From Gemmatimonadales bacterium (GTDB lineage: Bacteria > Gemmatimonadota > Gemmatimonadetes > Gemmatimonadales > GWC2-71-9): DNA of 64,000 nt. The position numbers were made by a program, and so were the translations under genes. Below are positions 1 to 64,000 of the stretch, piece after piece; positions within the stretch are counted from its first letter, which is position 1; every line of letters starts with the position of its first letter. The stretch spans positions 303,551 through 367,550 of the forward strand of contig JASNZF010000001.1 in the NCBI GenBank assembly GCA_048499805.1, in the 5' to 3' direction. Under the pieces are notes generated by a model, which did no database searches, was not told where the DNA came from, and saw only the letters and a list, made by a program, of their open reading frames with translations.

Positions 1-642
1 GACCGCCTTGCCGGCTGCCGTGCTCCCCGTCAGCGTCACGGCCGCCACGTGGCGGTGCCGGATGACGGTTTTGGTCTGGGGCACGGCAATGAGCAGGGTG
101 CGGAAGAGCCCCTCCGGAAACCCCGCCTCGCGCAGGATCGATTCGATGGCGAGGGCGCACCCCGGGACGTTCGGGGCATGCTTGAGCAGCCCGCCGTTCC
201 CTCCCATGAGGGCGGGTGCGGCAAACCGGAACACCTGCCAGAGCGGGAAGTTCCACGGCATGATCGCCAGGATCACCCCGAGCGGCCGGTAGGCCACGTA
301 GCTCGAGCTGGCGTCGGTCGCGATCGGCTCGGCGGCCAGGAACCCCTCGGCGTGCTCGGCATAGTACTCGCAGACCCAGGCGCACTTCTCCACCTCGCCC
401 CGGCCCTGGGCCAGCGGCTTGCCCATCTCGGCGGCCATCAGCTCCGCCAGCGGGCCTGCCCGTTCCCGGAGGATCCGGGCCGCGGCGCGCATCGGCACGG
501 CCCGCTTGGCCAGGCTGGTCTTGCGCCACTTGCGCTGCGCCCGGTGGGTCTCGGTGATCGCCTGGCGCAGCTGCCTGGCGTCGAGTTCCGGATGGGTGGC
601 GAGGGTGGCCCCGGTAGTGGGGTTGATGGCGATGTGGCTCAT
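1..642 (-). CDS. NAD(P)-dependent aldehyde dehydrogenase, succinate-semialdehyde dehydrogenase-like (3' end runs off the window)
   Basis: Not in the ORF track. Manual translation from ATG 642 gives MSHIAINPTTG...EMGKP...EVEKCAW...ILAIMPWNFPLWQVFRFAAPALMGGNGGLLKHA...TLTGSTAAGKAV, with the ALDH PWNFP, LKHA and TGS motifs. Confidence 0.92.
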   Translation of the reverse strand, partial: MSHIAINPTTGATLATHPELDARQLRQAITETHRAQRKWRKTSLAKRAVPMRAAARILRERAGPLAELMAAEMGKPLAQGRGEVEKCAWVCEYYAEHAEGFLAAEPIATDASSSYVAYRPLGVILAIMPWNFPLWQVFRFAAPALMGGNGGLLKHAPNVPGCALAIESILREAGFPEGLFRTLLIAVPQTKTVIRHRHVAAVTLTGSTAAGKAV

Positions 643-697
643 GCCAGGATCCTTTCGCGATGGGTGGCGGCGCCCCGCCACCGTTGCGCCCGCCCTG

Positions 698-2986
698 TCA
701 GCCGAGTGCGTCTCCGGGAGCATCGGTGGCAAAGCCCACCACGGTCACGGCGAAGACCGGACAGTGCGCCGAGTGGATCACCCGGTCCGTGACGCTGCCG
801 ACCTCCACGTCGATGTCCCTGGGGGCCCCGCGGCCCCGGGTCGCCATGACGATCAGGTCGCAGTTGTCGGCGGCGGCCACGCTGGTGATGGTCCCGACCG
901 GGTTGCTGCCGGTCACCCGGGTCTCGACGCTGAACCCGATGTCCCGCAGCGCGCCGGCAACGGAATCGAGGTAGTGCTCGAGCCGCGGCACCTCGGCCTC
1001 ACCCTCCGGGACGCTGAGCAGGATGATGGTGCTGCCGAAGTGGCGACCCAGGAGCCGGGTCCAGGGCAGGACCTCCTCCGACCCCTCCGAGCCGTCGAGG
1101 CAGACGAGCAGCCGCCGGAAGGCGGTCGTGCGGCTGGTCCACGCCTCGGTGGGCCGGATGACCAGCACCGGCAGTTCGGTCTGGCGGACTACCGCCGTGG
1201 CGATGTTCCGGCCCAGAAGCCGGTCCACGCGCGACCGGTCGTGGGTGGCCATGACGATGACGTCGCTGTCCAGGGCAACGGCGCCCCGCCCGATCTCCTC
1301 GGGGACCCCACCGCGGCGGATCGATGTGTCGGTCGGGATGCCGCTCTGGCGGAGGGTCCAGGACATCCGCTCGAGGTACGATTCGATCGAGGCGCCCGGT
1401 GACTGGTCGGGAACCGGCTCCCTGGTCCCCCGCGCGGAGGTCACCGAAAGCAGGTCGATCTTTCCCCCGGTGGTGCGGGCCAGCAGTTCCGCCACGGGAA
1501 GGGCATGCTCGGCGAGGCCGGAACCATCGAGCGGCACCAGGATCCGGTCCAGGCCGAAGTCGCTCTCGGGGAAGTCGTGTCGCTGGAACGGCAGCAGGTA
1601 CTGGCTCCCGAAGAACCGGCCGAGGTGGTCGGTGAGGGGCTTCGGGGCCCCCAACCTGGCCCGGAACCGGCTGAAGACCACATAGAGGAGGGGGATGAAG
1701 AGGAGGTAGGTCCAGGCCCCCTCGAAGAACCGCTCCTGGAAGATGATCACCGTTGCCGCCGTGGTGAGCAGGGCGGCCACGACGGTGCCCGCCAGGGTCG
1801 CTGCCCCTGCCGCCGAGAAGCCGGAGCGCAGTTCGCGCGAAAGGCGCTTGGCGGCAGCCCAGCCGGTCATGCTGAGCAGGATGAAGACCCCGGCGGCGTA
1901 GATCGCCAGGTAGGTTTCCTCGTGGGTCCCAAAGGCCACGAAGCAGATGGCCACCAGGGCAACCTCGACCCAGACCGGCTTGTCGGCCACGTCGAACCGG
2001 TTGCGCACCCCCAGCCAGGCCGGGATGTAGTGCCGGAACCGCAGTCCCAGCGCCAGGTTCTGGAGTCCCTGGGCGCTCGCCGCCGCGGCCGAAGCCAGCA
2101 CCAGCACGCCGACCAGGGTGCCCACCCAGGGCAGCGGCGCCGGGAGCAGTTGGTCCATCGTCTGGGTGAAGACCGACACGTGGGTGTCGGAGGGGTCCGC
2201 CAGGGCCAGGATCGCGGGGCCCACGATCAGCATCGTGAGGCAGGTCGTCCCCATGATGATGAGCAGGCTGCCGAAGGCCTTGCGGCTCCGCTCGGCGTTG
2301 GTGCCGTCGTAGGCGGCCACGAGATTGGCAAAGATCTCGATGCCGGTCATCAGGGCCAGGATCCGGGCAAAGCCGCCCAGCGTGAAATGGAAGTACTCCG
2401 GTGTGAATGCGCGGAGGTCGATGCTCGGGAGGTGAAAGCCGCGCTTCCAGATCGTCGCGCCGATCATCGTCCACAGCAGCAGCAGCACCGCCAGCGTGGC
2501 GGGGCCGAAGGCCCGTGCCGCGGTACGGGGCCCGCGGTTGACCAGCCACCCGATCCCGATGCTGATGAGGATGGCGAGCAGGGTCCGGTACGGCATCCCG
2601 GCGATGCCGGTGTTGAGGATCGGGGCGCGGTCGGCGATGAAGGTGACCAGGGCCGCGATGCTGACCAGGAAGGTCAGGGTATACTCGACGAAGGTGATGC
2701 CCGCATTGATCTTGACCGCCCAGGCCCCGAATTCCTCCTCGCTCAGTCCGCTGCCCCCGGTTCCGTCCACCACCCAGCGCATCACCAGGCGATACATCGC
2801 CGAGACCATCGCCACCGTGAACACCACCAGCCAGATGCTGGCGCCGAAGGTCACCTCGGCGACCCCGGCGATCACGATCAGCTTGAGGAACGGGCCAAAG
2901 ACGTAGAGGGGGGAGGTGGCCGGGTCGCCGCCGCCGGCGAGGGCGCCCTGGAACGCGTTGGACAGCCGGTGCGAGACATGTGCCAT
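698..2986 (-). CDS. APC-superfamily membrane transporter fused to two C-terminal universal stress protein (USP) domains
   Basis: Start reassigned to MAHVSHRL (ATG 2986). Many hydrophobic helices with APC-like motifs (ALMTGIEIFAN, YAAGVFI), then two USP repeats (ILVPLDGS...DVIVMATH; LLVCLDGS...DLIVMATRGRG). Confidence 0.85.
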   Translation of the reverse strand: MAHVSHRLSNAFQGALAGGGDPATSPLYVFGPFLKLIVIAGVAEVTFGASIWLVVFTVAMVSAMYRLVMRWVVDGTGGSGLSEEEFGAWAVKINAGITFVEYTLTFLVSIAALVTFIADRAPILNTGIAGMPYRTLLAILISIGIGWLVNRGPRTAARAFGPATLAVLLLLWTMIGATIWKRGFHLPSIDLRAFTPEYFHFTLGGFARILALMTGIEIFANLVAAYDGTNAERSRKAFGSLLIIMGTTCLTMLIVGPAILALADPSDTHVSVFTQTMDQLLPAPLPWVGTLVGVLVLASAAAASAQGLQNLALGLRFRHYIPAWLGVRNRFDVADKPVWVEVALVAICFVAFGTHEETYLAIYAAGVFILLSMTGWAAAKRLSRELRSGFSAAGAATLAGTVVAALLTTAATVIIFQERFFEGAWTYLLFIPLLYVVFSRFRARLGAPKPLTDHLGRFFGSQYLLPFQRHDFPESDFGLDRILVPLDGSGLAEHALPVAELLARTTGGKIDLLSVTSARGTREPVPDQSPGASIESYLERMSWTLRQSGIPTDTSIRRGGVPEEIGRGAVALDSDVIVMATHDRSRVDRLLGRNIATAVVRQTELPVLVIRPTEAWTSRTTAFRRLLVCLDGSEGSEEVLPWTRLLGRHFGSTIILLSVPEGEAEVPRLEHYLDSVAGALRDIGFSVETRVTGSNPVGTITSVAAADNCDLIVMATRGRGAPRDIDVEVGSVTDRVIHSAHCPVFAVTVVGFATDAPGDALG

Positions 2987-3153
2987 GCGGGGGTGGGGCC
3001 TCCAGCCGAGAGAAGTGCGGTCCCTGCGGAACCGGCCCCCCTCGGGGGCGGCCGGAGGGAAGATAGTCCGATGCTCTCCGCAGGGAGACCTCGGCCGCAT
3101 GGGCGCGATTCCGGGCGGTGCCTGGGTCGGCCAGGGCGGGTATCTTCGTCTGC

Positions 3154-3549
3154 ATGTCCAATCCACCGATCATTCCGGTCCAGGTGCCCGGCGCGCTTCC
3201 CCCGGCGGGGCACTATTCGCCCGCCATCGTCCACGGAGGCCTGGTGTACGTCTCCGGCCAGCTGCCCATTGACCCGGTTTCGGGGGAGCGGTGCACCGGG
3301 CCGATCGAGGAGCAGGCCGAGCAGGTGGTCCGCAATCTCGAGATGGTGCTCCACGCTGCCGGAAGCGGCCTCGACCGACTCCTCAAGGTCACCATCTACC
3401 TTGCCGACGTGGCGCACTGGGGCGCTGTCAACGCCGTCTATGCCCAGCGGTTGGGGGCCCACCGTCCTGCCCGCGCTGTCGTGCCCACCGGGCCGCTCCA
3501 TCACGGCTTCCTGATCGAGGTGGAGGGCATCGCGGCCACGCGGGGGTGA
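3154..3549 (+). CDS. ridA: RidA/YjgF/YER057c family enamine/imine deaminase
   Basis: GHYSPA, VYVSGQLP, KVTIYL, RPARAVV (conserved Arg) and IEVEGIA motifs. Start reassigned to ATG 3154. Confidence 0.9.
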   Translation: MSNPPIIPVQVPGALPPAGHYSPAIVHGGLVYVSGQLPIDPVSGERCTGPIEEQAEQVVRNLEMVLHAAGSGLDRLLKVTIYLADVAHWGAVNAVYAQRLGAHRPARAVVPTGPLHHGFLIEVEGIAATRG

Positions 3550-3673
3550 AGGCCGGCCTGAGTCGATGCTCACGGCGGGTTCATCGTGCCCTCATCCGCC
3601 CGGGGCATGTTTCAGGGAAACGCGAAGTCCCACCAGTCCCGCAGTCCGAGCATGGACAGGAGGTGCCGTCCCC

Positions 3674-4588
3674 ATGCCACGTCCCCCAAAGGCCTCGTCA
3701 CTCCCGGTCGTGGATCCATCCGGCCTCGACTCCCTCGTGCTTGCCACCGACTTCTCGCCGGGTGCGGAGGCCGCCGTCCGCCGCGCCGCCCTCCTGCCCT
3801 TTGTCGGCAAGGCCAGCATCCACCTGATCCACGTCCTGCCAAGCAAGTTCGACCGGGCCGCCGACTCCCTGGTGCGTGACGTGGCCCAGCAGCACCTCGA
3901 TGAGGCCCGCCAGGCGCTTGAGGCCAGCCTCGTGGCACGGAATCGCAGTGACATCCGGGTCAAGGCGCGCCTCATCCGGGGCGCCGCTCCCGAGGAGATC
4001 GGGCGCCTCTCCGACCAGGTCGAGGCCGACCTCGTGGTGCTCGGCCGCCGAGGGACCCCGGTCCTGCGGGCCCTGCTCCTGGGATCGGTGGCCCAGCGGG
4101 TCGCCCGCCAGGCACGGGTGCCGGTGCTGGTGGTCGCCAAGGCTCCCCGGACGCCGTATCGACGGGTGGTCGTTGGCTTCGATCTGTCCGACGACGCCCT
4201 CCGGGTGGCCAGCCTGGCCGGCCGGCTGGCGCCGGGCGACGCACGGGTCGAGGCCGTCTATGCCTATCGGGAGGTGCTGTCCGGGACCCCGACGCCGGCC
4301 AGTGCCCGGCGCGCGGCCGCGGCCGAGTTGGCGGCCACCCGGGCGAAGATCGAGCGCTCCCTGCATGCCGCGATCGGAGGCAAGGGGGATTGGCCGGTCC
4401 AGATGCTGCGGGGAGACCCGAGGCAGGTCATCCTGGAGGCCGCCGACGAGCAGAAGGCAGACCTGATCGCCATGGGATCGATGGGGCGCACCGGACTGCG
4501 GCGTCAGATGATCGGAAGCGTGGCCGAGGGGGTCCTGCAGCTGGCCAAGGTCGACGTGCTGATCGCGCCTCGCCGCGACAGCAGGTAG
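3674..4588 (+). CDS. Tandem-domain universal stress protein
   Basis: LVLATDFS...DLVVLG...LLLGSVAQRV and VVVGFDLS...DLIAMGSMGRTG...MIGSVAEGV. GGAGG precedes ATG 3674. Confidence 0.9.
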   Translation: MPRPPKASSLPVVDPSGLDSLVLATDFSPGAEAAVRRAALLPFVGKASIHLIHVLPSKFDRAADSLVRDVAQQHLDEARQALEASLVARNRSDIRVKARLIRGAAPEEIGRLSDQVEADLVVLGRRGTPVLRALLLGSVAQRVARQARVPVLVVAKAPRTPYRRVVVGFDLSDDALRVASLAGRLAPGDARVEAVYAYREVLSGTPTPASARRAAAAELAATRAKIERSLHAAIGGKGDWPVQMLRGDPRQVILEAADEQKADLIAMGSMGRTGLRRQMIGSVAEGVLQLAKVDVLIAPRRDSR

Positions 4589-4601
4589 CGGGGAGGGCCG
4601 A

Positions 4602-4641
4602 ACCCCGGCCACCCTCCCCTGCGCGAGGGGGCGGCCGGGGT
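4602..4641. terminator. GC-rich hairpin downstream of the USP gene, possible terminator
   Basis: ACCCCGGCC (4602-4610) pairs with GGCCGGGGT (4633-4641). No clear U-tract. Confidence 0.35.
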
Positions 4642-4735
4642 CGTGAACCACTCCTGCATTCTCCGGGCACCCTACTGGATCGCCCCCCGCACGACGCCGG
4701 GGGCTGGTCGTGCTGCCAGCATCCCATCCGGTCGG

Positions 4736-5125
4736 TCAGGGACGGAAGGTGATGCTGCCGGTGAAGTCTGCGGTCGTGCCGGCGGACGGGTCCACCGCGC
4801 GCACCGGGAGTTCGCCCCGGAGGTCGAGTCGGCGGGACAGCTGCCACTTGAGGCCAAGGGCGCCGTGCAAGGTGTGTTCGGTGCCATCGACGCCGGTGAT
4901 CACCGTGGACCATCCTGCCCCCGCCGCGAGATACGGGCGGACGCGGCCGGAACGGGCCAGGGCCGTGCACAGGCTGGCCACGTCCGCGGCCTCCGCCCAG
5001 TCCACGAGGAGCACGACCACTGGACCACTGCCAGCCCGCAAGTACGTGGTTTCCCGCCCCTCGGCGAGCACCGTTGCCACGATGGCGCCGGGCAGCCCGA
5101 AGACCACGTCGCTGGAGAGTTCCAT
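4736..5125 (-). pseudogene. Short chimeric ORF: alpha/beta-hydrolase-like N-terminus joined to an outer-membrane beta-barrel-like C-terminus
   Basis: GRETTYLRAGSGPVVVLL resembles a hydrolase N-terminal strand, while VRPYLAAGAGW...HGALGLKWQLSRRLDLRGEL...DFTGSITFRP resembles the last strands of a beta-barrel. 129 aa, no signal peptide. Confidence 0.35.
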
Positions 5126-5303
5126 CGTTCCGCCCTGTGGAACGTGCGGCGCCCAAGATGGGTCGCCGGACTTGCCCGTCGCTTCCACTTTCCCCGCCGG
5201 TACTTTCGCGAATGCGAACTTGCCGCCAATTTGACACGTTCCTCCGCGCGGGCACCCCCCGCCGGAGCGACGGTCACTCGTTCCTCCCGGGAAGGACCCT
5301 GCA

Positions 5304-7745
5304 ATGCTTGCCGACCTTCGCTTTGCGCTCCGGAGCCTGGCCAAGGCCAGGGGGTTCACGCTCGCCGTCCTCCTGACCCTGGGCCTCGGGATCGGTGCCA
5401 ATACCGCGATCTTCTCGGTGGTGCGCGGCGTGCTCCTGCGGCCGCTGCCCCACCGCGACGGGGATCGCCTCGTCTACCTGCGGCAATCGGTCGAGGGTCC
5501 CGGCGGCGAGAACGTGCTCTTCTCGGTGCCGGAGATCCTCGACTTCCGCGAGAATGCCAGGAGCCTCGCCGGCATCGCCGAGTACAGCGGGATGGTCTAC
5601 ACCCTCCAGGGGGACGAGGACGCGGTCCGGATGACGGTGGGTCTCGTCACCGGGAACTACTTCCAGGTGATGGGCCTCTCGCCCGTGCTGGGGCGCCTCC
5701 TGACCGACGACGACGATGGCACCGGCGTGCCCCCCGTGATCGTACTGACCCACGAGTACTGGATGAACCGGTTCCACGGCGACAGCGGCGTGGTGGGGCA
5801 GACCATCCGGGTGGACGGCCAGGCGGTCCAGGTGGTCGGGGTGGTGCAGCCGGCGCCGTACTTCCCCACCCGGATGGACGCGCTGATGAACATGGTGATC
5901 AGCGAGCACCATACCAGCGCCCTCATGGTGCATGGCCGGACCCACCGGATGACGGAAATGGTGGCCCGGTTGGCTCCCGGCGCCACGGTGGAGGAGGCCC
6001 GGGCCGAGGTGGCCACGATCCGGAGCCGGGTGCAGGCCGACCATCCCGATGCCTATGACGCGGCCTCCGGCTACAAGGTCACCCTGACCCCGTTCCAGGA
6101 GGTGCTCGGCGAGCAGGCCCGCCTGACCCTCTGGCTCCTCATGGGGGCGGCCGCCTTCGTGCTGGTCATCTCCTGCGCCAACGTCGCTAACCTGACCCTG
6201 ATGCGAGGGGTGCGCCGCGAGCACGAACTGGTGGTGCGGGCGGCGCTCGGCGCCGGGACCGCGCGGCTGCGGCGGCTCCTCCTGGTCGAGAACCTGGTCC
6301 TGGCCACCGGCGGGGCCCTGCTCGGGGTGGTCATGGCGACGGCGGGGCTCAAGCTGCTGATCGCCTTCGCGGCCCGGGTCTCCCCGCGCGCCGGCGAGAT
6401 CCGGCTCGACGGCATGGTGCTGGGTTTCACGATGCTGCTCACCGTGGTGGTGGCCCTGCTGCTTGCCTACGCCCCGCGGCTCGCCCGCGAGGGCAGCCTC
6501 GGCACCTGGATCTCCCAGGGGGTGGCGCGTGCCAGCGGCAGCCTGCGGCGTCAACGGCTGCAGCGCGCGCTGGTGGTCGCCCAGATTGCCGTATCGGTGA
6601 TCCTGCTGACGGCGGCGGGGCTCCTGACCCGGACGATGCAGCGGCTCTCGGAGGTGGACACCGGCCTCACCGCCGACGAAGTGCTGACGATGGAGGTGCC
6701 GATCAGTGGCGGCGGCAGGAGTGACGCCGACACCAAGGCCCTGTATGACCGGATGAAGTACGAGCTGGCCGGCCTCCCGGGGGTGCACACCGTCGGGGTC
6801 GGCTCGGTCATCCCGCTGCGACTGGCTGGGTTCCAGCTGGAGGTGAAGGCCGAGGGTCGCGCCCTCGCGGCGGGGGAGGCGATGCCGCGGGCGGAGTTCC
6901 GGACCGCCAGTCCGGAGTACTTCCGGGCTGCCGGGATTCCGCTGCTGGCGGGGCGCGAGTTCACCTCGACGGACATGGAGGGCTCCGGGCTGGTTGTGAT
7001 CCTCAACGAGACCCTGGCCAAGCGCCTCTTCGGCGACCGGGATCCGATCGGCCAGCGAGTGGCCTGGACCGGCGACGTCCTCCGCTTCATCCCGGTGAGT
7101 GGGGACTGGCGCACGGTGGTGGGCGTCGTCGGCGACACCAAGGATGGCGGGCTCGACGCCGAGGCCCATCCCGCCCTGTTCCAGCCGTTTGCGCAGGAGC
7201 AGGTGTTCTCCGGTGGGCTGGTCATTCGCGCCGACCGCGATGCCGCGGGCCTGGCACCGGCGGCGACCCGGATGGTGCGCAGCATCGCACCCCAGGACCC
7301 GATCGAGAACGTCCTGACCGTCGCCGAGATCAAGGACCAGAGCGTCGCCCCCCGGCGGCTCAACGCCTCGCTCGTGGGGGCCTTCGGGATCCTGGCGGTT
7401 GTCATCGCGGCGGTCGGGATCGCCGGCGTCCTGGCCTTCTCGGTGAGCGCCCGGACCAACGAGATCGGGATCCGGATGAGCCTGGGCGCCGACGCCGGCC
7501 GGGTCCAGCGGATGGTGATCAGCGAGGGCGGCATCCTGCTGGCGCTGGGGCTGGTCCTCGGCGTGGCCGGGGCGCTCCTGGCCACCCGGGTGATCCAGGG
7601 GTTGCTCTTCGGGGTGGCCCCGCACGATCCGGTGACCCTTGGGGCGGTGGCGCTGGTCATGTTGGCGGTCGGCATCGGGGCGTGCTGGCTCCCCGCCCGA
7701 CGAGCCGCCCGGGTGGACCCCGCCGTTGCGATGCGGGGGCAGTAA
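5304..7745 (+). CDS. ADOP-type duplicated MacB/FtsX-like ABC permease
   Basis: MLADLRFALRSL...LGLGIGANTAIFSVV; CANVANL...RREHELVVRAALGA; RTNEIGIRMSLGA; LPARRAARVDP. GGAAGGA precedes the ATG. Confidence 0.93.
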   Translation: MLADLRFALRSLAKARGFTLAVLLTLGLGIGANTAIFSVVRGVLLRPLPHRDGDRLVYLRQSVEGPGGENVLFSVPEILDFRENARSLAGIAEYSGMVYTLQGDEDAVRMTVGLVTGNYFQVMGLSPVLGRLLTDDDDGTGVPPVIVLTHEYWMNRFHGDSGVVGQTIRVDGQAVQVVGVVQPAPYFPTRMDALMNMVISEHHTSALMVHGRTHRMTEMVARLAPGATVEEARAEVATIRSRVQADHPDAYDAASGYKVTLTPFQEVLGEQARLTLWLLMGAAAFVLVISCANVANLTLMRGVRREHELVVRAALGAGTARLRRLLLVENLVLATGGALLGVVMATAGLKLLIAFAARVSPRAGEIRLDGMVLGFTMLLTVVVALLLAYAPRLAREGSLGTWISQGVARASGSLRRQRLQRALVVAQIAVSVILLTAAGLLTRTMQRLSEVDTGLTADEVLTMEVPISGGGRSDADTKALYDRMKYELAGLPGVHTVGVGSVIPLRLAGFQLEVKAEGRALAAGEAMPRAEFRTASPEYFRAAGIPLLAGREFTSTDMEGSGLVVILNETLAKRLFGDRDPIGQRVAWTGDVLRFIPVSGDWRTVVGVVGDTKDGGLDAEAHPALFQPFAQEQVFSGGLVIRADRDAAGLAPAATRMVRSIAPQDPIENVLTVAEIKDQSVAPRRLNASLVGAFGILAVVIAAVGIAGVLAFSVSARTNEIGIRMSLGADAGRVQRMVISEGGILLALGLVLGVAGALLATRVIQGLLFGVAPHDPVTLGAVALVMLAVGIGACWLPARRAARVDPAVAMRGQ

Positions 7746-7862
7746 CCCGGAGCGGGTGCGTTGCCCGGGGATGTGGCCCTCGTTCTGCGCTCGGGGTTGA
7801 CGCCATTCCGACTGCCGCGGAGGCGCTGGTGACGCGACCCGCCACCCTTGGAGGGAAGGATC

Positions 7863-10586
7863 GTGGCCGCCCGACCCGTCCGGCCCGCTGAGGAACTGCC
7901 CCCCTACGCGCTCAGCCCGGCTGACCTCTGCCGACATCTCCATGCCTCCCTCTCGGGGCTGACCGCGGGGGAGGCGGCGGCCCGGTTGGCCGCGATTGGC
8001 CCCAACGAGGTCCGCCGGAGCGCGGGGCCTTCGGTGTGGGCCCTCCTCCTGCGCCAGTTCCGCAGCCTTCTCACCATCATCCTGCTCGTGGCCACGGCAC
8101 TCTCCGCGGCGATGGGGCACGGGGTGGAGGCGCTCGCCATCACCGCGGTCGTCCTCTTTTCCGTCGTGCTGGGATTCATTCAGGAATACCGCGCTGAACG
8201 GGCCCTCGAGGCACTGCAGCAGATGGCCGTGCCCGCGGCGACGGTGGTCCGGGATGGCCGGCAGGTGGAGGTGCAGGCCCGATCGGTGGTGCCCGGCGAT
8301 CTGCTGGTCCTGCGCGCCGGTCATCGGGTGGTCGCCGACGCCCGCCTGGTGGAGGCGGTGGACCTCGCGACGGAGGAAGCGGCGCTGACGGGGGAGTCCA
8401 TTCCGGTAGCCAAGCACACGGATACCCTGGCCGAGGCCCCACTGGTGCCGGCTGACCAGCTGAACATGGCGTTCGCCGGCACGCTTGTGAGCCGGGGCCG
8501 GGGCCTGGCGCTGGTGGTGGCCACGGGCATGGAGACGGAGTTCGGCCGGATCGCGCACCTCCTGGAAACGGTGCAATCGCCCCCGACACCGTTGCAGGCA
8601 TACCTGGAGCGGCTCGGGCGTGCGCTGGCGCGGATGGCGCTGGTCGTGGTGGCGATGGTCGTGGCCATCGGGTTGTCCCGGGGGCAGCCGCTGATCGAGA
8701 TGCTGGTGTTCGGCGTGGCCCTCGCGGTGGCGGTGGTGCCCGAAGTGCTCCCGGCCGTGGTCACCATCTCCCTTGCCGTCGGGGTGCAGCGCCTGGTACG
8801 GCGGCGGGCACTCATGCGGCGATTGCCGGCGGTGGAAACGCTGGGCAGCACTTCTGTCATCTGTTCCGACAAGACCGGCACGCTGACGCGGAACGAGATG
8901 ACGGTGCGCCAGATGCTGGTGGCAGGTGAGCTCGCGGCAGTCTCCGGGGCAGGCTACGCGCCGATCGGGGAGTGCCGATGGAACGGTCGGTTGGCCGGAT
9001 GGTCCGGCCCGCCAGATGACCCCCTTCGTGGGCCGCTGGAGCGACTGCTATCCGCTGCGGCCCTTTCCTCCGATGCCCGCCTGGAGCAGGACCCGGCCAG
9101 CGGGGACTGGTCGATCCAGGGAGACCCCACCGAAGCGGCCATGGTGGTGGCGGCGGCCAAGGCCGGGCTCTCCCAGGCGGGTCTCATGTCACGCTTCCCC
9201 CGGGTGGGTGAGATCCCGTTCGCGGCCGATCGCATGCGAATGACCACGGTGCATGCGACCCCACTCGGCATCGTCGCGCATGCCAAGGGCGCTCCGGAGG
9301 TCATCCTCCCGGACTGCGCCCGCCAGATGTTGCTCACGGGAGATGCCGTGCTCGGCGAATCGGCCCGTGCGGCCGTCCTGGCGGCGGGGCAGTTGATGGC
9401 CAGCACAGGGCACCGGGTGCTGGCGGTGGCGTCGGGTGCGGGGCCGACTCTGGAGGCCGCCGAAGGGGATCTGACCCTCCTGGGGCTGGTGGGGATCATG
9501 GATCCACCTCGGGACGAGGCCCGGGCTGCCGTCCAGCGCTGCCAGGAGGCGGGGGTCCGCGTGGTGATGATCACCGGCGATCACCCACTCACCGCCCAGG
9601 CCGTGGCCCGGGAGCTCGGTCTGCTGGGCCAGGGGCGAATCATGACGGGTCCCGAGCTGGCTCTGCTCTCGGATCGCCAGCTGCAGGCCGATATCCGGAA
9701 CGTGGAGGTGTTCGCGCGGATGTCGCCGACCCACAAGCTGCGGATCGTGTCGGCGTTGCAGGGGGTGGGCGAGGTGGTGGCGATGACGGGGGACGGCGTC
9801 AATGATGCGCCCGCGCTCAAGCAGGCGGACATCGGCGTCGCCATGGGGGCTGGCGGAACGGATGTGGCGCGGGAAGCCGCGGCACTGACGCTGACCGACG
9901 ACAACTTCGCGACCATCGTGGCCGCGGTGGAGGAAGGGCGCGGCATCATCGGCAATATCCGCAAGTACCTGATGTTCCTGCTCTCCTCCAACGTGGGCGA
10001 AATCGGACTGATCACGATCGCGGCGATGGCGGGACTGCCCATGCCACTGACCGCCGTCCAGATCCTGTACGTGAACCTGGCCACCGACGGATTGCCGGCG
10101 CTGGCGCTGGCCATGGATCCACCCGAGGCGGATCTCATGCGGCGCCGCCCCCGTCCCAGGGGAGCGGGTATCTTTACGCGACCGATGATCCTGCTCATGC
10201 TGGTGGGGGGCGTCTGGTCGGCGCTAGTCAACCTGGCGGTCTTTGTGTGGGCCCTGCGGAGCGGTCGGGACATGGTCGACGCGATGACGCTGACCTTTGC
10301 TTCCCTGGTGCTGATCCAGCTGGTCAAGGCGTTCAATTTCCGGTCTGATCACCGACCGGTGTATGAGCGTCCCCTGGCCAATCGATGGCTCGACCTCGCG
10401 GTTGCCTGGGAACTGGGGCTGTTGGTCCTAGTTGTCCAGTGGTCGGTCCTCCAACGACCGTTCGGTACCGCCGGCCTGGGCGTGAAGGACTGGCTGCTCG
10501 TCGCCGGGGTGGCGTTGACCGTGGCGCCGATCCTGGAGGCGATGAAGTGGGCCGGGCGGCGGGGATGGCTTGGCGCGTATGATTGA
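7863..10586 (+). CDS. Cation-translocating P-type ATPase (P2, Ca2+-type)
   Basis: TGES, PEVLP, ICSDKTGTLT, KGAPE, MITGD, GDGVNDAPALK and LATDGLPALAL motifs. GTG 7863 follows GGAGGGAAGGA. Confidence 0.93.
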   Translation: MAARPVRPAEELPPYALSPADLCRHLHASLSGLTAGEAAARLAAIGPNEVRRSAGPSVWALLLRQFRSLLTIILLVATALSAAMGHGVEALAITAVVLFSVVLGFIQEYRAERALEALQQMAVPAATVVRDGRQVEVQARSVVPGDLLVLRAGHRVVADARLVEAVDLATEEAALTGESIPVAKHTDTLAEAPLVPADQLNMAFAGTLVSRGRGLALVVATGMETEFGRIAHLLETVQSPPTPLQAYLERLGRALARMALVVVAMVVAIGLSRGQPLIEMLVFGVALAVAVVPEVLPAVVTISLAVGVQRLVRRRALMRRLPAVETLGSTSVICSDKTGTLTRNEMTVRQMLVAGELAAVSGAGYAPIGECRWNGRLAGWSGPPDDPLRGPLERLLSAAALSSDARLEQDPASGDWSIQGDPTEAAMVVAAAKAGLSQAGLMSRFPRVGEIPFAADRMRMTTVHATPLGIVAHAKGAPEVILPDCARQMLLTGDAVLGESARAAVLAAGQLMASTGHRVLAVASGAGPTLEAAEGDLTLLGLVGIMDPPRDEARAAVQRCQEAGVRVVMITGDHPLTAQAVARELGLLGQGRIMTGPELALLSDRQLQADIRNVEVFARMSPTHKLRIVSALQGVGEVVAMTGDGVNDAPALKQADIGVAMGAGGTDVAREAAALTLTDDNFATIVAAVEEGRGIIGNIRKYLMFLLSSNVGEIGLITIAAMAGLPMPLTAVQILYVNLATDGLPALALAMDPPEADLMRRRPRPRGAGIFTRPMILLMLVGGVWSALVNLAVFVWALRSGRDMVDAMTLTFASLVLIQLVKAFNFRSDHRPVYERPLANRWLDLAVAWELGLLVLVVQWSVLQRPFGTAGLGVKDWLLVAGVALTVAPILEAMKWAGRRGWLGAYD

Positions 10587-10616
10587 GGGATGGATTCACC
10601 CAGACGCGGTGGAGGA

Positions 10617-11108
10617 ATGATGACCGGGCTTCGGTGTGCAGCGCTTGGTGGCACCCTCGTGGCCTTGTTGGCCGCGGGTTGCGAGGTCCGTGGGGAGGTG
10701 GAAGAACCCTTACCCGTGTTCCTGAACTCCGGCGCGGTCCTGCCCGCCACGCTCCCGTTCTCCGAGGGGGTTCGCCTCGGCTCCCTGGTGCTCCTCTCGG
10801 GCCAGATCGGGGTGAAGCCGGGGACCCTGGAACTGGTGCCGGGAGGGATGCCCGCCGAGGCCCGGCAGACCATGGAAAACATCCGCGCCAGCCTCGAGGC
10901 GAACGGCCTGACCATGGCCAATATCGTGAAGTGCACGGTGATGCTGGCGGACATGTCGGAGTGGGGTGCGTTCAACGAGATCTATGGCACCTACTTTGCG
11001 GCTCCCTATCTTGCCAGGAGCGCCTTCGGAACCTCCGGGCTCGCGCTGGGCGCACGGGTCGAGGTCGAGTGCATCGCCTCGGCACCCGGCAATCGGAGGC
11101 CGCAGTAG
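10617..11108 (+). CDS. RidA-family protein with a lipoprotein signal peptide
   Basis: GGAGGA then ATG 10617. Hydrophobic stretch ends in lipobox LAAG-C. PFSEGV, LSGQIG, IVKCTVML, ARS and VEVECIA are RidA motifs. Confidence 0.85.
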   Translation: MMTGLRCAALGGTLVALLAAGCEVRGEVEEPLPVFLNSGAVLPATLPFSEGVRLGSLVLLSGQIGVKPGTLELVPGGMPAEARQTMENIRASLEANGLTMANIVKCTVMLADMSEWGAFNEIYGTYFAAPYLARSAFGTSGLALGARVEVECIASAPGNRRPQ

Positions 11109-11187
11109 GCGTGTTCGGGGCATTGTGCACGGTGGCACGGCTGACTGCGTCACCATGGGTCTGGCGCGCCGGTCACCCCAGGGCGGT

Positions 11188-11216
11188 TTGACTCGCCCTC
11201 GCCTCCAGACGATACT
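11188..11216 (+). promoter_or_regulatory. Sigma70-type promoter for the bactofilin operon
   Basis: TTGACT (11188-11193), N17, GATACT (11211-11216), about 30 nt before ATG 11248. Confidence 0.55.
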
Positions 11217-11247
11217 CACCTCAATCTTCGTGTCAGGAGCAGCAACC

Positions 11248-11748
11248 ATGGCCATCTTTGGGAAGGACCACCCCCCCGCCAAGAAGGAACCCGCACCCAT
11301 GCCACCCACTGCCACCCCCGAGGTCCGGAACGAGGTCTCGCCGATCGCGGAGCCACCCCGCCGCCAACCCGAGCGCGAGGTCAAGGAGTCGGTCATTGCC
11401 GCCGGGCTGGTGATCGAGGGCAAGATTGAGGGCAGCGGCCACGTCCGGATCGCCGGTCGCTTCCAGGGTGACATCCACGTCCAGGGCGACCTCACGATTG
11501 CGGCAGGCGCCAAGGTCACCGGCTCCGTCCGGGCGGTGGCGGTGGTGATCGGGGGGGAGCTCGACGGCAACATCGACTCGGCCTCCCGGGTCGAGCTCCT
11601 GGCCACGGGGGTCCTCAATGGCGACCTGAAGGCAGGCTCGCTCACCGTGGCAGCGGGATCCCGAATGCGCGGCCAGGTGGAGTTCGGGTGGGAAGAGAAG
11701 CCGAGTGCCCGTGGTGGAGTCCTGGCGGGGGCTGTCGCCACTCCATGA
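11248..11748 (+). CDS. Bactofilin (polymer-forming cytoskeletal protein)
   Basis: SVIAAGLVIEGKIEGSGHVRIAGRFQGDI...GNIDSASRVELLATGVLNGDL beta-helix repeats after a Pro-rich N-terminus. AGGAG precedes the ATG. Confidence 0.93.
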   Translation: MAIFGKDHPPAKKEPAPMPPTATPEVRNEVSPIAEPPRRQPEREVKESVIAAGLVIEGKIEGSGHVRIAGRFQGDIHVQGDLTIAAGAKVTGSVRAVAVVIGGELDGNIDSASRVELLATGVLNGDLKAGSLTVAAGSRMRGQVEFGWEEKPSARGGVLAGAVATP

Positions 11749-12110
11749 GCACGGCCCGCACGGGGGTGGCCGGCAGCACCCGCACCTGCCCGCACTGCCG
11801 GGCGGTGATCCTGGAAAGCAGCAGCGTCTGCCCCTCGTGTCGCCACCACCTGCGTTTCGATCCCTCGGCCGCCAAGGGTACCACCCGGACCGAGACGGCG
11901 CTGAGCGTGGAGGGAACGATTCGCCATCCACCCGGTGCGCCCCCGTGGGAGTACGCGGTGGTGGTGGCGATCCGGAATGCCCGTGGTGAGGAGGTGGCGC
12001 GCCAGGTGGTGGGGGTGGGGGCACTCCAACCGTCCGACGAGCGCGTCTTCTCGCTCAGCGTCGAGGTGTTCGTGCCCCAGGAGTCCGTTTCCCGGAGCGA
12101 GGACGGCTGA
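11745..12110 (+). CDS. Small double-CxxC Zn-ribbon protein with a C-terminal beta-rich domain
   Basis: ATGA overlap with the bactofilin stop. CPHC-x10-CPSC, then a beta-strand-rich domain. Confidence 0.75.
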   Translation: MSTARTGVAGSTRTCPHCRAVILESSSVCPSCRHHLRFDPSAAKGTTRTETALSVEGTIRHPPGAPPWEYAVVVAIRNARGEEVARQVVGVGALQPSDERVFSLSVEVFVPQESVSRSEDG

Positions 12111-12128
12111 AGGCCCCGGGGTCTTCTT

Positions 12129-14201
12129 CTAGTCTGGCGGAGAGCGGAGCCAGGCCTCGAGTTGCGCCCGCAGCGAGTCGCGCAGGCCGGCATAGGCGGG
12201 GTCATCCACCAGATTGACCAGCGCCAGCGGATCCCGCCGGTGCTGGTAGAGTTGTTCCCCACCCCCGTTGACCATCACGAACTGCATCGAGTCGGTGACC
12301 ACGGAGGCGAAGCGACCTTCGCGGGAATACGCCGCGGCGGGGCCCCGGTCGGTGGTCGTCTCCTGCCAGAGTTCGGCGAGCGACTCCCCCCCGAGTCGGG
12401 GATCGGGCTCACCCGTCAGGTCGAGGATGGTGGCGGGAATCCGGTGAACCTCCACCGGCGCGGCAATCTCCCCCCCGATGGCCTCGATGCCGGCCCCCGC
12501 AATGACCAACGGGACGTGAACCACCGGCATCGCGACCGGTCCGCCGTGCCCCAGTCCATCCTGCTCCCCGAATTCCTCGCCGTGGTCGGCCGTCACGATG
12601 ACCAGGGTGTTCTCATGCAATCCCCGCTCCTCCAGCGCCGCCATCAGTGCGCCGAGCCGGTCATCGAGGTACGCGATGCTGGACTCGTAGGCCGTCAACA
12701 GTTGGTCCATCTCCTCGGGGGTGTAGTCCGCTGCCTCCCGGTCGGCGCCGACCCAGTAGGGTCCGGGTTGGTCGGTGAACCGGGAGGGCCATGGTGGCGG
12801 GGGGCGGTACGGGTTGTGGGCGTCGAAGTAGTTCAGGAAGGCAAAGAACGGCCGTGCCTCGCGGTGGTCGAGCCAGTGCAGGAATCGGGAATTGATCCGG
12901 TCGGCGTCCACCCGGCGAAGGGTCTGGTGGTCCCCCAGGACCTGTTCCCGGAACGGCTCCACCACGTGCCGTGCGAGCCAGGAATGGATGATGACCGTCC
13001 CGGGCATGAGGGGCTGGTCCTCCCAGCGACCGAAGCCCCGATCCAGGCCATAGAGGTCGGAGAGGTACTTGGTGTTGGCGACGAAGCCGGCGGTGGCGTA
13101 GCCCCGGTCGGTGAGGACCTCCGCAAGGACCGGAAAGCGATCATCGAGCGGCGTGTTCCAGTCCACCTCGAGCGCCCGAGCATCCCGTCCGGTGAACATC
13201 GCGCCGTGGGTGGGCAAGGTCCACGGGGCCGGGGTGATCGCCCGCTGAAACCAGAGCCCCTCGCGCGCCAGCTGCTCCAGGACGGGTGTGGTGGGCCGCC
13301 GGCCGCCGTGCAGGCTGGTACTCGCGGCCCGCTCGGTGTCGAGTACGATGAAGAGGACGTTGGGTACCCCGGCAGGCGCGGGACCGGCCGCCACCAGCTG
13401 CCGCCGCTCGCGCAGCACCTCCAGCACCGGGACCGTCACCCCCGCGACGACGATCAGGCCCACCAGCGCGGGCATGCTCCCGCGGACCATGCCCCACACC
13501 TCGCCGGCCCCCGGCGAGAGCTGGCGGCTGGCCTGCAGGGCGACACCCAGGCCCAGCACCACTGCGGCGAGGATGTGAATGCGCCCGGTGACCATGAGGA
13601 GTGCCACCGCTGCCAGCCCCAACAGGATTCCGATCCAGGTCCTTGGCGGGACGCGGGGCAGGAGTCGGGCGGCGAGCAGGAGGAGTGCCCCGGCCAGCAG
13701 GAAGACCAGAAGGTTGGCGAACGGGGACATCCAGACGGCGTGCTGGCTGATCCCGATGACTCCAGGGGTCTCGCGCCCCTGGAAGAAGACTCGCAGGACA
13801 TAGTACCACGCCTCGCCCACACCCGTGAGGAGGCCGATCCACGCTGCCGTCAGCAGCATCCTGCCCGTGGTCCTCGCCGGCGTTGCCGCGGCGGCCGGAT
13901 CCCCGGCGGACCGCCGCAGGCTGTGGCGGGCAAGGAGGCCGGCGACGATCACCAGCAGGAGGGTCCAGGCGACCACCACGAGGCCTGGGGCGATCTTCGC
14001 CCAGGTCTCGAGGTAGCCCTCCACGCCCCCTTCCCCCCGCCCAGGCATGAAGCGACCCAGGAAGGGGATGGTGCCAGAGTAGGCCCCGCGAATCAGGATC
14101 GGAACACCCCGGGTGAGCGCCCCCCACGCGAGCAGCGCAAGCAGCAGCCCGCCCGTCCATGCCACCAGGGCGGCACCCGGTCGACGGCCAATGGGGCTCA
14201 C
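12129..14201 (-). CDS. Membrane-anchored sulfatase-like (AlkP superfamily) hydrolase/transferase
   Basis: N-terminal multi-TM region, then [24 protein letters not shown] (Thr where formylglycine sulfatases have CxPxR), [18 protein letters not shown] and GLGHG. Confidence 0.85.
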
Positions 14202-15079
14202 ATGTACCCGTCTTTCCGCAGGGTCTCCAGTCCGCCGCCATCGTCCTTGTCCTGGGCGCGGCCGGACCGCTCGGCGATGTTGGCGAACTTGCCGGTCCGC
14301 AGCTCGGCGATGATCTCCGACACGTTGCGGGCGCCCGACTGCACCGCGAGGGTGCAGGGGCCACAGCCGAGCGAGCGGTACCGGGTGCCATCGCCCTGGT
14401 CATAGTACAGCGACACGGTGGGGATCGCCTCGCGCTCGATGTACTCCCAGATGTTGAGCTCCGTCCAGTCGAGCAGCGGGTGGATCCGGAGGTGGGTGCC
14501 GGGCGCGAAATCGGTCTTGTACTGGTTCCAGAACTCGGGGGGCTGGTCGCCAACGTCCCACCCCGACTCCTGGTTGCGTGGCGAGAAGTAGCGCTCCTTG
14601 GACCGGCTCCCCTCCTCGTCGGCGCGGGCGCCCACGATCACCCCCGTGAACGGCTCGCGATTCGGGTCGGGCTCCCAGGTCCGCCGGGCCACGTTGAACC
14701 GGTACCGCGGCCACGCCCCGGAAAGGGTGTGCTTCAGCGCCTCGGTCTTGAGCAGTCCACAGCAGGTGATCCGGTCCACCGCCCCGTCGGGAAAGGTGCG
14801 CCCGGCGCGCAGCGCCTCCTCGTGCTGGCCGTAGATGATGTTGAGGTTCCACTCGGCGGCCAGGGTGTCCCGGTACCGGATCATTTCGGGAATCTTGAAC
14901 GAAGTGTCGATGTGCACCAACGGGAACGGGACGTGCCCGAAGAACGCCTTGCGCGCGAGCCAGAGCAGGACCGTGCTGTCCTTGCCGATCGACCAGAGCA
15001 TGCAGAGGCTCTTGAAGTTCGCATACGCCTCGCGGAGGATGTGCACGCTCCGGTGCTCCAGCTGGTCCAGGTGGTCCAT
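14198..15079 (-). CDS. cysD: Sulfate adenylyltransferase subunit 2
   Basis: [21 protein letters not shown]-loop [56 protein letters not shown] 15079 overlaps the cysC stop. Confidence 0.96.
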
Positions 15080-15810
15080 CAGGCGCCTCCCAGTCCGCGC
15101 TTCGCCAGTTGCCGCAGGACCCGGGTCGTCGCCTCCTCGAGGGAGAGCTCCCGGGTGTCGAGTACCAGGTCCGGCCGGGTCGGCGGCTCGTAGGGATCGT
15201 CGATCCCGGTGAAGTTGCGGATCTCGCCGCGCCGCGCCCGCGCATACAGCCCCTTCACGTCCCGGCGCTCGCACTCCTCCAGCGGCGTGGCGACGTGGAT
15301 CTCCACGAAGTGCTGGCACATCGCCCGGACCGCCTCCCGCGATTCCACATAGGGCGAGACGAACGAGGCCACCACGATCACGCCGTGCTGCTCGAGCTTG
15401 CTGGCCAGGTAGCCCACCCGGCGGACGTGGGCGTCCCGCTCCGGCCGGGTGAACCCGGTGCTCGGAAAGAGATCCCGGATCGTGTCGCCGTCCAGCCGCT
15501 CGACCCGGAGGCCCCGGCGCCCCAGCTCGGCGGCGACCTGGTCGGCGATGGTGCTCTTGCCGGATCCCGAGAGCCCGGTGAACCAGACCACTCCCGGCCG
15601 CACCTCGTGCCGGCCGAACCGCGACCGATCCCAGGCCCGCTCGTGGAGCCAGAACAACCCGATCTTGGAGACGAACTCCAGCGCCCCCACCGCGAGGGAG
15701 AGGGTCAGCCGCCGGGTGAAGACGAAGACGAGCAGCGCCGTCGCGACGGTGCCCATGATCCGCCAGGAGATGGCCTTGGCCACTGACCGGGCGTGGGTCT
15801 CGTGAAACAT
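15079..15810 (-). CDS. cysC: Adenylyl-sulfate (APS) kinase with an N-terminal DUF2061-like membrane domain
   Basis: [30 protein letters not shown] and [12 protein letters not shown]-terminus [13 protein letters not shown]...LFWLHERAW is DUF2061-like. Confidence 0.93.
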
Positions 15811-15812
15811 GC

Positions 15813-16604
15813 TCAGCCTTCCAGCCCGAGCACGAAGCTCGCGTTGCGGAGGTCGGGCTGGTTGTAGGCCAGCGGGGAGTGACGTGGGCCATCGATGCCC
15901 GAGTTCCGGAAGACGCAATCGCCGGCCGCCACGTCCCACTCCATGGTCGGGCCCAGGCGCGGATAGACATCCGCCGTCCCCTCCGCCACCAGGCAGAACT
16001 TGAGCGAGCTGCCCACCGGCACCCGCTCAGCCACCAGCTGCGTGGCCAGCCAGGCCTCGAGCTCGGCCGACGGGTGGGACCGGCTCTCGGCCACCCGCAG
16101 CGGCTGGCCCGGCGACGGGGGGGCGGACCAGATCCGTTCCGGCTCCCCGCCGGCCCGGGTCCGCCAGGCGCCCAGCCCCTGGCCGGCGTGGTACGTCAGG
16201 CCGCGCGCCGGGGCATGCACCACGCCAAGGACGGGAACGCCCCCCGCGATCAGCGCGATGTTCACCGTGAACTCCCCGTTGCGATGCAGGAACTCCTTGG
16301 TGCCATCGAGCGGGTCCACCAGCCAGAATCGATCCCATCGGGCCCGGGCCTCCGGGGGAGGGATGACGCCTTCCTCGCTGATCACCGGGATCGAGGGATC
16401 CCAGGCCGCCAGCCCCGCCACGATGACGTCGTGGGCAGCCCGGTCGGCTGCCGTCACGGGGCCGCGGTCTCCCTTCTGCTCCACCGCCACCCCGGCGTGG
16501 TAGTGGGCCAGCGTGGCGGCACCGGCCCGGTGCGCCAGGGCCACGAGGTGCTCCAAGCTGGCCGCCGAGAGGGGGACGCCATGCTCCACGCTGCGGCTCA
16601 CCAT
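15813..16604 (-). CDS. cysQ: 3'(2'),5'-bisphosphate nucleotidase
   Basis: [40 protein letters not shown] and [10 protein letters not shown] motifs. Confidence 0.94.
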
Positions 16605-18442
16605 GGACGGAAGACCACGCCCTTCTCCTGCAGGTGCCGCTTCAGGCGGTCGACCCCGTCCACCTCGGCCTCCTGCGGGGTCAACTGGAGGCTGACCCCG
16701 ATCTCGGGCGCGGCGCCCTCTCCCACCCAGACCCACTCCAGCCGATCGGGATCGACCGCCGTTCGGAGGAGGTCGAGATCCTCCGGGGTCAGTGCCTCGG
16801 CGGTCACGATCAGGATGACGCCGGCGTCCAGCAGGATGTTGGCGATTTCGCCGAGGCGGCGGAGGTGCTCGGCGCGGTTGTCCGATTCGCGGGCCAGGTC
16901 GGCGTCGACGCCGTAGACGACGCCGGCCATGCCGAGGTAGTAGACCACCCGGCCCCCCTCGAAGAGCCGCGCCTCGAACTCCTTGGCCAGCGCCTTGCGC
17001 CCGGCCTCGTGGTCGCCGGTCACCAGGACCAGGGTGGCCCGCTGGCCGTACTGCTCCGCCCGCCGCTCCGAGGGGATGATGCTCGGTTCCCACTTCAGGT
17101 TGCGGAGCATCACCTTCTCGCGGACGGCGCTCTGCCGGTCGGGCAGCGCCTCGCGGACGATCCCCCCGCCGCGGATCTCGTAGTCGTCGACGATCACGAA
17201 GCGGCTGGTGGCGGCCAGGACGTCGGCGGTGTCGAACGCCATGGCCCGCTTGAGCACGAGGGTACACTCCGCCACCTCGTGGCGCTCGATGCGATCGCGC
17301 TCCTCGCTGGTGGTGAGGTCCGACGCGTCCACCACCCGGTGCACCGCCTCCAGCCGGGCCGGGACCCGGGCACTCCCCAGCTTGAGCAGGTACTCCTTCT
17401 GCCGCGTCATGGCCTCCCGGCCCAGCCAGAAGAGGCTCACCCGCAGCCGGGTGGTCACCGCGGGACGGGGCTGTCCGGCCAGCGTCGCCAGTTCGCCACG
17501 CCCGACGTAGATCTGCTCGTGCAGCGTAAACCCGGTCGCCGCGCCGGCCGAGGCCTCGGTCTGGGGGGGGCGATTGAAGGCCTCGATGCTGCGAACCCGG
17601 CTCTTCTTGCCCGAGGGGAAGAAGACCACCTCGTCGTCGACCCGCACGGTGCCGGTCTCGACCGTTCCCGCCACGATCCGCCGGTCGTCGCCGCCGGCGG
17701 TGAACTTGTAGACGTCCTGAACCGGCATCCGGAATGGCAGCGCCACGGGCGGGGGTTCCGCCTGGAAGGCGTCCAGGGCCTCCAGCACCGTCGGGCCGGT
17801 GTACCAGGGGGTGAGGGCGGAGCGGGAAGCGATGTTCTCGCCATCCCGGCTGCAGACGGGGATGAATCCCGTCGGGTGCACGGCGATCCGCTCGAGGAAC
17901 CCGCGATACTCCCGTTCGATGCGTGCGAACACCTCCGGGTCGTACTCCACCAGGTCCATCTTGTTCACCAGCACCGTGAGCTGCCGGATCCCGAGGAGCG
18001 ACATCATGTAGCCGTGCCGCCGGGAGTTCTCCCGGATGCCCTCCTTGGCATCGATCACCAGGAGCGCGGCCTCGGCGCGCGCCGCGCCGGTCACCATGTT
18101 CTTGAGGAACTCGATGTGGCCCGGCGCGTCCAGGATCATGTAGGGGCGCCGGGCGCTGCGGAAGAAGACCCGGGCCGCATCGATGGTGATGCCCTGGGCC
18201 TGTTCATCCTTGAGGGCATCGAGGACGAAGGCGTATTCGAAGGGCCGCGCGGTGCGGGCGCAGTGCGCCCGGATCGCCTCCAGGCGCCCCTCCGGCAACG
18301 AACCGGTGTCGGCCAGCAGCCGGCCGATCACGGTGCTCTTGCCGTGATCGACATGACCCCCGATGACGATCGTCATCCGGGGCCCTGCCTGCGGTGCGGC
18401 CACCGCCGTCGCGGTCGCCTCGGCCAGCTGCTCCCCGGCCAT
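16598..18442 (-). CDS. cysN: Sulfate adenylyltransferase GTPase subunit 1 with a degenerate C-terminal APS-kinase-like domain
   Basis: GHVDHGKST, QGITID, LDAPGH, NKMD and FRMPVQDV motifs. The C-terminal CysC-like domain lacks an intact P-loop. ATG 18442 overlaps the upstream stop. Confidence 0.92.
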   Translation of the reverse strand: MAGEQLAEATATAVAAPQAGPRMTIVIGGHVDHGKSTVIGRLLADTGSLPEGRLEAIRAHCARTARPFEYAFVLDALKDEQAQGITIDAARVFFRSARRPYMILDAPGHIEFLKNMVTGAARAEAALLVIDAKEGIRENSRRHGYMMSLLGIRQLTVLVNKMDLVEYDPEVFARIEREYRGFLERIAVHPTGFIPVCSRDGENIASRSALTPWYTGPTVLEALDAFQAEPPPVALPFRMPVQDVYKFTAGGDDRRIVAGTVETGTVRVDDEVVFFPSGKKSRVRSIEAFNRPPQTEASAGAATGFTLHEQIYVGRGELATLAGQPRPAVTTRLRVSLFWLGREAMTRQKEYLLKLGSARVPARLEAVHRVVDASDLTTSEERDRIERHEVAECTLVLKRAMAFDTADVLAATSRFVIVDDYEIRGGGIVREALPDRQSAVREKVMLRNLKWEPSIIPSERRAEQYGQRATLVLVTGDHEAGRKALAKEFEARLFEGGRVVYYLGMAGVVYGVDADLARESDNRAEHLRRLGEIANILLDAGVILIVTAEALTPEDLDLLRTAVDPDRLEWVWVGEGAAPEIGVSLQLTPQEAEVDGVDRLKRHLQEKGVVFRPW

Positions 18443-19905
18443 CAGATGTACCCGAGCCCACTCAGTCGCTGGCGGATGATCTCCTCGCCGGCCGCGGTGG
18501 TCCCGCTGCCGCCGCCGGCGGCCAGCGTGCCATCGAAGAGCGAGCGGCCCTGGAAGGAGTCCGGGATCTCCGAGCCGGCCACCTCGAGCAGGGTCGGCGC
18601 CATGTCCAGCAGGCGCGCCCCGGTCATCGGCCCGAGGGCGGGGACGTTGGGCGCCGCCAGGATGAAGGCCCCGAACTGGGCATGATTGCAGTCGTCGGGC
18701 CCGGTGTCGTTCTCGCGGATGTGGAGGACCCCGTTGTAGCCGACGCCGCCGATCGAGCGCCAGTCGAGCGCGCCGAAATGGGCGATCAGGTCCGGCGCCA
18801 CGTTGTGCACCTCCCGGTAGATCTCGTCGGGGGCAAAGACCAGGGTGCCGAGTGGCTGCCCGTCGGGTCCCGTGGTGGCCTCGAGCTTGGCGCGGATCTG
18901 GTCCCGGAATGCGGCGTATTCCGCGGCGGGGATCGCGCCGGTCGGCTCCCGTCCCTCGACATTGAAGAAGATCCGGGCGTAGTACCCTCCCTCGCTCCAG
19001 ACCCTGGTCCGGCTCCAGTCCACCTTGAGCTTGGAGAACGGCGTGACCTGCGCGGGATACTCCTCCAGGACGAGGAGCCCCTCCTGCACCAGCCACTCGT
19101 TGACGCAGAACCCGCCGTGCAGCGCCTGGGCGCCGTGGTCGGAGACGACCAGGATCGCGGTGTCGTCATCCACCAGCTCCAGGATCCGTCCCAGTTCCTC
19201 GTCCAGGTGCTGATAGAAGTCGGGGATCACGCTGGCGTAGGGCGAGTTGGGCTCATGATCGGGATGGGTCGGGTCGAGGTACTTCCAGAACCCGTGGTGC
19301 ACCCGGTCCAGGGCGATGTTCACGAACTGGAAGTAGTCCCACTCGGCGTGCTGCAGGTAGTGGCGCACCACCGTGAACTGCTTCCGGCTCATCTCGAAGA
19401 TCTGGTCCCGTAGCCAGTCCTTGTCGCCGGTCCGGAACCCCTTCACATCCACCAGGTACTCGCCGACCAGCCCGGCGATCTCATCCTTGACCGCGGCGGG
19501 GTGCGTGTACTCATCCACCGCCGGATCCGGGGTCAGGAAGCAGCCCACCGCGATGCCGTTGACCCGTGGCGGGGGGAACGACGGGGGCACCCCGATCAGC
19601 ACCGACTTGCGCCCCTCCATGGCCAGGTGATCCCAGATGGTCAGCGCCTTGAACGACCGGGAGTTGACGATCGTCAGGTTGCCATAGCTGTGGTCGGCGC
19701 GGTTCCGGAAGCCGTAGACGCCGAGCGAGCCCGGGTCCCGGCTGGTGGCCATGCAGCGCCATGCCGGGATGGTGATCGGCGGGATGACGCTCTCCAGCTT
19801 CCCGTAACAGCCGGCTTCCATCAGCCGGCGGAAGTTGACGAGCCGCTCATCCTCGAGCAGCAGCGCCGGGGCGGCACAGTCGAGTCCCACGACGAGGAGT
19901 TTCAT
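18442..19905 (-). CDS. AlkP-superfamily nucleotide pyrophosphatase/phosphodiesterase-like protein (COG3379-like)
   Basis: LVVGLDCA, PPITIPAW, LDRVHHGFW, VVSDHG and DDCNH metal/nucleophile motifs. No signal peptide. Confidence 0.85.
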   Translation of the reverse strand: MKLLVVGLDCAAPALLLEDERLVNFRRLMEAGCYGKLESVIPPITIPAWRCMATSRDPGSLGVYGFRNRADHSYGNLTIVNSRSFKALTIWDHLAMEGRKSVLIGVPPSFPPPRVNGIAVGCFLTPDPAVDEYTHPAAVKDEIAGLVGEYLVDVKGFRTGDKDWLRDQIFEMSRKQFTVVRHYLQHAEWDYFQFVNIALDRVHHGFWKYLDPTHPDHEPNSPYASVIPDFYQHLDEELGRILELVDDDTAILVVSDHGAQALHGGFCVNEWLVQEGLLVLEEYPAQVTPFSKLKVDWSRTRVWSEGGYYARIFFNVEGREPTGAIPAAEYAAFRDQIRAKLEATTGPDGQPLGTLVFAPDEIYREVHNVAPDLIAHFGALDWRSIGGVGYNGVLHIRENDTGPDDCNHAQFGAFILAAPNVPALGPMTGARLLDMAPTLLEVAGSEIPDSFQGRSLFDGTLAAGGGSGTTAAGEEIIRQRLSGLGYI

Positions 19906-21776
19906 CAGCGGAGCGAAGTTCCTTCCATGATCGGCGGGGCAGCGACCCCCAGGGCCGAGAGGATGGTGGGGGCCAGGTCCTCCAGCCGGGCGGCGGTGCC
20001 CTCGAACGGGTGGTTCATGAACAGCACCCCGGGGACCAGGGCGGGATCGACGATGTGGTCGCCGCTCCAGCGCTTGACGTTGTCCTCGAACACCCCCTCG
20101 GGCACCCCGCCCAGCGCGGTGGTCCAGGAGGCGCGGTAGCCGGCGGCGCAGTTCACCATGAGGTCGGGCGACTGGTCGGCAAAGGCGCCCCGGTAGACCG
20201 CCTCCCGCAGCGCCACGCTGCGGATGGCGGTGGTCCCCCGCGCCGGGTCGGGCAGCCCGGTCAGCCCGGCCGCGATCGTCGCGGCAAGGGGACCGGCGTC
20301 CTCGGGGCGCACGATCCCCTGGGCCTCGCGGCCGGCCTGGTTGAGGTAGATCCCGCCAATGCCGAGGGCATAGGCGCGGCTGCGGCTCCAGTCCACCTGG
20401 TGGAAGAACTCCCCGGCCTCCTCGCCTGGGTGGATCCCGTCCCGCAGCACGAGGTAGCCCTCGCGCTGCAACCAGCCGTTGAGGTGCACCCCGCGCTGGA
20501 AGCTGGTGAAGCCGTGGTCGCTGAGGACGATGACCAGGGTGGCCTCGTCCGCGGCATCCAGCACGGTGCCGACCACGCGGTCGCAGCGCTGGTAGTGCTC
20601 CTCGATCACCCGGGCACAGTCGCGGTCATCGCCGGGGGTGCCGCCGCTGGCCTGCGCCGCGGCGTTTGCGGGGTGGTCGTGCTCGCCGAATCGCCAGAAC
20701 ATGTGCTGGATCCGGTCGGGCGTGTCGAAGAGGCAGTAGAGCAGCCCCTCGCGGAACCGGGCCAGTTCATGGGCCAGCATCGCCTCCCGCTCCCCCATCA
20801 CCCCGTCGCAGTGCGCCAGGTACTCGGCCTCGCCGAACCGCTCGTTGCTGAGCCCCCGGTGGTCCTCGATCATTCCCATCGTGGCGAACGGTCCCATCTC
20901 GCGGGAGAGTTCCGTCGCGTATTCCCAGGGGCTGCTGATCGGGAAGAGCGGGGCCTCGGGATCGAAGTTGATCGGTGAGGCGTAGAGCTCCAGGTCGGGA
21001 GCAGTTCGCAGCAGGAAGAACTGCACCAGCCCCGAGGTCGATTGCAGGAGCCCGGTCTTGAAGCGGACCCGCATCCAGTCGCTCCAGACCCCCGGACGGA
21101 GCTCCATCGTCTTCGGCTGGCCCTCGCCCTGCAGCACCACCCCCTCGCCACCCGGCATCACCGTGATCCGGAGCGGGGTGTGGAGGTCACTCCCGGTCTT
21201 GGGGTTCCGCGGGCCGATCAGGTGGGTCGAGGCGGTGCCGCCCTCCAACGCCAGCTGGACCACCTGTTCGCTCTCGCGGGCAGAGGCCTTCGGGTCGGTC
21301 GAGTACAACGTCGCCGTGCCAATGCCGCCCCGGAGGTCCGGCACGCCCATTCCCGAGAGCATCCGGCCCCGCATTGGGTCCGGGGGGTAGGTGCAGGGAC
21401 AGCGGATCACCGTCGAGGGAATCCCGGCCTCGCCGAGCACCTGCCAGACCGGGGTGCCGCCCCGCAGGTTGACCGCTTTCGGTGGCAGGAAGCTGTTCTT
21501 CTGCTCGTACCGGTTGAGCGACAGGTCGGGAAGGTAGGTCCGCGGGTCGCGACGGAGAAAATCGAAGATGCCGTGGCCACCGGGGTTCACCCCGGTCGCG
21601 AAGGTAGACCAGGCCACCGGCGTCTGGGCCGGGTTGGTGGTCGCCACCCGGCCGTACCCGCCGGCGTCACGGAGCCGCGCCAGATGGGGCAAGGCCCCCG
21701 CGGCCAGCATGCGGTCAACGATGGTGGGCTCCAGGCCGTCCAGCCCGATGACCACCACCTTCCGAAACGTGCCCAT
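19905..21776 (-). CDS. AlkP-superfamily nucleotide pyrophosphatase/phosphodiesterase-like protein (COG3379-like), larger paralog
   Basis: VVIGLDGL, PAQTPVAWSTFATG, DTPDRIQHMFW, VLSDHGF and WSGDH motifs. No signal peptide. Confidence 0.87.
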   Translation of the reverse strand: MGTFRKVVVIGLDGLEPTIVDRMLAAGALPHLARLRDAGGYGRVATTNPAQTPVAWSTFATGVNPGGHGIFDFLRRDPRTYLPDLSLNRYEQKNSFLPPKAVNLRGGTPVWQVLGEAGIPSTVIRCPCTYPPDPMRGRMLSGMGVPDLRGGIGTATLYSTDPKASARESEQVVQLALEGGTASTHLIGPRNPKTGSDLHTPLRITVMPGGEGVVLQGEGQPKTMELRPGVWSDWMRVRFKTGLLQSTSGLVQFFLLRTAPDLELYASPINFDPEAPLFPISSPWEYATELSREMGPFATMGMIEDHRGLSNERFGEAEYLAHCDGVMGEREAMLAHELARFREGLLYCLFDTPDRIQHMFWRFGEHDHPANAAAQASGGTPGDDRDCARVIEEHYQRCDRVVGTVLDAADEATLVIVLSDHGFTSFQRGVHLNGWLQREGYLVLRDGIHPGEEAGEFFHQVDWSRSRAYALGIGGIYLNQAGREAQGIVRPEDAGPLAATIAAGLTGLPDPARGTTAIRSVALREAVYRGAFADQSPDLMVNCAAGYRASWTTALGGVPEGVFEDNVKRWSGDHIVDPALVPGVLFMNHPFEGTAARLEDLAPTILSALGVAAPPIMEGTSLR

Positions 21777-21790
21777 CCGGCGGGCCCGCG

Positions 21791-21931
21791 CTACTTCCGC
21801 AACTGGCCGGTGAGCTTCTGGGTCAGGAGGCGGACCGTCCCCACCACGCGCCGCCAGAACATGAGCAGAAAGCCCGCCACGGCAGCGATCGCGGATGCGA
21901 CCGGCATGAGTACGTCGGGGCCTATGTACAT
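21791..21931 (-). CDS. 46-aa single-TM membrane peptide heading the sulfate-activation operon
   Basis: GAGGAGG then ATG 21931. MYIGPDVLMPVASAIAAVAGFLLMFWRRVVGTVRLLTQKLTGQLRK: one hydrophobic helix and a basic tail. The stop lies 14 nt before the next start. Confidence 0.7.
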   Translation of the reverse strand: MYIGPDVLMPVASAIAAVAGFLLMFWRRVVGTVRLLTQKLTGQLRK

Positions 21932-22060
21932 CGCGCCTCCTCGGACAAGGAACTGATATTGCAATGATGGATTACGAAATGTAACCACTCCGACCTTGCG
22001 AGACTCGTGCCACCCCGGGCCCGCAATCGGGCGGGATCACGGGCCGCCCCAACAACTTAT

Positions 22061-22082
22061 CCTGTTGCATGGATGCAACAGG
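22061..22082. promoter_or_regulatory. Perfect palindrome, candidate transcription-factor operator
   Basis: CCTGTTGCAT-GG-ATGCAACAGG, with 10-bp arms, in the divergent intergenic region. Confidence 0.5.
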
Positions 22083-22307
22083 TGCCTCGCCCGCCCTACC
22101 ATCCAGCTTCGAGGCCGCCACCGGGACCTCGGGGACCACCTCCCGGCTCCGGCCGGGCCCCACACCCATTTGCCCTTCCCCTTGCCGGGCGGTAACCTCT
22201 CTCCGCTCCGGCGACCGAAGCGGGGTGCCAATCCTGCCGGATCGCCGCGGCCCGAAGCAGCGCTGGATCAATGCGACCATCCCCCCACCTGATTGAAGGA
22301 GAGTCCC

Positions 22308-22871
22308 ATGCCCGTCTCGCTGCTGTCGCTGTGGATGCCCATCCTCGTCTCGGCGGTGCTGGTGTTCGTGGTGAGCTCCATCATCCACATGTTCTTCACC
22401 TACCACAAGAATGACTTCCGCAAGTTGCCGGCCGAAGACGCCGCCCGCGATGCCCTCCGGCCCCTGGCCATTCCCCCGGGGGACTACAGCGTCCCCTACG
22501 GCGGGTCGGCTGCTGCCATGAAGTCGCCCGAGTATGCCGAGAAGTTGAACCAGGGACCGGTGCTGATGATGACCGTGCTGCCGAACGGCCCGTTCACGAT
22601 GGGCACCAGCCTGGCACTCTGGTTCGGCTTCACGCTCCTGGTCAGCCTGTTCGCGGGCTATCTGGGCAGCCGGACGGCTCCCGCGGGGACCGAATACTTG
22701 GCGGTCTTCCGGATCACCGCCACGGTGGCGTTCGCGGGGTACGCCCTGGGACAGCTGCAGGACTCCATCTGGTACAAGCGAAACTGGGGTGCCACCCTGC
22801 GGTCGATGTTTGACGGGCTGATCTACGCCCTCGTCACCGGCGGGACGTTCGGGATGCTCTGGCCGGCCTGA
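22308..22871 (+). CDS. Hypothetical multi-pass membrane protein
   Basis: GAAGGAGAG then ATG 22308. MPVSLLSLWMPILVSAVLVFVVSS... with about 5 hydrophobic helices. Confidence 0.8.
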   Translation: MPVSLLSLWMPILVSAVLVFVVSSIIHMFFTYHKNDFRKLPAEDAARDALRPLAIPPGDYSVPYGGSAAAMKSPEYAEKLNQGPVLMMTVLPNGPFTMGTSLALWFGFTLLVSLFAGYLGSRTAPAGTEYLAVFRITATVAFAGYALGQLQDSIWYKRNWGATLRSMFDGLIYALVTGGTFGMLWPA

Positions 22872-22938
22872 GCGCGGCTCCCGGGGCGTCGGGCAGCGGT
22901 CGTCTCCCGATTCGAGGTGACCCGGGCTAACCTCCGGG

Positions 22939-23307
22939 ATGCCCGCTGATCCACTCCCCCGCCTCCGGACGGCCTGCCTGCGGCTGCCGGAAGCCCACGA
23001 GGTCGAGGCCTGGGGTGCGCCCACCTTTCGGGTGCGCAACAAGCTCTTTGCCATGTACGCCCGACCGGATTCCCACCACGGTGGGGGGCGTCCGGCAGTC
23101 TGGTGCAAGGCGGCGCCGGGGAACCAGTCGATCATGGTGCAGGCCGAGCCGGACCGCTTCTTCGTGCCTCCGTATGTGGGGCCGAGCGGGTGGGTCGGGG
23201 TTTGGCTCGATCGGCGCGTGCGATGGTCGCTGGTGGCCGACCTGCTTGCCGACTCCTATCGCCTGGTGGCGCCCAGGCGACTCCTGCAACGGCTGGACTC
23301 GACGTGA
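22939..23307 (+). CDS. MmcQ/YjbR family protein
   Basis: LPEAHEVEAWGAPTFRVRNKLFA...FFVPPYVGPSGWVGV...LLADSYRLVAP. Confidence 0.88.
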   Translation: MPADPLPRLRTACLRLPEAHEVEAWGAPTFRVRNKLFAMYARPDSHHGGGRPAVWCKAAPGNQSIMVQAEPDRFFVPPYVGPSGWVGVWLDRRVRWSLVADLLADSYRLVAPRRLLQRLDST

Positions 23308-24119
23308 CCCGGGCGGCGTTCCGACCGTTCGAGCGCTACGTGGCAATCGGGGACAGCTCCACGGAGGGTCTCGACGACCCTGATGGCCGCGGCCATTACC
23401 GCGGCTGGGCCGATCGGCTGGCGGAGCATCTTGCCGCGGCCCAGGGTGGGGTGGGCTACGCCAACCTCGCGATTCGGGGGCGACGCACCCGACAGGTCCT
23501 CGATGAGCAGCTCGGTCCTGCCCTGGCGCTCGACCCCGACCTGGTCACGCTCTTCACCGGCACCAACGACGTGGTCTCCCGGCAGTTCGATCCGGACCGC
23601 CTGCGGCGGGACCTGGAGGCGATCCACCAGCCACTCGCCGCCGCCGGGGCGACCCTGCTCACCTTCACCCTGCCGGACCTCTCACCGGTCATGCCCCTCG
23701 CCCGGCTGCTTCGCGGCAGGATTGCCACCCTCAACCACTGCGTGCGCGACGTGTCCGCCGCGTCCGGGGCCATCCTGCTGGACTTTGCCGAGGTGGCCAC
23801 GACTGGAGATCCGCGGCTGTGGAGCGGCGACCGATTCCACGCCAACAGCGCGGGCCACGCCCGGATCGCGGCGGCACTCGCCCGGGCCCTGGGACTCCCG
23901 GGCACCGACAATGCCTGGGCGGTTCCGCTGCCTCCCCTGCCGGCCCGGGGGATCGGTTCGAGGATCCGGGACGAGGTCCGCTGGTGGCGGGGCCACCTCG
24001 TCCCCTGGGTCGCTCGGCACCTGCGCGGGCGCTCGTCGGGCGATGGGGTGCGAGCCAAGCGGCCAACGCTGGAGTGGGTGCCGCCGGAGGGCCTGGCCCG
24101 CCTCGACCCCGGGGGCTAG
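23304..24119 (+). CDS. SGNH/GDSL hydrolase
   Basis: YVAIGDSSTEG, NLAIRG, GTND and DRFHAN blocks. GTGA overlap with the upstream stop. Confidence 0.9.
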   Translation: MTRAAFRPFERYVAIGDSSTEGLDDPDGRGHYRGWADRLAEHLAAAQGGVGYANLAIRGRRTRQVLDEQLGPALALDPDLVTLFTGTNDVVSRQFDPDRLRRDLEAIHQPLAAAGATLLTFTLPDLSPVMPLARLLRGRIATLNHCVRDVSAASGAILLDFAEVATTGDPRLWSGDRFHANSAGHARIAAALARALGLPGTDNAWAVPLPPLPARGIGSRIRDEVRWWRGHLVPWVARHLRGRSSGDGVRAKRPTLEWVPPEGLARLDPGG

Positions 24120-24218
24120 GACGCGGACGCCGGCGTCGCGCGGGGTGGCTGGACCGGGTATTTTGGAAGGGGGTCGGTGTGACGCCTCCCGATGCATCCC
24201 TCCCACGCAGGAGGACCC

Positions 24219-24584
24219 ATGCGTTTCCGCTACGCGATCGTCTTCGTGACCGATCTCGACCAGTCCATCCGCTTCTACCGTGACCTGGTGGGCCTTCCGC
24301 TGCGGGAGGAATCCCGCAGTTCGGCCGAGTTCGATGTCGGCGGCACCACCTTCGCGATCCACATGGCCCACGTGGACGAACCGCAGCATCATCACCCGCC
24401 GATGCTGGCGGGATCCTGCCGCCTGGGCTTCGCCGTCGACGACCTCGAGGCGACCCATGCCCGGCTCATCGCTGCCGGCGTGCGGTGTCGCATCCCGCCC
24501 GAGACCGAGTACGACAACCGGGTCGCCCTCTATGAGGACCCGGACGGGATGAACTTCACCCTGGCGCAGCGCCAGCCAGGGTGA
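24219..24584 (+). CDS. VOC/glyoxalase family protein
   Basis: YAIVFVTDLDQSIRFYRDLVGL...LGFAVDDL...YEDPDG. AGGAGG precedes the ATG. Confidence 0.9.
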   Translation: MRFRYAIVFVTDLDQSIRFYRDLVGLPLREESRSSAEFDVGGTTFAIHMAHVDEPQHHHPPMLAGSCRLGFAVDDLEATHARLIAAGVRCRIPPETEYDNRVALYEDPDGMNFTLAQRQPG

Positions 24585-25780
24585 CCGCCCCGGAGGTCCC
24601 CGCCTCCGGCCCGGTGCAGGCACGCGGCGCCCTGCGGGGCTGGCTTGGATTCGGGCTGGGCCCCCTCGAGCCCGCCTTCCGGGCCGACTGCCTTCCTGCC
24701 GACCGGGCGCGCGCCGTGATCGCCGTGGTGGGGTTCGCCGTCGGTCTCGTACTGGTCGCGATCACCGACCTGTGGCTGGCGGTGTCACCGGAGGGAACCC
24801 CGGGTCGGGTGGCGATCGTGGGCGCCTTCCTGCTGCTCTCCGGCCTGCTCTGGCTGTACATCCGGCAGGCGGCCACCGCGGCGGCGCTCGACACTGCCCT
24901 GCTCGGCTGGCAGGTCGCCGGGGTCGCGACCGTCCTCGCCTTTCGCGCCGCGGGCCTCTCGGCGGTGGATGGCACCACGATTGTCCTCCTCGCCTTCGGG
25001 GCGTATGCTGTCCTGCCCTGCCGCCTCCTGTTCCGGATCATTCCCGCCGCCCTCCTCACCATCGGCGACCTGGCCATCGAGATCCGGGTGCTGGAGATGG
25101 CGCCGCGCATCGTCGCGGGCACCGTCATGGCCCACCTCTTCGTGCACCTCGCCGGTGGGCTTTCCGCGGCGGGGTTCCTGGCGATGCGGCGCCGATTGTT
25201 CCTCGGTCGCCGGGAGGCCGCGGCGGGACGCCAGGCACTGGAACAACTGGCCAACACCGACGGATTGACGGGCGTCCTGCGTCGTCGCCGCTGGCTCGAA
25301 CTGGCGGAGGCGGAGTTGCAGCGGTACCAGCGCCACCAGCGGCCCTTCGCCGTGCTGATTGCCGACCTGGATCACTTCAAGCGGGTCAATGACTCGCACG
25401 GCCACCTCGTCGGTGACGCGGTCCTGCGCGAATTTGCGGGAATGCTCCGCCAGGAAAGCCGGCCGTTCGACCTGGTGGGGCGGCTCGGTGGCGAGGAGTT
25501 CGGGATCCTGCTTCCCGAGACCGACCTGCCGGAGGCCGCCGAGGTGGCCACCCGCATCGTGGAGTCGTGCCGGGAGCTGGTGGTGCGGGAGGCGGGCGTG
25601 GAGATCCGGCTGACCTGCAGCGTTGGCGCGACCACCGTCGGCTCGGCGGACCTCGCGGTGGAGGCGCTGCTGGCCCGGGCCGATGGGGCGATGTACGCGG
25701 CCAAGGTCGGAGGGCGCAATCGCGTGGAACTGGCCCTGCCCGGCGAACCCCCTGGACCGGAACTCGTCCCGCACCCCTGA
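24581..25780 (+). CDS. Membrane-bound diguanylate cyclase (GGDEF)
   Basis: TM-rich N-terminus, TDGLTG, DLDHFKRVNDSHGH, RPFD I-site, RLGGEEF and YAAKVGGRNRV. Confidence 0.92.
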   Translation: MTAPEVPASGPVQARGALRGWLGFGLGPLEPAFRADCLPADRARAVIAVVGFAVGLVLVAITDLWLAVSPEGTPGRVAIVGAFLLLSGLLWLYIRQAATAAALDTALLGWQVAGVATVLAFRAAGLSAVDGTTIVLLAFGAYAVLPCRLLFRIIPAALLTIGDLAIEIRVLEMAPRIVAGTVMAHLFVHLAGGLSAAGFLAMRRRLFLGRREAAAGRQALEQLANTDGLTGVLRRRRWLELAEAELQRYQRHQRPFAVLIADLDHFKRVNDSHGHLVGDAVLREFAGMLRQESRPFDLVGRLGGEEFGILLPETDLPEAAEVATRIVESCRELVVREAGVEIRLTCSVGATTVGSADLAVEALLARADGAMYAAKVGGRNRVELALPGEPPGPELVPHP

Positions 25781-25858
25781 CCGAAGGGAACCGTTTACAA
25801 CCGGCAGCGATGGCCGTCTTGGCACCGGGACCGCACCAACCCAAGCCCCGGGAAAGAC

Positions 25859-27025
25859 ATGACCGTCGCATTGCGGTACCTCGCCTCGACCATGGTCGCC
25901 ATCGCGCTGTCGGGTTGCGCTGCCGAATCCACGGCACCGGAGTCCGGGGCATTGGCGGAGATCTGGTCCCCGTTCCTCACGCTCCCGTCCACCCCGTTGA
26001 ATTACGCGGCGCCCGCGCTCCCCGCCCATCTCCTGGCCCCGGCGATTCAGGCCCAGCGAAACACCCCGGCCAACAATCCCGTCACCGACTGGGGTGCCAC
26101 CCTCGGCCGGGTGCTGTTCTATGACACCCGGCTCTCCCTGAACACCACCAGGTCCTGCGCCTCCTGCCACCACCAGTCGCACGGGTTCTCCGATCCCGCC
26201 CGGCTGAGTGCGGGCTTCAATGGCGGGACCACCGCGCGGCACTCGATGGGACTCGTCAATGCTGCCTACTATCCCAGCGGCCGGTTCTTCTGGGACGAGC
26301 GGGCCGCCACCCTGGAAGAGCAGGTCCTGATCCCGATCCAGGATCCGGTGGAACTCGGGATGACCCTGTCCGGAACGGTGGAGCGCCTCTCCCAGGTGGA
26401 CTACTACCCGGTGCTCTTCGAGCTGGCGTTCGGTACCCCGGCGGTCACCAGTGACCGGATTGCCCGCGCGCTGGCGCAATTCGTCCGGTCCATCGTGTCG
26501 TATCAGACCAGGTTCGATGCCGGCCGGTCGGCGCTTGCGGGCCAGGTCAACCTCGGGCAGGCGGTCTTCCCCAACTACACCGCGCAGGAGCAACTCGGCA
26601 AGGCGCTCTTCTTCGACCCGGCCCGGGGCAACTGTGCGGCCTGTCATGGCACCGAGACCTTCACCGCCCCCCGGGCCACCAACAACGGGCTCGATCTGGT
26701 GCCTCCCGATCCTGGCGTGGCCGGCACGACCGGGACCCCCGCCGATGCCGGGAAGTTCAAGGTGCCCTCGCTCCGCAACGTGGCGCTTCGCGCCCCGTTC
26801 ATGCACGATGGCCGCTTCAGCACCCTCGACCAGGTGATCGGGCACTACAGCAACGGCGTGCGGGCCACCGCCAACCTGGCCCCCGAGCTGCGCCGGCCCG
26901 ATGGCACCCCGCGGCAGGCCAACTTCACTCCCCAGGAACGCGATGCCCTGCGGGCGTTCCTCGAGACCCTCACCGACCCGGTCCTGAGCGCCGACCCCCG
27001 CTGGTCGAACCCGTTCCGGCAGTAG
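25859..27025 (+). CDS. Di-heme cytochrome c peroxidase/MauG-family lipoprotein
   Basis: Lipobox LSG-C. LGRVLFYD, CASCH, FFWDERA, CAACH and FKVPSLRNVALRAPFMHDG. Confidence 0.9.
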   Translation: MTVALRYLASTMVAIALSGCAAESTAPESGALAEIWSPFLTLPSTPLNYAAPALPAHLLAPAIQAQRNTPANNPVTDWGATLGRVLFYDTRLSLNTTRSCASCHHQSHGFSDPARLSAGFNGGTTARHSMGLVNAAYYPSGRFFWDERAATLEEQVLIPIQDPVELGMTLSGTVERLSQVDYYPVLFELAFGTPAVTSDRIARALAQFVRSIVSYQTRFDAGRSALAGQVNLGQAVFPNYTAQEQLGKALFFDPARGNCAACHGTETFTAPRATNNGLDLVPPDPGVAGTTGTPADAGKFKVPSLRNVALRAPFMHDGRFSTLDQVIGHYSNGVRATANLAPELRRPDGTPRQANFTPQERDALRAFLETLTDPVLSADPRWSNPFRQ

Positions 27026-27121
27026 CCGACGGGCCCGGTGTCGTGGGTGCCAGTTGTGTCGCGGCGTGGGCGGAGGCATCGTAAGGCGTTCCCGACCCCC
27101 CGCCACCCCCAGGAGGGCCCC

Positions 27122-27604
27122 ATGGCCACCCGGAAGAAATCGGCCGCTGCCCGTGCCAAGTCGACCCCCAAACGTGCCTCCGCCCAGAACAAGACCCGCG
27201 AGACGAAGCTGAGTGTCGCGAAGTTCCTGGCCGCGCAGAAGGACCCGCAGCGGCTGGCCGACTGCCAGGTCCTGCTCGACATGATGCGCAAGGTGACCGG
27301 AGTCGAGCCGAAGATGTGGGGCGCGAGCATCGTCGGGTTCGGGTCCTATCACTACCGGTACGAGAGTGGCCGCGAGGGCGACATGCTCCGCACCGGCTTC
27401 TCGCCGCGCAAGGAGGCGCTGACCCTGTACATCATGGGGGGCTTCCCCCGTCACGACGCCCTCATGGCACGACTCGGCACGTACAAGACCGGCAAGTCCT
27501 GCCTCTACATCAAGCGGCTCGCAGATGTGGACCTCGCCGTGCTCGAGGACCTCGTTCGCGCGTCGTGGCGGTACATGGCCACTCGGTACCCGGACCCGGG
27601 GTGA
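27122..27604 (+). CDS. DUF1801 (YdhG-like) domain protein
   Basis: PKMWGASIVGFGSYHYRYESGREGD...GFSPRK...TGKSCLYIKRL. AGGAGG precedes the ATG. Confidence 0.88.
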   Translation: MATRKKSAAARAKSTPKRASAQNKTRETKLSVAKFLAAQKDPQRLADCQVLLDMMRKVTGVEPKMWGASIVGFGSYHYRYESGREGDMLRTGFSPRKEALTLYIMGGFPRHDALMARLGTYKTGKSCLYIKRLADVDLAVLEDLVRASWRYMATRYPDPG

Positions 27605-27779
27605 GGGCTCTCCGCCGGGGCCAAAGGGTTCGGGCGGAAAGGGCGAATGGAATGGTGGGCCGACGATGGATCGGGCTGGCCGGCGGGGCCCCCATGAATC
27701 CGCCGTCCACCGAATCCGTAGGGAAAGGAACCCCTGCCCAGTAGCCCCACCCCTTCCGACTCGCACCTGGAGCCTTACC

Positions 27780-28550
27780 ATGTCTTCCGATCCCCTCCTC
27801 GGCCGCTTTGCCTGGCATGAACTCCGGACCACCGATCGCGCGGTGGCTGAGGGCTTCTACCCCCGGCTCCTCCCCTGGTCCACCGCGCCCTGGGAGGATC
27901 CCTCCTACCAGCTCTGGATGAGTGGGGATGCCCCCGTGGGTGGGCTCATGCAGCTGACCGACGAGATGGTCCAGGCCGGGCTCCCACCGGCCTGGGTGAC
28001 GTTCATGGCCACCCCGGATTGCGACGCCTCTGCCGCCAAGGTGACCGCGCTCGGCGGACAGGTCTACCAGGCGCCCTGGGACATCCCGAACATCGGGCGG
28101 ATTGCCATGGTGGCGGACCCGCAGGGAGCGGAGTTCGGTCTCTACACCCCGCTGGAGGTCGATCCGGGGCTCGATGCCGCTCCAGTACCCGGCCAGTTCT
28201 CCTGGCACGAGCTCAACACCACCGACCCTGCCGCGGCACTGGCGTTCTATCCGGCGCTGTTGGGATGGGACGTGATGGGGGACTTCGACATGGGCCCGAT
28301 GGGCACCTATCACCTGCTGGGATATGGCGGGGTCCAGCGGATCGGCATCACCCCGAAGCCCGAGGGTGTGCCGGCCCCGCTCTGGCTTCCCTACGCGATG
28401 GTGCCCGACGCCGATGCGGCCTTCGCGACCGCCACCGCGCACGGCGCCACGACGCTGGTTCCCCCGATGGAGGTGCCGGGTGGCGATCGCATCAGCGTGA
28501 TGCTGGACCCGCTGGGAGTGATGTTTGCGGTGCACGCGCTGAAGGAGTGA
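27780..28550 (+). CDS. Two-domain VOC/glyoxalase family protein
   Basis: FAWHELRT...DIPNIGRIAMVADPQGAEFGL and FSWHELNT...LDPLGVMFAV, a duplicated VOC fold. Confidence 0.9.
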   Translation: MSSDPLLGRFAWHELRTTDRAVAEGFYPRLLPWSTAPWEDPSYQLWMSGDAPVGGLMQLTDEMVQAGLPPAWVTFMATPDCDASAAKVTALGGQVYQAPWDIPNIGRIAMVADPQGAEFGLYTPLEVDPGLDAAPVPGQFSWHELNTTDPAAALAFYPALLGWDVMGDFDMGPMGTYHLLGYGGVQRIGITPKPEGVPAPLWLPYAMVPDADAAFATATAHGATTLVPPMEVPGGDRISVMLDPLGVMFAVHALKE

Positions 28551-28732
28551 GAAGCGAGAAGGGAGAAGGGAGAAGCGGGAAGGGGAAGGGGAAGGGGCAA
28601 GCAGAAGGTAGCCGGTGCTCGTCCAGTCTCCTGCGTCCCTCCCTCCCCCCTCTCCCTCCACCCTCTCCCTCTCACCTCTCACCTCTTACCTCTTACCTCT
28701 CACCCCTCACTTCCTGCTTCTCCCTTCTCCCT
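28551..28732. repeat. Purine-rich then pyrimidine-rich heptamer/hexamer tandem repeats between convergent genes
   Basis: GAAGCGA GAAGGGA GAAGGGA GAAGCGG (GAAGGG)x3, followed by CCTCTCA/CCTCTTA x5 and CTTCTCC x2. Confidence 0.85.
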
Positions 28733-29263
28733 CCCCAGCCAAGCCGGCCCCTGCCGCAGCACCCGCTCATACACCGGGCATTCCTGGTGGTGCGCTCCTG
28801 GCAGTATGCCAATGCTCATCAGGAACTCGCCGACGATCTCTCCCCCGGTGAACCGGAAGGTCTGCTTGAACAGCGCCACCCAGCCCGGCTTGTCGCGGGG
28901 GTGATGCGCCATGAGCCAGCCATGGAACCCCCCGTGGTTCTTGCCCATTCCCACGATCACCGCCGCGTTGTGGATCGCGGCCTCGATCTTGAGGCGGTTC
29001 CGGATGATCCCGGCATCGGCCATCAGGCGCGCCCGCTGGCGCGACCCGTAGCGCGCCACCACCCGCGGGTCGAAGCCGTCGTACGCCCGGCGGAACGCCT
29101 CCCGCTTCTTGAGGATCGTCAGCCAGGACAGCCCCGCCTGGTTGATCTCCAGTACCAGGCGCTCGAAGAGCTCGGCGTCCCCGCTGAGCGGGAACCCGTA
29201 CTCATGGTCATGGTACGGGCCATGCCACTCGTGCCCCGGGGCGATGTCGCAGTAGCTCGGCAT
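28700..29263 (-). CDS. tag: DNA-3-methyladenine glycosylase I
   Basis: YHDHEYG, LFERLVLEINQAGLSWLTILKKREAFRRAY, GIIRNRLKIEAAIHNA, FRFTGGEIVGEFLMSIG and HHQEC. Confidence 0.94.
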   Translation of the reverse strand: MPSYCDIAPGHEWHGPYHDHEYGFPLSGDAELFERLVLEINQAGLSWLTILKKREAFRRAYDGFDPRVVARYGSRQRARLMADAGIIRNRLKIEAAIHNAAVIVGMGKNHGGFHGWLMAHHPRDKPGWVALFKQTFRFTGGEIVGEFLMSIGILPGAHHQECPVYERVLRQGPAWLGREKGEAGSEG

Positions 29264-29271
29264 GCTGGAAG

Positions 29272-30501
29272 CTAGAAGGGAGGAGTGAGAAGGGAGAAGC
29301 CGGCTGTCCCTCTGGACCGCTGGCGGGGTGCTGTCGCCCGCGCCTGGTCATGCTGCTCGCTGCTCCCTTCTCGCTGCTCCCTTTGGATGGCATCCACGGC
29401 CCGCTGCACCACCACCTCCCGGGTCGGGGGTGGCTGCCACAGGTCGAGCTGCAGGTTGGCCTCGATGAGGTGGTCCACCGTCACGGTGACCGTGCGCACG
29501 GCCACCCGCCGGGCCAGCGCCCGGTCCAGCAGCTGGCGCGCCGCGCTCCACAGCTCCAGGTCGAGGGTGGATTCGGGCAGTGTCGTGGCGTGGCTGGCCG
29601 TCGTGTGGTCGGCATGCTCCACCGCCACGGCAATTCGCCGGGCGGCCAGGGTGCGCCGGCGGAGGCGACTGCCGAGCTGCTCGGCCAGGCGCCGCAGCAG
29701 CGGATGCAGGACCGCCCGGTCATTGGTGTCGGTGGCCAGGGTGTGGTTGGCGCGGAACTCGGCCCGGACCTCGGGCGGGAGCACGGGACGAGGATCCACG
29801 CCACGCGCCTGTTGCCGAAGCAGGACCCCGCGTCGGCCGAACACGGCGCAGAGGTCGGCCTCGCGGATCACGGCCACCTCCCCCACCCGACAGAGGTGGT
29901 ACTCGTCGAGCCGGGTCCGGATGTCGGTCGGGAGGTCGGGCAGGACTTCGAGCACCTGTGGCGCCAGGAACCTCGCCTCCTCACCCCGCCGGACCTCGAT
30001 GAGCGGCGACGGCGCCGCCAGCCGACCGACCCGGGTGGCCGCCTCGCTCACCAGCTTGTTCACCGCCACCCCGACCGTCAGGGGGAGCCGCATGCGGGTC
30101 CTGGCCTCGCGCGTGATCCGGGCGGCCACGTCCACCGCCGGGCCAAAGAGCCGGGTGGTGCCGGTCAGGTCCAGGAAGGCGTGGCCATAGCCGTGCGGCT
30201 CAATGACCGGGGCGTAGACCCGGAGGACCTCGTGCAGGGCGCGCGAGGCGCGCGAGTACAGCCGGGGATTGGGAGGCAGCAACAGCAGGTCGGGGCATCG
30301 CTTGCGGGCCAGTCGCACGGCCATGCCTCGCTCGAGGCCGGCTGCGCGGGCCTCCGGGGAGAGGGCCAGAATCGTGGCCCGGTCTGCACCCGGTGCGGCG
30401 ACCGCCACCGGGCGGCCGCGCAGTGCCGGCGCCACCAGTGCCTCGACGGTGGTGCAGAAGGCCGGGGGGTCGATGTAGAGGATGGATCGGGTCATATCCA
30501 T
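29272..30501 (-). CDS. Y-family DNA polymerase homolog, catalytically degenerate (DinB/ImuB-like)
   Basis: YIDPPAFCTTVE, RGRPVAV, LSPEARAAG, GVAVNKLV and a clamp-binding-like QLDLW. The SIDE catalytic motif reads GYGH. The start may be 30495. Confidence 0.85.
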   Translation of the reverse strand: MDMTRSILYIDPPAFCTTVEALVAPALRGRPVAVAAPGADRATILALSPEARAAGLERGMAVRLARKRCPDLLLLPPNPRLYSRASRALHEVLRVYAPVIEPHGYGHAFLDLTGTTRLFGPAVDVAARITREARTRMRLPLTVGVAVNKLVSEAATRVGRLAAPSPLIEVRRGEEARFLAPQVLEVLPDLPTDIRTRLDEYHLCRVGEVAVIREADLCAVFGRRGVLLRQQARGVDPRPVLPPEVRAEFRANHTLATDTNDRAVLHPLLRRLAEQLGSRLRRRTLAARRIAVAVEHADHTTASHATTLPESTLDLELWSAARQLLDRALARRVAVRTVTVTVDHLIEANLQLDLWQPPPTREVVVQRAVDAIQREQREGSSEQHDQARATAPRQRSRGTAGFSLLTPPF

Positions 30502-30503
30502 GA

Positions 30504-30520
30504 CTTCGGTGTTTGTTCGG
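30504..30520. promoter_or_regulatory. Candidate LexA (SOS) box at the promoter of the Y-family polymerase
   Basis: CTTCGGTGTTTGTTCGG, i.e. CTTC-N7-GTTC, differing at one base from the site at 34905-34921. Confidence 0.65.
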
Positions 30521-30523
30521 TAA

Positions 30524-30551
30524 AATATACCGGGTTCAGGGCCAGCGACAA
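30524..30551 (-). promoter_or_regulatory. Sigma70-type promoter for the polymerase-tag unit
   Basis: Minus strand TTGTCG (30551-30546), N16, TATATT (30529-30524). Confidence 0.5.
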
Positions 30552-30602
30552 CCCAGACGGTTCGAACTGAAACGAAAGTGGGAGTGTCAGCGTATATCCA
30601 TT

Positions 30603-33338
30603 GTGGATATAGATCGAGGCTCCACCTCCCTTCCAGAACGCGGCTACCGGCTCCTGCTCCGCCTCTACCCCAGGCGGTTCCGGGAGGAAGCCGAACCCGA
30701 ACTGATCGCCACCTTCCGGGACGGATGGCGGGAGACCGCCGGAGCCGGACGGCTGGCGCAGGCCCGATACCTCAGGCTGATCCTGGCCGACCTCAGTCGC
30801 ACCCTGGTACTGGAATGGACGCCGTCCTGGCGCCAGCCGCCGACCGGACAGTTGTGGGCCGGCAGTGGAATCTCCCCCGCAAGGAGCAACTCCCGCGTGG
30901 ATACCCTCTGGCAGGATCTCCGCTATGCCCTGCGCACCTTGCGGGCGTCGCCCCTGGCCACGGTGGTGGCCGCAGTGACGATCGCGATCGGGGTGGGGGC
31001 GACGACCACGATATTCAGTGTGGCCAACGCCCTGCTGCTGCGCACCCCGCCGGGGATCGTGGCGCCCCGCGACCTGGTGACGGTGCACGCCGTGAGTCCC
31101 GATGGCTCGAGCTTCCATGCCTTCTCCCATCGCGGATTTGAGCATCTCCGGGAAGCCGGCGGCGGTTTGCAGGATCTGGCGGCGTGGAGCACCGCCCCTG
31201 CGGTGATCGCGACCGATGGCGACCCGGAACTGCTGGTCGGCATGGGGGTGAGCGCCAACTATTTCAGCCTGCTTGGGGCGCGGCCGGTCCAGGGCCGTCT
31301 CCTGGTGCCCGAGGATGACGCCGGAATCGCGGGGCCCCGGGTGGTGGTGTTGAGCCACGCGGCCTGGCAGCGTCGTTTCGCGGGGGATCCCTCGCTGGTG
31401 GGTCAGGTGATCAACCTCAACGGTGAACCGTTCACGGTGGTGGGGGTGGCCGAGCCGGGATTTCAGGGGCATGTGGTGGCGGTGGACGTGGCGGCCTGGA
31501 TTCCGATCGGGGTCGGCCTGCCCCCCGAACGCGCGCCGGAGCTGGCCAATCCACGTGCCAGTTGGATCGAGCTGCTGGGGCGCCTGGCGCCGGGTACCAC
31601 GCCGGCCCAGGCTGCCGCGGCGCTGACCACCGTCCAGGCCCAGTTCATGGCGGGGGTGGGATTCGAGGGCCAGCGTGGGGTGGATGTGCGTCGGTACGCC
31701 CCGGTGCCGGCGCCAGCGCTGTTGCCGGTGGCGGGATTCCTGGGGATGCTGGTGATCCTGACCGGCCTGATCCTGCTGATCGCCAGCGCCAACGTGGCCA
31801 ACATGCTGCTGGCGCGCGCTGCGGGGCGGGGGCGCGAGATCGCGGTGCGGCTGGCGCTGGGTGCCAGCCGGACTCGACTGGTGCGGCAGCTCCTGACCGA
31901 GAGCATGCTGCTGTTCGCGTTCGGCGGCGCCAGCGGGATCCTCGTCGCCGTCTGGCTCACCGGGGTGTTGAGCCAGGTGCGTCCTCCCATACCGGTTCCC
32001 ATCCTCCTGGACTTCTCAGTCGACCTGCCAGTGCTGCTGGCCGCCCTCGCCCTGACCCTGCTGACCGGGATCACCTTTGGTCTGGCGCCGGCGCTGCAAT
32101 CCACCCGGCCCGACCTGACCCGGTCGCTCAAGGATGAACCGGGGCTGGTCCGGGTGGGCCGACATCGGATCCGGGGTGCCTTCGTGGTGGCGCAGGTGGC
32201 TGCGACCACCCTGCTGCTGGTGGTGGCCGGGCTCTTCATCCGCACCTTGGGGCGCGCCGCCTCCATGGAGCTGGGGTTCGAGGTGGCTGGACTCCACGCG
32301 GTCATGTCCGACCTCCGCGTGCAACGGTACACGCCCGAGCAGACCCTGGCCTTCATCGAGGAGGTCCAGCGGCAGGCCGCCGAGCTCCCCGGGGTTACCT
32401 CGGCCGGCGCGATCGATATCCTGCCCCTCAACATGTCCAACCAGACGTCGGTACTGGCCATCGAGGGCCGCGATCCGGTCGAGGGCGTGGGCCGCTTCGA
32501 GACCGACTTCGCCCGGGCCACGCCGGGGTACCTGGGCACCATCGGCATTCCGATCGTCCGAGGTCGAGGGCTGGCCCCCACCGACCGGGACGGTGGGCCG
32601 GCCGTGGCGGTGATCAACGAGGCCCTGGCCCGGAGGGTATGGCCCGGCGAGGACCCCGTGGGGAAACTGATGCAGTTCGGGTCCTTCACCGAGGGCACCC
32701 TCACCGAGGTGGTCGGGGTGGCTCGCGACAGCAAGTACCGAAGCCTGGGTGACCGGAACCGGCCCATGGTGTATCTCGCAGCGGCACAGCAGGCCCCGCG
32801 GGACATGGCCCTGCTGGTGCGCACGGCGCCGGGCGGGCCGGATCCGGCCCCCGCACTCCGTGCCCTGGTTCGCCAACTCGATCCTGATCTTCCCCTGCTC
32901 ATCAATCGACCGTACCGGGAGGTAATCGGCATTTCGCTGCTTCCCAACCGGATTGCCACCCTCGTGGCAGGTGTCTTTGGCGTCACCGGCCTGGTGCTGG
33001 CCACCGTGGGGCTCTACGGGGTGCTCGCCTTTACCGTGCAGCGCCGCCGCCGCGAGATCGGGGTCCGCATGGCGCTCGGCGCTGGCAATGCCCGGATCCG
33101 TCGGCTGGTGCTCCGCGATGGGATGCGGCTGACGGGAATCGGACTCCTGGTGGGCCTTGCCACCGCGGCGCTGGTGGGCCAGCTGCTGGGTGGTCTGCTC
33201 TTGGGCCTCAGTCCGCTCGACCCGGTGACCTATCTCGGCATTGCTGCCCTGATGCTGACCACCGCCTTGCTGGCATGCCTTGAACCGGTGCGCCGCGCCC
33301 TGCGGACCACGCCGGTGGAGGTGCTGCGCCATGACTGA
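30603..33338 (+). CDS. ADOP-type duplicated MacB/FtsX-like ABC permease with an N-terminal prefix domain
   Basis: RGYRLLLRLYPRRFREE, WQDLRYALRTL, IASANVANMLLAR, EIAVRLALGA and RRREIGVRMALGA. Start (GTG 30603) is uncertain. Confidence 0.92.
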   Translation: MDIDRGSTSLPERGYRLLLRLYPRRFREEAEPELIATFRDGWRETAGAGRLAQARYLRLILADLSRTLVLEWTPSWRQPPTGQLWAGSGISPARSNSRVDTLWQDLRYALRTLRASPLATVVAAVTIAIGVGATTTIFSVANALLLRTPPGIVAPRDLVTVHAVSPDGSSFHAFSHRGFEHLREAGGGLQDLAAWSTAPAVIATDGDPELLVGMGVSANYFSLLGARPVQGRLLVPEDDAGIAGPRVVVLSHAAWQRRFAGDPSLVGQVINLNGEPFTVVGVAEPGFQGHVVAVDVAAWIPIGVGLPPERAPELANPRASWIELLGRLAPGTTPAQAAAALTTVQAQFMAGVGFEGQRGVDVRRYAPVPAPALLPVAGFLGMLVILTGLILLIASANVANMLLARAAGRGREIAVRLALGASRTRLVRQLLTESMLLFAFGGASGILVAVWLTGVLSQVRPPIPVPILLDFSVDLPVLLAALALTLLTGITFGLAPALQSTRPDLTRSLKDEPGLVRVGRHRIRGAFVVAQVAATTLLLVVAGLFIRTLGRAASMELGFEVAGLHAVMSDLRVQRYTPEQTLAFIEEVQRQAAELPGVTSAGAIDILPLNMSNQTSVLAIEGRDPVEGVGRFETDFARATPGYLGTIGIPIVRGRGLAPTDRDGGPAVAVINEALARRVWPGEDPVGKLMQFGSFTEGTLTEVVGVARDSKYRSLGDRNRPMVYLAAAQQAPRDMALLVRTAPGGPDPAPALRALVRQLDPDLPLLINRPYREVIGISLLPNRIATLVAGVFGVTGLVLATVGLYGVLAFTVQRRRREIGVRMALGAGNARIRRLVLRDGMRLTGIGLLVGLATAALVGQLLGGLLLGLSPLDPVTYLGIAALMLTTALLACLEPVRRALRTTPVEVLRHD

Positions 33339-33678
33339 AGAGGCCGCCGGGCTGCCGATGTCGCCCCGGGTCTTTGCCATTCTCCTCCTGCTGGCCCGGG
33401 AGCCGTGCCATGGTTATCGGCTCATGCAGGACCTGCGCGCGGGAATCGCCGGTGAATCGTGGGTGGTGGGTCCGGCCACCCTCTATCGCACCCTGCGCGA
33501 CCTGGAGCTGCGTGGTTGGATCCGGGGCAAGGATGGTCAAGCCGGTTCGAGCGGCGGCCCACCCCGGCGGGAGTACCGGTTGACAGACGCCGGGCGAAAG
33601 GTGGCCAGCGCCGAGGTGGCCCGGATGACCCGGCTGGTTGGGGTGGCGGTGCGCCAGCAGCTGGTGACACCAGGCTGA
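33331..33678 (+). CDS. PadR family transcriptional regulator
   Basis: FAILLLLAREPCHGYRLM...GPATLYRTLRDLELRGWI...RREYRLTDAG. ATG 33331 overlaps the permease stop. Confidence 0.9.
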   Translation: MTEEAAGLPMSPRVFAILLLLAREPCHGYRLMQDLRAGIAGESWVVGPATLYRTLRDLELRGWIRGKDGQAGSSGGPPRREYRLTDAGRKVASAEVARMTRLVGVAVRQQLVTPG

Positions 33679-33690
33679 ACGGGGCCGCGG

Positions 33691-34740
33691 CTACTCCGAA
33701 GGGCCGACGGCCGGATCCTCTCCCACGATGGCGGCCATCCTCCGGCGCAGTGCGTCCTGGTACGGGCGCCCCAGGTGCTGGCGGTGGCGATATCCTGCGG
33801 TGTACCGATCGACCAGTTCGGGAAACTCCTCCGCCAGGAGCGGGAGGAACCGGGCGCGGGCCGCCGGGTTGAGCCGGAGCGCCGACTCACGAACCCAGCG
33901 GGCTCCCGCCGCCCGCGCCGCCCGGACCAGCGCGGCCAATTGTTCCTTCGCGTCGGTGATGCCCGGCAGCACCGGCGCCAGCATCAGGCCGGTCGGGATA
34001 CCGGCATCGGCCAGGACCCGAAGCGCCCGGAGCCGGGCCCGGGGGGTTGGGGTGCGGGCTTCAAGACGCCGGAGCAGCGCCGGATCCAGCGCTGAGAGGG
34101 AGATGTGCACTGAGAGCCGGTGCTGCCGGCTCAACTGTGCCAGGAGATCCCGGTCACGGGCCACCAGCGGGGACTTCGTGATGATGCCAATGTGTAGCCC
34201 CTGGTAGCCCGCCAGCACCTCGAGGATCCCCCGGGTGACCCGGAATCGCCGCTCGGCGGGCTGATAGGGGTCGGTGGCGGTCCCGATGACCAGGGGGAGC
34301 CCACCGAGACGTGAGGGGTCCAAGGTGCGAGCCAGCACCCGTGGGGCGTCGCGCTTGACCAGGATCTGGGATTCAAAGGGGGGGCGGGAAGCAAGGGTGG
34401 CGCGACGACCGTTCGACGCAGGAGAGGTTGGCGACCAACACCGTGACGCCGCCCGATCCCCACGCACACCCAAGCTTGCACCCATACTAACCTCATTGGC
34501 CGCCGCACGCCTCTCCAGGGCCCAGCGATGGGTATCCCGGGCATAGCAGTAGCTGCAGCCGAACTCGCAGCCAATAAAGGGGTTAAGTGACCAGAACTGC
34601 ATCCCGGTGGTGGCCGGCGGATTGAGCACCCGGCCGGTCGGGAGGCCCACGAAGGCGGTTCCCCGCCCCCGCTCCTCCAGCAGCGGCCAGGGCGGGGGGC
34701 CCTCCTCCAGCGTCAACCGGAACTGGGGGTCCTGACTCAC
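33691..34740 (-). CDS. Radical SAM protein, spore photoproduct lyase-like (Rv2578c/PA0069-type)
   Basis: LNPFIGCEFGCSYCYAR (CxxxCxxC), IGTATDPYQPAERRFRVTR, IITKSPLVARD, RRLEARTPTP and APVLPGITD. Start reassigned to GTG 34740, which overlaps the upstream stop. Confidence 0.92.
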   Translation of the reverse strand: MSQDPQFRLTLEEGPPPWPLLEERGRGTAFVGLPTGRVLNPPATTGMQFWSLNPFIGCEFGCSYCYARDTHRWALERRAAANEVSMGASLGVRGDRAASRCWSPTSPASNGRRATLASRPPFESQILVKRDAPRVLARTLDPSRLGGLPLVIGTATDPYQPAERRFRVTRGILEVLAGYQGLHIGIITKSPLVARDRDLLAQLSRQHRLSVHISLSALDPALLRRLEARTPTPRARLRALRVLADAGIPTGLMLAPVLPGITDAKEQLAALVRAARAAGARWVRESALRLNPAARARFLPLLAEEFPELVDRYTAGYRHRQHLGRPYQDALRRRMAAIVGEDPAVGPSE

Positions 34741-34889
34741 CCGCAGCGCCCCCAGCCACAGCAAAGACAGTGGAGGCACCCGGAGTTGCGCGCCACCGGG
34801 CCGGCGCACTCCGGGCAGACCCGGATCAGCGGGGCGGTCAGGGGATTGGGGCTGGAACTGCTCGATTCGCTCGGTGTCCGCGGTTCCAT
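34737..34889 (-). CDS. 50-aa Zn-ribbon protein resembling the C-terminal Zn finger of class II ribonucleotide reductases
   Basis: GAAGGAAGG then ATG 34889. MEPRTPSESSSSSPNPLTAPLIRVCPECAGPVARNSGCLHCLCCGWGRCG. GTGA overlap with the radical SAM gene. Confidence 0.7.
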   Translation of the reverse strand: MEPRTPSESSSSSPNPLTAPLIRVCPECAGPVARNSGCLHCLCCGWGRCG

Positions 34890-34904
34890 CGTGCACCGGC
34901 CTTC

Positions 34905-34948
34905 CTTCGGTGTATGTTCGGCTTGACGTAACCGAAGATACACCGAAG
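34905..34948. promoter_or_regulatory. Two inverted candidate LexA boxes
   Basis: CTTCGGTGTATGTTCGG (34905-34921) and CCGAAGATACACCGAAG (34932-34948) form a 17-bp inverted repeat with one mismatch. Each site is CTTC-N7-(G/C)TTC. Confidence 0.68.
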
Positions 34949-34964
34949 CTGGTGCCGGTGTCAA
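34935..34964 (-). promoter_or_regulatory. Sigma70 promoter for the Zn-ribbon/radical SAM operon
   Basis: Minus strand TTGACA (34964-34959), N18, TATCTT (34940-34935). The -10 lies inside the second box. Confidence 0.65.
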
Positions 34965-35029
34965 TGATGGCGGTTTCTTTGGGTTCCAGTCCGCCAGGGC
35001 CGGAGCCGACCCGACTTCAGGAGGCGCGC

Positions 35030-35479
35030 ATGACCGGGAATCAACCGATCCAGAATGGCAGGGCGGAGCCGTTCCTCGGCAACCTCCACCGAAGTGTCGG
35101 GGTGGCCGCCCTGATCCTGTTCATCGGCACCGGGGCCTGGATGCACTTCCGCTACGACCATCTCCGCGGGATGACTGACGCCACCCGCCTGCTCTTTCGC
35201 TCCACCCACATCTACCTGCTCCTCGCCGCCTTGCTCAATGTGGCGATGGGCCTGGGATACCGGGCAGCGCCAGGGGGCTGGCCAGCGGTACTCCAGCGGA
35301 TCGGGTCGGCGCTGCTCCTGCTCACCCCCCTGCTGTTTCTTGCCGGCTTCCTCAGCGAGCCCTGGCTCGGCGACCTCCAGCGCCCCTGGTCTCGACCCGG
35401 CATCTATGCCTGCCTGGCCGGCGTACTGCTGCACCTGATCGCACAGGGATTGGGACGAGAATCCCCAGGGGCCGACTGA
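35030..35479 (+). CDS. Hypothetical membrane protein (about 4 TM)
   Basis: AGGAGG then ATG 35030. Hydrophobic helices with several His residues (LHRSVG, WMHF, THIY, LLHL). Confidence 0.7.
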   Translation: MTGNQPIQNGRAEPFLGNLHRSVGVAALILFIGTGAWMHFRYDHLRGMTDATRLLFRSTHIYLLLAALLNVAMGLGYRAAPGGWPAVLQRIGSALLLLTPLLFLAGFLSEPWLGDLQRPWSRPGIYACLAGVLLHLIAQGLGRESPGAD

Positions 35480-35497
35480 CCCCAAGCGGTGAGACTT

Positions 35498-35625
35498 CCC
35501 CCACCCCCCACCCCCCACTCCCCCTCACCCAGCCACCGCCCCCAGCCCCCAGTCCCCAGTCCCCAGTCCCCAGCCCCGACACCCGATACCCGATACCTAT
35601 TCCCTATTCCCCACTCCTCCCCAAT
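35498..35625. repeat. C-rich heptamer tandem array (G-rich on the minus strand)
   Basis: CCCCCAC x3, CCCCAGT x3 (35547-35567), CCCCAGC, ACCCGAT x2 and CCTATTC x2. Confidence 0.85.
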
Positions 35626-35635
35626 CTTCCCTCTC

Positions 35636-36532
35636 ATGCCTACCCCGGACCACGAAGCGATGGCCGCCACGCTCGAGGCGACTGGACGCTACCAGGTGCT
35701 CCGTCGCCTCGAGCCCACCCGCCGGTGGCACGAGCCGGACGGTGCCGAGCTCAAGACCGCCGTCGTGGTCGACGTCGAGACGACCGGCCTCGACCAGGAT
35801 CGCGATGCCATCATCCAGTTCTGTGGCATTCCCTTCACCTATGCCCCGGCGACGGGACGGATCTACGAGGCCGGAGCGCCCCTGACCGGATTTGATGATC
35901 CCCAGCGGCCCATCCCGCCCCTGATCACCGCGCTCACCGGGATTACCGACGCCGATGTGGCGGGCCAGCGCCTGGACGAGGGCGCGATCGCCGCCCTGCT
36001 GGAACCGGCGGTGCTGGTCATTGCCCATAATGCCGGCTTCGACCGGCCGTTCATCGATGCCCGCCTCGCCGGGCCATTCCGGGACAAGCACTGGGCCTGC
36101 TCGGTGGAGGGGATTCCGTGGCAGCAGTACGGCTTCAAGTCGCGCAGCCTGGAATTCCTGATGTACCGGCGCCACCAGATGTTCTTCGATGCCCACTCCG
36201 CCGAGGCCGACTGCCAGGCGCTCCTCCATGCGCTCGCGATGCCGTTCGAGGATGGGGCGCTGCCGATGGGGCTACTGCTGGAGGGAGCCCGCCGCCGGAC
36301 GGTCCGGATCTGGGCGATCGGCTCGCCGATCGAGCAGAAGGACATGCTCAAGGCGCGGCGCTATCGCTTCAATGGTGGGCAGGACGGGCGTCCCAAGGCG
36401 TGGTTCTGCGAACTGCCGGAGGGCGAGGAAAGCGAGGCGGAGCTGGCCTGGCTGCGGGAGAACATCTACGGGGGCCGGGACGGTTGGAAACTCGAAAAGG
36501 TGGATCCCCGGACCCGCTACGCCCGCGGATAG
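35636..36532 (+). CDS. DEDDh 3'-5' exonuclease (DnaQ/epsilon-like)
   Basis: VVVDVETTGLD (ExoI), IAHNAGFDRPF (ExoII) and HSAEADC (ExoIII). Confidence 0.9.
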   Translation: MPTPDHEAMAATLEATGRYQVLRRLEPTRRWHEPDGAELKTAVVVDVETTGLDQDRDAIIQFCGIPFTYAPATGRIYEAGAPLTGFDDPQRPIPPLITALTGITDADVAGQRLDEGAIAALLEPAVLVIAHNAGFDRPFIDARLAGPFRDKHWACSVEGIPWQQYGFKSRSLEFLMYRRHQMFFDAHSAEADCQALLHALAMPFEDGALPMGLLLEGARRRTVRIWAIGSPIEQKDMLKARRYRFNGGQDGRPKAWFCELPEGEESEAELAWLRENIYGGRDGWKLEKVDPRTRYARG

Positions 36533-36556
36533 GGAACGGTCGCGCGGCGTCGTCGG

Positions 36557-39211
36557 TCAGGAACCGTCTGGAGCCAGCAGGAAGTTGAGCAGCAGTCGCA
36601 GCGCGCCGCCCTCACCCGCCAGGACCTGGGTCGGCAGGTGCAGCGTGGTGTAGACCACACTGCCGCGCCCGAGGCGGGTCGACCAGGCCACCGGGACCTC
36701 GGCGCCGTCCGGCCCCTCCCGCACCACCGCGATCGGCAGGTACCGCGGATCCCACTCGCCCACCGCCAGCAGCCCCGCCGGCTCGTGCCAATCGTCGAGA
36801 TCGGCCTCGTCGAGGCGGTGCGGGCTCCGCCACCACCGCTCCGCTCCGGGCGCGGGCGAGAGCCAGGCACCGGTCGGGCGAATCGATCGGGGGGCGGGGT
36901 CCAGCCGGATCGGCCAGGGGAGCAGGCCGCTGGCGAGGAGTTCCAGCCCACCGTCATGCACCACCAGCCGACCGCCCCGGCCCACCCAGGCCAGCAGGGC
37001 AGGGGCGACCCGGCGGGCCTCGGCCGGGGAAAGCGCCCCGGGACCGACCACGATCCGGCGCATGCCCTCCAGACGGGCCGAGTCGAGGTCGGCGGGGACC
37101 AGGTCCGTCACCCGGAGGAGCAGCTGCCGCAGGGCCGTGTTGCCGAAGTCGCGTGGGCCTGCCAGGTAGCCGAATTCCGTCGAGCCGGGGACGCTGACGG
37201 GAATCGCGTCCAGCCAGAGGCCCGAGGGGCGATACATCGCGATTGGCGCGATGTGCGGATGGCGAATCGGGATCACGCCCTGCACGAACGTCTCGCCCTC
37301 GCTCTCGGCGTAGACCCGGATGGCGTGCCGTTCCCGGGAGAGCAGGACGCCCAGGTCGAATTCCACCTCCGCGATTTCTCCGGGCGCCAAGGTCAGCTTC
37401 CGGGTCCCCGACGGGACGGTGACCCCGTCGGGTGTTTGCAACCGTACCTCGACCTCGCGCGGACGGGTGGTCCACGATCGCAGCTCCACCCGCAGGCGGC
37501 GGCCCGAGAACTGGTCGGCGGGGACATAGTCGAGCATCCGTTCGAGCAGGACGGTGATGGCCGGCAGGACCAGCACCGGCTCGCGGACCGCGCCGCGATC
37601 GGGATCCAGCAGGACCGTGCTGATCGGGTCGGTGGCGAGGGGAAGTTCCACCCCGCCGACCAGGAGTCGGACGGTTGCGCGCCCGTGGAGAGCGGAACCC
37701 TCGCCTCCGAGGAGCGCCGCGGGCGGATGGCGCGCAGGCGGATAGACATATGACAACTCCTCGCGGCGCAGCGCAAGCCACCAGGGGACCGTGGCATCGA
37801 GCGGCCGGAGCACCAGGTCCCAGGCACCCTCCGCTCCCGGGGCAATCACCTCGGTGCCGGCGGCGGGCCGCAGCTGGTGCAGACGCCCATGCTCCACCTG
37901 GCCCCCCAGCATGGTGACCGGCAACATTCCCCGGTTCGCGATGGTGAGCCGGGTGGGGAGCGAGTCGCCCGGGGCCACCCATCCACGCTCCGCCTCCCAC
38001 CGCGCCTCGATTCCCGCGGCCACCAGTGCCAACTCCACCAGGCGGGCCTCCGTCAGGCCGAGCGCGGCATCCTGTTCCGCCTCTTCCTCACGCCACGGCA
38101 GGCGACGGTCCCCGCTCGGCACGACCAGCGCCCGGGCGGCCCGCACGGCGCCGATGGCGTCAAGGACTTCCGGGAGCGCCTCCGCCGGTGATCCGGCATC
38201 GATCGAGTCCTGGATGGCGGCGATCGCCTGGGCCAGGGCGGCAGCCCGTTCCCGGCGCTCGGCTGCCAGGCTCGAATCGCGGGCCCACTCGCCCCAGGTC
38301 GTCCGAATCCCGGGGAACAGCTCACCGCGCCGTTCGGCATCGAGGTGGAGGGAGCGGATCAGCCCAAGCCGGGCCTCGGGTGACGGTGGCAGGGGCAACA
38401 GCCCGAGTCCCTGGCTGCGTTGGAGGGCGCTGGCTTGCGCCCCGATCGCGGCGAAGGTGGCAGCGCGAGGCTGGTGCCAGGCGGCCAGGTCGACCCGCAC
38501 GGTCGGCTGGCCGTCGCACCCCTCCTCGTAGAGGTGGAGCGGCTGCCAGGCCGGGCGGAAATACCCTGCCTCGTACGATACCTGGGAGGTGTCGGCCGAG
38601 GCGGCGAAGGCCTCCTCCGCGAGTTCCCGCGCCACCGCGCGCTCGGGATCGGGGACGCCTCCCGGTGCCGCACACCCGACGACCAGGATGTGGGGACGAA
38701 CCGACCGGATCACCGTGACGAGGTCGGCGAGGATGCGCTGGCGGGGCCAGACCTGCCAAGGATCCGCCCCCGGGGCGAGCGCGCCGAGGTCGTAGCCGCG
38801 CGTGAAATACTGGCGGCCCCCGGCCCGGCGACGCACCTCCTGCATCTCCTGCACCCGCAACACACCGAGTGCCTCGCCGATCTCCCGCCCGAAGCGATTG
38901 CCCGAGGCCTCCCCTCGATGCAGGGACAGGACCGCGACCTCTGCGCCGGCCGCCAGGTGCAGCCAGGCAACGAGGCCCGTCGGTTCCTGCTCGGGTCGCG
39001 CGGTGATCACCAGGGCGCGGCTGGTCGTGGGGAGACGGGCCACCATCTCCACGACGGTGGTGGCATCGACCTGCTGGGCTGCCAGGGGTGCGGCTGGTCC
39101 GGCGGCGAGGCAGGGAAGCAGGACGGCGAGGAGCGCTCGGCTGCGCGACCGGGCCGGGAGCAGGGGGCGGGACGTTGAAATGGATGTGGCGGACGGCGAC
39201 AGGGGGGGCAC
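36557..39211 (-). CDS. Secreted PIG-L/LmbE-like deacetylase homolog with C-terminal Ig-like and GATase-like domains; metal ligands missing
   Basis: GAGGAG then GTG 39211, followed by a signal peptide. VLSLHRGE...GEALGVLRVQE...QYFTRGYDLG...DLVTVIRSVRP aligns to the LmbE family, but HPDD reads RPEQ. Confidence 0.75.
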   Translation of the reverse strand: MPPLSPSATSISTSRPLLPARSRSRALLAVLLPCLAAGPAAPLAAQQVDATTVVEMVARLPTTSRALVITARPEQEPTGLVAWLHLAAGAEVAVLSLHRGEASGNRFGREIGEALGVLRVQEMQEVRRRAGGRQYFTRGYDLGALAPGADPWQVWPRQRILADLVTVIRSVRPHILVVGCAAPGGVPDPERAVARELAEEAFAASADTSQVSYEAGYFRPAWQPLHLYEEGCDGQPTVRVDLAAWHQPRAATFAAIGAQASALQRSQGLGLLPLPPSPEARLGLIRSLHLDAERRGELFPGIRTTWGEWARDSSLAAERRERAAALAQAIAAIQDSIDAGSPAEALPEVLDAIGAVRAARALVVPSGDRRLPWREEEAEQDAALGLTEARLVELALVAAGIEARWEAERGWVAPGDSLPTRLTIANRGMLPVTMLGGQVEHGRLHQLRPAAGTEVIAPGAEGAWDLVLRPLDATVPWWLALRREELSYVYPPARHPPAALLGGEGSALHGRATVRLLVGGVELPLATDPISTVLLDPDRGAVREPVLVLPAITVLLERMLDYVPADQFSGRRLRVELRSWTTRPREVEVRLQTPDGVTVPSGTRKLTLAPGEIAEVEFDLGVLLSRERHAIRVYAESEGETFVQGVIPIRHPHIAPIAMYRPSGLWLDAIPVSVPGSTEFGYLAGPRDFGNTALRQLLLRVTDLVPADLDSARLEGMRRIVVGPGALSPAEARRVAPALLAWVGRGGRLVVHDGGLELLASGLLPWPIRLDPAPRSIRPTGAWLSPAPGAERWWRSPHRLDEADLDDWHEPAGLLAVGEWDPRYLPIAVVREGPDGAEVPVAWSTRLGRGSVVYTTLHLPTQVLAGEGGALRLLLNFLLAPDGS

Positions 39212-39239
39212 CGGTCTCCTCGGGGCGCAGGGGGGCCTG

Positions 39240-40406
39240 TTATCTGTACGCAATCCTGCCGAGAAAGATTTCCTGGCGGGCGCGCCCGCTGCCGGGGTCC
39301 CATTCCCAGGTTGCCACGAACGCCACCCCCAGGCGATCGCCGTCCGCAAAGAGTGTGGGCGCGCTCAGGCCGGGAGCCCCGGCACCGAACGCCTCGGCGA
39401 AGCCCGCTTGTGCCAGGGCCGTGCGCAGGTGCATCGGCCAAACCGGGTGGAGGTTCTGGTCCAGCTCGGAGATGACCACGTCGTTGCTGCCGTTGTCGAC
39501 CCAGGCGATGAAGAGCTTGTCCCCCACTGTGGCGAGCGCCGGTCGCGCGGCACCTCCGCGCGGGTGGAGCAGGTGCCGGCCTCCGACCACGCGCCATTCC
39601 CGATCGTACAGCTCGATATAGATGCTGTACCCGTTGGGCCCCTCGTTGCGGTGCCCGGCATTGGACACATAGGCCAGGGCGTAGCGCTCGCGCCACCCGG
39701 TCGGCAGGATTGTGAGGGCAGGGGTGCCGGCTTCGCCGGTCGCATCGGGCCCGCGTACCAGCCAGCGGTCCTCCTCTGCCCCAGTCGCATCCAGCTGACG
39801 GACCTCGATGTTCACGCTGTCGTAGGCGCGCCGGCCCGGCCGGGGATCGCCGCGGTAGGCGCCCACGCTGCTGGCCACGAACAGCTTGCCGGTATCGGGG
39901 TCGTGGAGCAGCGCGGGCGAGGAATGATTGACTGGCGGGCCGCCCCTCGGATCGCGGGTCAGTCGGGTGGAGCGCACCGGAAGGTCGAAGTGCCCGGCAT
40001 ACTCGACCAGCCCCAGGTCGCGGTCGCCGGTGCGCATCGAGCGATCGGCAAAGTAGTACGCGACCCAGGCGTGCTCCCCGTTCTGTGCCACCGATGCGCC
40101 CCACTGGTGGGACCAGGCCTCCATCACGGGAATGGGGGTGCCGAGCAGCGTCCCGTCGCGCCCCACCTCCTGGCGGAGGATGCGGTAGTTCCGCCCGGCC
40201 TCGGTGGAGGGCACCAGGCTCGGGGCGGTTTCCCAGAAGACGCTGTAGCCGGTCGGTCCAACCGCGACACCGGGGCGGTCCCGGACTTCGGGGCCCGCCG
40301 CAACCCGGTGCAGGTCCGATACGACCAGCTGTCCCGTCGCGGAGGACGGGTGCGCCGCGGGCAGCGTTGCCGCGAGCACGAGGGCAGGGGGGAGTCGGCG
40401 CCACAT
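39240..40406 (-). CDS. Hypothetical secreted protein, beta-rich and possibly a propeller
   Basis: ATG 40406 with signal-like MWRRLPPALVLAATLPAA. High-GC3 codon pattern. Co-oriented with flanking genes. Confidence 0.65.
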   Translation of the reverse strand: MWRRLPPALVLAATLPAAHPSSATGQLVVSDLHRVAAGPEVRDRPGVAVGPTGYSVFWETAPSLVPSTEAGRNYRILRQEVGRDGTLLGTPIPVMEAWSHQWGASVAQNGEHAWVAYYFADRSMRTGDRDLGLVEYAGHFDLPVRSTRLTRDPRGGPPVNHSSPALLHDPDTGKLFVASSVGAYRGDPRPGRRAYDSVNIEVRQLDATGAEEDRWLVRGPDATGEAGTPALTILPTGWRERYALAYVSNAGHRNEGPNGYSIYIELYDREWRVVGGRHLLHPRGGAARPALATVGDKLFIAWVDNGSNDVVISELDQNLHPVWPMHLRTALAQAGFAEAFGAGAPGLSAPTLFADGDRLGVAFVATWEWDPGSGRARQEIFLGRIAYR

Positions 40407-40458
40407 GCTGCAAGCTCTCCACCCGGCGGCTGCCAAGGCAAGGTCGCCCGGCGATGAC

Positions 40459-43215
40459 CTAGGTGTCGAGCGTGTCCCGGACCAGCGTGGTGAGGGAGGC
40501 CGGGGTGTATGGCTTGGCGAGAAAGCTGGTGCGCGCCGGCAGCGAGTCCGTCCCGATGACGGCGGGATCGGCGTAGCCCGAGACGAGGATTCCCTTGAGG
40601 TCCGGGTTCCGTTGCCGCAGGGCCGACAGCACTTCCGGTCCCGACATCTGGGGCAGGACCACATCGCTCACGACCAGCTCGATCGACGGATTGCTCGCCT
40701 CCATGAGGGCCAGGGCTTCGGCCCCGCTGGCGGCCTCGAGGACCTGGTAGCCGGCGCCGCGCAGGATCTTGGCGGCGAGGGCACGCACCGCCGTCTCGTC
40801 CTCGATGAGCAGGATCGTCTCCCTGCCGGCGGGGACGACCGGGTCGGGGGTGTCGGGGACAGGCGCCGGGTTCTCCCCCGATCGCGGCAGCAGGCAATGA
40901 ACCGTCGCGCCACAGCCCACGCCAGCGCTGGTGGCCCAGATCAATCCCCCCGCCTGGTGGATCAGCCCGTGGCAGGACGCCAGGCCGAGTCCGGTCCCCT
41001 TGCCGCGCGGCTTGGTGGTGTAGAAGGGCTCGAAGATCAGCGGCAGGGTCTCGGGGGCGATCCCGACCCCGGTATCGGCCACGATCACTTCCACCCAGTC
41101 GGCTGCGGGGACTTCCTGCTCCTCCACGAGCGGGAGCGACCGGGCGTCGTGGTTCACCGTGGTGATCGTGAGGGTGCCCCCCTTGGGCATCGCATCGCGG
41201 GCGTTGATGACCAGGTTCACGAGGACCTGCTCCAGGGGGCCCGGGTCCATCATCACCGGCCAGGTGTCGGGGGCGGCGTCCACGACGACGGCCACGCGCT
41301 CGGTCGCCAGGCGACGCAGCAAGGGCAGCACCTCCTGGAGGAGGGCCGGCAGGTTGACGGAGCGCGGCGTGACCCGCTGCCGGCCGGCGAAGGCCAGCAA
41401 TTGGCTGGTCAGCTCCGCCGCCTGGACCCCGGCCCGGCGGATCTGTTCCAGGTCGTCGTGCACCGGATGCTCCGGGGGCAAGGCCCCGCGGCCGATCTCG
41501 GCATACCCGAGGATGGCGGTGAGCAGGTTGTTGAAGTCGTGCGCGATCCCGCCAGCCAGGCGGCCGATCCCCTCCAGCTTCTGGCTCTGGAGCAGTTCCT
41601 GCTCCAGCCGTCGCTGGGCCGAGACATCCTGGATGGCGCCGAAGATCCGGACCGGGCGACTCCCGTCCCATTCGACCTGCCCCAGGACCCGCACCCAGAG
41701 TCGCTGCCCGCCGGCCGTGTCGAGCTGGAGGATCTGGTCCCACGGCGCCCCGCTGGTCATGGCCCGCTCCAGCAGGTGCCGGATCACCGGCTGGCTTTCC
41801 GGGGCAAAGAAGGCGATGGCGGTGTCGACCGTCGGGGTGTAGGTCGCCGGGGAGACGGCGTGCAGCTGGTAGGTGCCGGTGGTCCAGTGCAGCGTGCCCG
41901 AGAGGAGGTCGAGTTCCCAGCCCCCCAGCAGCGAGAGGTTGCCGGTCTCGCGCGCCAGGCGCGCCTCGCGCCGCAGGTCGGTCACGTCGGTTACGAAGCC
42001 GGAGAGCCGGATCGGCCTGCCGTCCACGTCGCTGCGTACATCCAGCCGCGCCTCGCACCACCGATACTCGCCCGACCGGGTGCGCCACCGGAAGCTGTGG
42101 TGGTAGGGGCGGCCCTCGGCGATGCACTGGAGCAGGATCGCCCGGGTGTCGGCGGCGTCGTCCCGGTGCAGGTGGGACAAGAGGCCCTCTCCGGAGAGAT
42201 CCAGCTCCTCCTCGTGCCCCGCGTACCCGGCGATCTCATACAGGCGGGGAGAGCAGTACACCTCGCCGGTGACCAGGTTGGCATCGAAGAGCCCGTCCTT
42301 CGATCCGCCGACCGCCGCGGCCAGCCGCTCCTCGCTGGCGGTCAGCGCCGCCTCGATCCGGACCCGCTCCAGCTCCGCTGCCGCCCGTGCCGCGAACACC
42401 GCCAGGATGCTGGTCACATCCCGGCTGCGGTAGAGCGGTGCGGTATCCATCACCGCCACCAGGCCAATCACCTTGCCCGTGGAGTCGGTCAGCGGGGCGC
42501 CAAGATACCCCTCGGCATCGACCTCCCGGAGCCAGGCGTCGTGTGGGAAGTGCTGCTGGACCCCCTCGGCGACATAGCAGCACATCCCGGCGCAGACGCC
42601 CTCGCACGGGGTCCCCGCCAGCTCGTAGGTCAGGTTGTCGACGAGACGGTCGTCCACCCAGAGCGCCAGGGTGCGCGCCGTGGTGGCCTGCTCGTCCACA
42701 AGCTCGGCCACCATGGCCATCCGGACACGAAAGGTATCGGCCAGGTGCCGCACCAGTGACCCGAAATGCGCCCCTCCGGTCGCCCGGGAGGTGGCCTCGA
42801 CGATCAGGCGGAGCGGATCCTCCCCCAGGTGCCGGTGGCGGATGTCCCGGAGCAGCACCAGCATCCCGGCGAATCGACCGTCCTCGTGGTGGAGGAGCTT
42901 GCAGTGGGCCTCGACCTTGAAGACGCTGCCGTTGGGATGCTGGGCGTCCAGTTCGGCGATGTCCCAGACCCGGATCTCGAGGAACCGGGCGACCAGATGC
43001 GCCGCTCGCACCCGGTCCGACTCGGCCAGCAGGGTGAGGGCACTCCGACCGACCAGGACCTGCGGATCCGGGAGGCCGAACATTTCCGCAAGGGCAGCGT
43101 TGGCGCTGGTGATCCGGAGCGCGGCATCGACCACCAGGATGGCGTCCTCGGCCACCGAGGTCAGGGCCCGGTAGCCCGCCTCCACGACCGGGCCCGATGG
43201 GGGGACGGGCCGCAC
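40459..43215 (-). CDS. Hybrid sensor histidine kinase/response regulator (PAS-GAF-PAS-PAS-HisKA-HATPase-REC)
   Basis: GRLAGGIAHDFNNLL, QVLVNLVINARDAM, DTGVGI, FEPFYTTK, GTGLGL, and REC motifs LLIEDE...SDVVLPQMSG...SGY...KP. Confidence 0.95.
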   Translation of the reverse strand: MRPVPPSGPVVEAGYRALTSVAEDAILVVDAALRITSANAALAEMFGLPDPQVLVGRSALTLLAESDRVRAAHLVARFLEIRVWDIAELDAQHPNGSVFKVEAHCKLLHHEDGRFAGMLVLLRDIRHRHLGEDPLRLIVEATSRATGGAHFGSLVRHLADTFRVRMAMVAELVDEQATTARTLALWVDDRLVDNLTYELAGTPCEGVCAGMCCYVAEGVQQHFPHDAWLREVDAEGYLGAPLTDSTGKVIGLVAVMDTAPLYRSRDVTSILAVFAARAAAELERVRIEAALTASEERLAAAVGGSKDGLFDANLVTGEVYCSPRLYEIAGYAGHEEELDLSGEGLLSHLHRDDAADTRAILLQCIAEGRPYHHSFRWRTRSGEYRWCEARLDVRSDVDGRPIRLSGFVTDVTDLRREARLARETGNLSLLGGWELDLLSGTLHWTTGTYQLHAVSPATYTPTVDTAIAFFAPESQPVIRHLLERAMTSGAPWDQILQLDTAGGQRLWVRVLGQVEWDGSRPVRIFGAIQDVSAQRRLEQELLQSQKLEGIGRLAGGIAHDFNNLLTAILGYAEIGRGALPPEHPVHDDLEQIRRAGVQAAELTSQLLAFAGRQRVTPRSVNLPALLQEVLPLLRRLATERVAVVVDAAPDTWPVMMDPGPLEQVLVNLVINARDAMPKGGTLTITTVNHDARSLPLVEEQEVPAADWVEVIVADTGVGIAPETLPLIFEPFYTTKPRGKGTGLGLASCHGLIHQAGGLIWATSAGVGCGATVHCLLPRSGENPAPVPDTPDPVVPAGRETILLIEDETAVRALAAKILRGAGYQVLEAASGAEALALMEASNPSIELVVSDVVLPQMSGPEVLSALRQRNPDLKGILVSGYADPAVIGTDSLPARTSFLAKPYTPASLTTLVRDTLDT

Positions 43216-43324
43216 GCCGGCGCCGCCGCCTTCCAGGTGCGCGGCGACCAGGCGCAGCCACGCCGGGTCGCCGGGCTGCGGAAACTCGGCGTCCGGGGAG
43301 ATCAGGCCTCCCCTGTTGCGGTCG

Positions 43325-46300
43325 TCACCGGCGGGTCCCGGTCAATCGGTTGACCGTGGCCACCAGCGCATCCAGCTCGGCACGGAGGACCATCAGGCGG
43401 TCCTTGGAGTCCTTCCCCACCTGCTGGTCGGCCCGGGTGTCCATGCCGTACAGGTAGCTGATGTGGGCCTGCAGCCCCGGCTGGCTGTAGCGCACCGGCG
43501 GGGTGATCAGCTTCTGCTCGACTTCCTCCAGCTCGGCAAGGAGGGTTCGATCCGGCGTCGGCGCCGAGGCGGCGCGCTGCCGGGCGGTCCGCACTCGATC
43601 CACCAGGTGGTTCACGTCACTCACCAGGTCGCGGGCCCGGAGGTTGTGTGCCAACTGGTCCTCCAGCACCGCCTGCGTCACCCCATCCTGGGTCACCCGC
43701 GGATCGGCGCGGATCACCAGCGGCACCTCGGCGCTCCAGCTGCCCATCGCCAGGCGCACGGTGTAGCGTCCCGGGACCGCCATCGGTCCGTTCCGGCCAC
43801 TGGCGCCGGCATTGGCCGCCCAGGCGCCGGGCCACCGGTAGTCCCACACGAAGCGATTCACCCCGGGCCTGGCCGGGAGCCGGGGCGTTCCCTCGATCTC
43901 CTGCACCGGCCGGCGCATCCCGGGCTCGGCCGGGTCTCGCGCCACCTCGCCGGGCCCTTCACTCGAGAACCGCCGGACCACGGTCCCGCGGCTGTCGCGG
44001 ATCTCGAGCGTCAGGGCGCCCTGGGGGGCGGCGCCAAGCCAGTACTCGATCGCGGCACCCATCGGGGGAAACTCGGGTTGATCGGCCGCTGGCGCCCGGG
44101 CGCCCTCGGCGCCCCCGAAGCCGCCGCTGTAGCGGTACCGGATGTCCTCACGCGGGGTGAAGAGATGGGCCGGGGCCCCGAGCACCGCCGGGGTGACCTG
44201 GTGCAGGACCGAAAGGTTGTCCAGGATCCAGAACGAACGCCCTTGGGTGGAGAGCACCAGGTCCTTGCGATGGATCCGGAGGTCGGTCACCGGGGTGCGG
44301 GGGAGGTTGAGCTGCAGCGGCTGCCAGCGCCCGCCGTTGTCGAACGAGACGAACATGCCGAACTCGGTCCCCGCGTAGAGCAGTCCTTCGCGGTCGGGAT
44401 CCTCCCGCACCACGCGGGTGGGTTCGTCGGCCGGGATCCCGTTGGTGCCGGTGGTGAGCAGGGTCCAGGTGGCGCCGTAGTCGTCGGTGCGGAAGATCCA
44501 GGGGCGGAAGTCGCCGAGGAGGTAGCGGAGGACCGCCACGTAGGCCGAGCCACGGCGGTGCGGCGAGGGCTCGATCGTCTGCACCCGGCCACCGCCGGGC
44601 AGCGCCGGTGGAGTGACCTTCGTCCAGGTCTTGCCGCCGTCGCGGGTCAGGTGGATCGGCCCGTCGTTGGCGCCGGTCCAGATGACGCCGGGTTCCAGCG
44701 CCGACTCGCGGATCTGGTAGAGGGTGCTGTAGTACTCCTCGCCGGTCACGTCGAGGGTGATCGGCACGCCCGACGGGGCCTGCTTGGTCAGGTCGAACTC
44801 GGTCAGGTCGGGGCTGATCGTCTCCCAGGTGGCCCCCTCGTCCCGGGTCCGGTGGACGTGCTGCGACCCGTAGTAGAGCGTGCCGGGGTCGTGCGGCGAG
44901 ATCTCCATCGGGCTGACCCGCTGGAACCGGTAGATCATCGCCGTCCCCGGGTTGCCGTAGAGCGACTGGGCGCCCACCCAGTACTGCTTCTCCTGCCCGG
45001 TGCGGAGGCTCATCCGGCTGTACTGCCCCTTGCAGCTGCCGTAGACGGTGTCGGGATGCACCGGATGAGGCATGATCGGGCCGGTCTCGCATCCCGGACC
45101 CTGGCGCCAGAGCTGGATCGGGTCGTCGGGACTGCTGGATGCCGGCGGCAGGCTGGGCAGGATCAGGGTGCTGTTGTCCTGCTGCGCTCCGTAGACCCGG
45201 TACGGGTACTGGTTGTCCACCGCCACCTGGTAGATCTCGGCGGTCGGCTGATTGTACTGGGTGGACCAGGTCGCCCCATCGTTCAGGGTGATGTTGGCTC
45301 CGCCGTCGTTGGCCTGGATCCAGATCGCCGGGTTGCGCGGGTTGATCCAGAGGTCGTGGTTGTCGCCGTGGGGCGTCCGCACGGTGCGGAAGGTGCGGCC
45401 CCCGTCGGTGGACTGGTAGAACCCTTCCGCCCCGGCGAAGAGCCGGTCGGCATTGGTCGGGTCGGCGTCGAGGTTGGTGTAGTAGAATGGGCGGTTGAGG
45501 AGCCCCGACTGATTGCTCACGAACTGCCAGCTGTCGCCGCTGTTGTCGGAGCGGTAGAGCCCCGGGTTCGGCAGGGCCTCGATCAGGGCGTACACCCGGT
45601 TGGGTGCGGCGGCGGAAACGGCCAGGTCGGGCTTGCCGACCAGTCCGGAAGGCAGCCCGGCAGTCATCTTGGTCCAGGTCAGGCCCCCATCGCGGCTGCG
45701 GTACAGCCCGCCCTCGTGCGCCCCGCTGATGATCGTCCACGGCTTGCGCTCAGCGCGCCAGGCCGCGGCATAGACGGTGTTCGGGTCGCCGGGATGGAAC
45801 TCGAGGTCCACCACCCCGGTGCTGTCCGAGATGAAGAGCGTCCGGCTCCAGGTGCGGCCGCCATCCTGGGTCCGGTAGACGCCGCGCTCCGGGTTGGGCG
45901 CAAAGGGGTTGCCCACCGCGGCGGCGAGCACGATCTCGGGATTGGTGGGATGGATGATCACTGCACCGAGCTGCCCGGTCTCGCGGAGCCCCATCGCAGT
46001 CCAGGTGGCGCCGGCATCGACCGACTTCCAGATGCCGCGCCCGATCGAGACATTGCTGCGGAGTCCCTCGGAGCCGGTGCCGACCCAGACGATGCGCGGG
46101 TCGGAATCGGCGACGTCCAGGGAGCCGATCGAGCCAAGGTCCAGGAAGCCGTCGGTGACGTTGTTCCAGCTCGCGCCGGCGTCGGTCGTCTTCCAGACCC
46201 CGCCGCCGGTCGAGCCGAAATAGAAGGTGTGTGGCTCCTGGATGACGCCGGTGACGGCGGTCACCCGGCCACCGCGGGCGGGGCCGATCATCCGGTAGCG

Positions 46301-46426
46301 CAGGCTGGAAAACAGGGCAGGGTCGACGGTGCTCGTAGCGGCGGCCCGGGGGGCCTGGGCCCGGCCGGGAAGCGGCGCGGCGCACAGCACGAGGGCACCG
46401 AGGGTGAGGAGGCGGAGCTGGGACAT
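43325..46426 (-). CDS. Secreted BNR/Asp-box (VPS10/sialidase-like) beta-propeller protein
   Basis: Signal peptide; RMIGPARGGRVTAV; repeated Asp-boxes (KTTDAGASW, RTQDGGRTW, RSRDGGLTW, RTDDYGATW); LSTQGRSFWILD. Confidence 0.92.
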   Translation of the reverse strand: MSQLRLLTLGALVLCAAPLPGRAQAPRAAATSTVDPALFSSLRYRMIGPARGGRVTAVTGVIQEPHTFYFGSTGGGVWKTTDAGASWNNVTDGFLDLGSIGSLDVADSDPRIVWVGTGSEGLRSNVSIGRGIWKSVDAGATWTAMGLRETGQLGAVIIHPTNPEIVLAAAVGNPFAPNPERGVYRTQDGGRTWSRTLFISDSTGVVDLEFHPGDPNTVYAAAWRAERKPWTIISGAHEGGLYRSRDGGLTWTKMTAGLPSGLVGKPDLAVSAAAPNRVYALIEALPNPGLYRSDNSGDSWQFVSNQSGLLNRPFYYTNLDADPTNADRLFAGAEGFYQSTDGGRTFRTVRTPHGDNHDLWINPRNPAIWIQANDGGANITLNDGATWSTQYNQPTAEIYQVAVDNQYPYRVYGAQQDNSTLILPSLPPASSSPDDPIQLWRQGPGCETGPIMPHPVHPDTVYGSCKGQYSRMSLRTGQEKQYWVGAQSLYGNPGTAMIYRFQRVSPMEISPHDPGTLYYGSQHVHRTRDEGATWETISPDLTEFDLTKQAPSGVPITLDVTGEEYYSTLYQIRESALEPGVIWTGANDGPIHLTRDGGKTWTKVTPPALPGGGRVQTIEPSPHRRGSAYVAVLRYLLGDFRPWIFRTDDYGATWTLLTTGTNGIPADEPTRVVREDPDREGLLYAGTEFGMFVSFDNGGRWQPLQLNLPRTPVTDLRIHRKDLVLSTQGRSFWILDNLSVLHQVTPAVLGAPAHLFTPREDIRYRYSGGFGGAEGARAPAADQPEFPPMGAAIEYWLGAAPQGALTLEIRDSRGTVVRRFSSEGPGEVARDPAEPGMRRPVQEIEGTPRLPARPGVNRFVWDYRWPGAWAANAGASGRNGPMAVPGRYTVRLAMGSWSAEVPLVIRADPRVTQDGVTQAVLEDQLAHNLRARDLVSDVNHLVDRVRTARQRAASAPTPDRTLLAELEEVEQKLITPPVRYSQPGLQAHISYLYGMDTRADQQVGKDSKDRLMVLRAELDALVATVNRLTGTRR

Positions 46427-46514
46427 GGCGGCGTTCCGGATTGGAGGGTGGTCTCTCCAATCTACGCCATTGGCACCTCACATGTTGGTCGGTCGCCTTC
46501 GATGGCGATCGACG

Positions 46515-46991
46515 CTACCGCTTCCAGAGCACGACCCACCAGTGGTGGTCGCTGCTGGTAGCGTGCACCGGTGCACTGGCCCACACCCCGCCGTAGGGCG
46601 ATCCGGGCGGGGGTGTGAAGGTCACCACATAATGCCCACCGGGCATCATGGGCAGCACGAAGCGGCCGTCGGCGCGTGTCACGACCGACGCCACCGGTGG
46701 AATGTCGAGTTGGGTGTAGGCGGCCACCGTGACCCCGGCGATGCGGGGGGCGGTGGTGAGGCTATCGTTGCCCGCCCCCGGGGCGGAGGGCCCCACGACT
46801 GTCCCCTGGAAGAAACCCGGGGCCGGTGTCCCCACGGGGGGCGGTGGCGGGGTGCCCGTGCTGTCCGTGCTGCCATACTGGACCAGCCCATCGAGCGGCG
46901 AGGCATTGGGTCCGGCGCTGTCGGTGCAGGCGGCGGCAGACGCCAGCAGGCAGAGCGTCAGGGGGATCGACTTGCGGACACGGGGGGACAT
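46515..46991 (-). CDS. Hypothetical lipoprotein with a carboxypeptidase-regulatory-like beta-sandwich
   Basis: ATG 46991, lipobox-like SAAA-C, then GTVVG...IAGVTV...VVTRADGRFVL...GHYVVTFTPP. Confidence 0.7.
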   Translation of the reverse strand: MSPRVRKSIPLTLCLLASAAACTDSAGPNASPLDGLVQYGSTDSTGTPPPPPVGTPAPGFFQGTVVGPSAPGAGNDSLTTAPRIAGVTVAAYTQLDIPPVASVVTRADGRFVLPMMPGGHYVVTFTPPPGSPYGGVWASAPVHATSSDHHWWVVLWKR

Positions 46992-47106
46992 GTCAGCCCT
47001 CGGGGTGGAGGCGGCGGCGTCTCCAACAGAGACGCCGCTCGCCGACCGGACGACACAGGGGGTGGACCTGATCGGCGACTCACAAGCAGGGATGCCTGGC
47101 CCGCTC

Positions 47107-48240
47107 CTACGGTCGCGGGTGGCGCGCCAGGTGCTGCAGGTCGTCCGCATCCCGGGTGACGACATAGGCATGCCTCTGCCCCAGGGCAACAACCTCCGCG
47201 CCGGCCGGCAACCTCACCTGGCCGATCCGGGTCCCGGCGGGGCTGAACCGGTCGTAGATGGCATCGGCGCCCGCATGCCGTCCCCGCAACACCCACGCCT
47301 CGCCCCCCGGCGCGATCAGCAGGCGCTCGAAGGGGGGCAGCGTCGTGGCAAACTCGTTGGTCTCCACCATCTGCGCGATCTGCGCCTCGGTCATCGGCGG
47401 CGAATGACCCATCCCCCCGTCGGGCCCCCGACCGCTGGTCGGGGAGCGAGTGACGAATTCGCGGACCCACGCCGTGCGGTCGGCCGGGCGGGTCGGCTCC
47501 GGCTGGTATCGATATGACGGCCCAGCCGTGACGCCGGCCGGGCCGGTGCGTTCGAGGTGGTAGTCGCCGGCGCGGACGATCAGCACCCCCCCCGAGGGCA
47601 GGACCCGCCAGGCATCCTGGGGCGCGAGCGCGATCATGGAGAACCCGGGTGTCATCCGCGGCCCTCGATGCACCGGCGGGGTGCTGCCCTTGACGATGGC
47701 GACGCGTTCGGATCGCGCCGTGACGAGGTCCAAGCGGAAGATTTCGAGGGAATCCGCCGGCAGGGGACTGGCGCCACGCGCCCACGCCGGCATGACGTAG
47801 TAGAGCCTGCCTCGTTCATCGACACCGCCCACCGAGCCCAGTCCCGGCGTCTCGGTTGAAATGGTGCGTGCGAATCGACCGTCTGGCCCCACGACGGTCA
47901 GCCGCCCATTGCCGACATCGGCGAGCAGGGTCGAATCCCCCGCCATCGGCCAGAGTGCGGCGGGGAGGCGGTATTCCTGGGGACCTGATCCCGTCCGTCC
48001 CAGAGGGGTGGCTCGACGGAACCCGGCATCGATCATCACCAACCGTTCCTCGATCCAATCGGTCACCAGCACGCGCCCGTCGGAGAGTTCCCTCACGCCC
48101 CTGACCTGCGAGAACTCCACGGAAACGACGGCGTCCGGCTCGGCGAGAGGTCGGATGGCCTGACCGCCGGCCAGGCCAGGGGTGACCGTGAGCAGGAGGA
48201 GTGCCGTGCGGGTGATCTGGTGCGGGATGGACAGGCCCAT
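47107..48240 (-). CDS. Secreted 6-bladed beta-propeller-like hypothetical protein
   Basis: ATG 48240 with a signal peptide. FSQVRGVRELSDGRVLV, GRTGSGPQEYRLP and GGEAWV...YDRFSPAG. Confidence 0.75.
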   Translation of the reverse strand: MGLSIPHQITRTALLLLTVTPGLAGGQAIRPLAEPDAVVSVEFSQVRGVRELSDGRVLVTDWIEERLVMIDAGFRRATPLGRTGSGPQEYRLPAALWPMAGDSTLLADVGNGRLTVVGPDGRFARTISTETPGLGSVGGVDERGRLYYVMPAWARGASPLPADSLEIFRLDLVTARSERVAIVKGSTPPVHRGPRMTPGFSMIALAPQDAWRVLPSGGVLIVRAGDYHLERTGPAGVTAGPSYRYQPEPTRPADRTAWVREFVTRSPTSGRGPDGGMGHSPPMTEAQIAQMVETNEFATTLPPFERLLIAPGGEAWVLRGRHAGADAIYDRFSPAGTRIGQVRLPAGAEVVALGQRHAYVVTRDADDLQHLARHPRP

Positions 48241-48402
48241 GTCATTCCCCGAGCGGGTGAGAAAGGCGAGGCGGGGTGCTGATCCCCCTACGGGGCCAAC
48301 GCCGCGCAAGGTTCCACGAGCGGTCGTGTCCACCTCATACCCGGGACGGGAAGGCTTATCTTGGGGGGGATTCGTCCCCTGCACCCCTCCCCGGAGATGG
48401 CA

Positions 48403-50049
48403 ATGCGCACCACCCTGCTGTTCGCCGCCGGTATCGTCCTCGCGTCGGCCTGCGCCCGCACTGAGACCACCCCGGTCCCCGCGCTGGACGGCGCCCGCCT
48501 CATGGCCGATATCGCCATGCTCGCCTCGGACTCATTCCTGGGCCGGGCGCCCGGCAGCATCGGCGAGGACCGGACGGTGGAGTACCTGGAGCGGGAGTTT
48601 CGCGCCATGGGGCTGCAGCCCGGCAACCCGGACGGCACCTACATCCAGAACGTGCCGTTGGTCGGGATCACGGCAGATCCCGGAATGGCGCTATCCATCG
48701 CGGGGGGCGGCGCTCCACTCCCGTCGATCTATCTCTATCGCCAGGGGTTCGTGGCGTGGACCCGCCACGTCGCCGATTCGGTTCAACTCGAGAACTCGGA
48801 ACTGGTGTTCATCGGCTACGGCGCCCAGGCGCCCGAGTTCAACTGGGATGACATCAAGGGGACCGACCTCAAGGGCAAGACCCTCGTGGTGCTGGTCAAC
48901 GATCCTCCCCTGGCCGACACGACCCAGTTCGGTGGGCGGGCGATGACCTACTATGGCCGCTGGACCTACAAGTTCGAGAAGGCCGCCGAACTGGGCGCCG
49001 CCGGCATGCTGATCGTGCACGAGGAAGGGCCGGCCGGATACCCGTGGGCGGTGGTGCAGGGAATGGGGGGCGAGAAGTTCGACCTGGTGACCCCCGACCG
49101 CAATCTCGGGCGGGCGTCCATGGAGGGATGGATCCACCTCGACGTGGCTCGCCAGCTCTTCGCCCGCGCAGGGCAGGACTTTGACAGCCTCAAGGCCAGG
49201 GCCCTGACCCGTGACTTTGCGCCGGTTCCGCTGGGACTCGCCGCGTCCATCACCATCCGGAACACGCTGCGTACCGTGGATTCCCGCAATGTGGTGGCCA
49301 AGGTCGAGGGCAGCGACCCGGTGCTGAAGGACGAGTACATCATCTATGACGCCCACTGGGATCACTTCGGCGTCGGGGAGCCGGTGGACGGCGATTCGAT
49401 CTACAACGGCGCCTTCGACAATGCCTCCGGCACCGCGGGGCTGCTGGAGCTGGCCCGCGCCTTCCAGTCGCTCGAGGTCAAGCCGAAGCGGAGCATCCTG
49501 TTCCTTGCGGTCACCGCCGAGGAACAGGGGCTGCTGGGGTCGGAGTACTACGCCCGCACCCCCCTCTACCCGCTGTCCAGTACGCTGGCAAACATCAACA
49601 TGGATGAACTGAACATGGATGGCGCGACCTCCGATATCGTCGTCATCGGACTGGGCGCCTCGGAACTGGACGACTACCTCCGGGAGGCCGCGGCCGATCA
49701 GGGTCGCACCCTCCGGCCTGATCCGGAGCCCGAGAAGGGGTTCTACTATCGCTCCGATCACTTCAACTTCGCCAAGGTCGGTGTGCCGGCGCTCTATACC
49801 AACGTCGGCGTCACCTTCCCAGGCCAGCCCGCGGACTACGGTGAACGGACCCGTGCGGAGTACAACACCCAGCGTTATCACAAGCCGAGCGACGAGATCC
49901 AGCCGTCCTGGTCCCCCGACGGGGCGATCCAGGACCTGGCGCTGTTCTTCACGGTGGGATACCGGGTGGCGCAGGCGGCCACCTTTCCCCAGTGGGCGCC
50001 CGGCAATGAGTTCCGGGCCCGGCGGGAGGCGAGCCTGGCCCCGAGGTGA
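48403..50049 (+). CDS. M28 family metallopeptidase with a PA domain, lipoprotein
   Basis: Lipobox LASA-C. GRAPGS, YYGRWTYK, AHWDHFG, GAFDNASG, TAEEQGLLGS, NMD and RSDHFNF...YHKPSD. Confidence 0.93.
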   Translation: MRTTLLFAAGIVLASACARTETTPVPALDGARLMADIAMLASDSFLGRAPGSIGEDRTVEYLEREFRAMGLQPGNPDGTYIQNVPLVGITADPGMALSIAGGGAPLPSIYLYRQGFVAWTRHVADSVQLENSELVFIGYGAQAPEFNWDDIKGTDLKGKTLVVLVNDPPLADTTQFGGRAMTYYGRWTYKFEKAAELGAAGMLIVHEEGPAGYPWAVVQGMGGEKFDLVTPDRNLGRASMEGWIHLDVARQLFARAGQDFDSLKARALTRDFAPVPLGLAASITIRNTLRTVDSRNVVAKVEGSDPVLKDEYIIYDAHWDHFGVGEPVDGDSIYNGAFDNASGTAGLLELARAFQSLEVKPKRSILFLAVTAEEQGLLGSEYYARTPLYPLSSTLANINMDELNMDGATSDIVVIGLGASELDDYLREAAADQGRTLRPDPEPEKGFYYRSDHFNFAKVGVPALYTNVGVTFPGQPADYGERTRAEYNTQRYHKPSDEIQPSWSPDGAIQDLALFFTVGYRVAQAATFPQWAPGNEFRARREASLAPR

Positions 50050-50130
50050 GAAGTTGGAAGCGAGAAGCGAGAAGTCAGGCCGTGGTGCAGGCCCCAGCTT
50101 CTCGCTTCTCCCTCCTCGCTTCTCCCTTCT
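50050..50130. repeat. Inverted pair of heptamer arrays between convergent genes
   Basis: GAAGTTG GAAGCGA GAAGCGA GAAGTCA, then CTTCTCG CTTCTCC CTCCTCG CTTCTCC. Confidence 0.8.
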
Positions 50131-51082
50131 AATACACTCCCAGGTCCCGCCCCGACACCACCCGGCCGCTGAAGGTCCCCCGCACTTCCTGGAGAAGCGC
50201 GTCGTCGGACGTTCCCATGTGCAACTGGTGATAGAGGAGGAGCAGGGTGGGCCGGGCCTCGGTGGCCAGCCGTCCGAGATCGGCGGCCCCGGTGTGCGCC
50301 AGGCCGTGATAGGCCTGCCACTCCGGGGTGCGCTTGGCGAACCCGGTGTCAGAATACACCTCGTGCACCAGGACGTCGCAGCCGTTGCAGGCGGCAATCA
50401 ACGCCTCGCTGTAGCGGGTGTCACCGGAGACCACGATGACCCGGTCGGCGGTCTCGAACCGGTACCCCCACGCCTCGGCCCAGTCGGCGTGGGGCACCGG
50501 GACCGCGGTCACCGTCACCAGCGAGTCCTGGTACACCACACCCGCCTGCACCCGGTGCACCTCGCTCCGCCAGCCGGTAGCGTTCTGGGGCTGGAGCCCG
50601 TCAACCCGGTTCCGGATGTCTGCGTCGTAGGCCATCGTCAGGTGCGACATCAGGGCATCGGCGCCGGTGGGACCGTAGACTTCGAGCGGCTCGGTTCGCT
50701 CGAGCACCCAGGGCGTCAGGAGGAGGTCGGCCATCCCGATGGTGTGGTCGCTGTGCAGGTGGGTCAGGAATACCCGCCGGAGCTTGGTGACTGGGATCCC
50801 GGCGGCAACGGCCCGCCGGACCACGCCGGCACCGGCGTCCACCAGATAGGGCTCACCGTTGACCACGATCGCCACCGCCGGCCCGAACCGGGCCGTGTCG
50901 GGGTTGGGGTTGCCGGTGCCCAGAAGGACCACATGGGTGCCGCGCGAGAGGTCCACCGCGCTGTCGGCCACCGTGGCGGCGCGCGTGGCCGCCTGGGGCG
51001 ACCGCTCCTCCCCCCCGCAGGCCGCGACCGCCACGAGTGGCAGGAGGCGGCGCAGGCGGCACCACCGCGTCACGCCGGTCAT
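50129..51082 (-). CDS. MBL-fold metallohydrolase (RNase Z/AtsA-like), probable lipoprotein
   Basis: LLGTG, LVDAG, THLHSDH, SGDT, VLVHE and YHQL motifs. N-terminal VAVAA-C. Confidence 0.88.
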   Translation of the reverse strand: MTGVTRWCRLRRLLPLVAVAACGGEERSPQAATRAATVADSAVDLSRGTHVVLLGTGNPNPDTARFGPAVAIVVNGEPYLVDAGAGVVRRAVAAGIPVTKLRRVFLTHLHSDHTIGMADLLLTPWVLERTEPLEVYGPTGADALMSHLTMAYDADIRNRVDGLQPQNATGWRSEVHRVQAGVVYQDSLVTVTAVPVPHADWAEAWGYRFETADRVIVVSGDTRYSEALIAACNGCDVLVHEVYSDTGFAKRTPEWQAYHGLAHTGAADLGRLATEARPTLLLLYHQLHMGTSDDALLQEVRGTFSGRVVSGRDLGVY

Positions 51083-52017
51083 GGCGCCGGGGGGGTGGGC
51101 TTCAGGACATACACCAGCCAGTCGCCCCGCTTCTTCTCGGCCTTGCGGTCCACCGCATCCAGGTCTGCCACCGGCATCCCGGTCACGACCGCGATCCGGC
51201 TGCCCTTGGGCAGCCGGGACTTGACCCGGCTCACGGTGCCGAGGTGGAAGTCACTGTGGAAGGCGCCATTCATGTGAACGACCAGGGTACCGGGGGACCA
51301 CGCCGCGGCGATCGACTCGGCCATCGTCTCGTCCTTGACGCACTGGGCCTGGTAGATCCTGAGCAGCGTCTGGCGGGCCGCCTCCGGGTCTTCGGGGCCC
51401 CCACCATGATTGGTGGGCATCCCCGCCATGGTCGCCAGGAACCGCTTGGCGTAGTCGTCGTTCTCCGGGCAGGAGAGCTGGCTCGCGGCGTGGGCCCGCC
51501 GGTCGGCCGGGATGGTGTCCAGGTAGGCCAGGCCGGCCCGCGACACCGCCGAGGCCATCGGCCGGGGCACGTTGGCCGCGACCACCGGCCACCCGCGGGC
51601 CTTGGCCAGTTCCACCAGCCCGCGGTAGTCGGTGGCGTAGCGAGGCCAGGGCCGGCTGCCGGCCAGGAACTCCTCCTCGCCGAGCTGCCCCGCGGCATAG
51701 GCGGTCACCTGTGGCTGGACGTCCCGCTCGAACATCTCGAGCGACAGGACGACCTGGTCCCGCCGCCGGCCGATCGCCTCGAGGAGGGCCAGCTGCATCC
51801 GGTGCGTGGCGGGATCGTCATGCTGCTCGCCGAAGAAGACCACATCCGCCTGCGCCAGCTCGGCGGCCATCGCCTCGAAGTCCTCCACGCGCTGCTTCTT
51901 GGTCAGGATGACGCGATGCGGCACGTACGAGGGGGTGGGGGCCTGGGCGACCATGGCGGTCGGCAGGAGGAGGGCGGCGGTGCAGGCGGTGGCCGCCCAT
52001 CGGGACGAGCGCTTCAT
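51079..52017 (-). CDS. ChaN-family (heme-uptake-like) exported protein
   Basis: ATG 52017. DVVFFGEQHD, LSLEMFERD, YRGLVELAK, VAANVPR, KDETMAESI and NGAFHS. Confidence 0.85.
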   Translation of the reverse strand: MKRSSRWAATACTAALLLPTAMVAQAPTPSYVPHRVILTKKQRVEDFEAMAAELAQADVVFFGEQHDDPATHRMQLALLEAIGRRRDQVVLSLEMFERDVQPQVTAYAAGQLGEEEFLAGSRPWPRYATDYRGLVELAKARGWPVVAANVPRPMASAVSRAGLAYLDTIPADRRAHAASQLSCPENDDYAKRFLATMAGMPTNHGGGPEDPEAARQTLLRIYQAQCVKDETMAESIAAAWSPGTLVVHMNGAFHSDFHLGTVSRVKSRLPKGSRIAVVTGMPVADLDAVDRKAEKKRGDWLVYVLKPTPPAP

Positions 52018-52397
52018 CGGGACTCCGGAGGGGGGTGTCGTTGGGTGCCGCCTGGATTGCCCAGGTGGCGGCCCTGGAGGATCATGCGGGCGGCCTCGCT
52101 GGCCGGGCCCGGAGCGCGAGCCATGCGCTCGAGGGTGGCGTCGTCCTGCCGGCCCAGCTCGGCCAGGAGCAGCATCTGGGCGGCCGAACCGGTGCTCGAT
52201 TCCTGGGCCTGGGTCCGTTCGCGCACGTTTCGGATGCCGATCCACCCCGCCAGCGCCAGGCAGGTCCCGGCCCAGACCAGCCCCGAGGCCAGCCCGTCGC
52301 GCTCGCCCGCCTGGACGGCCCGGAGCGTCACCACCAGCCAGTAGGTGGCCAGGCCCACCAGCAGCCACATCGCCGCGCGCCACAGCGTTCGTCGCAT
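52014..52397 (-). CDS. Small hypothetical membrane protein (2 TM)
   Basis: GAGG then ATG 52397. Two hydrophobic helices. The stop overlaps the ChaN start. Confidence 0.6.
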   Translation of the reverse strand: MRRTLWRAAMWLLVGLATYWLVVTLRAVQAGERDGLASGLVWAGTCLALAGWIGIRNVRERTQAQESSTGSAAQMLLLAELGRQDDATLERMARAPGPASEAARMILQGRHLGNPGGTQRHPPPESR

Positions 52398-52489
52398 CGT
52401 CGCCACCTCGGATGGAGTTCCGCAGGACTGCCCGTGCGCCCCTTCTCCTGCCCATTGCCCACCGCTCACTGCTTGCTTCGCACTGCACA

Positions 52490-52524
52490 CTTCTCACTTC
52501 TCGCTTCTCACTTCTCGCTTCTCG
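52490..52524. repeat. Heptamer tandem repeat CTTCTC(A/G) x5
   Basis: CTTCTCA CTTCTCG CTTCTCA CTTCTCG CTTCTCG, immediately after the groES-like stop. Confidence 0.85.
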
Positions 52525-52526
52525 CT

Positions 52527-52904
52527 TCAGATCGGCAAATCATCCCGGATCAGTAGAAGGATCGCCGCCAGCGGCACGACGAGGTAGGTCTTCTCCTCGA
52601 ACTTGACCTCGACGGCGGCCTTGCGGAAGAACAGCGCCTGGTCGCCCACCTTGGCCTGCATGGGACGGTAGCGGGGTCCGGAGGACCGGTACTCGAGCTT
52701 CCAGGGCTCGTCCTCGCTGGTACCGGGGTCGGGAATCGGGTCCCCCGGCCCGGTGGCGACGATCAGGCCGCTCTGCACCGCCTGGGTGTCAATGGCGGAG
52801 GCCGGCAGGTAGAGGCCGACCTTGGTGCGCTCCTCGCCGTCCTCGGGGGTCACCAGGACCCGGTCGCCGACGACCAGGAGCCGCTTGGGCGGGAAGGCGT
52901 CCAT
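52527..52904 (-). CDS. GroES/Cpn10-family co-chaperone (orphan paralog)
   Basis: VGDRVLV...TKVGLYLP...SGLIVATGPG...KVGDQALF...EVKFEEKTYLVV...ILLL. Confidence 0.82.
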   Translation of the reverse strand: MDAFPPKRLLVVGDRVLVTPEDGEERTKVGLYLPASAIDTQAVQSGLIVATGPGDPIPDPGTSEDEPWKLEYRSSGPRYRPMQAKVGDQALFFRKAAVEVKFEEKTYLVVPLAAILLLIRDDLPI

Positions 52905-52909
52905 GGGGG

Positions 52910-53380
52910 TCAGGTGCCGCCGTGCACGGTGACGAGCTCGAGGATCCGCAGGCTGCGGCGGCCGTTGGGGAGCTGGAGCTCGACCTCGTCGCCGACCTTG
53001 CCGTTGCGCAGGGCCCGCCCCAGCGGCGACGCCAGGCTGATGTGGCCCTCGTCGATGTCCATCATCTCGGGGAGCACCAGCATGTACGTGTCCTGCTCTC
53101 CAGTGGCCAGGTCGGTCACCGTAACCCGGGAACCCAGGCCGACCCGGTCCAGGGGGGCCTCGGTACCGGCCAGCTGGCTCAACTGGCTCAGCCGCTGGTG
53201 GAGCTGCCCCAGCCGGGCCTGGACGAGCTGCTGGCGCTCGAGGGCCGCCTTGTACTCGCTGTTCTCGCGCAGGTCGCCCATTTCGACCGCCGTGGCGATC
53301 GCCTGGGGCAGGGTGACAGTGAGCTCATGGCTCAGGGCCTCGATCTCCTTGCCCAGCTTCTCGCGCATTTCCTGGATCAT
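52910..53380 (-). CDS. greA: Transcription elongation factor GreA
   Basis: GDLRENSEYKAA, VGLGSRV, ISLASPLGRAL and GDEVE. Start is 53380 or 53389. Confidence 0.92.
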   Translation of the reverse strand: MIQEMREKLGKEIEALSHELTVTLPQAIATAVEMGDLRENSEYKAALERQQLVQARLGQLHQRLSQLSQLAGTEAPLDRVGLGSRVTVTDLATGEQDTYMLVLPEMMDIDEGHISLASPLGRALRNGKVGDEVELQLPNGRRSLRILELVTVHGGT

Positions 53381-53522
53381 CGACGCCATCCACAAAAAAA
53401 GGTCCGCCCGGCGAGGTCGCTCGCCGGGCCGGTGGGGATCCTCCGTGGAATATGGGGCGGCGACCGGGTGCGGGGAAGAGGGTGGGGGGGCGCGCCGCCC
53501 CGACCAGCCGACCGGATTTTCC

Positions 53523-53551
53523 TTGACTGCATTGGGGGGACATGGTACAAT
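53523..53551 (+). promoter_or_regulatory. Sigma70 promoter of the cytochrome oxidase operon
   Basis: TTGACT, N17, TACAAT, with an extended -10 TG. Confidence 0.75.
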
Positions 53552-53616
53552 CCGCCCGGTATTTTGCGGGCCGTTCCCGCCCATCGCTGGTTTCTTGCGC
53601 ACGGGATGTCTGCCTC

Positions 53617-54729
53617 ATGGCACTGAGCACCGGTTTGCTCCGGCGCTTCCGGCCCTATCTGGCCGGTGCGCTGACGCTCGCCCTGCTGGTTCTCGTCGGG
53701 TGCACCACCAACGAGGCCACCTATCCCCAGACCACCCTCGCCCCCAAGAGCGACTTCACCAGGATGGTGGACGACCTCTTGCAGACCACCTTCTTCTGGG
53801 CAGTGCTGGTCTTCGTCCTGGTCGAGAGCGCGCTGCTCTTCGCGATCTGGAAGTTCCGGGGCAAGCCCGGCGACGCCGAGCCGAAGCAGGTCCACGGCAA
53901 CGTCCTCCTCGAGCTGGTCTGGACCGCGATCCCGACCCTGATCCTGGTGGCCATCGCGGTGCCCACCGTCCGGACGATCTTCCAGACCTCCGCCAGTCCC
54001 ACCGCCCCCGACATCGAGATCGAGGTCATCGGGCACCAGTGGTGGTGGGAGTACCGGTACCCGGCCCTTGGCGTCGTCACCGCCAACGAGCTGCACGTGC
54101 CGGTCGGCAAGACGATCTCCCTCAAGATGTGGAGCGCCGACGTGCTCCACAGCTTCTGGAGCCCGCAGCTGGCGGCCAAGCGGGACGTCTTCCCGCAGGG
54201 ACCGCGCTTCCAGAAGATCAACCCGCTCTGGTTCAAGGCCGACACCACCGGCGACTTCAGCGGCCAGTGCGCCGAGTTCTGCGGGATCCAGCATGCCCGC
54301 ATGGGGCTCCGCGTCATCGTCCAGACCGAGGCGGAGTTCGATGCGTGGGTGGCCCAGCAGCGGATCGGCTCGCCGCTCGTCAACGGCGGGGTCGTGCCGC
54401 CCGCCACCGACAGCGCCGGCACCCCGCTGCCCCCGGACAGCCTGATGGCCGTCGGCGCCCAGACCTTCCAGGCCGCGGGCTGCATCGCCTGCCACGCCAT
54501 GGTCGGCACCCCGCTGGCGGGGACCACGTCGCTCATGGGCCCGAACCTCTCCCATGTCGGCAGCCGGCGCACCATCGGCGCCAACATGTACGCCAACACC
54601 CCCGAGAACCTCGCCAACTGGCTCCGGGATCCCCAGGGGATGAAGGAAGGGTCGCTGATGGTCCTGCCGCGACCGCTGACCGAGGACGAAATCACCACGC
54701 TGGTGGCATACCTGCGGGCGCACCAGTAA
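53617..54729 (+). CDS. coxB: Cytochrome c oxidase subunit II with a fused cytochrome c (caa3-type)
   Basis: GHQWWW, DVLHSF, CuA motif CAEFCGIQHARM, heme c CIACH and GPNLSH. Confidence 0.96.
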   Translation: MALSTGLLRRFRPYLAGALTLALLVLVGCTTNEATYPQTTLAPKSDFTRMVDDLLQTTFFWAVLVFVLVESALLFAIWKFRGKPGDAEPKQVHGNVLLELVWTAIPTLILVAIAVPTVRTIFQTSASPTAPDIEIEVIGHQWWWEYRYPALGVVTANELHVPVGKTISLKMWSADVLHSFWSPQLAAKRDVFPQGPRFQKINPLWFKADTTGDFSGQCAEFCGIQHARMGLRVIVQTEAEFDAWVAQQRIGSPLVNGGVVPPATDSAGTPLPPDSLMAVGAQTFQAAGCIACHAMVGTPLAGTTSLMGPNLSHVGSRRTIGANMYANTPENLANWLRDPQGMKEGSLMVLPRPLTEDEITTLVAYLRAHQ

Positions 54730-54745
54730 CCGGGATACCAGACAC

Positions 54746-56578
54746 ATGACCACATCGGTACTCGATCACGCCCACACCCCGGCCGGGGAGAAGACCGGCC
54801 TGTGGAGCTGGATCACGACCGTGGACCACAAGCGGATCGGCATCCTCTACGGCGCCACGGCCTTTTTCTTCTTCCTGCTCGGCGGCCTGGAGGCGCTGGT
54901 CATCCGGCTCCAGCTGATGAAGCCCGAGAACGCCCTGGTCAGCCCGGACTTCTACAACCAGCTGTTCACGATGCACGGCACCAGCATGATCTTCCTGGCG
55001 GTCATGCCGTTGTCCGCGATGTTCTTCAACTACTTCATCCCGCTGCAGATCGGGGCCCGGGACGTCGCCTTTCCCCGGCTCAACGCCTTCAGCTACTGGG
55101 TCTTCCTGCTCGGCGGCATCTTCATCAACACCAGCTTCCTGTTCAATGCCGCCCCGAACGCCGGCTGGTTCGGGTATGCCAACCTGACCTCGCCCCAGTA
55201 CAGCCCGGGGCCGAACACCGACTTCTGGTTCCTCGGCCTCCAGATCCTGGGCGTCGCCTCGATCGCCGCGGCCGTCAACTTCTTCACCACCATCGTCAAC
55301 ATGCGGGCGCCGGGGATGACCCTGCTCCGGATGCCGATGTTCGTCTGGATGAGCTTCATCACCCAGATCCTGCTGCTGCTGGCCTTCCCCGTCATCACCG
55401 TGGCGCTCTTCTACCTGATGTTCGACCGCCACTTCGGGACCCACTTCTTCATTCCCTCGGGCGGTGGCGACCCGGTGCTCTGGCAGCACCTCTTCTGGAT
55501 CTTCGGCCATCCGGAGGTCTACATCCTGATCCTGCCGGCCTTCGGGGTGGTCTCCGAGGTCCTGCCGGTCTTCTCCCGGAAGCCGCTGTTCGGCTACACC
55601 GCCATGGTCTTCTCGGGGGCGTTCATCGCCTTCCTCGGCTTCGGCGTGTGGAGCCACCACATGTTCGCGACCGGCATGGGCCCGTACGGCGACGCCTTCT
55701 TCTCGCTGACCACGATGCTCATCGCCATCCCGACCGGCGTCAAGATCTTCAACTGGATCGGGACGATCTGGGGCGGCTCGATCCAGTTCCGCACCCCGAT
55801 GTACTTCGCCCTGGGCTTCATCGCGATGTTCATCATCGGCGGGCTGTCGGGCGTCATGCACGCCTCGCCGCCGGCGGACCTGCAGCAGACCGACACCTAC
55901 TTCATCGTGGCGCACTTTCACTATGTGCTCTTCGGGGGCAGCATCTTCGCCCTGACCGCCGGCGCCTACTACTGGTGGCCCAAGATGTTCGGGCGGATGC
56001 TGGACGAGACCATCGGCAAGGTGCACTTCTGGCTGATGTTCATCGGCTTCAACCTGACCTTCGCGCCGATGCACGTCCTCGGGCTCAACGGCATGCCCCG
56101 CCGGACCTACACCTATCCCGCCGGGCTCGGCTTCGAGTTCTGGAACATGGTCGAGACGGTGGGGTCCTTCATCATCGCGCTCTCCATGCTGGTCTTCCTC
56201 TACAACATGGTGAAGTCGCGCCGCGGCCCCGCCGCGCCGGCGGACCCCTGGCACGGCGCCACCCTGGAATGGTCGATCCCGTCGCCCCCGCCAGAGTTCA
56301 ACTTCGCCGAGGTGCCGACGGTGGCCAGCTCGGTGCCGGTGTGGGATGCGCGCCGCGCCGCGGGCGGCCACCTGCCCGAACCGGCGTTCCACGACGGCAA
56401 GGGGATCCACATGCCGAACCCGTCGATCAAGCCGCTGATCGCCGCGGTCGGGATGAGCATCCTGATGATCTCCATCATGTTCACCCACGCCGACTGGCCG
56501 TGGTGGGCGATGACGCTCACCGGGCTGGCCGTCATGCTCTACGGCATCTTCAGCTGGGCCTTCGAGCCGGCCGGCTGA
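54746..56578 (+). CDS. coxA: Cytochrome c oxidase subunit I (A1-type), with a C-terminal TM extension
   Basis: TVDHKRIG, FTMHG, DVAFPRLN, GHPEVY, WSHHM, IAIPTGVK and HFHYV. Confidence 0.97.
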   Translation: MTTSVLDHAHTPAGEKTGLWSWITTVDHKRIGILYGATAFFFFLLGGLEALVIRLQLMKPENALVSPDFYNQLFTMHGTSMIFLAVMPLSAMFFNYFIPLQIGARDVAFPRLNAFSYWVFLLGGIFINTSFLFNAAPNAGWFGYANLTSPQYSPGPNTDFWFLGLQILGVASIAAAVNFFTTIVNMRAPGMTLLRMPMFVWMSFITQILLLLAFPVITVALFYLMFDRHFGTHFFIPSGGGDPVLWQHLFWIFGHPEVYILILPAFGVVSEVLPVFSRKPLFGYTAMVFSGAFIAFLGFGVWSHHMFATGMGPYGDAFFSLTTMLIAIPTGVKIFNWIGTIWGGSIQFRTPMYFALGFIAMFIIGGLSGVMHASPPADLQQTDTYFIVAHFHYVLFGGSIFALTAGAYYWWPKMFGRMLDETIGKVHFWLMFIGFNLTFAPMHVLGLNGMPRRTYTYPAGLGFEFWNMVETVGSFIIALSMLVFLYNMVKSRRGPAAPADPWHGATLEWSIPSPPPEFNFAEVPTVASSVPVWDARRAAGGHLPEPAFHDGKGIHMPNPSIKPLIAAVGMSILMISIMFTHADWPWWAMTLTGLAVMLYGIFSWAFEPAG

Positions 56579-56599
56579 CCTCGAGACGGAGACTGATTC

Positions 56600-57190
56600 G
56601 TGTCCACTGCGGCGCATGCGGCACATCCCGAGACCACCACCGGCATTGACAGCCGGAAGCTGGCCATCTGGGCGTTCATCGGGTCGGAGTGCCTGTTCTT
56701 TGCCACCCTGATCTCGACCTACCTGGTGTACAAGGGGAAGAGCGTCACCGGGCCCCTGCCCGCCGACATCTTCGAGATTCCCCTGGTCACCTTCGGCACG
56801 GCGGTGCTGCTGTTCAGCTCCTTCTTCGTCGTGCTGGCGCTGAACGGCGCCCAGCGGGGCGACCGGAAGAAGCTGATCATGTGGCTCAGCCTGACGGTGC
56901 TGTGCGGGCTCTTCTTCGTCGGGATGCAGGTCTACGAGTTCCAGCACTTCTACCACAAGGGGCTGGGGCTCGGGACCAACCTCTTTGGCTCGAGCTTCTA
57001 CGTCCTGACCGGCTTTCACGGGACCCACGTGACCCTCGGCGTGATCTGGCTCTCGACCGTGCTGGTCGAGGCGATCCGGGGCCGGGTGCCCCCCGAGAAG
57101 GCGCTCAACCTCGAGATCGCCGCCCTCTATTGGCACTTCGTCGACGTGGTCTGGATCGTGATCTTCCCCGTTGTCTACCTGATGAGGTGA
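56600..57190 (+). CDS. coxC: Cytochrome c oxidase subunit III (short form)
   Basis: IGSECLFFATL, LTGFHGTHV and YWHFVDVVW. Confidence 0.96.
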   Translation: MSTAAHAAHPETTTGIDSRKLAIWAFIGSECLFFATLISTYLVYKGKSVTGPLPADIFEIPLVTFGTAVLLFSSFFVVLALNGAQRGDRKKLIMWLSLTVLCGLFFVGMQVYEFQHFYHKGLGLGTNLFGSSFYVLTGFHGTHVTLGVIWLSTVLVEAIRGRVPPEKALNLEIAALYWHFVDVVWIVIFPVVYLMR

Positions 57191-57194
57191 GTGG

Positions 57195-57536
57195 ATGAGT
57201 GCTCCCAGCGCCCACGCCGAGGGCCATGCCCACCCCAGCTCGGGCACCTACGTCAAGATTGCGGTCATCCTCTTCGCCCTGACCGCGCTCGAGGTGCTCG
57301 CCTACGAGATGGCCCACCGGCCCACCATGCCGCTCCATACCCTCATGGAGGCCACCCTCGTCCCCGTCCTGATCGTCCTCTCCGCGGCCAAGTTCGCGCT
57401 CGTGGCGATGTTCTACATGCACCTCAAGGGCGACGGCAAGCTGCTCACCAGCCTCTTTGTCTTCCCGATCATCATCGCCGCGGTGATCATCGTGATGCTG
57501 ATCGTGCTGATGGAGTACTGGGAAGTGATGCACTAG
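57195..57536 (+). CDS. Cytochrome c oxidase subunit IV (CtaF/CoxD-like)
   Basis: YVKIAVILFALTALEV, AKFALVAMFYMHLK. Last gene of the operon. Confidence 0.88.
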   Translation: MSAPSAHAEGHAHPSSGTYVKIAVILFALTALEVLAYEMAHRPTMPLHTLMEATLVPVLIVLSAAKFALVAMFYMHLKGDGKLLTSLFVFPIIIAAVIIVMLIVLMEYWEVMH

Positions 57537-57544
57537 GGCGGGGA

Positions 57545-57693
57545 CTAGGGATTAGGGTCTAGGGACTAGGGACTACGGTTGCCCGGTCCAGATTGGGAAA
57601 TGAAATGGGGCGGGACTCCACTCGGAGCCCCGCCTCACTCATTTCACCGAACCCTCTTCTTGAACCCCCAGTCCCTAGTCCCCAGACCCTAGC
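57545..57693. repeat. Inverted heptamer arrays flanking a hairpin
   Basis: CTAGGGA TTAGGGT CTAGGGA CTAGGGA, then CCCCAGT CCCTAGT CCCCAGA CCCTAGC. Confidence 0.82.
57601..57646. terminator. Probable bidirectional terminator between convergent genes
   Basis: TGAAATG-GGGCGGGACTCC-ACTC-GGAGCCCCGCCT-CACT-CATTTCA hairpin. Confidence 0.6.
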
Positions 57694-57707
57694 TTCTGGC
57701 CCGCCTC

Positions 57708-59252
57708 TCACTGCTTCCGCGGCAGCAACCCCTCCCGGTTGGCCGTGAAGTACACGAACGCCGCCACTACCGCCGCGTTGAGCTTGAGGTCGTCGGGCGA
57801 CAGCCGCTCATAGACGTCCTGGCTGCTGTGGTGGGTCCGGGTACTGTACTCCATCGGGTCCTGGATGAACTGGAAGCCGGGGATCCCCACCCGGTCGAAC
57901 GACTGGTGGTCGGTGCCGCCGGTGTTGCTGATCGTGACCGTGGTGACGCCCTTGTCGGCAAACGGGGCCATCCACGCCTTGAAGATCGGGCCCACCGCGG
58001 CGTTGCCCTGCAGGTACACCCCGCGGAACGCCCCGGTGCCGTTGTCCATGTTGTAGTAGGCGCTGATCTTGCCATGGGCCGGCTTCCGCTCGCCCTGCGC
58101 ATTGCCGAACTGCTGCTCCACGTACATCCGCGACCCGATCAGCCCCTGCTCCTCGCCGGTCCAGAGGCCCAGGCGCACCGTGCGCCGGAGCGGCAGGTTG
58201 AGCGCCTTGAGGATTCGCATCGCCTCGATCATCACCGCCGACCCCGACGAGTTGTCGGTGGCGCCGGTGCCGGCGTGCCAGGTGTCAAAGTGGGCGCCCA
58301 GCATCACGATCTCGTCGGCGCGGTCGGTGCCGGGGATGTCGGCCATCACGTTGAAGGAGTTCAGGTCGGCGTCGTGGAAGGTGTTGCGGATGTCGAGCTC
58401 CATCCGGACCGCCTGGCCCAGCTCCAGCAGCCGCGCGATCCGGCCATAATGCTCGATCGCCACGATGGCAATCGGGAGGGGCGCCGGATTGGCCGGATCC
58501 CGGCTCCCCGCACCGCCGGTGAAGACGGTGCCGCCATCGCCGCGACCGGGCTGCAGGATCGCCGCCACGCCTTCGCTCTTGAACAGTTCGGTGCGGGCGG
58601 CGTTCAGCGCCTGGGCCGCCTGGAAGCTGGTCGGGGCGTTGGCTGCCTGGACGGGACCACCGGGGCCCGCGCCGGGCGGGGGTGGGGGCGGCGCGTTGGC
58701 CATCCGCTCCAGGTCGGCGTCGGAGAAACGCCTGGCGTTGGGCTGCCAGTTGGGTTCCACTGCCCGCATCGGCGTGACCATGACGATCTTGCCGCCCAGC
58801 GTGCCGCGGTACTTCGCCAGGTCGGCCACGCTGTCGGCCGCCACCATCACCACCTCGGCCTGCAGCGGTCCCGTGGTGCCCGGCGTCCAGGCGGCCGGGT
58901 AGGCGATCACCGGGAACGGGGTCGGAGCGGTCACCTGCGCCACCATCCGCTCGTTGGTCCAGCCGCGCCCGAACGGCCCCCACGGCTCCATTCGTCCGGT
59001 CGGAATGCCCCAGCCGCGGAGCGCCGAGATGACCCACTCGCCGCCGGCCTTCATCGTCGGCGAACCGGTCAGGCGCGGGCCGTACATGTCGGTCAGCATG
59101 CTGGCGATGTGCATCACCTGCGAGCGGTTAAAGGCTTCATCACGAATCCGCTGGACCACCGCGGCATCGACCCGCTCCTGCGCCCGGGCCGGCAGTGGGG
59201 CAATGGCCAAAAGGGCCAGTGCGGGAAGGGCATGGCGGAGCTTGAGGCGCAT
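57708..59252 (-). CDS. M28 family (carboxypeptidase Q-like) secreted metallopeptidase
   Basis: ATG 59252 with a signal peptide. GPRLTGS, GAHFDTWHAGTGATDNSSG, TGEEQGLIGS, NMDNGTG and TDHQSF...HHS. Confidence 0.93.
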   Translation of the reverse strand: MRLKLRHALPALALLAIAPLPARAQERVDAAVVQRIRDEAFNRSQVMHIASMLTDMYGPRLTGSPTMKAGGEWVISALRGWGIPTGRMEPWGPFGRGWTNERMVAQVTAPTPFPVIAYPAAWTPGTTGPLQAEVVMVAADSVADLAKYRGTLGGKIVMVTPMRAVEPNWQPNARRFSDADLERMANAPPPPPPGAGPGGPVQAANAPTSFQAAQALNAARTELFKSEGVAAILQPGRGDGGTVFTGGAGSRDPANPAPLPIAIVAIEHYGRIARLLELGQAVRMELDIRNTFHDADLNSFNVMADIPGTDRADEIVMLGAHFDTWHAGTGATDNSSGSAVMIEAMRILKALNLPLRRTVRLGLWTGEEQGLIGSRMYVEQQFGNAQGERKPAHGKISAYYNMDNGTGAFRGVYLQGNAAVGPIFKAWMAPFADKGVTTVTISNTGGTDHQSFDRVGIPGFQFIQDPMEYSTRTHHSSQDVYERLSPDDLKLNAAVVAAFVYFTANREGLLPRKQ

Positions 59253-59360
59253 GGAACGATCCTGGTTGGGGGCTGGGGACCTGGGGGTGGAACCGGGCGT
59301 TTCGTGCCCATCTACATGATACGCGCGGGCCGGGCAAAGCGTCACCGCTGGGTGGGAATT

Positions 59361-59395
59361 GGGTGCCGGGTGTCGGGTGTCAGCTGTCGGGTGAT
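59361..59395. repeat. G-rich heptamer array
   Basis: GGGTGCC GGGTGTC GGGTGTC AGCTGTC GGGTGAT, close to the complement of the unit at 35575-35595. Confidence 0.7.
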
Positions 59396-60024
59396 GGGTT
59401 GGGTCGGTGGGAGGCGAGGAGTATCGCCCCGGCCACCGTGGTTTCGAACCGGGTGCGGACGGGGTTGCCGAGCCGGCGGGTGGCGGCCTCGCGGAGCGCT
59501 TCCTCCTCGTGGTCTTCCCAGGCGGGGAGGTCGAACGGCTGGGCCGGGAGCGATGCGTATTCCGGGAAGTCATCCTGGATCGGGCAGGCGTTGGGGATCT
59601 CGCCTCCCCCGCTGCTCTGGAGCCCGAGTCCCATGATCCGGCAGACCAGCGGGCGGGCAGCGTAAATCGAACAACTCCCCGTCGGGTCGAGGGCGGGGCA
59701 GCGTTCCTCGGCCAGGGCCTCGCAGAGGTCGTCAAACGCCTCGTCGCCGAGGGACGAGACATCCCACGGTGCCGCGAGGGTGGGGGCAAGTTCGCGCATC
59801 TGCTCCAGCTGGGCGGTTGCCAGAACAACTATCGGGCGGCGCACCGCCTCCGGGAGCGCGGCCACCGCGGTGGCCACGACATCGGCGTCGGCGACGGAGA
59901 TGTCGAAGGGGCCGTGGCAGCAGGCCGAGCAGCCGGGCCGGCAGGGGATGACACCGGGGTGCGCGGCGCGGGCGGTGTCCTGCCAGGCGTCGAGTTGTTC
60001 CAGCAGGGGGAGGTATCGGGTCAT
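59380..60024 (-). CDS. YkgJ family cysteine-cluster (Zn/Fe-chelating) protein
   Basis: CRPGCSACC, CPAL and CSIYAARPLVCR motifs. ATG 60024. Confidence 0.88.
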   Translation of the reverse strand: MTRYLPLLEQLDAWQDTARAAHPGVIPCRPGCSACCHGPFDISVADADVVATAVAALPEAVRRPIVVLATAQLEQMRELAPTLAAPWDVSSLGDEAFDDLCEALAEERCPALDPTGSCSIYAARPLVCRIMGLGLQSSGGGEIPNACPIQDDFPEYASLPAQPFDLPAWEDHEEEALREAATRRLGNPVRTRFETTVAGAILLASHRPNPSPDS

Positions 60025-60028
60025 CGCA

Positions 60029-60406
60029 TCAGGCGCTCCGCACCCCCCACACCACCGCCAACCACCCCACCAGGAACGCCACCCCGCCCAGCGGGGTGAC
60101 GGCGCCAAGCCAGGTCTTGCCGGTCAGGGTCATGGCGTAAAGACTGCCCGAGAAGAGCACCGTGCCCGCCACGAACGCCCACCCTGCCACTTGCACCGGG
60201 GTGCCGCCGGTCCGCTCGGCCAGCCATGCCACGAACAGCAGCGCCAGGGCATGGTACATCTGGTAGCGTGCCCCGGTCTCGAAGACCTCGAGCAATCGCG
60301 GCTCCACCCGGGCACGCAGCGCGTGGGCGCCGAACGCCCCGGCCGCCACCGCGATTCCCGCCGATAGCGCCCCGAGCATTGCCCACTGCCTCGCCAGTGC
60401 ATTCAT
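60029..60406 (-). CDS. DUF423 (YgdD/TMEM256) small membrane protein
   Basis: AGAFGAHALR, FETGARYQMYHALALL, LFSGSLYAM and VTPLGG. Confidence 0.92.
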   Translation of the reverse strand: MNALARQWAMLGALSAGIAVAAGAFGAHALRARVEPRLLEVFETGARYQMYHALALLFVAWLAERTGGTPVQVAGWAFVAGTVLFSGSLYAMTLTGKTWLGAVTPLGGVAFLVGWLAVVWGVRSA

Positions 60407-60438
60407 CTTGCCATCCCCCACCAGGATGCTACCTTCGC

Positions 60439-60478
60439 CGCTGCCCCGCTGCCCCGCTGCCCCGCTGCCCCGCTGCCC
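60439..60478. repeat. Perfect octamer tandem repeat (CGCTGCCC)x5
   Basis: Five exact copies directly after the fabI stop. Confidence 0.9.
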
Positions 60479-60482
60479 CGCC

Positions 60483-61403
60483 TCAGCTCACCTCTCCTGC
60501 CCCGCTGCCGCCCCCCCCGACCACCGCCATCCCCATCGCATGGTAGCCGTTGTCCACGTACACCGTGCTGCCAGTGATCGCCGCGGCCATCGGGCTCGCC
60601 AGGAACGCCGCCGTGTGCCCCACGTCCATCGCCTCGAGGTCGCGGGTGAGTGGCGAGTTCGCCCTGCAGTACTCGACCATCCGCTCAATGATCCCGATGG
60701 CACTCGCCGCCCGGCTGGCGTACGGCCCCGCCGAGATGGTGTTGATCCGTACCCCCCAGCGCCGCCCCGCCTCGAACGCCAGGGTGCGGGTGTCGGCTTC
60801 CAGGGCCGCCTTGGCCGAGCTCATCCCGCCGCCGTAGCCTGGGATGGCGCGCTCGCTGGCCATGTAGGTGAGCGAGAGGAAGTTGCCGCCCGGCCGCATC
60901 AGTGGCGCGAGGGTTCGTACCAGCGAGATGTTGCTGTATGCCGAGACGCTCACGGCGCCGAGATAGCCGTTGCGCGTCGTGTCCACCAGCGCCGACTTGA
61001 CCTCGGCTCCGTTGGCCAGGCTGTGGACCACGATGTCCAGCGCCTGGGGTCCGAAGTCGGCCGCGATCCGCGCCGCCACCCCGGCGATCGTGAAGTCGCC
61101 CCGCTCCTTGTAGCGCTTGTTCTCCCGAATGTCCTCGGGGACGTCCTCCATCCGGTCATAGGCGGCATCGAGCGGATAGATCCGCTCAAAGGTCATCGGC
61201 TGGCCATTGGAGAGGGTCATCGACTCCGACATCTTGCCGCGCTCCAGCAGTTTCTCGAAGATGCCCATCGCGGGGGGCCAGGTGCCGACACAGACACTGG
61301 CACCGGCCTCCGCGAGTGCCTTCGCGATGGCGAACCCGAAACCACCGTCGTCGGCGACTCCCGCGACAAAGGCACGCTTCCCTGTCAGGTCAATTGGCAG
61401 CAT
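60483..61403 (-). CDS. fabI: Enoyl-[ACP] reductase (NADH), plant/chlamydial type
   Basis: AGVADDGGFGFAIAK, GTWPP, IYPLDA, HSLANG, LTYMAS, YGGGMSSAKAALE and SAGPYASRAA. Confidence 0.92.
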   Translation of the reverse strand: MLPIDLTGKRAFVAGVADDGGFGFAIAKALAEAGASVCVGTWPPAMGIFEKLLERGKMSESMTLSNGQPMTFERIYPLDAAYDRMEDVPEDIRENKRYKERGDFTIAGVAARIAADFGPQALDIVVHSLANGAEVKSALVDTTRNGYLGAVSVSAYSNISLVRTLAPLMRPGGNFLSLTYMASERAIPGYGGGMSSAKAALEADTRTLAFEAGRRWGVRINTISAGPYASRAASAIGIIERMVEYCRANSPLTRDLEAMDVGHTAAFLASPMAAAITGSTVYVDNGYHAMGMAVVGGGGSGAGEVS

Positions 61404-61497
61404 CGCGACTCCCTGTGGTGTCCTGGCGCTGAAATGGAATCAACCCGGGAAAGATATCGGATCCGGGGCGAGGATGGGGGTTCGGGTCGGTGGCCAA

Positions 61498-61748
61498 GGG
61501 GTCACGCGGAGGCGCGGAGGAAAGGGAGACGCAGAGGGACTCCAGCGACAGGAGGGGCCTCGCGCCCCGCTTGGGACCGAACCATTGGGGGTGAACAGCC
61601 CGATCAGCATCGCGGGGAGCGCCAACGCTCGCCGACGAGGGTCATCCGATCACATTCCCTGGATTCACTGCTAGGCGACAATCCTGCGCGAATGGATGAA
61701 ACCACTCCGCGTCTCAGCATTTCGTCTCCGCGCCTCCGCGTGAGCCCC
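61498..61748. mobile_element. MITE-like element bounded by long terminal inverted repeats
   Basis: TCACGCGGAGGCGCGGAG (61502-61519) and CTCCGCGCCTCCGCGTGA (61726-61743) form a perfect 18-bp IR. An inner partial IR pairs GAGACGCAGAG with CTCCGCGTCTC. No convincing ORF inside. Confidence 0.5.
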
Positions 61749-61764
61749 CTGGCGCAGTCCGACC

Positions 61765-64000
61765 TCAGTCCGCCCGGAGCACCTCGAGCGGCGTCCGGTT
61801 GAGGATCTCCGAGCTGTTCCAGAGACCCACCGTCACCGTCACGAACACCAGGGCACCTGCCAGCCCGCCCAGCGGGAGCATCGGCAGGGCAAACGGCTGG
61901 TCGAACACCCACTTGGCCAGGGCCCAGCCCGCGACCGATGCCAGCACCACCGAGGCCATCGCGGCCAGGATGCCCAATGCCAGGTACTCGGTGATGATGA
62001 CCCGGAGCACCTGCCGCCGGGTGGCGCCCAGGGTCTTGAGCAGGACACCCTCGCGGATCCGCTGGTATCGACTGGTGGCCACGGCGCCGATCAGGACGAT
62101 GGCGCCGGTCACCAGGCTGAACAGCGCCATGAACCGCACCGCCAGGGTGGCCTTGTCGAGCACGCCCTCGATGGCCTGCTGCACCTGTGACAGGTCGATC
62201 GCGGTGACATTCGGGTAGCGTTCCGCCATGGTGCGCTGCAGCCCGCCCCGCAGGGTCGGGTCCTCCACCCGGGTCAGCGTCACCAGCATCTGCGGCGCCC
62301 GCTCCAGGGCCCCACTCGCGAAGACCACGAAGAAGTTGGTCTCGAACCGGCCCCAGTCCACCTCGCGCACGCTCCACACCTGGCTCCGGACCGAGGCGCC
62401 GAGCACGTCCCACTCGATCTCATCGCCAATGGTGACATCCAGTTCCTCGGCGATGCTCACCTCGATCGAGACCGGCACCGGTTCCCCCGGCGCCCGAGCC
62501 TCCGTCCCCCACATCCGGCCCGCCACCAGCGTCTCGCCACCTGTCAGGGAATCCCGGTAGGTGGAGCGATACTCTCGGCGCCGGCCCCATCCACCTCGCT
62601 GCTGGTTGCCCGGCCCCCCGACCGAATCCACGCTGGTACTGTCCCCACCGACCTCCTGACCCGCCGACCCGCCCTCGCTGCCCCCCTGCCCCCCTGCCCC
62701 CCTGACCGGCACCCCCTTCACCGACCGGATGCGCATCGGCACGATCGGAACCGGTGTCTGGCCGGGGAATCCGGCATCGGCCATGATCTGGGCCACGCCC
62801 TCGGCCTGATCGGGCTGGATCTCGAAGAACATCAGGTTGGGTCGGGTGCCCCCCGCGCCCTCGATCCGGAACTCGCGCAGCAGGTTGTGCTGCACCAGGA
62901 ACAGCGTGCTCAGCAGGAAGGCGCCGAAGCCCAGGCTGAGCACCACCGTCACCGTCTGGTTGGCGGGCCGGTACAGGTTCGCCATCCCCTGCCGGATCAG
63001 GTACGGCCACCGCTTGGGAAACCAGCGCCGCACCCCCTTGATCAGCGCCAGCGCCGCCAACCAGAGCCCGAACAGCACGACCCCCGCGGAGGCCGCGAAG
63101 ATCGCCCCCTGCTGGAGGTCGCGCACCTGGACTGCAGAGAGGAGGACGACGCTGACGACCAGCAGGAGTGCCGCCACCAGGCGCACTGGATCCCGCTTGC
63201 GACGCGGTGCCTCGTAGTCGCGCCGCAGGGTCATGAGCGGGGAGATGTGCCGGATCCCCAGGAGCGGGAGCATGGCGAAGATCGCCGAGACCCAGAAGCC
63301 CAGCCCGATCCCGATCAGGATCGCGCGGGGCGACGGGAGCACCCGGACATCGACCGGCAGGAGGTCCACGAAGAGCAGGGGCATCCCCTGCTGCACCCCG
63401 ATGCCGATGGCGGCGCCGAGGATGCTGCCGATGCCTCCCATGGCCACTGCCTGGAGGAGGTAGACGGCGAAGACCTCCGGGGTGGTGGCGCCGAGGCAGC
63501 GCAGGACGGCGATGACATCAAGCTTCTGGCGGATGAACACGTGCACCGCGCTGGCCACGCCGAGGCCGCCTAGGAGCAGGGCCACCAGCGCCACCAGGCC
63601 GAGGTAGTCGCCCAGGCGCTGGAGCGCCTCGGTCAGGTCATCCCGGTCCTCCTCCACGGTGCGAATGCCGGAGCGCTCGGCGCGCAGCTCCTGCCGGTAG
63701 GCATCGTCGAGGGTGGTGGCCTGCTGGGGGTCGGCGAGCCGCACGTAGGCCTCGTACTCCACGCGTGCGCCGAACTGGACCAGCCCCGTGGCGTCCAGGT
63801 CGCCCCGGCTGATGAAGACCCGCGGGCCGAAGGCCGAGGCCACCGCCACGGTGCCCGGGAAGTTGAGGACCACCCCGCCGATCGTGAACGTCGCCTCGCC
63901 GAGCGAGAGGGTGTCGCCGACCCGGGCGTTGAGGGCCGGCAGCAGGGTTGGATCCACCAGGACGATGCCGCCCTCGCCAAGCTGCGACCAGAGGCCGGCC
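61765..64000 (-). CDS. FtsX-like duplicated ABC permease (YbbP-like); 5' end outside the window
   Basis: The frame is open to the window edge. LGLVALVALLLGGLGVASAV, AVLRCLGAT, FFVVF and RIREGVLLKTLGAT. Confidence 0.92.
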   Translation of the reverse strand, partial: AGLWSQLGEGGIVLVDPTLLPALNARVGDTLSLGEATFTIGGVVLNFPGTVAVASAFGPRVFISRGDLDATGLVQFGARVEYEAYVRLADPQQATTLDDAYRQELRAERSGIRTVEEDRDDLTEALQRLGDYLGLVALVALLLGGLGVASAVHVFIRQKLDVIAVLRCLGATTPEVFAVYLLQAVAMGGIGSILGAAIGIGVQQGMPLLFVDLLPVDVRVLPSPRAILIGIGLGFWVSAIFAMLPLLGIRHISPLMTLRRDYEAPRRKRDPVRLVAALLLVVSVVLLSAVQVRDLQQGAIFAASAGVVLFGLWLAALALIKGVRRWFPKRWPYLIRQGMANLYRPANQTVTVVLSLGFGAFLLSTLFLVQHNLLREFRIEGAGGTRPNLMFFEIQPDQAEGVAQIMADAGFPGQTPVPIVPMRIRSVKGVPVRGAGGQGGSEGGSAGQEVGGDSTSVDSVGGPGNQQRGGWGRRREYRSTYRDSLTGGETLVAGRMWGTEARAPGEPVPVSIEVSIAEELDVTIGDEIEWDVLGASVRSQVWSVREVDWGRFETNFFVVFASGALERAPQMLVTLTRVEDPTLRGGLQRTMAERYPNVTAIDLSQVQQAIEGVLDKATLAVRFMALFSLVTGAIVLIGAVATSRYQRIREGVLLKTLGATRRQVLRVIITEYLALGILAAMASVVLASVAGWALAKWVFDQPFALPMLPLGGLAGALVFVTVTVGLWNSSEILNRTPLEVLRAD

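Follow-up and report, generated by a model that had tools for sequence, protein, structure and literature searches.

Three near-identical 17-mers in a 64,000-nt stretch of a Gemmatimonadales genome (hereafter the window) are very probably LexA operators of the form TTCGG-N6-TTCGG, through which LexA would repress damage-inducible units in the Gemmatimonadales. Sequence comparison points to this direct repeat as the SOS box of the phylum, with a TTCGC variant in its other classes, and it adds a new variant to the direct-repeat LexA boxes that were known already.

Probable SOS boxes in the window and the promoters they overlap

The 17-mers (CTTCGGTGTWTSTTCGG) lie where the earlier note had placed them, at 30504 (+), 34905 (+) and 34932 (−), against a chance expectation of 0.25 for the window. 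When up to three mismatches were allowed these three remained the only matches, and none of 100 shuffles gave three. SOS box 1 (CTTCGGTGTTTGTTCGG; 30504-30520, core TTCGG-N6-TTCGG at 30505-30520) and SOS box 2 (CTTCGGTGTATGTTCGG; 34905-34921) match the 17-mer on the plus strand and are listed as minus-strand features, with PWM scores of 25.1 and 23.0, respectively; SOS box 3 (CTTCGGTGTATCTTCGG on the minus strand; 34932-34948) scores 25.9. Two of the three read GTTCGG.

Both sigma70-like promoters quoted in the earlier note were found, each on the minus strand and each the only match in its region. That of the polY-tag unit (30524..30551) reads TTGTCG-N16-TATATT, with 0.1 matches expected, and that of the Zn-ribbon/rSAM unit (34935..34964) reads TTGACA-N18-TATCTT, with 10 of 12 positions matching and 0.0 expected. 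Box 1 follows directly downstream of the polY-tag −10, spans approximately −4 to +14, and ends 2 nt from the ATG at 30501. Box 2 spans about +8 to +24 of the second promoter, 16 nt upstream of the Zn-ribbon ATG at 34889, and box 3 covers its −10, the TATCTT lying inside the spacer and the second half-site. The claim that the boxes overlap the promoters of both units was thus borne out, and the overlap with a −35, −10 or start site expected of a repressor is present at these pattern-predicted promoters. Since boxes are seen in either orientation and at varying positions relative to the −35 and −10, they are operators rather than promoter elements. Upstream of the rSAM operon of relatives, the equivalent of box 3 is typically TTCGGnnTATATTCGG, again with the −10 embedded, and two convergent boxes separated by 25-27 nt are found repeatedly.

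Another reading makes the inverted pair at 34905-34948 a hairpin that serves as terminator, attenuator or RNA element without any repressor, and the third copy a duplicate that a rearrangement left behind. The arms of the pair are complementary at 16 of 17 positions, and relatives carry polY after rSAM in a single operon, from which it follows that the arrangement in this genome is the rearranged one. We consider this reading very improbable and rejected it because the spacers of the convergent boxes in relatives are not complementary (TATATA and CGTTTG in one genome, G025), even as the TTCGG cores are kept. In addition, the predicted start site falls between the arms, so that only one of them would be transcribed; an Rfam search of the window returned no match; and the same core stands at lexA and recA as single or tandem boxes.

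Genes at the boxes

The gene behind box 1, polY (29272..30501, minus strand), encodes a Y-family polymerase homologue with Pfam IMS and IMS_C domains, whose scores against the NCBIfam Pol IV models are all below cut-off. In an alignment with solved Pol IV the motif IDEAYLD has become YGHAFLD and DMD has become DPP; the catalytic Asp-Glu pair has given way to Gly-His, and Pro occupies the position of the second Asp in DMD. On these residues the protein is predicted to be catalytically dead and ImuB-like, and the label “Y-polymerase” used previously does not hold. The gene lies directly before dnaE2 in four relatives (G019, G026, G034 and G018); here the two are 43 kb apart with one box each. 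Orthologous stand-alone polY genes (G030, G026 and G034) have an exact box 26-50 nt upstream, and in relatives an exact box precedes polY wherever it stands alone. The 3-methyladenine DNA glycosylase I gene tag (28700..29263, minus strand; Pfam Adenine_glyco, E = 2e-39) follows polY after a gap of 8 nt, which makes it probable that the two are co-transcribed. Some relatives have a tag homologue near the rSAM/polY cluster.

The second unit begins with a 50-residue ORF for a four-Cys Zn-ribbon (34737..34889, minus strand), the stop of which overlaps the rSAM start (GTGA). A tblastn homologue was found upstream of rSAM at 27 of 30 loci, the locus of this genome included. The radical SAM protein itself (33691..34740, minus strand, GTG start at 34740) belongs to the PA0069/Rv2578c (SplB-like, COG1533) family; it matches Pfam Radical_SAM and contains the CxxxCxxC motif, and its matches to NCBIfam NF033668 (E = 2e-62) and NF038135 (E = 5e-59) are both below cut-off. 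Of 30 relatives, 28 have an exact box in front of the rSAM operon.

Boxes 2 and 3 share their intergenic region with a divergent plus-strand unit (35030..36532) encoding a 149-aa membrane protein and an RNase_T/DnaQ-like exonuclease. The plus strand of this region showed no sigma70-like site that could serve it, its neighbourhood is conserved within the genus only, and its membership of the regulon is uncertain. There is no indication that box 1 controls the divergent ADOP permease: the permease probably starts at GTG 30603, or at about 30900, which places its start and any promoter at least 60 nt from the box, and its strand shows no sigma70-like site nearby.

Definition of the motif

The comparison set comprised about 190 related genomes and genome fragments, and motif statistics were drawn from 153 unique sites in relatives. 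What does not vary across these sites is TTCGG-N6-TTCGG, a direct repeat whose period is 11 bp and whose full consensus reads TTCGGnnTnTnTTCGG; in all 153 the two half-sites point the same way. The core had been described as CTTC-N7-(G/C)TTC, a description these sites do not support, the base before the first TTC being C in 70, T in 33, A in 26 and G in 24. The two G following TTC are invariant, so the conserved GG that had been proposed as a flank is real but part of the core. The conserved spacer proposed with it is a trait of the three window sites, which have near-identical spacers, and not of the motif in general, where conservation is limited to positions +7 (T, 64%) and +9 (pyrimidine, 99%; T, 84%).

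Distribution in the genome and conservation among relatives

The genome (3.9 Mb, 70% GC, 83% coding) holds 20 copies of TTCGG-N6-TTCGG, compared with 6-30 for other spacings, so that there is no excess and the signal resides in position and conservation rather than in number. From these 20 sites about 0.0015 exact boxes would be expected by chance per 300-nt region. The search upstream of lexA, recA and dnaE2 that the earlier note had called for found the motif at all three. The promoter of the single-copy lexA (C7:94543), arranged as TTGCCC-box-TAGCTT-box, contains two exact boxes; a single box with an extra half-site lies upstream of recA; and the second dnaE copy (dnaE2) has one box, which stands in front of a TAGCTT −10 as at lexA. 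Twelve of the 16 best matches in the PWM scan lie in promoter or intergenic DNA.

Two other matches were noted in this genome. The promoter of a MacAB-like efflux operon contains a box (C3:288827) that is kept in the sister species (G002) and absent at 22 other orthologous loci, which would make this box a genus-level recruit at most. The top PWM match (C3:474629) falls within the final codons of a 380-aa ORF, with a TTGACG-N17-TACAAT promoter some 45 nt downstream; Rfam gives no hit there, and the role of this match is ambiguous.

Across relatives the lexA promoter follows the layout TTGnnn-box-TAnnnT-box, and 47 of the 50 genomes compared, which represent three families of the order, have two exact boxes there. 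Among 80 named Gemmatimonadales lexA loci, 71 have two boxes and nine have one, and none has a box inside the lexA coding sequence. At least one lexA box is present in all 19 genomes examined from other orders of the class, and recA is preceded by an exact box in 28 of 30 relatives. Orthologous promoters in more than 130 genomes and loci retain the core without change, while their flanks diverge. That the boxes are chance matches or a compositional artefact, to which the lack of genome-wide over-representation against other spacings might point, is refuted by these conservation data and disfavoured by the expectation for the window given above; we regard its probability as practically nil.

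Other classes of the phylum have TTCGC-N6-TTCGC in the same promoter layout. Helix 3 of LexA carries HKH in the TTCGC-type classes (7/7) and HEH in the TTCGG class (8/8), a co-variation with the operator that represents one phylogenetic split. The change between Glu44 (class Gemmatimonadetes) and Lys44 (other classes) may have retuned the fifth base of each half-site from G to C within a phylum-specific direct repeat, a suggestion which we offer tentatively and hold to be somewhat less than probable. If true, Glu44/Lys44 would constitute a natural specificity-switch pair for studying how a symmetric LexA dimer recognizes a head-to-tail operator.

LexA as the putative repressor

The genome encodes no S24 peptidase other than LexA. 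An alignment of this LexA with that of E. coli shows matches at A84-G85, S119 and K156, and because the Ala-Gly cleavage site (AAG) and the Ser/Lys dyad are kept the protein should be able to cleave itself. We infer that LexA binds the boxes and represses the units, and that DNA damage induces them; the boxes at lexA, recA and dnaE2, together with their conservation, strongly support in silico the earlier reading of the 17-mers as LexA operators. In the undamaged cell a LexA dimer would sit on the box and block RNA polymerase. At the Zn-ribbon/rSAM promoter one box would hold the −10 hexamer and the second would cover the early transcribed region, while at the polY-tag promoter the box would cover the start site. 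Following DNA damage, activated RecA would promote self-cleavage of LexA and the units would be released.

A repressor other than LexA might instead act on TTCGG-N6-TTCGG to control lexA, recA and the translesion genes, in the manner of DdrO, PafBC or UmuDAb. Damage regulators other than LexA are known in other phyla (PMC11332147, PMC12392091), and binding of LexA to these boxes is deduced from the DNA and protein sequences. Nevertheless, two boxes in the lexA promoter of nearly every genome are the hallmark of LexA autoregulation, a second S24 repressor is absent from this genome, helix 3 of LexA changes along with the operator variant, and 117 of the 121 genomes sampled across the phylum encode LexA. 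We therefore regard another repressor as unlikely and favour LexA.

The boxed genes comprise lexA, recA, dnaE2, the Y-family protein and the SplB-like rSAM, a content similar to that of SOS regulons in other phyla (PMC7739468, PMC8565304). LexA-binding motifs vary by phylum, and each new motif makes it possible to deduce a whole lineage's SOS regulon from sequence. A search of the open-access literature found no published LexA motif for Gemmatimonadetes/Gemmatimonadota, a phylum widespread in soil and freshwater. For hundreds of genomes, mostly uncultured, the motif and its TTCGC variant predict a small, mutagenesis-centred regulon consisting of lexA, recA, an ImuB-like protein, dnaE2, tag and the Zn-ribbon/SplB-like radical SAM pair. 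They would add a further independent case of LexA on a direct repeat, and a candidate residue for a change of specificity; nothing is overturned, since it was already established that LexA motifs diverge and that LexA boxes can be direct repeats.

Comparison with known LexA systems

The direct-repeat box GTTC-N7-GTTC is listed for LexA of Alphaproteobacteria (Caulobacter, Rhodobacter) and Acidobacterium capsulatum in Table 1 of PMC9578287 and in the work of Mazon et al. 2006 as cited in PMC7739468. It controls lexA, recA and mutagenesis genes of the imuB/dnaE2 type (PMC9578287; PMC7739468). The likeness drawn in the earlier note to this box goes no further than a direct repeat of 11-bp period with TTC in each half-site, because the Gemmatimonadales core is TTCGG-N6-TTCGG. 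GTTC is not conserved in both half-sites: the base 5′ of TTC is not G-biased, G preceding the TTC of the first half-site at 24 of 153 sites and that of the second at 45 of 153. Since this base is variable, a reading of the motif as GTTC-N7-GTTC was rejected.

The Cheo box of Gram-positive bacteria, CGAAC-N4-GTTCG, is a palindrome whose half-site centres lie 9 bp apart. Its half-site GTTCG overlaps TTCGG in TTCG, but the Gemmatimonadales half-sites point the same way, 11 bp apart, and none of the 153 sites is such a palindrome. Helix 3 of LexA here (SLATVHEHLSNLERKG) presumably resembles the Bacillus type (STVHGHLARLETKG).

A close precedent in approach is the Balneolaeota, another phylum of the same wider group, for which a CGB study derived the direct-repeat motif TTACACATATTTTWTACATA by comparing lexA promoters, as was done here (PMC7739468). 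The Balneolaeota motif, with its AT-rich TTACA units, is unrelated in sequence and was validated there by EMSA, whereas ours comes from sequence comparison. The regulons are alike in that the Balneolaeota one also includes lexA, recA, translesion polymerases and a radical SAM protein (PMC7739468). Lastly, the LexA-regulated imuA-imuB-dnaE2 cassette is known to have variants that are ImuA-less (PMC6511836). The Gemmatimonadales share with it control by an SOS box and, in relatives, a seemingly inactive Y-family protein next to dnaE2, whereas in this genome its counterpart has been divided among three separately boxed units: Zn-ribbon/rSAM, polY-tag and dnaE2.

Repeats and promoters in the window

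The window contains three 17-mers, CTTCGGTGTTTGTTCGG (30504-30520), CTTCGGTGTATGTTCGG (34905-34921) and, on the minus strand, CTTCGGTGTATCTTCGG (34932-34948). A search allowing up to three mismatches recovered these and nothing else, against an expectation of 0.25, and none of 100 shuffled versions of the window yielded three matches, which confirms the sites described in an earlier note on this DNA. The two sigma70-like promoters that it had named are also present on the minus strand, each the sole such site in its region: TTGTCG-N16-TATATT (30551..30524) and TTGACA-N18-TATCTT (34964..34935); these, like all promoters reported here, are pattern predictions. The box at 30504 covers the predicted start site of the first and ends 2 nt from the ATG. 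At the second, the −10 hexamer falls inside the box at 34932, and the box at 34905 occupies approximately +8 to +24.

The core common to the three sites, TTCGG-N6-TTCGG, has 20 exact matches in the genome (3.89 Mb, 69.6% GC, 10 contigs), of which about 14 are intergenic or at gene starts; by a rough, GC3-based gene model the genome is 83% coding. The consensus of 153 unique sites from the wider comparison is TTCGGnnTnTnTTCGG(G/T). The motif had originally been read as CTTC-N7-(G/C)TTC with a GG flank and a conserved spacer. Since the base 5′ of each TTCGG varies over the 153 sites, CTTC/GTTC is not the core, and the GG belongs to the core rather than to a flank. The near-identity of the spacer is local to the window; over all sites T is found at +7 in only 64%, and position +9 is a pyrimidine in 99% (T in 84%).

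Genes behind the boxes

The first promoter precedes a minus-strand gene (29272-30501) whose 409-residue product belongs to the Y family (Pfam IMS and IMS_C), followed after 8 nt by the 3-methyladenine glycosylase gene tag (28700-29263). The first gene of the second is a 50-residue four-Cys Zn-ribbon ORF (34737-34889), the TGA of which overlaps GTG 34740, the start codon for a radical SAM protein belonging to the PA0069/Rv2578c, SplB-like family. Alignment of the Y-family protein with a solved Pol IV reveals that the catalytic IDEAYLD has become YGHAFLD and DMD has become DPP, so that Gly-His stands in place of the catalytic Asp-Glu pair and DMD lacks its second Asp; all NCBIfam Pol IV models fall under their cut-offs. 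In several relatives the radical SAM, Y-family and dnaE2 genes form, in that order, one string with boxes before the first gene only. Because of these replacements, the sub-threshold models and this gene order, the protein is predicted to be inactive and ImuB-like, a subunit such as is known from ImuA-less DnaE2 systems (PMC6511836). In the window's genome these genes are spread over three units, each of which has gained or retained a box.

Several neighbouring genes deserve mention. An ADOP-family duplicated permease (30513-33338, plus strand), which accords with the assignment of the genome to Gemmatimonadales, is extended at its N-terminus by about 100-130 residues before the TIGR03434 match; its start may be GTG 30603, which immediately follows a TATATC hexamer, and in that case its mRNA would be leaderless. 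A two-domain glyoxalase/VOC-family gene (27525-28550, plus strand) is convergent with tag, and the 390-residue minus-strand ORF overlapping it looks non-coding. Divergent from the Zn-ribbon/radical SAM unit and adjoining its two boxes are genes for a 149-residue membrane protein and, after it, an RNase_T/DnaQ-like exonuclease (35489-36532, plus strand; the longest ORF has a proline-rich N-terminal extension of about 50 residues). Conservation of this pair does not reach beyond the genus, and no recognisable promoter was found for it in the region searched.

LexA as the probable binder

For the earlier note, a lack of the motif upstream of lexA and recA would have counted against a LexA operator; boxes stand upstream of both. 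The only lexA copy (contig C7:94543) has two, in the layout TTGCCC-box-TAGCTT-box; recA has one box and an extra CTTCGG; and the second dnaE copy (1090 residues) has one, followed directly by a TAGCTT −10 as at lexA. A lexA promoter with two boxes is characteristic of a LexA that regulates its own gene, which is one reason for naming LexA as the binder. A further reason is the target set: lexA, recA, dnaE2, the Y-family protein and the SplB-like radical SAM protein form a recurrent SOS core in other phyla (PMC7739468, PMC8565304). LexA is the sole S24 peptidase of the genome, and its alignment with the E. coli protein shows that the two share the Ala-Gly cleavage site and the active-site Ser and Lys. 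Since the boxes vary in orientation and in placement relative to −35 and −10, they fit an operator rather than a promoter element. The window's family has one LexA only; many genomes of neighbouring family f2 (G057 among them) have a second, divergent paralogue (27-39% identity).

Conservation points the same way. Across three families of Gemmatimonadales, 47 of the 50 genomes compared have both lexA boxes exact, with the four TTCGG pentamers invariant and the flanks diverged. Among 80 named loci of the order, exact boxes within 150 nt of lexA number two in 71 and one in nine, the full TTG-box-TAnnnT-box layout occurs in 68, and none has a box within the lexA coding sequence. Elsewhere in the class, outside Gemmatimonadales, 19 genomes were sampled, and every one has at least one lexA box. 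Of 30 relatives, 28 have an exact box before recA, which as a rule either sits between a TTGC-type −35 and the −10 or has TATAT within its spacer. The radical SAM operon is likewise preceded by an exact box in 28 of 30. Given 20 sites in 3.9 Mb, a 300-nt region would contain about 0.0015 boxes by chance. At the radical SAM operon the boxes often come, as they do in the window, in convergent pairs 25-27 nt apart, the upstream member typically being TTCGGnnTATATTCGG, and the Zn-ribbon ORF is upstream of the radical SAM gene in 27 of 30 loci, the window's own included.

In other classes of Gemmatimonadota (L268-L288) lexA promoters carry TTCGC-N6-TTCGC in the same layout, TTGACT-box-TATAAT-box. 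Helix 3 of LexA reads HKH in all seven proteins from the TTCGC classes versus HEH in all eight from the TTCGG class, and the difference may reflect a switch in protein–operator specificity. This covariation is suggestive of LexA as binder, although as a single phylogenetic split it is not proof. Taken on these in silico grounds, the 17-mers are very probably LexA operators, as originally proposed, with the core corrected to TTCGG-N6-TTCGG.

Other candidate targets

Regulon membership outside the core is uncertain, and the best PWM match lies within the last codons of an ORF. On contig C1, an 84-residue ORF without family matches (650444-650737) may encode a small SOS protein. Ahead of it stand TATACT, a box and the SD GAAGGAGG, arranged as at the window's two promoters. 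The gene for a TfoX_N-domain protein on the same contig (281826-282278; Pfam E = 1.7e-8) also has a box over its start region. On C7, about 117 nt before mreB and ahead of the predicted −35 of that gene, there is a box (132355-132372) followed by a degenerate third repeat. On C3, a high-scoring box (288827-288844) lies between the two hexamers of a TTGCAG-N16-TATCTT promoter. The operon behind this promoter is of the MacAB efflux type and encodes a MacA-like adaptor, an ABC ATPase and two permeases of FtsX type. The box is kept in the sister species despite diverged flanks and absent from 22 other orthologous loci, and is conserved in the genus only.

Comparison with known LexA motifs

The literature searched, subscription journals being outside its scope, contained nothing relevant on a LexA motif of Gemmatimonadetes/Gemmatimonadota. 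The LexA box of Alphaproteobacteria and Acidobacterium is the direct repeat GTTC-N7-GTTC with an 11-bp period (PMC9578287; also Mazon 2006, as cited in PMC7739468). The Gemmatimonadales motif is likewise a direct repeat of 11-bp period and shares TTC, but the defining GTTC is not conserved, and its classification as a GTTC-N7-GTTC box is therefore rejected. The Balneolaeota motif is also a direct repeat, of unrelated sequence (PMC7739468), whereas the Cheo box has TTCG in common with the Gemmatimonadales motif but is a palindrome.

Follow-up and report, generated by a model that had tools for sequence, protein, structure and literature searches.

A free-standing homologue of the NrdJ C-terminal tail encoded with a putatively LexA-repressed radical SAM enzyme in Gemmatimonadales

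The stretch of 64,000 nucleotides from a Gemmatimonadales genome that was analysed here (the window) carries, directly ahead of a gene for a radical SAM enzyme with a fold like that of spore photoproduct lyase (SPL), a 50-codon ORF which, judging from its sequence and those of its relatives, is a real protein-coding gene overlooked by gene calls (Table 1). The same comparisons indicate that the encoded microprotein, which stands free, is homologous to the very C-terminal tail of the class II ribonucleotide reductase NrdJ. There is, in our estimate, an even chance that it acts as a trans-acting zinc-ribbon subunit, whose Cys pair would donate a hydrogen atom or an electron to what would be a LexA-repressed radical SAM repair enzyme. 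All the elements that an earlier note had described at this locus, namely the ORF with its Shine-Dalgarno sequence, the stop overlapping the GTG of the radical SAM gene, and a doubly boxed promoter, are present in the sequence.

Table 1. Coordinates of the gene pair and its surroundings, as positions of the window.
Feature	Position	Strand	Remarks
Radical SAM gene	33691..34740	-	349 aa from GTG; PF04055; SPL-like fold
GTGA overlap	34737..34740	-	microprotein stop / radical SAM GTG start; putative translational coupling
Microprotein gene	34737..34889	-	50 codons + TGA; MEPRTPSESSSSSPNPLTAPLIRVCPECAGPVARNSGCLHCLCCGWGRCG; ATG 34889-34887, TGA 34739-34737
Putative zinc ribbon coding region	34740..34817	-	CPECAGPVARNSGCLHCLCCGWGRCG; C25, C28, C38, C41, C44, C49
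Spurious 52-codon N-terminal extension of radical SAM ORF	34741..34896	-	public 401-aa call; masks microprotein gene
Shine-Dalgarno-like GGAAGG	34900..34905	-	10 nt upstream of ATG; from sequence only
Proximal putative SOS (LexA) box	34906..34921	.	TTCGGTGTATGTTCGG on + strand; between predicted transcription start and ribosome-binding site
Distal putative SOS (LexA) box	34932..34947	.	TTCGGTGTATCTTCGG on - strand; overlaps -10 hexamer
Sigma-70-like promoter	34935..34964	-	TTGACA, 18-nt spacer, TATCTT
Divergent unit across boxed intergenic region	35030..36532	+	regulation by the boxes presumed

A gene concealed by an over-extended reading frame

The public collection for this contig holds the radical SAM protein only in a 401-aa version and contains neither the 50-aa nor the 349-aa product, in agreement with the proposal that a gene had been hidden by a mis-extended ORF call. 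Several observations rule out this longer version. In many relatives, a stop closes the radical SAM frame within or after the small ORF; GC3 is 0.73 in the extension frame vs 0.84 in the frame of the small ORF; and conservation within the radical SAM family sets in about 16 residues past the GTG of the 349-aa protein. The small-ORF frame also bears a coding signature, as its mean entropy across 40 species is 0.63, 0.66 and 1.31 at the first, second and third codon positions, respectively, the variation falling mostly at the third, and the codons of its six cysteines alternate between TGC and TGT while the amino acid is invariant. In addition, the alternative GTG at 34896 lies only 3 nt downstream of the SD-like GGAAGG. 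An even longer reading of the small ORF, a 75-aa version with a TTG start, is not the gene, its start falling inside the -35 hexamer.

The small ORF is conserved, a point on which the earlier note had let its proposal stand or fall. Of 125 genomes sampled from the Gemmatimonadales family to which the window belongs, 107 contain it, and it precedes the radical SAM gene at 42 of the approximately 64 Gemmatimonadota species loci, its end in relatives being always six residues past the fifth Cys; it has also been called independently, as a gene of 42-72 aa, in many metagenomes. A chance open frame within the N-terminus of a 401-aa protein, although that frame is indeed open and is the one reported by gene callers, is hardly credible because the same small ORF recurs across the family genomes, and the coding signature, the stops in relatives, the late onset of radical SAM conservation and the poor spacing of GTG 34896 all speak against it. 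The locus clearly exemplifies how, in a genome of high GC content, a conserved microprotein can vanish from annotation when a neighbouring ORF is extended too far.

Residues 1-24 of the microprotein are variable, Pro/Ser-rich and predicted to be disordered, while residues 25-50 would form the six-Cys zinc ribbon. Its AlphaFold2 model shows three short strands (31-35, 38-41 and 47-49), with a pLDDT of 56-62 at residues 1-20 and of 80-87 at residues 21-50. Nine residues are invariant in 35 microprotein sequences (C25, P26, C28, C38, C41, C44, G45, W46 and C49) and persist down to 29% identity; one copy, in genome G063, is without the first CxxC.

Homology to the C-terminal tail of NrdJ

The cysteines of the microprotein form the array CxxC-x9-CxxCxxC-x4-CG-end (C25, C28, C38, C41, C44 and C49 of 50 residues), and the resemblance to NrdJ tails that had been noticed beforehand proves to be better described as true homology. 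Positions 730-759 of the 759 of NCBIfam NF006417 match the microprotein with E=5.9e-5, and the profile of the microprotein family, searched against 1.84 billion proteins, retrieves NrdJ C-termini at E about 1e-8 to 1e-9; these matches were confirmed as Ribonuc_red_lgC + TSCPD proteins. Furthermore, the microprotein aligns over 34 residues, with no gap, to the end of this genome's own NrdJ, which is encoded on another contig and terminates in CPDCGSQLEFAEGCAKCHVCGFSECG, with identical Cys spacing and the same C-terminal CG. No reductase-like gene was found adjacent to the microprotein gene, and its product is a stand-alone protein of 50 aa that includes no RNR chain. A fold search with the microprotein model retrieved only generic zinc ribbons, all non-significant (E>0.7).

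The closest known counterpart is the six-Cys zinc finger at the end of the cysteine-rich domain (CRD) of NrdJ, as in S. nassauensis NrdJd, whose cysteines occupy positions 920/923/933/936/939/945 of 947 (Loderer et al. 2017, PMC5704485). All six are required for turnover, two of them being proposed as a shuttle; the domain holds Zn, as found by ICP; and the truncated enzyme did not regain activity when the isolated CRD was supplied separately (PMC5704485). The physiological reductant of the NrdJ Cys-rich tail was not found (PMC5704485). By analogy with this protein, C25, C28, C41 and C44 of the microprotein would bind Zn, and C38 and C49 would be a free pair (PMC5704485). The likeness extends to the whole array (CxxC-x9-CxxCxxC-x4/5-C, ending one or two residues before the C-terminus), to the significant profile similarity, to the same predicted small zinc-ribbon fold and to the association with a radical enzyme acting on nucleic-acid building blocks. 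In contrast to the NrdJ tail, the microprotein is free-standing, with neither a reductase barrel nor a preceding TSCPD/IscU-like domain, it is encoded with, and apparently serves, a radical SAM enzyme, and it is putatively SOS-regulated. In addition, W46 and P26 are invariant in the microprotein, at sites where F or S is common in NrdJ tails. A zinc-finger tail apart from the catalytic subunit has a precedent in the split class II reductases, where it is carried on a separate chain, NrdJb; however, NrdJb is larger, has an IscU-like domain and partners NrdJa instead of a radical SAM enzyme (PMC9669993).

The radical SAM enzyme

The only Pfam domain found in the enzyme is the radical SAM core (PF04055, 9e-15), and its CxxxCxxC motif (C58/C62/C65) is invariant in 75 sequences. 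Its best NCBIfam matches are PA0069 (NF033668; 211 bits, cut-off 360) and Rv2578c (NF038135; 200 bits, cut-off 430). The assignment to the Rv2578c family made in the earlier note therefore holds insofar as this family is among the two best matches, but the score falls below the curated cut-offs of both. The enzyme likewise stays under the cut-offs of the spore photoproduct lyase families (TIGR04070, 19.9 bits for a cut-off of 400; PF20903, 12.5 bits for a cut-off of 27). Its AlphaFold2 model has a pLDDT of 89, with a variable low-confidence insertion at about residues 85-120, and its closest PDB fold is the spore photoproduct lyase 4FHC (E=7e-7, TM 0.57 over 346 columns), followed by other radical SAM enzymes, whose E values are no better than 4e-5. 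A PDB sequence search with the enzyme gave no match, and family scans showed no SPASM/twitch or peptide-recognition domain.

The enzyme thus resembles the SplB (4FHC), PA0069 and Rv2578c proteins in its nearest solved fold, in its CxxxCxxC motif and in its best family matches. It differs from SPL itself in that the identity is only 14% and that the hydrogen-donor Cys of SPL has no conserved equivalent, and from all three in its six-Cys partner gene, which is unique to the enzyme described here. In spore photoproduct lyase, this hydrogen donor is Cys140, which acts in cis; we take PDB entry 4RH0 (C140A/S76C) to reflect that the position of the hydrogen-donor Cys has moved within the SPL family.

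Putative SOS control of the pair

The two boxes ahead of the microprotein gene are 16-mers of the form TTCGG-N6-TTCGG and are mutually inverted. The same motif lies upstream of lexA (twice), recA, ssb, a dnaE2-like gene and a Y-polymerase/tag unit, and occurs at 20 sites in the genome vs 7.8 expected. It is therefore very probably the LexA box, and the SOS-like control suggested by the earlier note is bioinformatically well supported. The promoter-like site that the distal box overlaps has 10/12 matches and is the sole such site in 1.7 kb, vs 0.2 expected, and in relatives a box is kept directly ahead of the small-ORF start. Such regulation would agree with that of the SplB, PA0069 and Rv2578c genes of other phyla, which belong to the LexA regulon, splB and PA0069 being known SOS genes in other organisms (PMC8565304; bioRxiv 10.1101/2022.03.14.484287). 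The open-access papers searched contained no description of a Gemmatimonadota LexA box.

Across the boxed intergenic region, the divergent unit comprises a 149-aa protein with no Pfam hit (35030-35479) and an RNase_T-type exonuclease (35636-36532), and both genes are also neighbours of the pair in one relative (L007). The neighbours of the pair are DNA repair genes, with neither a protease nor an exporter among them.

Linkage and distribution

The proposed partnership of the two genes finds support in their coupling, in their joint occurrence and in their joint loss. Of 20 loci identified through the small ORF, 19 have a radical SAM gene downstream on the same strand; conversely, each enzyme of the partnered clade that could be evaluated is accompanied by the small ORF. 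Of 53 adjacent pairs in relatives, 42 have an in-frame radical SAM start that lies over the final codons of the small ORF and 11 have gaps of 3-68 nt, and the pair stays together across differing neighbourhoods. Among the 18 family genomes with no intact ORF, 10 have no radical SAM gene either. Two genomes (G180 and G088) lack the small ORF but have the SOS box and encode a Cys-poor radical SAM enzyme, and in a third (G238) no radical SAM gene lies within 3.5 kb of the small ORF. Nor are the two genes strictly coupled in translation everywhere, since in several genera DinB-family and other genes sit between them. The search for ribbon/radical SAM fusion proteins yielded no robust case: an apparent fusion (L019) results from a 1-nt frameshift inside the ribbon, and a read-through into the enzyme (P0116) has lost the fourth Cys in a contig-end fragment and may be an error.

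Outside the window's family, almost no genome has the small ORF, and at Gemmatimonadaceae-type and non-Gemmatimonadota loci it was not found even by a six-frame profile search. The expectation that it would accompany Rv2578c-family genes generally was thus not borne out; as a general feature of the Rv2578c/PA0069 families it can be discarded, being confined essentially to one Gemmatimonadales family of soil bacteria. NrdJ with its own tail is found throughout the phylum, while only genomes with the Cys-poor enzyme clade have the small ORF. Distant stand-alone relatives of the microprotein occur in unrelated contexts, one of them prophage-like. In the open-access papers searched, we found no description of a partner of SplB, PA0069 or Rv2578c.

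The cysteine content of the enzymes differs between these groups. In the 42 partnered enzymes, only the Cys of the CxxxCxxC triad are conserved, and many of them have exactly three Cys in total. In contrast, the 24 partner-less enzymes of Gemmatimonadota have conserved Cys at three further columns (62%, 83% and 92%), and the 15 enzymes of other phyla have them at three columns (80%, 47% and 53%); two family genomes with no small ORF (G037 and G076) have the Cys-bearing enzyme type. The microprotein thus probably supplies cysteines that the partnered enzyme lacks, although this complementarity could be a clade effect, with few evolutionary events behind it.

Proposed function and alternatives

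In the mechanism that we propose, the microprotein would be the first gene product of a LexA-repressed two-gene operon, coupled through the GTGA overlap to an SPL-like radical SAM enzyme that would belong to the SOS-regulated SplB/PA0069/Rv2578c group, and would be a stoichiometric subunit of this enzyme. C25, C28, C41 and C44 would hold a zinc ion, as in NrdJ, and the resulting fold would offer C38 and C49, the latter beside the C-terminal Gly, to the active site of the enzyme. There, the C38/C49 pair may donate the hydrogen atom or electron with which radical repair is completed, in a role comparable to that of Cys140 of SPL, which acts in cis, and to that of the NrdJ tail at the active site of the reductase. 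The thiyl or disulfide so formed would be re-reduced by the cell. The physical complex, the identity of the metal and the thiol-donor chemistry are what we infer from these comparisons. A wider reading, in which a radical SAM DNA repair enzyme recruited an RNR-type redox tail as a separate subunit, a detachable catalytic cysteine module, is possible but on balance doubtful.

The microprotein could instead be an accessory subunit that takes no part in thiol chemistry, with a ribbon that helps to bind or flip the damaged DNA or stabilises the enzyme and with two extra Cys that are structural; we consider this rather unlikely. The linkage evidence would fit any kind of subunit, G180 and G088 do without the microprotein, and many of the generic zinc ribbons retrieved by the fold search are nucleic-acid-binding (ribosomal proteins, TFS4, PriA). 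However, six invariant Cys are more than the four that a zinc site needs, the specific homologue is a redox tail that needs all six for turnover, and the complementary loss of Cys in the enzyme would be left unexplained.

The earlier note had favoured a dedicated redox or metal partner, pointing to the need of radical SAM enzymes for an electron donor. Radical SAM enzymes do require a low-potential reductant, but rubredoxin-type centres are far too high in potential for their cluster, and flavodoxin or ferredoxin are the usual reductants. A rubredoxin-like or Fe-S carrier reducing the [4Fe-4S] cluster of the enzyme, or an auxiliary cluster supplied in trans, is therefore improbable, even if CxxC...CxxC arrays are able to bind Fe and the approximately three extra conserved Cys of each partner-less clade are the number expected for an auxiliary cluster. 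The homologous NrdJ domain, moreover, holds Zn, and because this tail shuttles a dithiol, a thiol or hydrogen-atom donor fits better than an electron donor (PMC5704485).

It is quite improbable that the microprotein works independently of the radical SAM enzyme, either as an SOS-induced mimic of the NrdJ tail that modulates the reductase and thereby dNTP supply or as an inhibitor of division or replication. A parallel for such mimicry exists in Sml1 and the tail of yeast RNR. The microprotein is SOS-boxed and homologous to the NrdJ tail of the same genome, G238 retains it with no adjacent radical SAM gene, and its distant relatives stand alone. Nevertheless, the stop/start overlap is the rule, both genes have been lost together in ten genomes, and the small ORF is confined to the Cys-poor enzyme clade even though tailed NrdJ spans the phylum.

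A short Cys-rich gene directly ahead of a radical SAM gene is also the classic arrangement of a ribosomal precursor peptide and its modifying enzyme, as in the six-cysteine SCIFF/ranthipeptide-type systems, but this explanation is very improbable here: the enzyme, unlike SCIFF maturases, has no SPASM domain, its nearest fold is a DNA repair lyase, the operon is LexA-boxed in a repair context that offers no protease or exporter, and the microprotein is homologous to an enzyme tail and shows no sequence relation to SCIFF in family scans.

Implications

The widespread, biochemically uncharacterised SplB-like genes of the SOS regulon are a conserved part of the damage response, as PA0069 in Pseudomonas, Rv2578c in mycobacteria and splB across many phyla. 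The pair described here amounts to a natural experiment, in which a clade of these enzymes with no Cys of its own beyond the cluster ligands appears to have gained the six-Cys tail of a reductase as a co-translated protein of 50 residues. As a small, expressible two-protein system, it would allow the role of thiols in this enzyme family to be tested, together with the NrdJ zinc finger as a self-contained thiol shuttle. If the wider reading, of a recruited RNR-type redox tail, is true, this SplB-like branch would act on a DNA lesion by a reductive chemistry that consumes thiols, as in RNR, instead of the redox-neutral reaction of SPL, and the zinc-finger tail of NrdJ would be a portable thiol-delivery device.

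A small cysteine-rich gene overlaps the start of the radical SAM gene

The 50-aa ORF, its stop overlapping the GTG of the radical SAM gene and the doubly boxed promoter described in the earlier note were all found in the sequence. A 75-aa version starting at a TTG was rejected: this TTG is the -35 hexamer of the promoter and, therefore, the longer version is not the gene.

Features of the microprotein/radical SAM operon, TTCGG-N6-TTCGG boxes and inserted genes (window positions unless a contig, C, or a locus of a relative, L, is named)
Feature	Position	Strand	Remark
Microprotein gene	ATG 34889, TGA 34739-34737	-	50 codons; product MEPRTPSESSSSSPNPLTAPLIRVCPECAGPVARNSGCLHCLCCGWGRCG
GTGA overlap	34740-34737	-	holds GTG start of 349-aa radical SAM protein
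Radical SAM gene, 349 aa	33691-34740	-	
401-aa ORF	from GTG 34896	-	radical SAM frame open upstream; covers whole small ORF in a different frame
GGAAGG	10 nt 5' of microprotein ATG	-	
Sigma-70-like site TTGACA-18-TATCTT	34964-34935	-	1 site vs 0.2 expected
Box before operon, distal 16-mer	34932-34947		inverted relative to other copy; overlaps -10 hexamer
Box before operon, proximal 16-mer	34906-34921		between likely transcription start and ribosome site
Box before lexA	C7:94471 and 94499		two copies; distances to candidate starts 20 and 43 nt
Box before recA	C9:8119		
Box before ssb	C6:279576		
Box before PHP-domain dnaE2-like gene	C1:290585-290600		
Box before Y-family polymerase/tag unit (29272-30501)	30504-30519		
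Inserted DinB_2-like/ORF6N-like genes	L018:1224-2315, L078:1138-2422, L104, L118		

Several lines of coding evidence indicate that the small ORF is a genuine gene. A direct search with the 50-aa query retrieved two small proteins, one of 51 aa (67% identity) and one of 54 aa (58%), with calls on several metagenome contigs apiece. In both, the end of the gene overlaps the start of a Radical_SAM gene by 4 nt, and the neighbourhoods of the two differ. Among the best 80 loci encoding relatives of the radical SAM enzyme in species-representative genomes, almost all from Gemmatimonadota, 42 carry a Cys-rich ORF just upstream on the same strand, and one further copy is broken by a single frameshift. 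The 35 aligned products are 29-65% identical to the window protein, with C25, P26, C28, C38, C41, C44, G45, W46 and C49 invariant. Across the 26 ribbon codons of 40 species, the mean entropy is 0.63 at the first codon position, 0.66 at the second and 1.31 at the third, and each Cys codon alternates between TGC and TGT. In many relatives, the radical SAM frame meets a stop codon inside the small ORF or past its end, making the long extension impossible in those genomes. In the window, GC3 favours the small ORF (0.84 in its frame vs 0.73 in the overlapping one), and conservation across the radical SAM family sets in ~16 residues past the GTG at 34740. An exact-sequence look-up in the public collection returned the 401-aa call alone for the window contig and its close relatives; the 50-aa and 349-aa products are both absent. 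The gene was thus correctly suspected of being hidden by a mis-extended call, and a mere chance open frame is extremely improbable.

A candidate LexA operator upstream of the operon

The TTCGG-N6-TTCGG box occurs at 20 sites in the genome (3.9 Mb), where base composition would predict ~8; those listed in the table are the copies in AT-richer promoter contexts. In relatives, the box is found in either orientation directly 5' of the small-ORF start. Common to lexA, recA and ssb, it very probably serves this Gemmatimonadales lineage as LexA operator, in agreement with the SOS-like control previously proposed for the pair. It looks like the mark of a small regulon composed of lexA, recA, ssb, the dnaE2-like gene, the Y-polymerase/tag unit and the microprotein/radical SAM operon. 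We found no description of such a LexA operator in these bacteria in the open-access literature searched. SOS control of splB-like genes is well known (PMC8565304, PMC3765255); in P. aeruginosa, PA0069 is one of the 15 SOS genes.

Divergent from the boxed intergenic region (35030-36532, + strand) are encoded a 149-aa protein without Pfam match and an RNase_T-type exonuclease. This pair likewise flanks the operon in one relative (L007), so both proteins may be part of the same damage response. The spacer between the two genes (35480-35630) contains short direct repeats (ccccagt three times, cccgata twice, and ttccctatt); if a long GTG-start ORF at 35489 were used, translation of this spacer would extend the N-terminus by a Pro-rich segment.

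Linkage and distribution

In 20 genomes from different genera that carry the small ORF, we looked for the radical SAM gene; 19 have it downstream on the same strand, with its CxxxCxxC codons 114-309 nt past the small-ORF stop in 16 of the 20; other genes are inserted between the two in two genomes. Considering 53 adjacent pairs, an in-frame enzyme start overlaps the last small-ORF codons in 42, and gaps of 3-68 nt separate the remaining 11. In a few genera, DinB-family (DinB_2-like) and ORF6N-like genes lie between the pair, enlarging the operon. We also examined the 18 genomes of the window's GTDB family without an intact small ORF. The radical SAM gene is also absent in 10 of them and lies at a contig end, and is thus uninformative, in three; two (G037, G076) have a Cys-bearing enzyme type, and two (G180, G088) combine a Cys-poor enzyme and the box with no small ORF. 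The last one (G063; L129:1064-1210) has a shortened copy without the first CxxC that keeps the second ribbon half (ACLNCPACGWGKCG), followed by an apparently intact radical SAM gene. Conversely, G238 has a small ORF but lacks a radical SAM gene within 3.5 kb of it; the only enzyme elsewhere in this genome is of a distant type. Given these exceptions and the inserted genes, together with the frequent pairing, the linkage is strong but not absolute.

The remaining one of the 19 genomes (G189; L111, G189:C1:7599-17982) has two microprotein-gene copies 5 kb apart: one is followed by the radical SAM gene, and the duplicate adjoins IS elements and looks like a recent duplication through transposition. 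There, IS elements (rve-type and IS30-type transposases) split the first copy from the operon.

In a six-frame profile search over 301 Gemmatimonadota genomes, the window's GTDB family typically shows one strong match in a short frame (E 1e-10 to 1e-20) and a second, weaker one (E ~1e-9) at the end of a ~850-aa frame, the tail of NrdJ, the class II (B12-dependent) ribonucleotide reductase. The short gene is present in 107 of the 125 genomes of this family, while other Gemmatimonadota families have the NrdJ match only, save for a few exceptions in one sister family. Against 1.84 billion representative proteins, the profile matched 2644 at E <= 1e-3. The best-ranked proteins are short (40-120 aa) and end in the domain; wherever the source names them, they are labelled hypothetical. 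In longer ones the domain is C-terminal, and those scanned are class II ribonucleotide reductases (Ribonuc_red_lgC and TSCPD). No Pfam family matches the small proteins, and from NCBIfam the microprotein matches the NrdJ model alone, with a score well short of its cut-off.

The profile also retrieved two repeat arrays of the small ribbon: a giant protein (P0003, 3932 aa) with 63 matched ribbon-motif stretches, and P0092 (404 aa), with five CPxC...CPxCGW units and acidic linkers between them. A distant 45-aa stand-alone relative (P0238, L102:4001-4138) lies in low-GC DNA amid many small ORFs, followed by a SNF2-type helicase gene, in a region that resembles a prophage and holds no radical SAM gene close by.

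Homology to the NrdJ tail

The likeness to NrdJ C-termini noted from the sequence alone is borne out by the HMM comparison: the last 30 positions of NF006417 (B12-dependent ribonucleotide reductase) match microprotein residues 21-50 (E=5.9e-5). The C-terminus of the same genome's NrdJ (...CPDCGSQLEFAEGCAKCHVCGFSECG) gives an ungapped alignment with residues 17-50, with CG as the last two residues of either chain. In Stackebrandtia nassauensis NrdJd, the six cysteines 920, 923, 933, 936, 939 and 945 of 947 residues are all needed for turnover with a bulky reductant, neither thioredoxin nor glutaredoxin acted as donor, and the domain binds zinc, with four proposed Zn ligands and a redox pair C933/C945 (PMC5704485). 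The zinc finger is found in 71% of dimeric class II enzymes and, in split ones, on its own chain, NrdJb (PMC9669993). Mapping by position, we infer that zinc would be held by C25/C28/C41/C44, leaving C38/C49 free as a pair. The AlphaFold2 model, built from the family alignment, has an N-terminal half predicted to be disordered, followed by a ribbon of three strands (pLDDT 80-87); a fold search with this model retrieved generic zinc ribbons only, none significant.

An SPL-like enzyme and complementary cysteines

A radical SAM core is present in the 349-aa protein. Among NCBIfam models, PA0069 (211 bits) and Rv2578c (200 bits) match it best, both under the curated cut-offs, and the nearest structure to its model (pLDDT 89; an insertion, residues ~85-120, is modelled with low confidence) is spore photoproduct lyase, SPL (4FHC; E=7e-7, TM 0.57 over the full length, 14% identity), with other radical SAM enzymes well behind. 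By modelled fold and context, the enzyme is thus predicted to work like an SPL-type DNA lyase; judged by those families' own thresholds, it falls outside the SPL, PA0069 and Rv2578c families. The insertion (window ~34380-34490) is hypervariable and follows the cluster-binding loop. Tandem peptide repeats (e.g. SPNRPIAQ, KDGRMEG, PSFQPSxLPS) fill it in three relatives (L018, L111, L127), and similar repeat DNA occupies intergenic spacers in these genomes.

Alignment of 81 enzymes showed that the 42 with the small ORF upstream have no conserved Cys beyond the cluster triad, many having exactly three Cys in total. The 24 partner-less Gemmatimonadota enzymes have three extra Cys columns (62%, 83% and 92%; GINCMPVLPG, GACALRLQ, KLCxKYG), and the 15 from other phyla have three (80%, 47% and 53%), one of them common to the partner-less Gemmatimonadota. 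Placed on the model, two of the extra columns (residues 254 and 286) map to adjacent strands of the barrel, and the third (residue 339) to the end of the final long helix. The pattern fits cysteines transferred to a separate chain, but, with few evolutionary events behind it, is no more than suggestive.

A proposed role for the microprotein

That the microprotein is a functional subunit of the radical SAM enzyme at all seems probable. More specifically, and with about even confidence, we propose a trans-acting subunit: its zinc-held ribbon would offer the C-terminal cysteine pair to an SPL-like enzyme without such cysteines of its own, this pair would act as hydrogen-atom or electron donor, and it would be re-reduced afterwards. 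A ribbon serving instead as a non-redox DNA-binding or structural element is unlikely, and an electron carrier based on Fe, or a trans-acting auxiliary cluster, is more doubtful. Still less probable is an independent SOS factor, such as a mimic of the NrdJ tail. A RiPP-type substrate peptide is very improbable, and this reading fails on the missing SPASM domain of the enzyme, the DNA-repair context and the homology of the peptide to an enzyme tail.

The domain, the enzyme group and the SOS control were each already known separately. The novelty of this proposed donor subunit lies in a NrdJ tail that stands free, in the fixed pairing of this tail with a repair enzyme of the radical SAM type and in cysteine patterns that complement each other.
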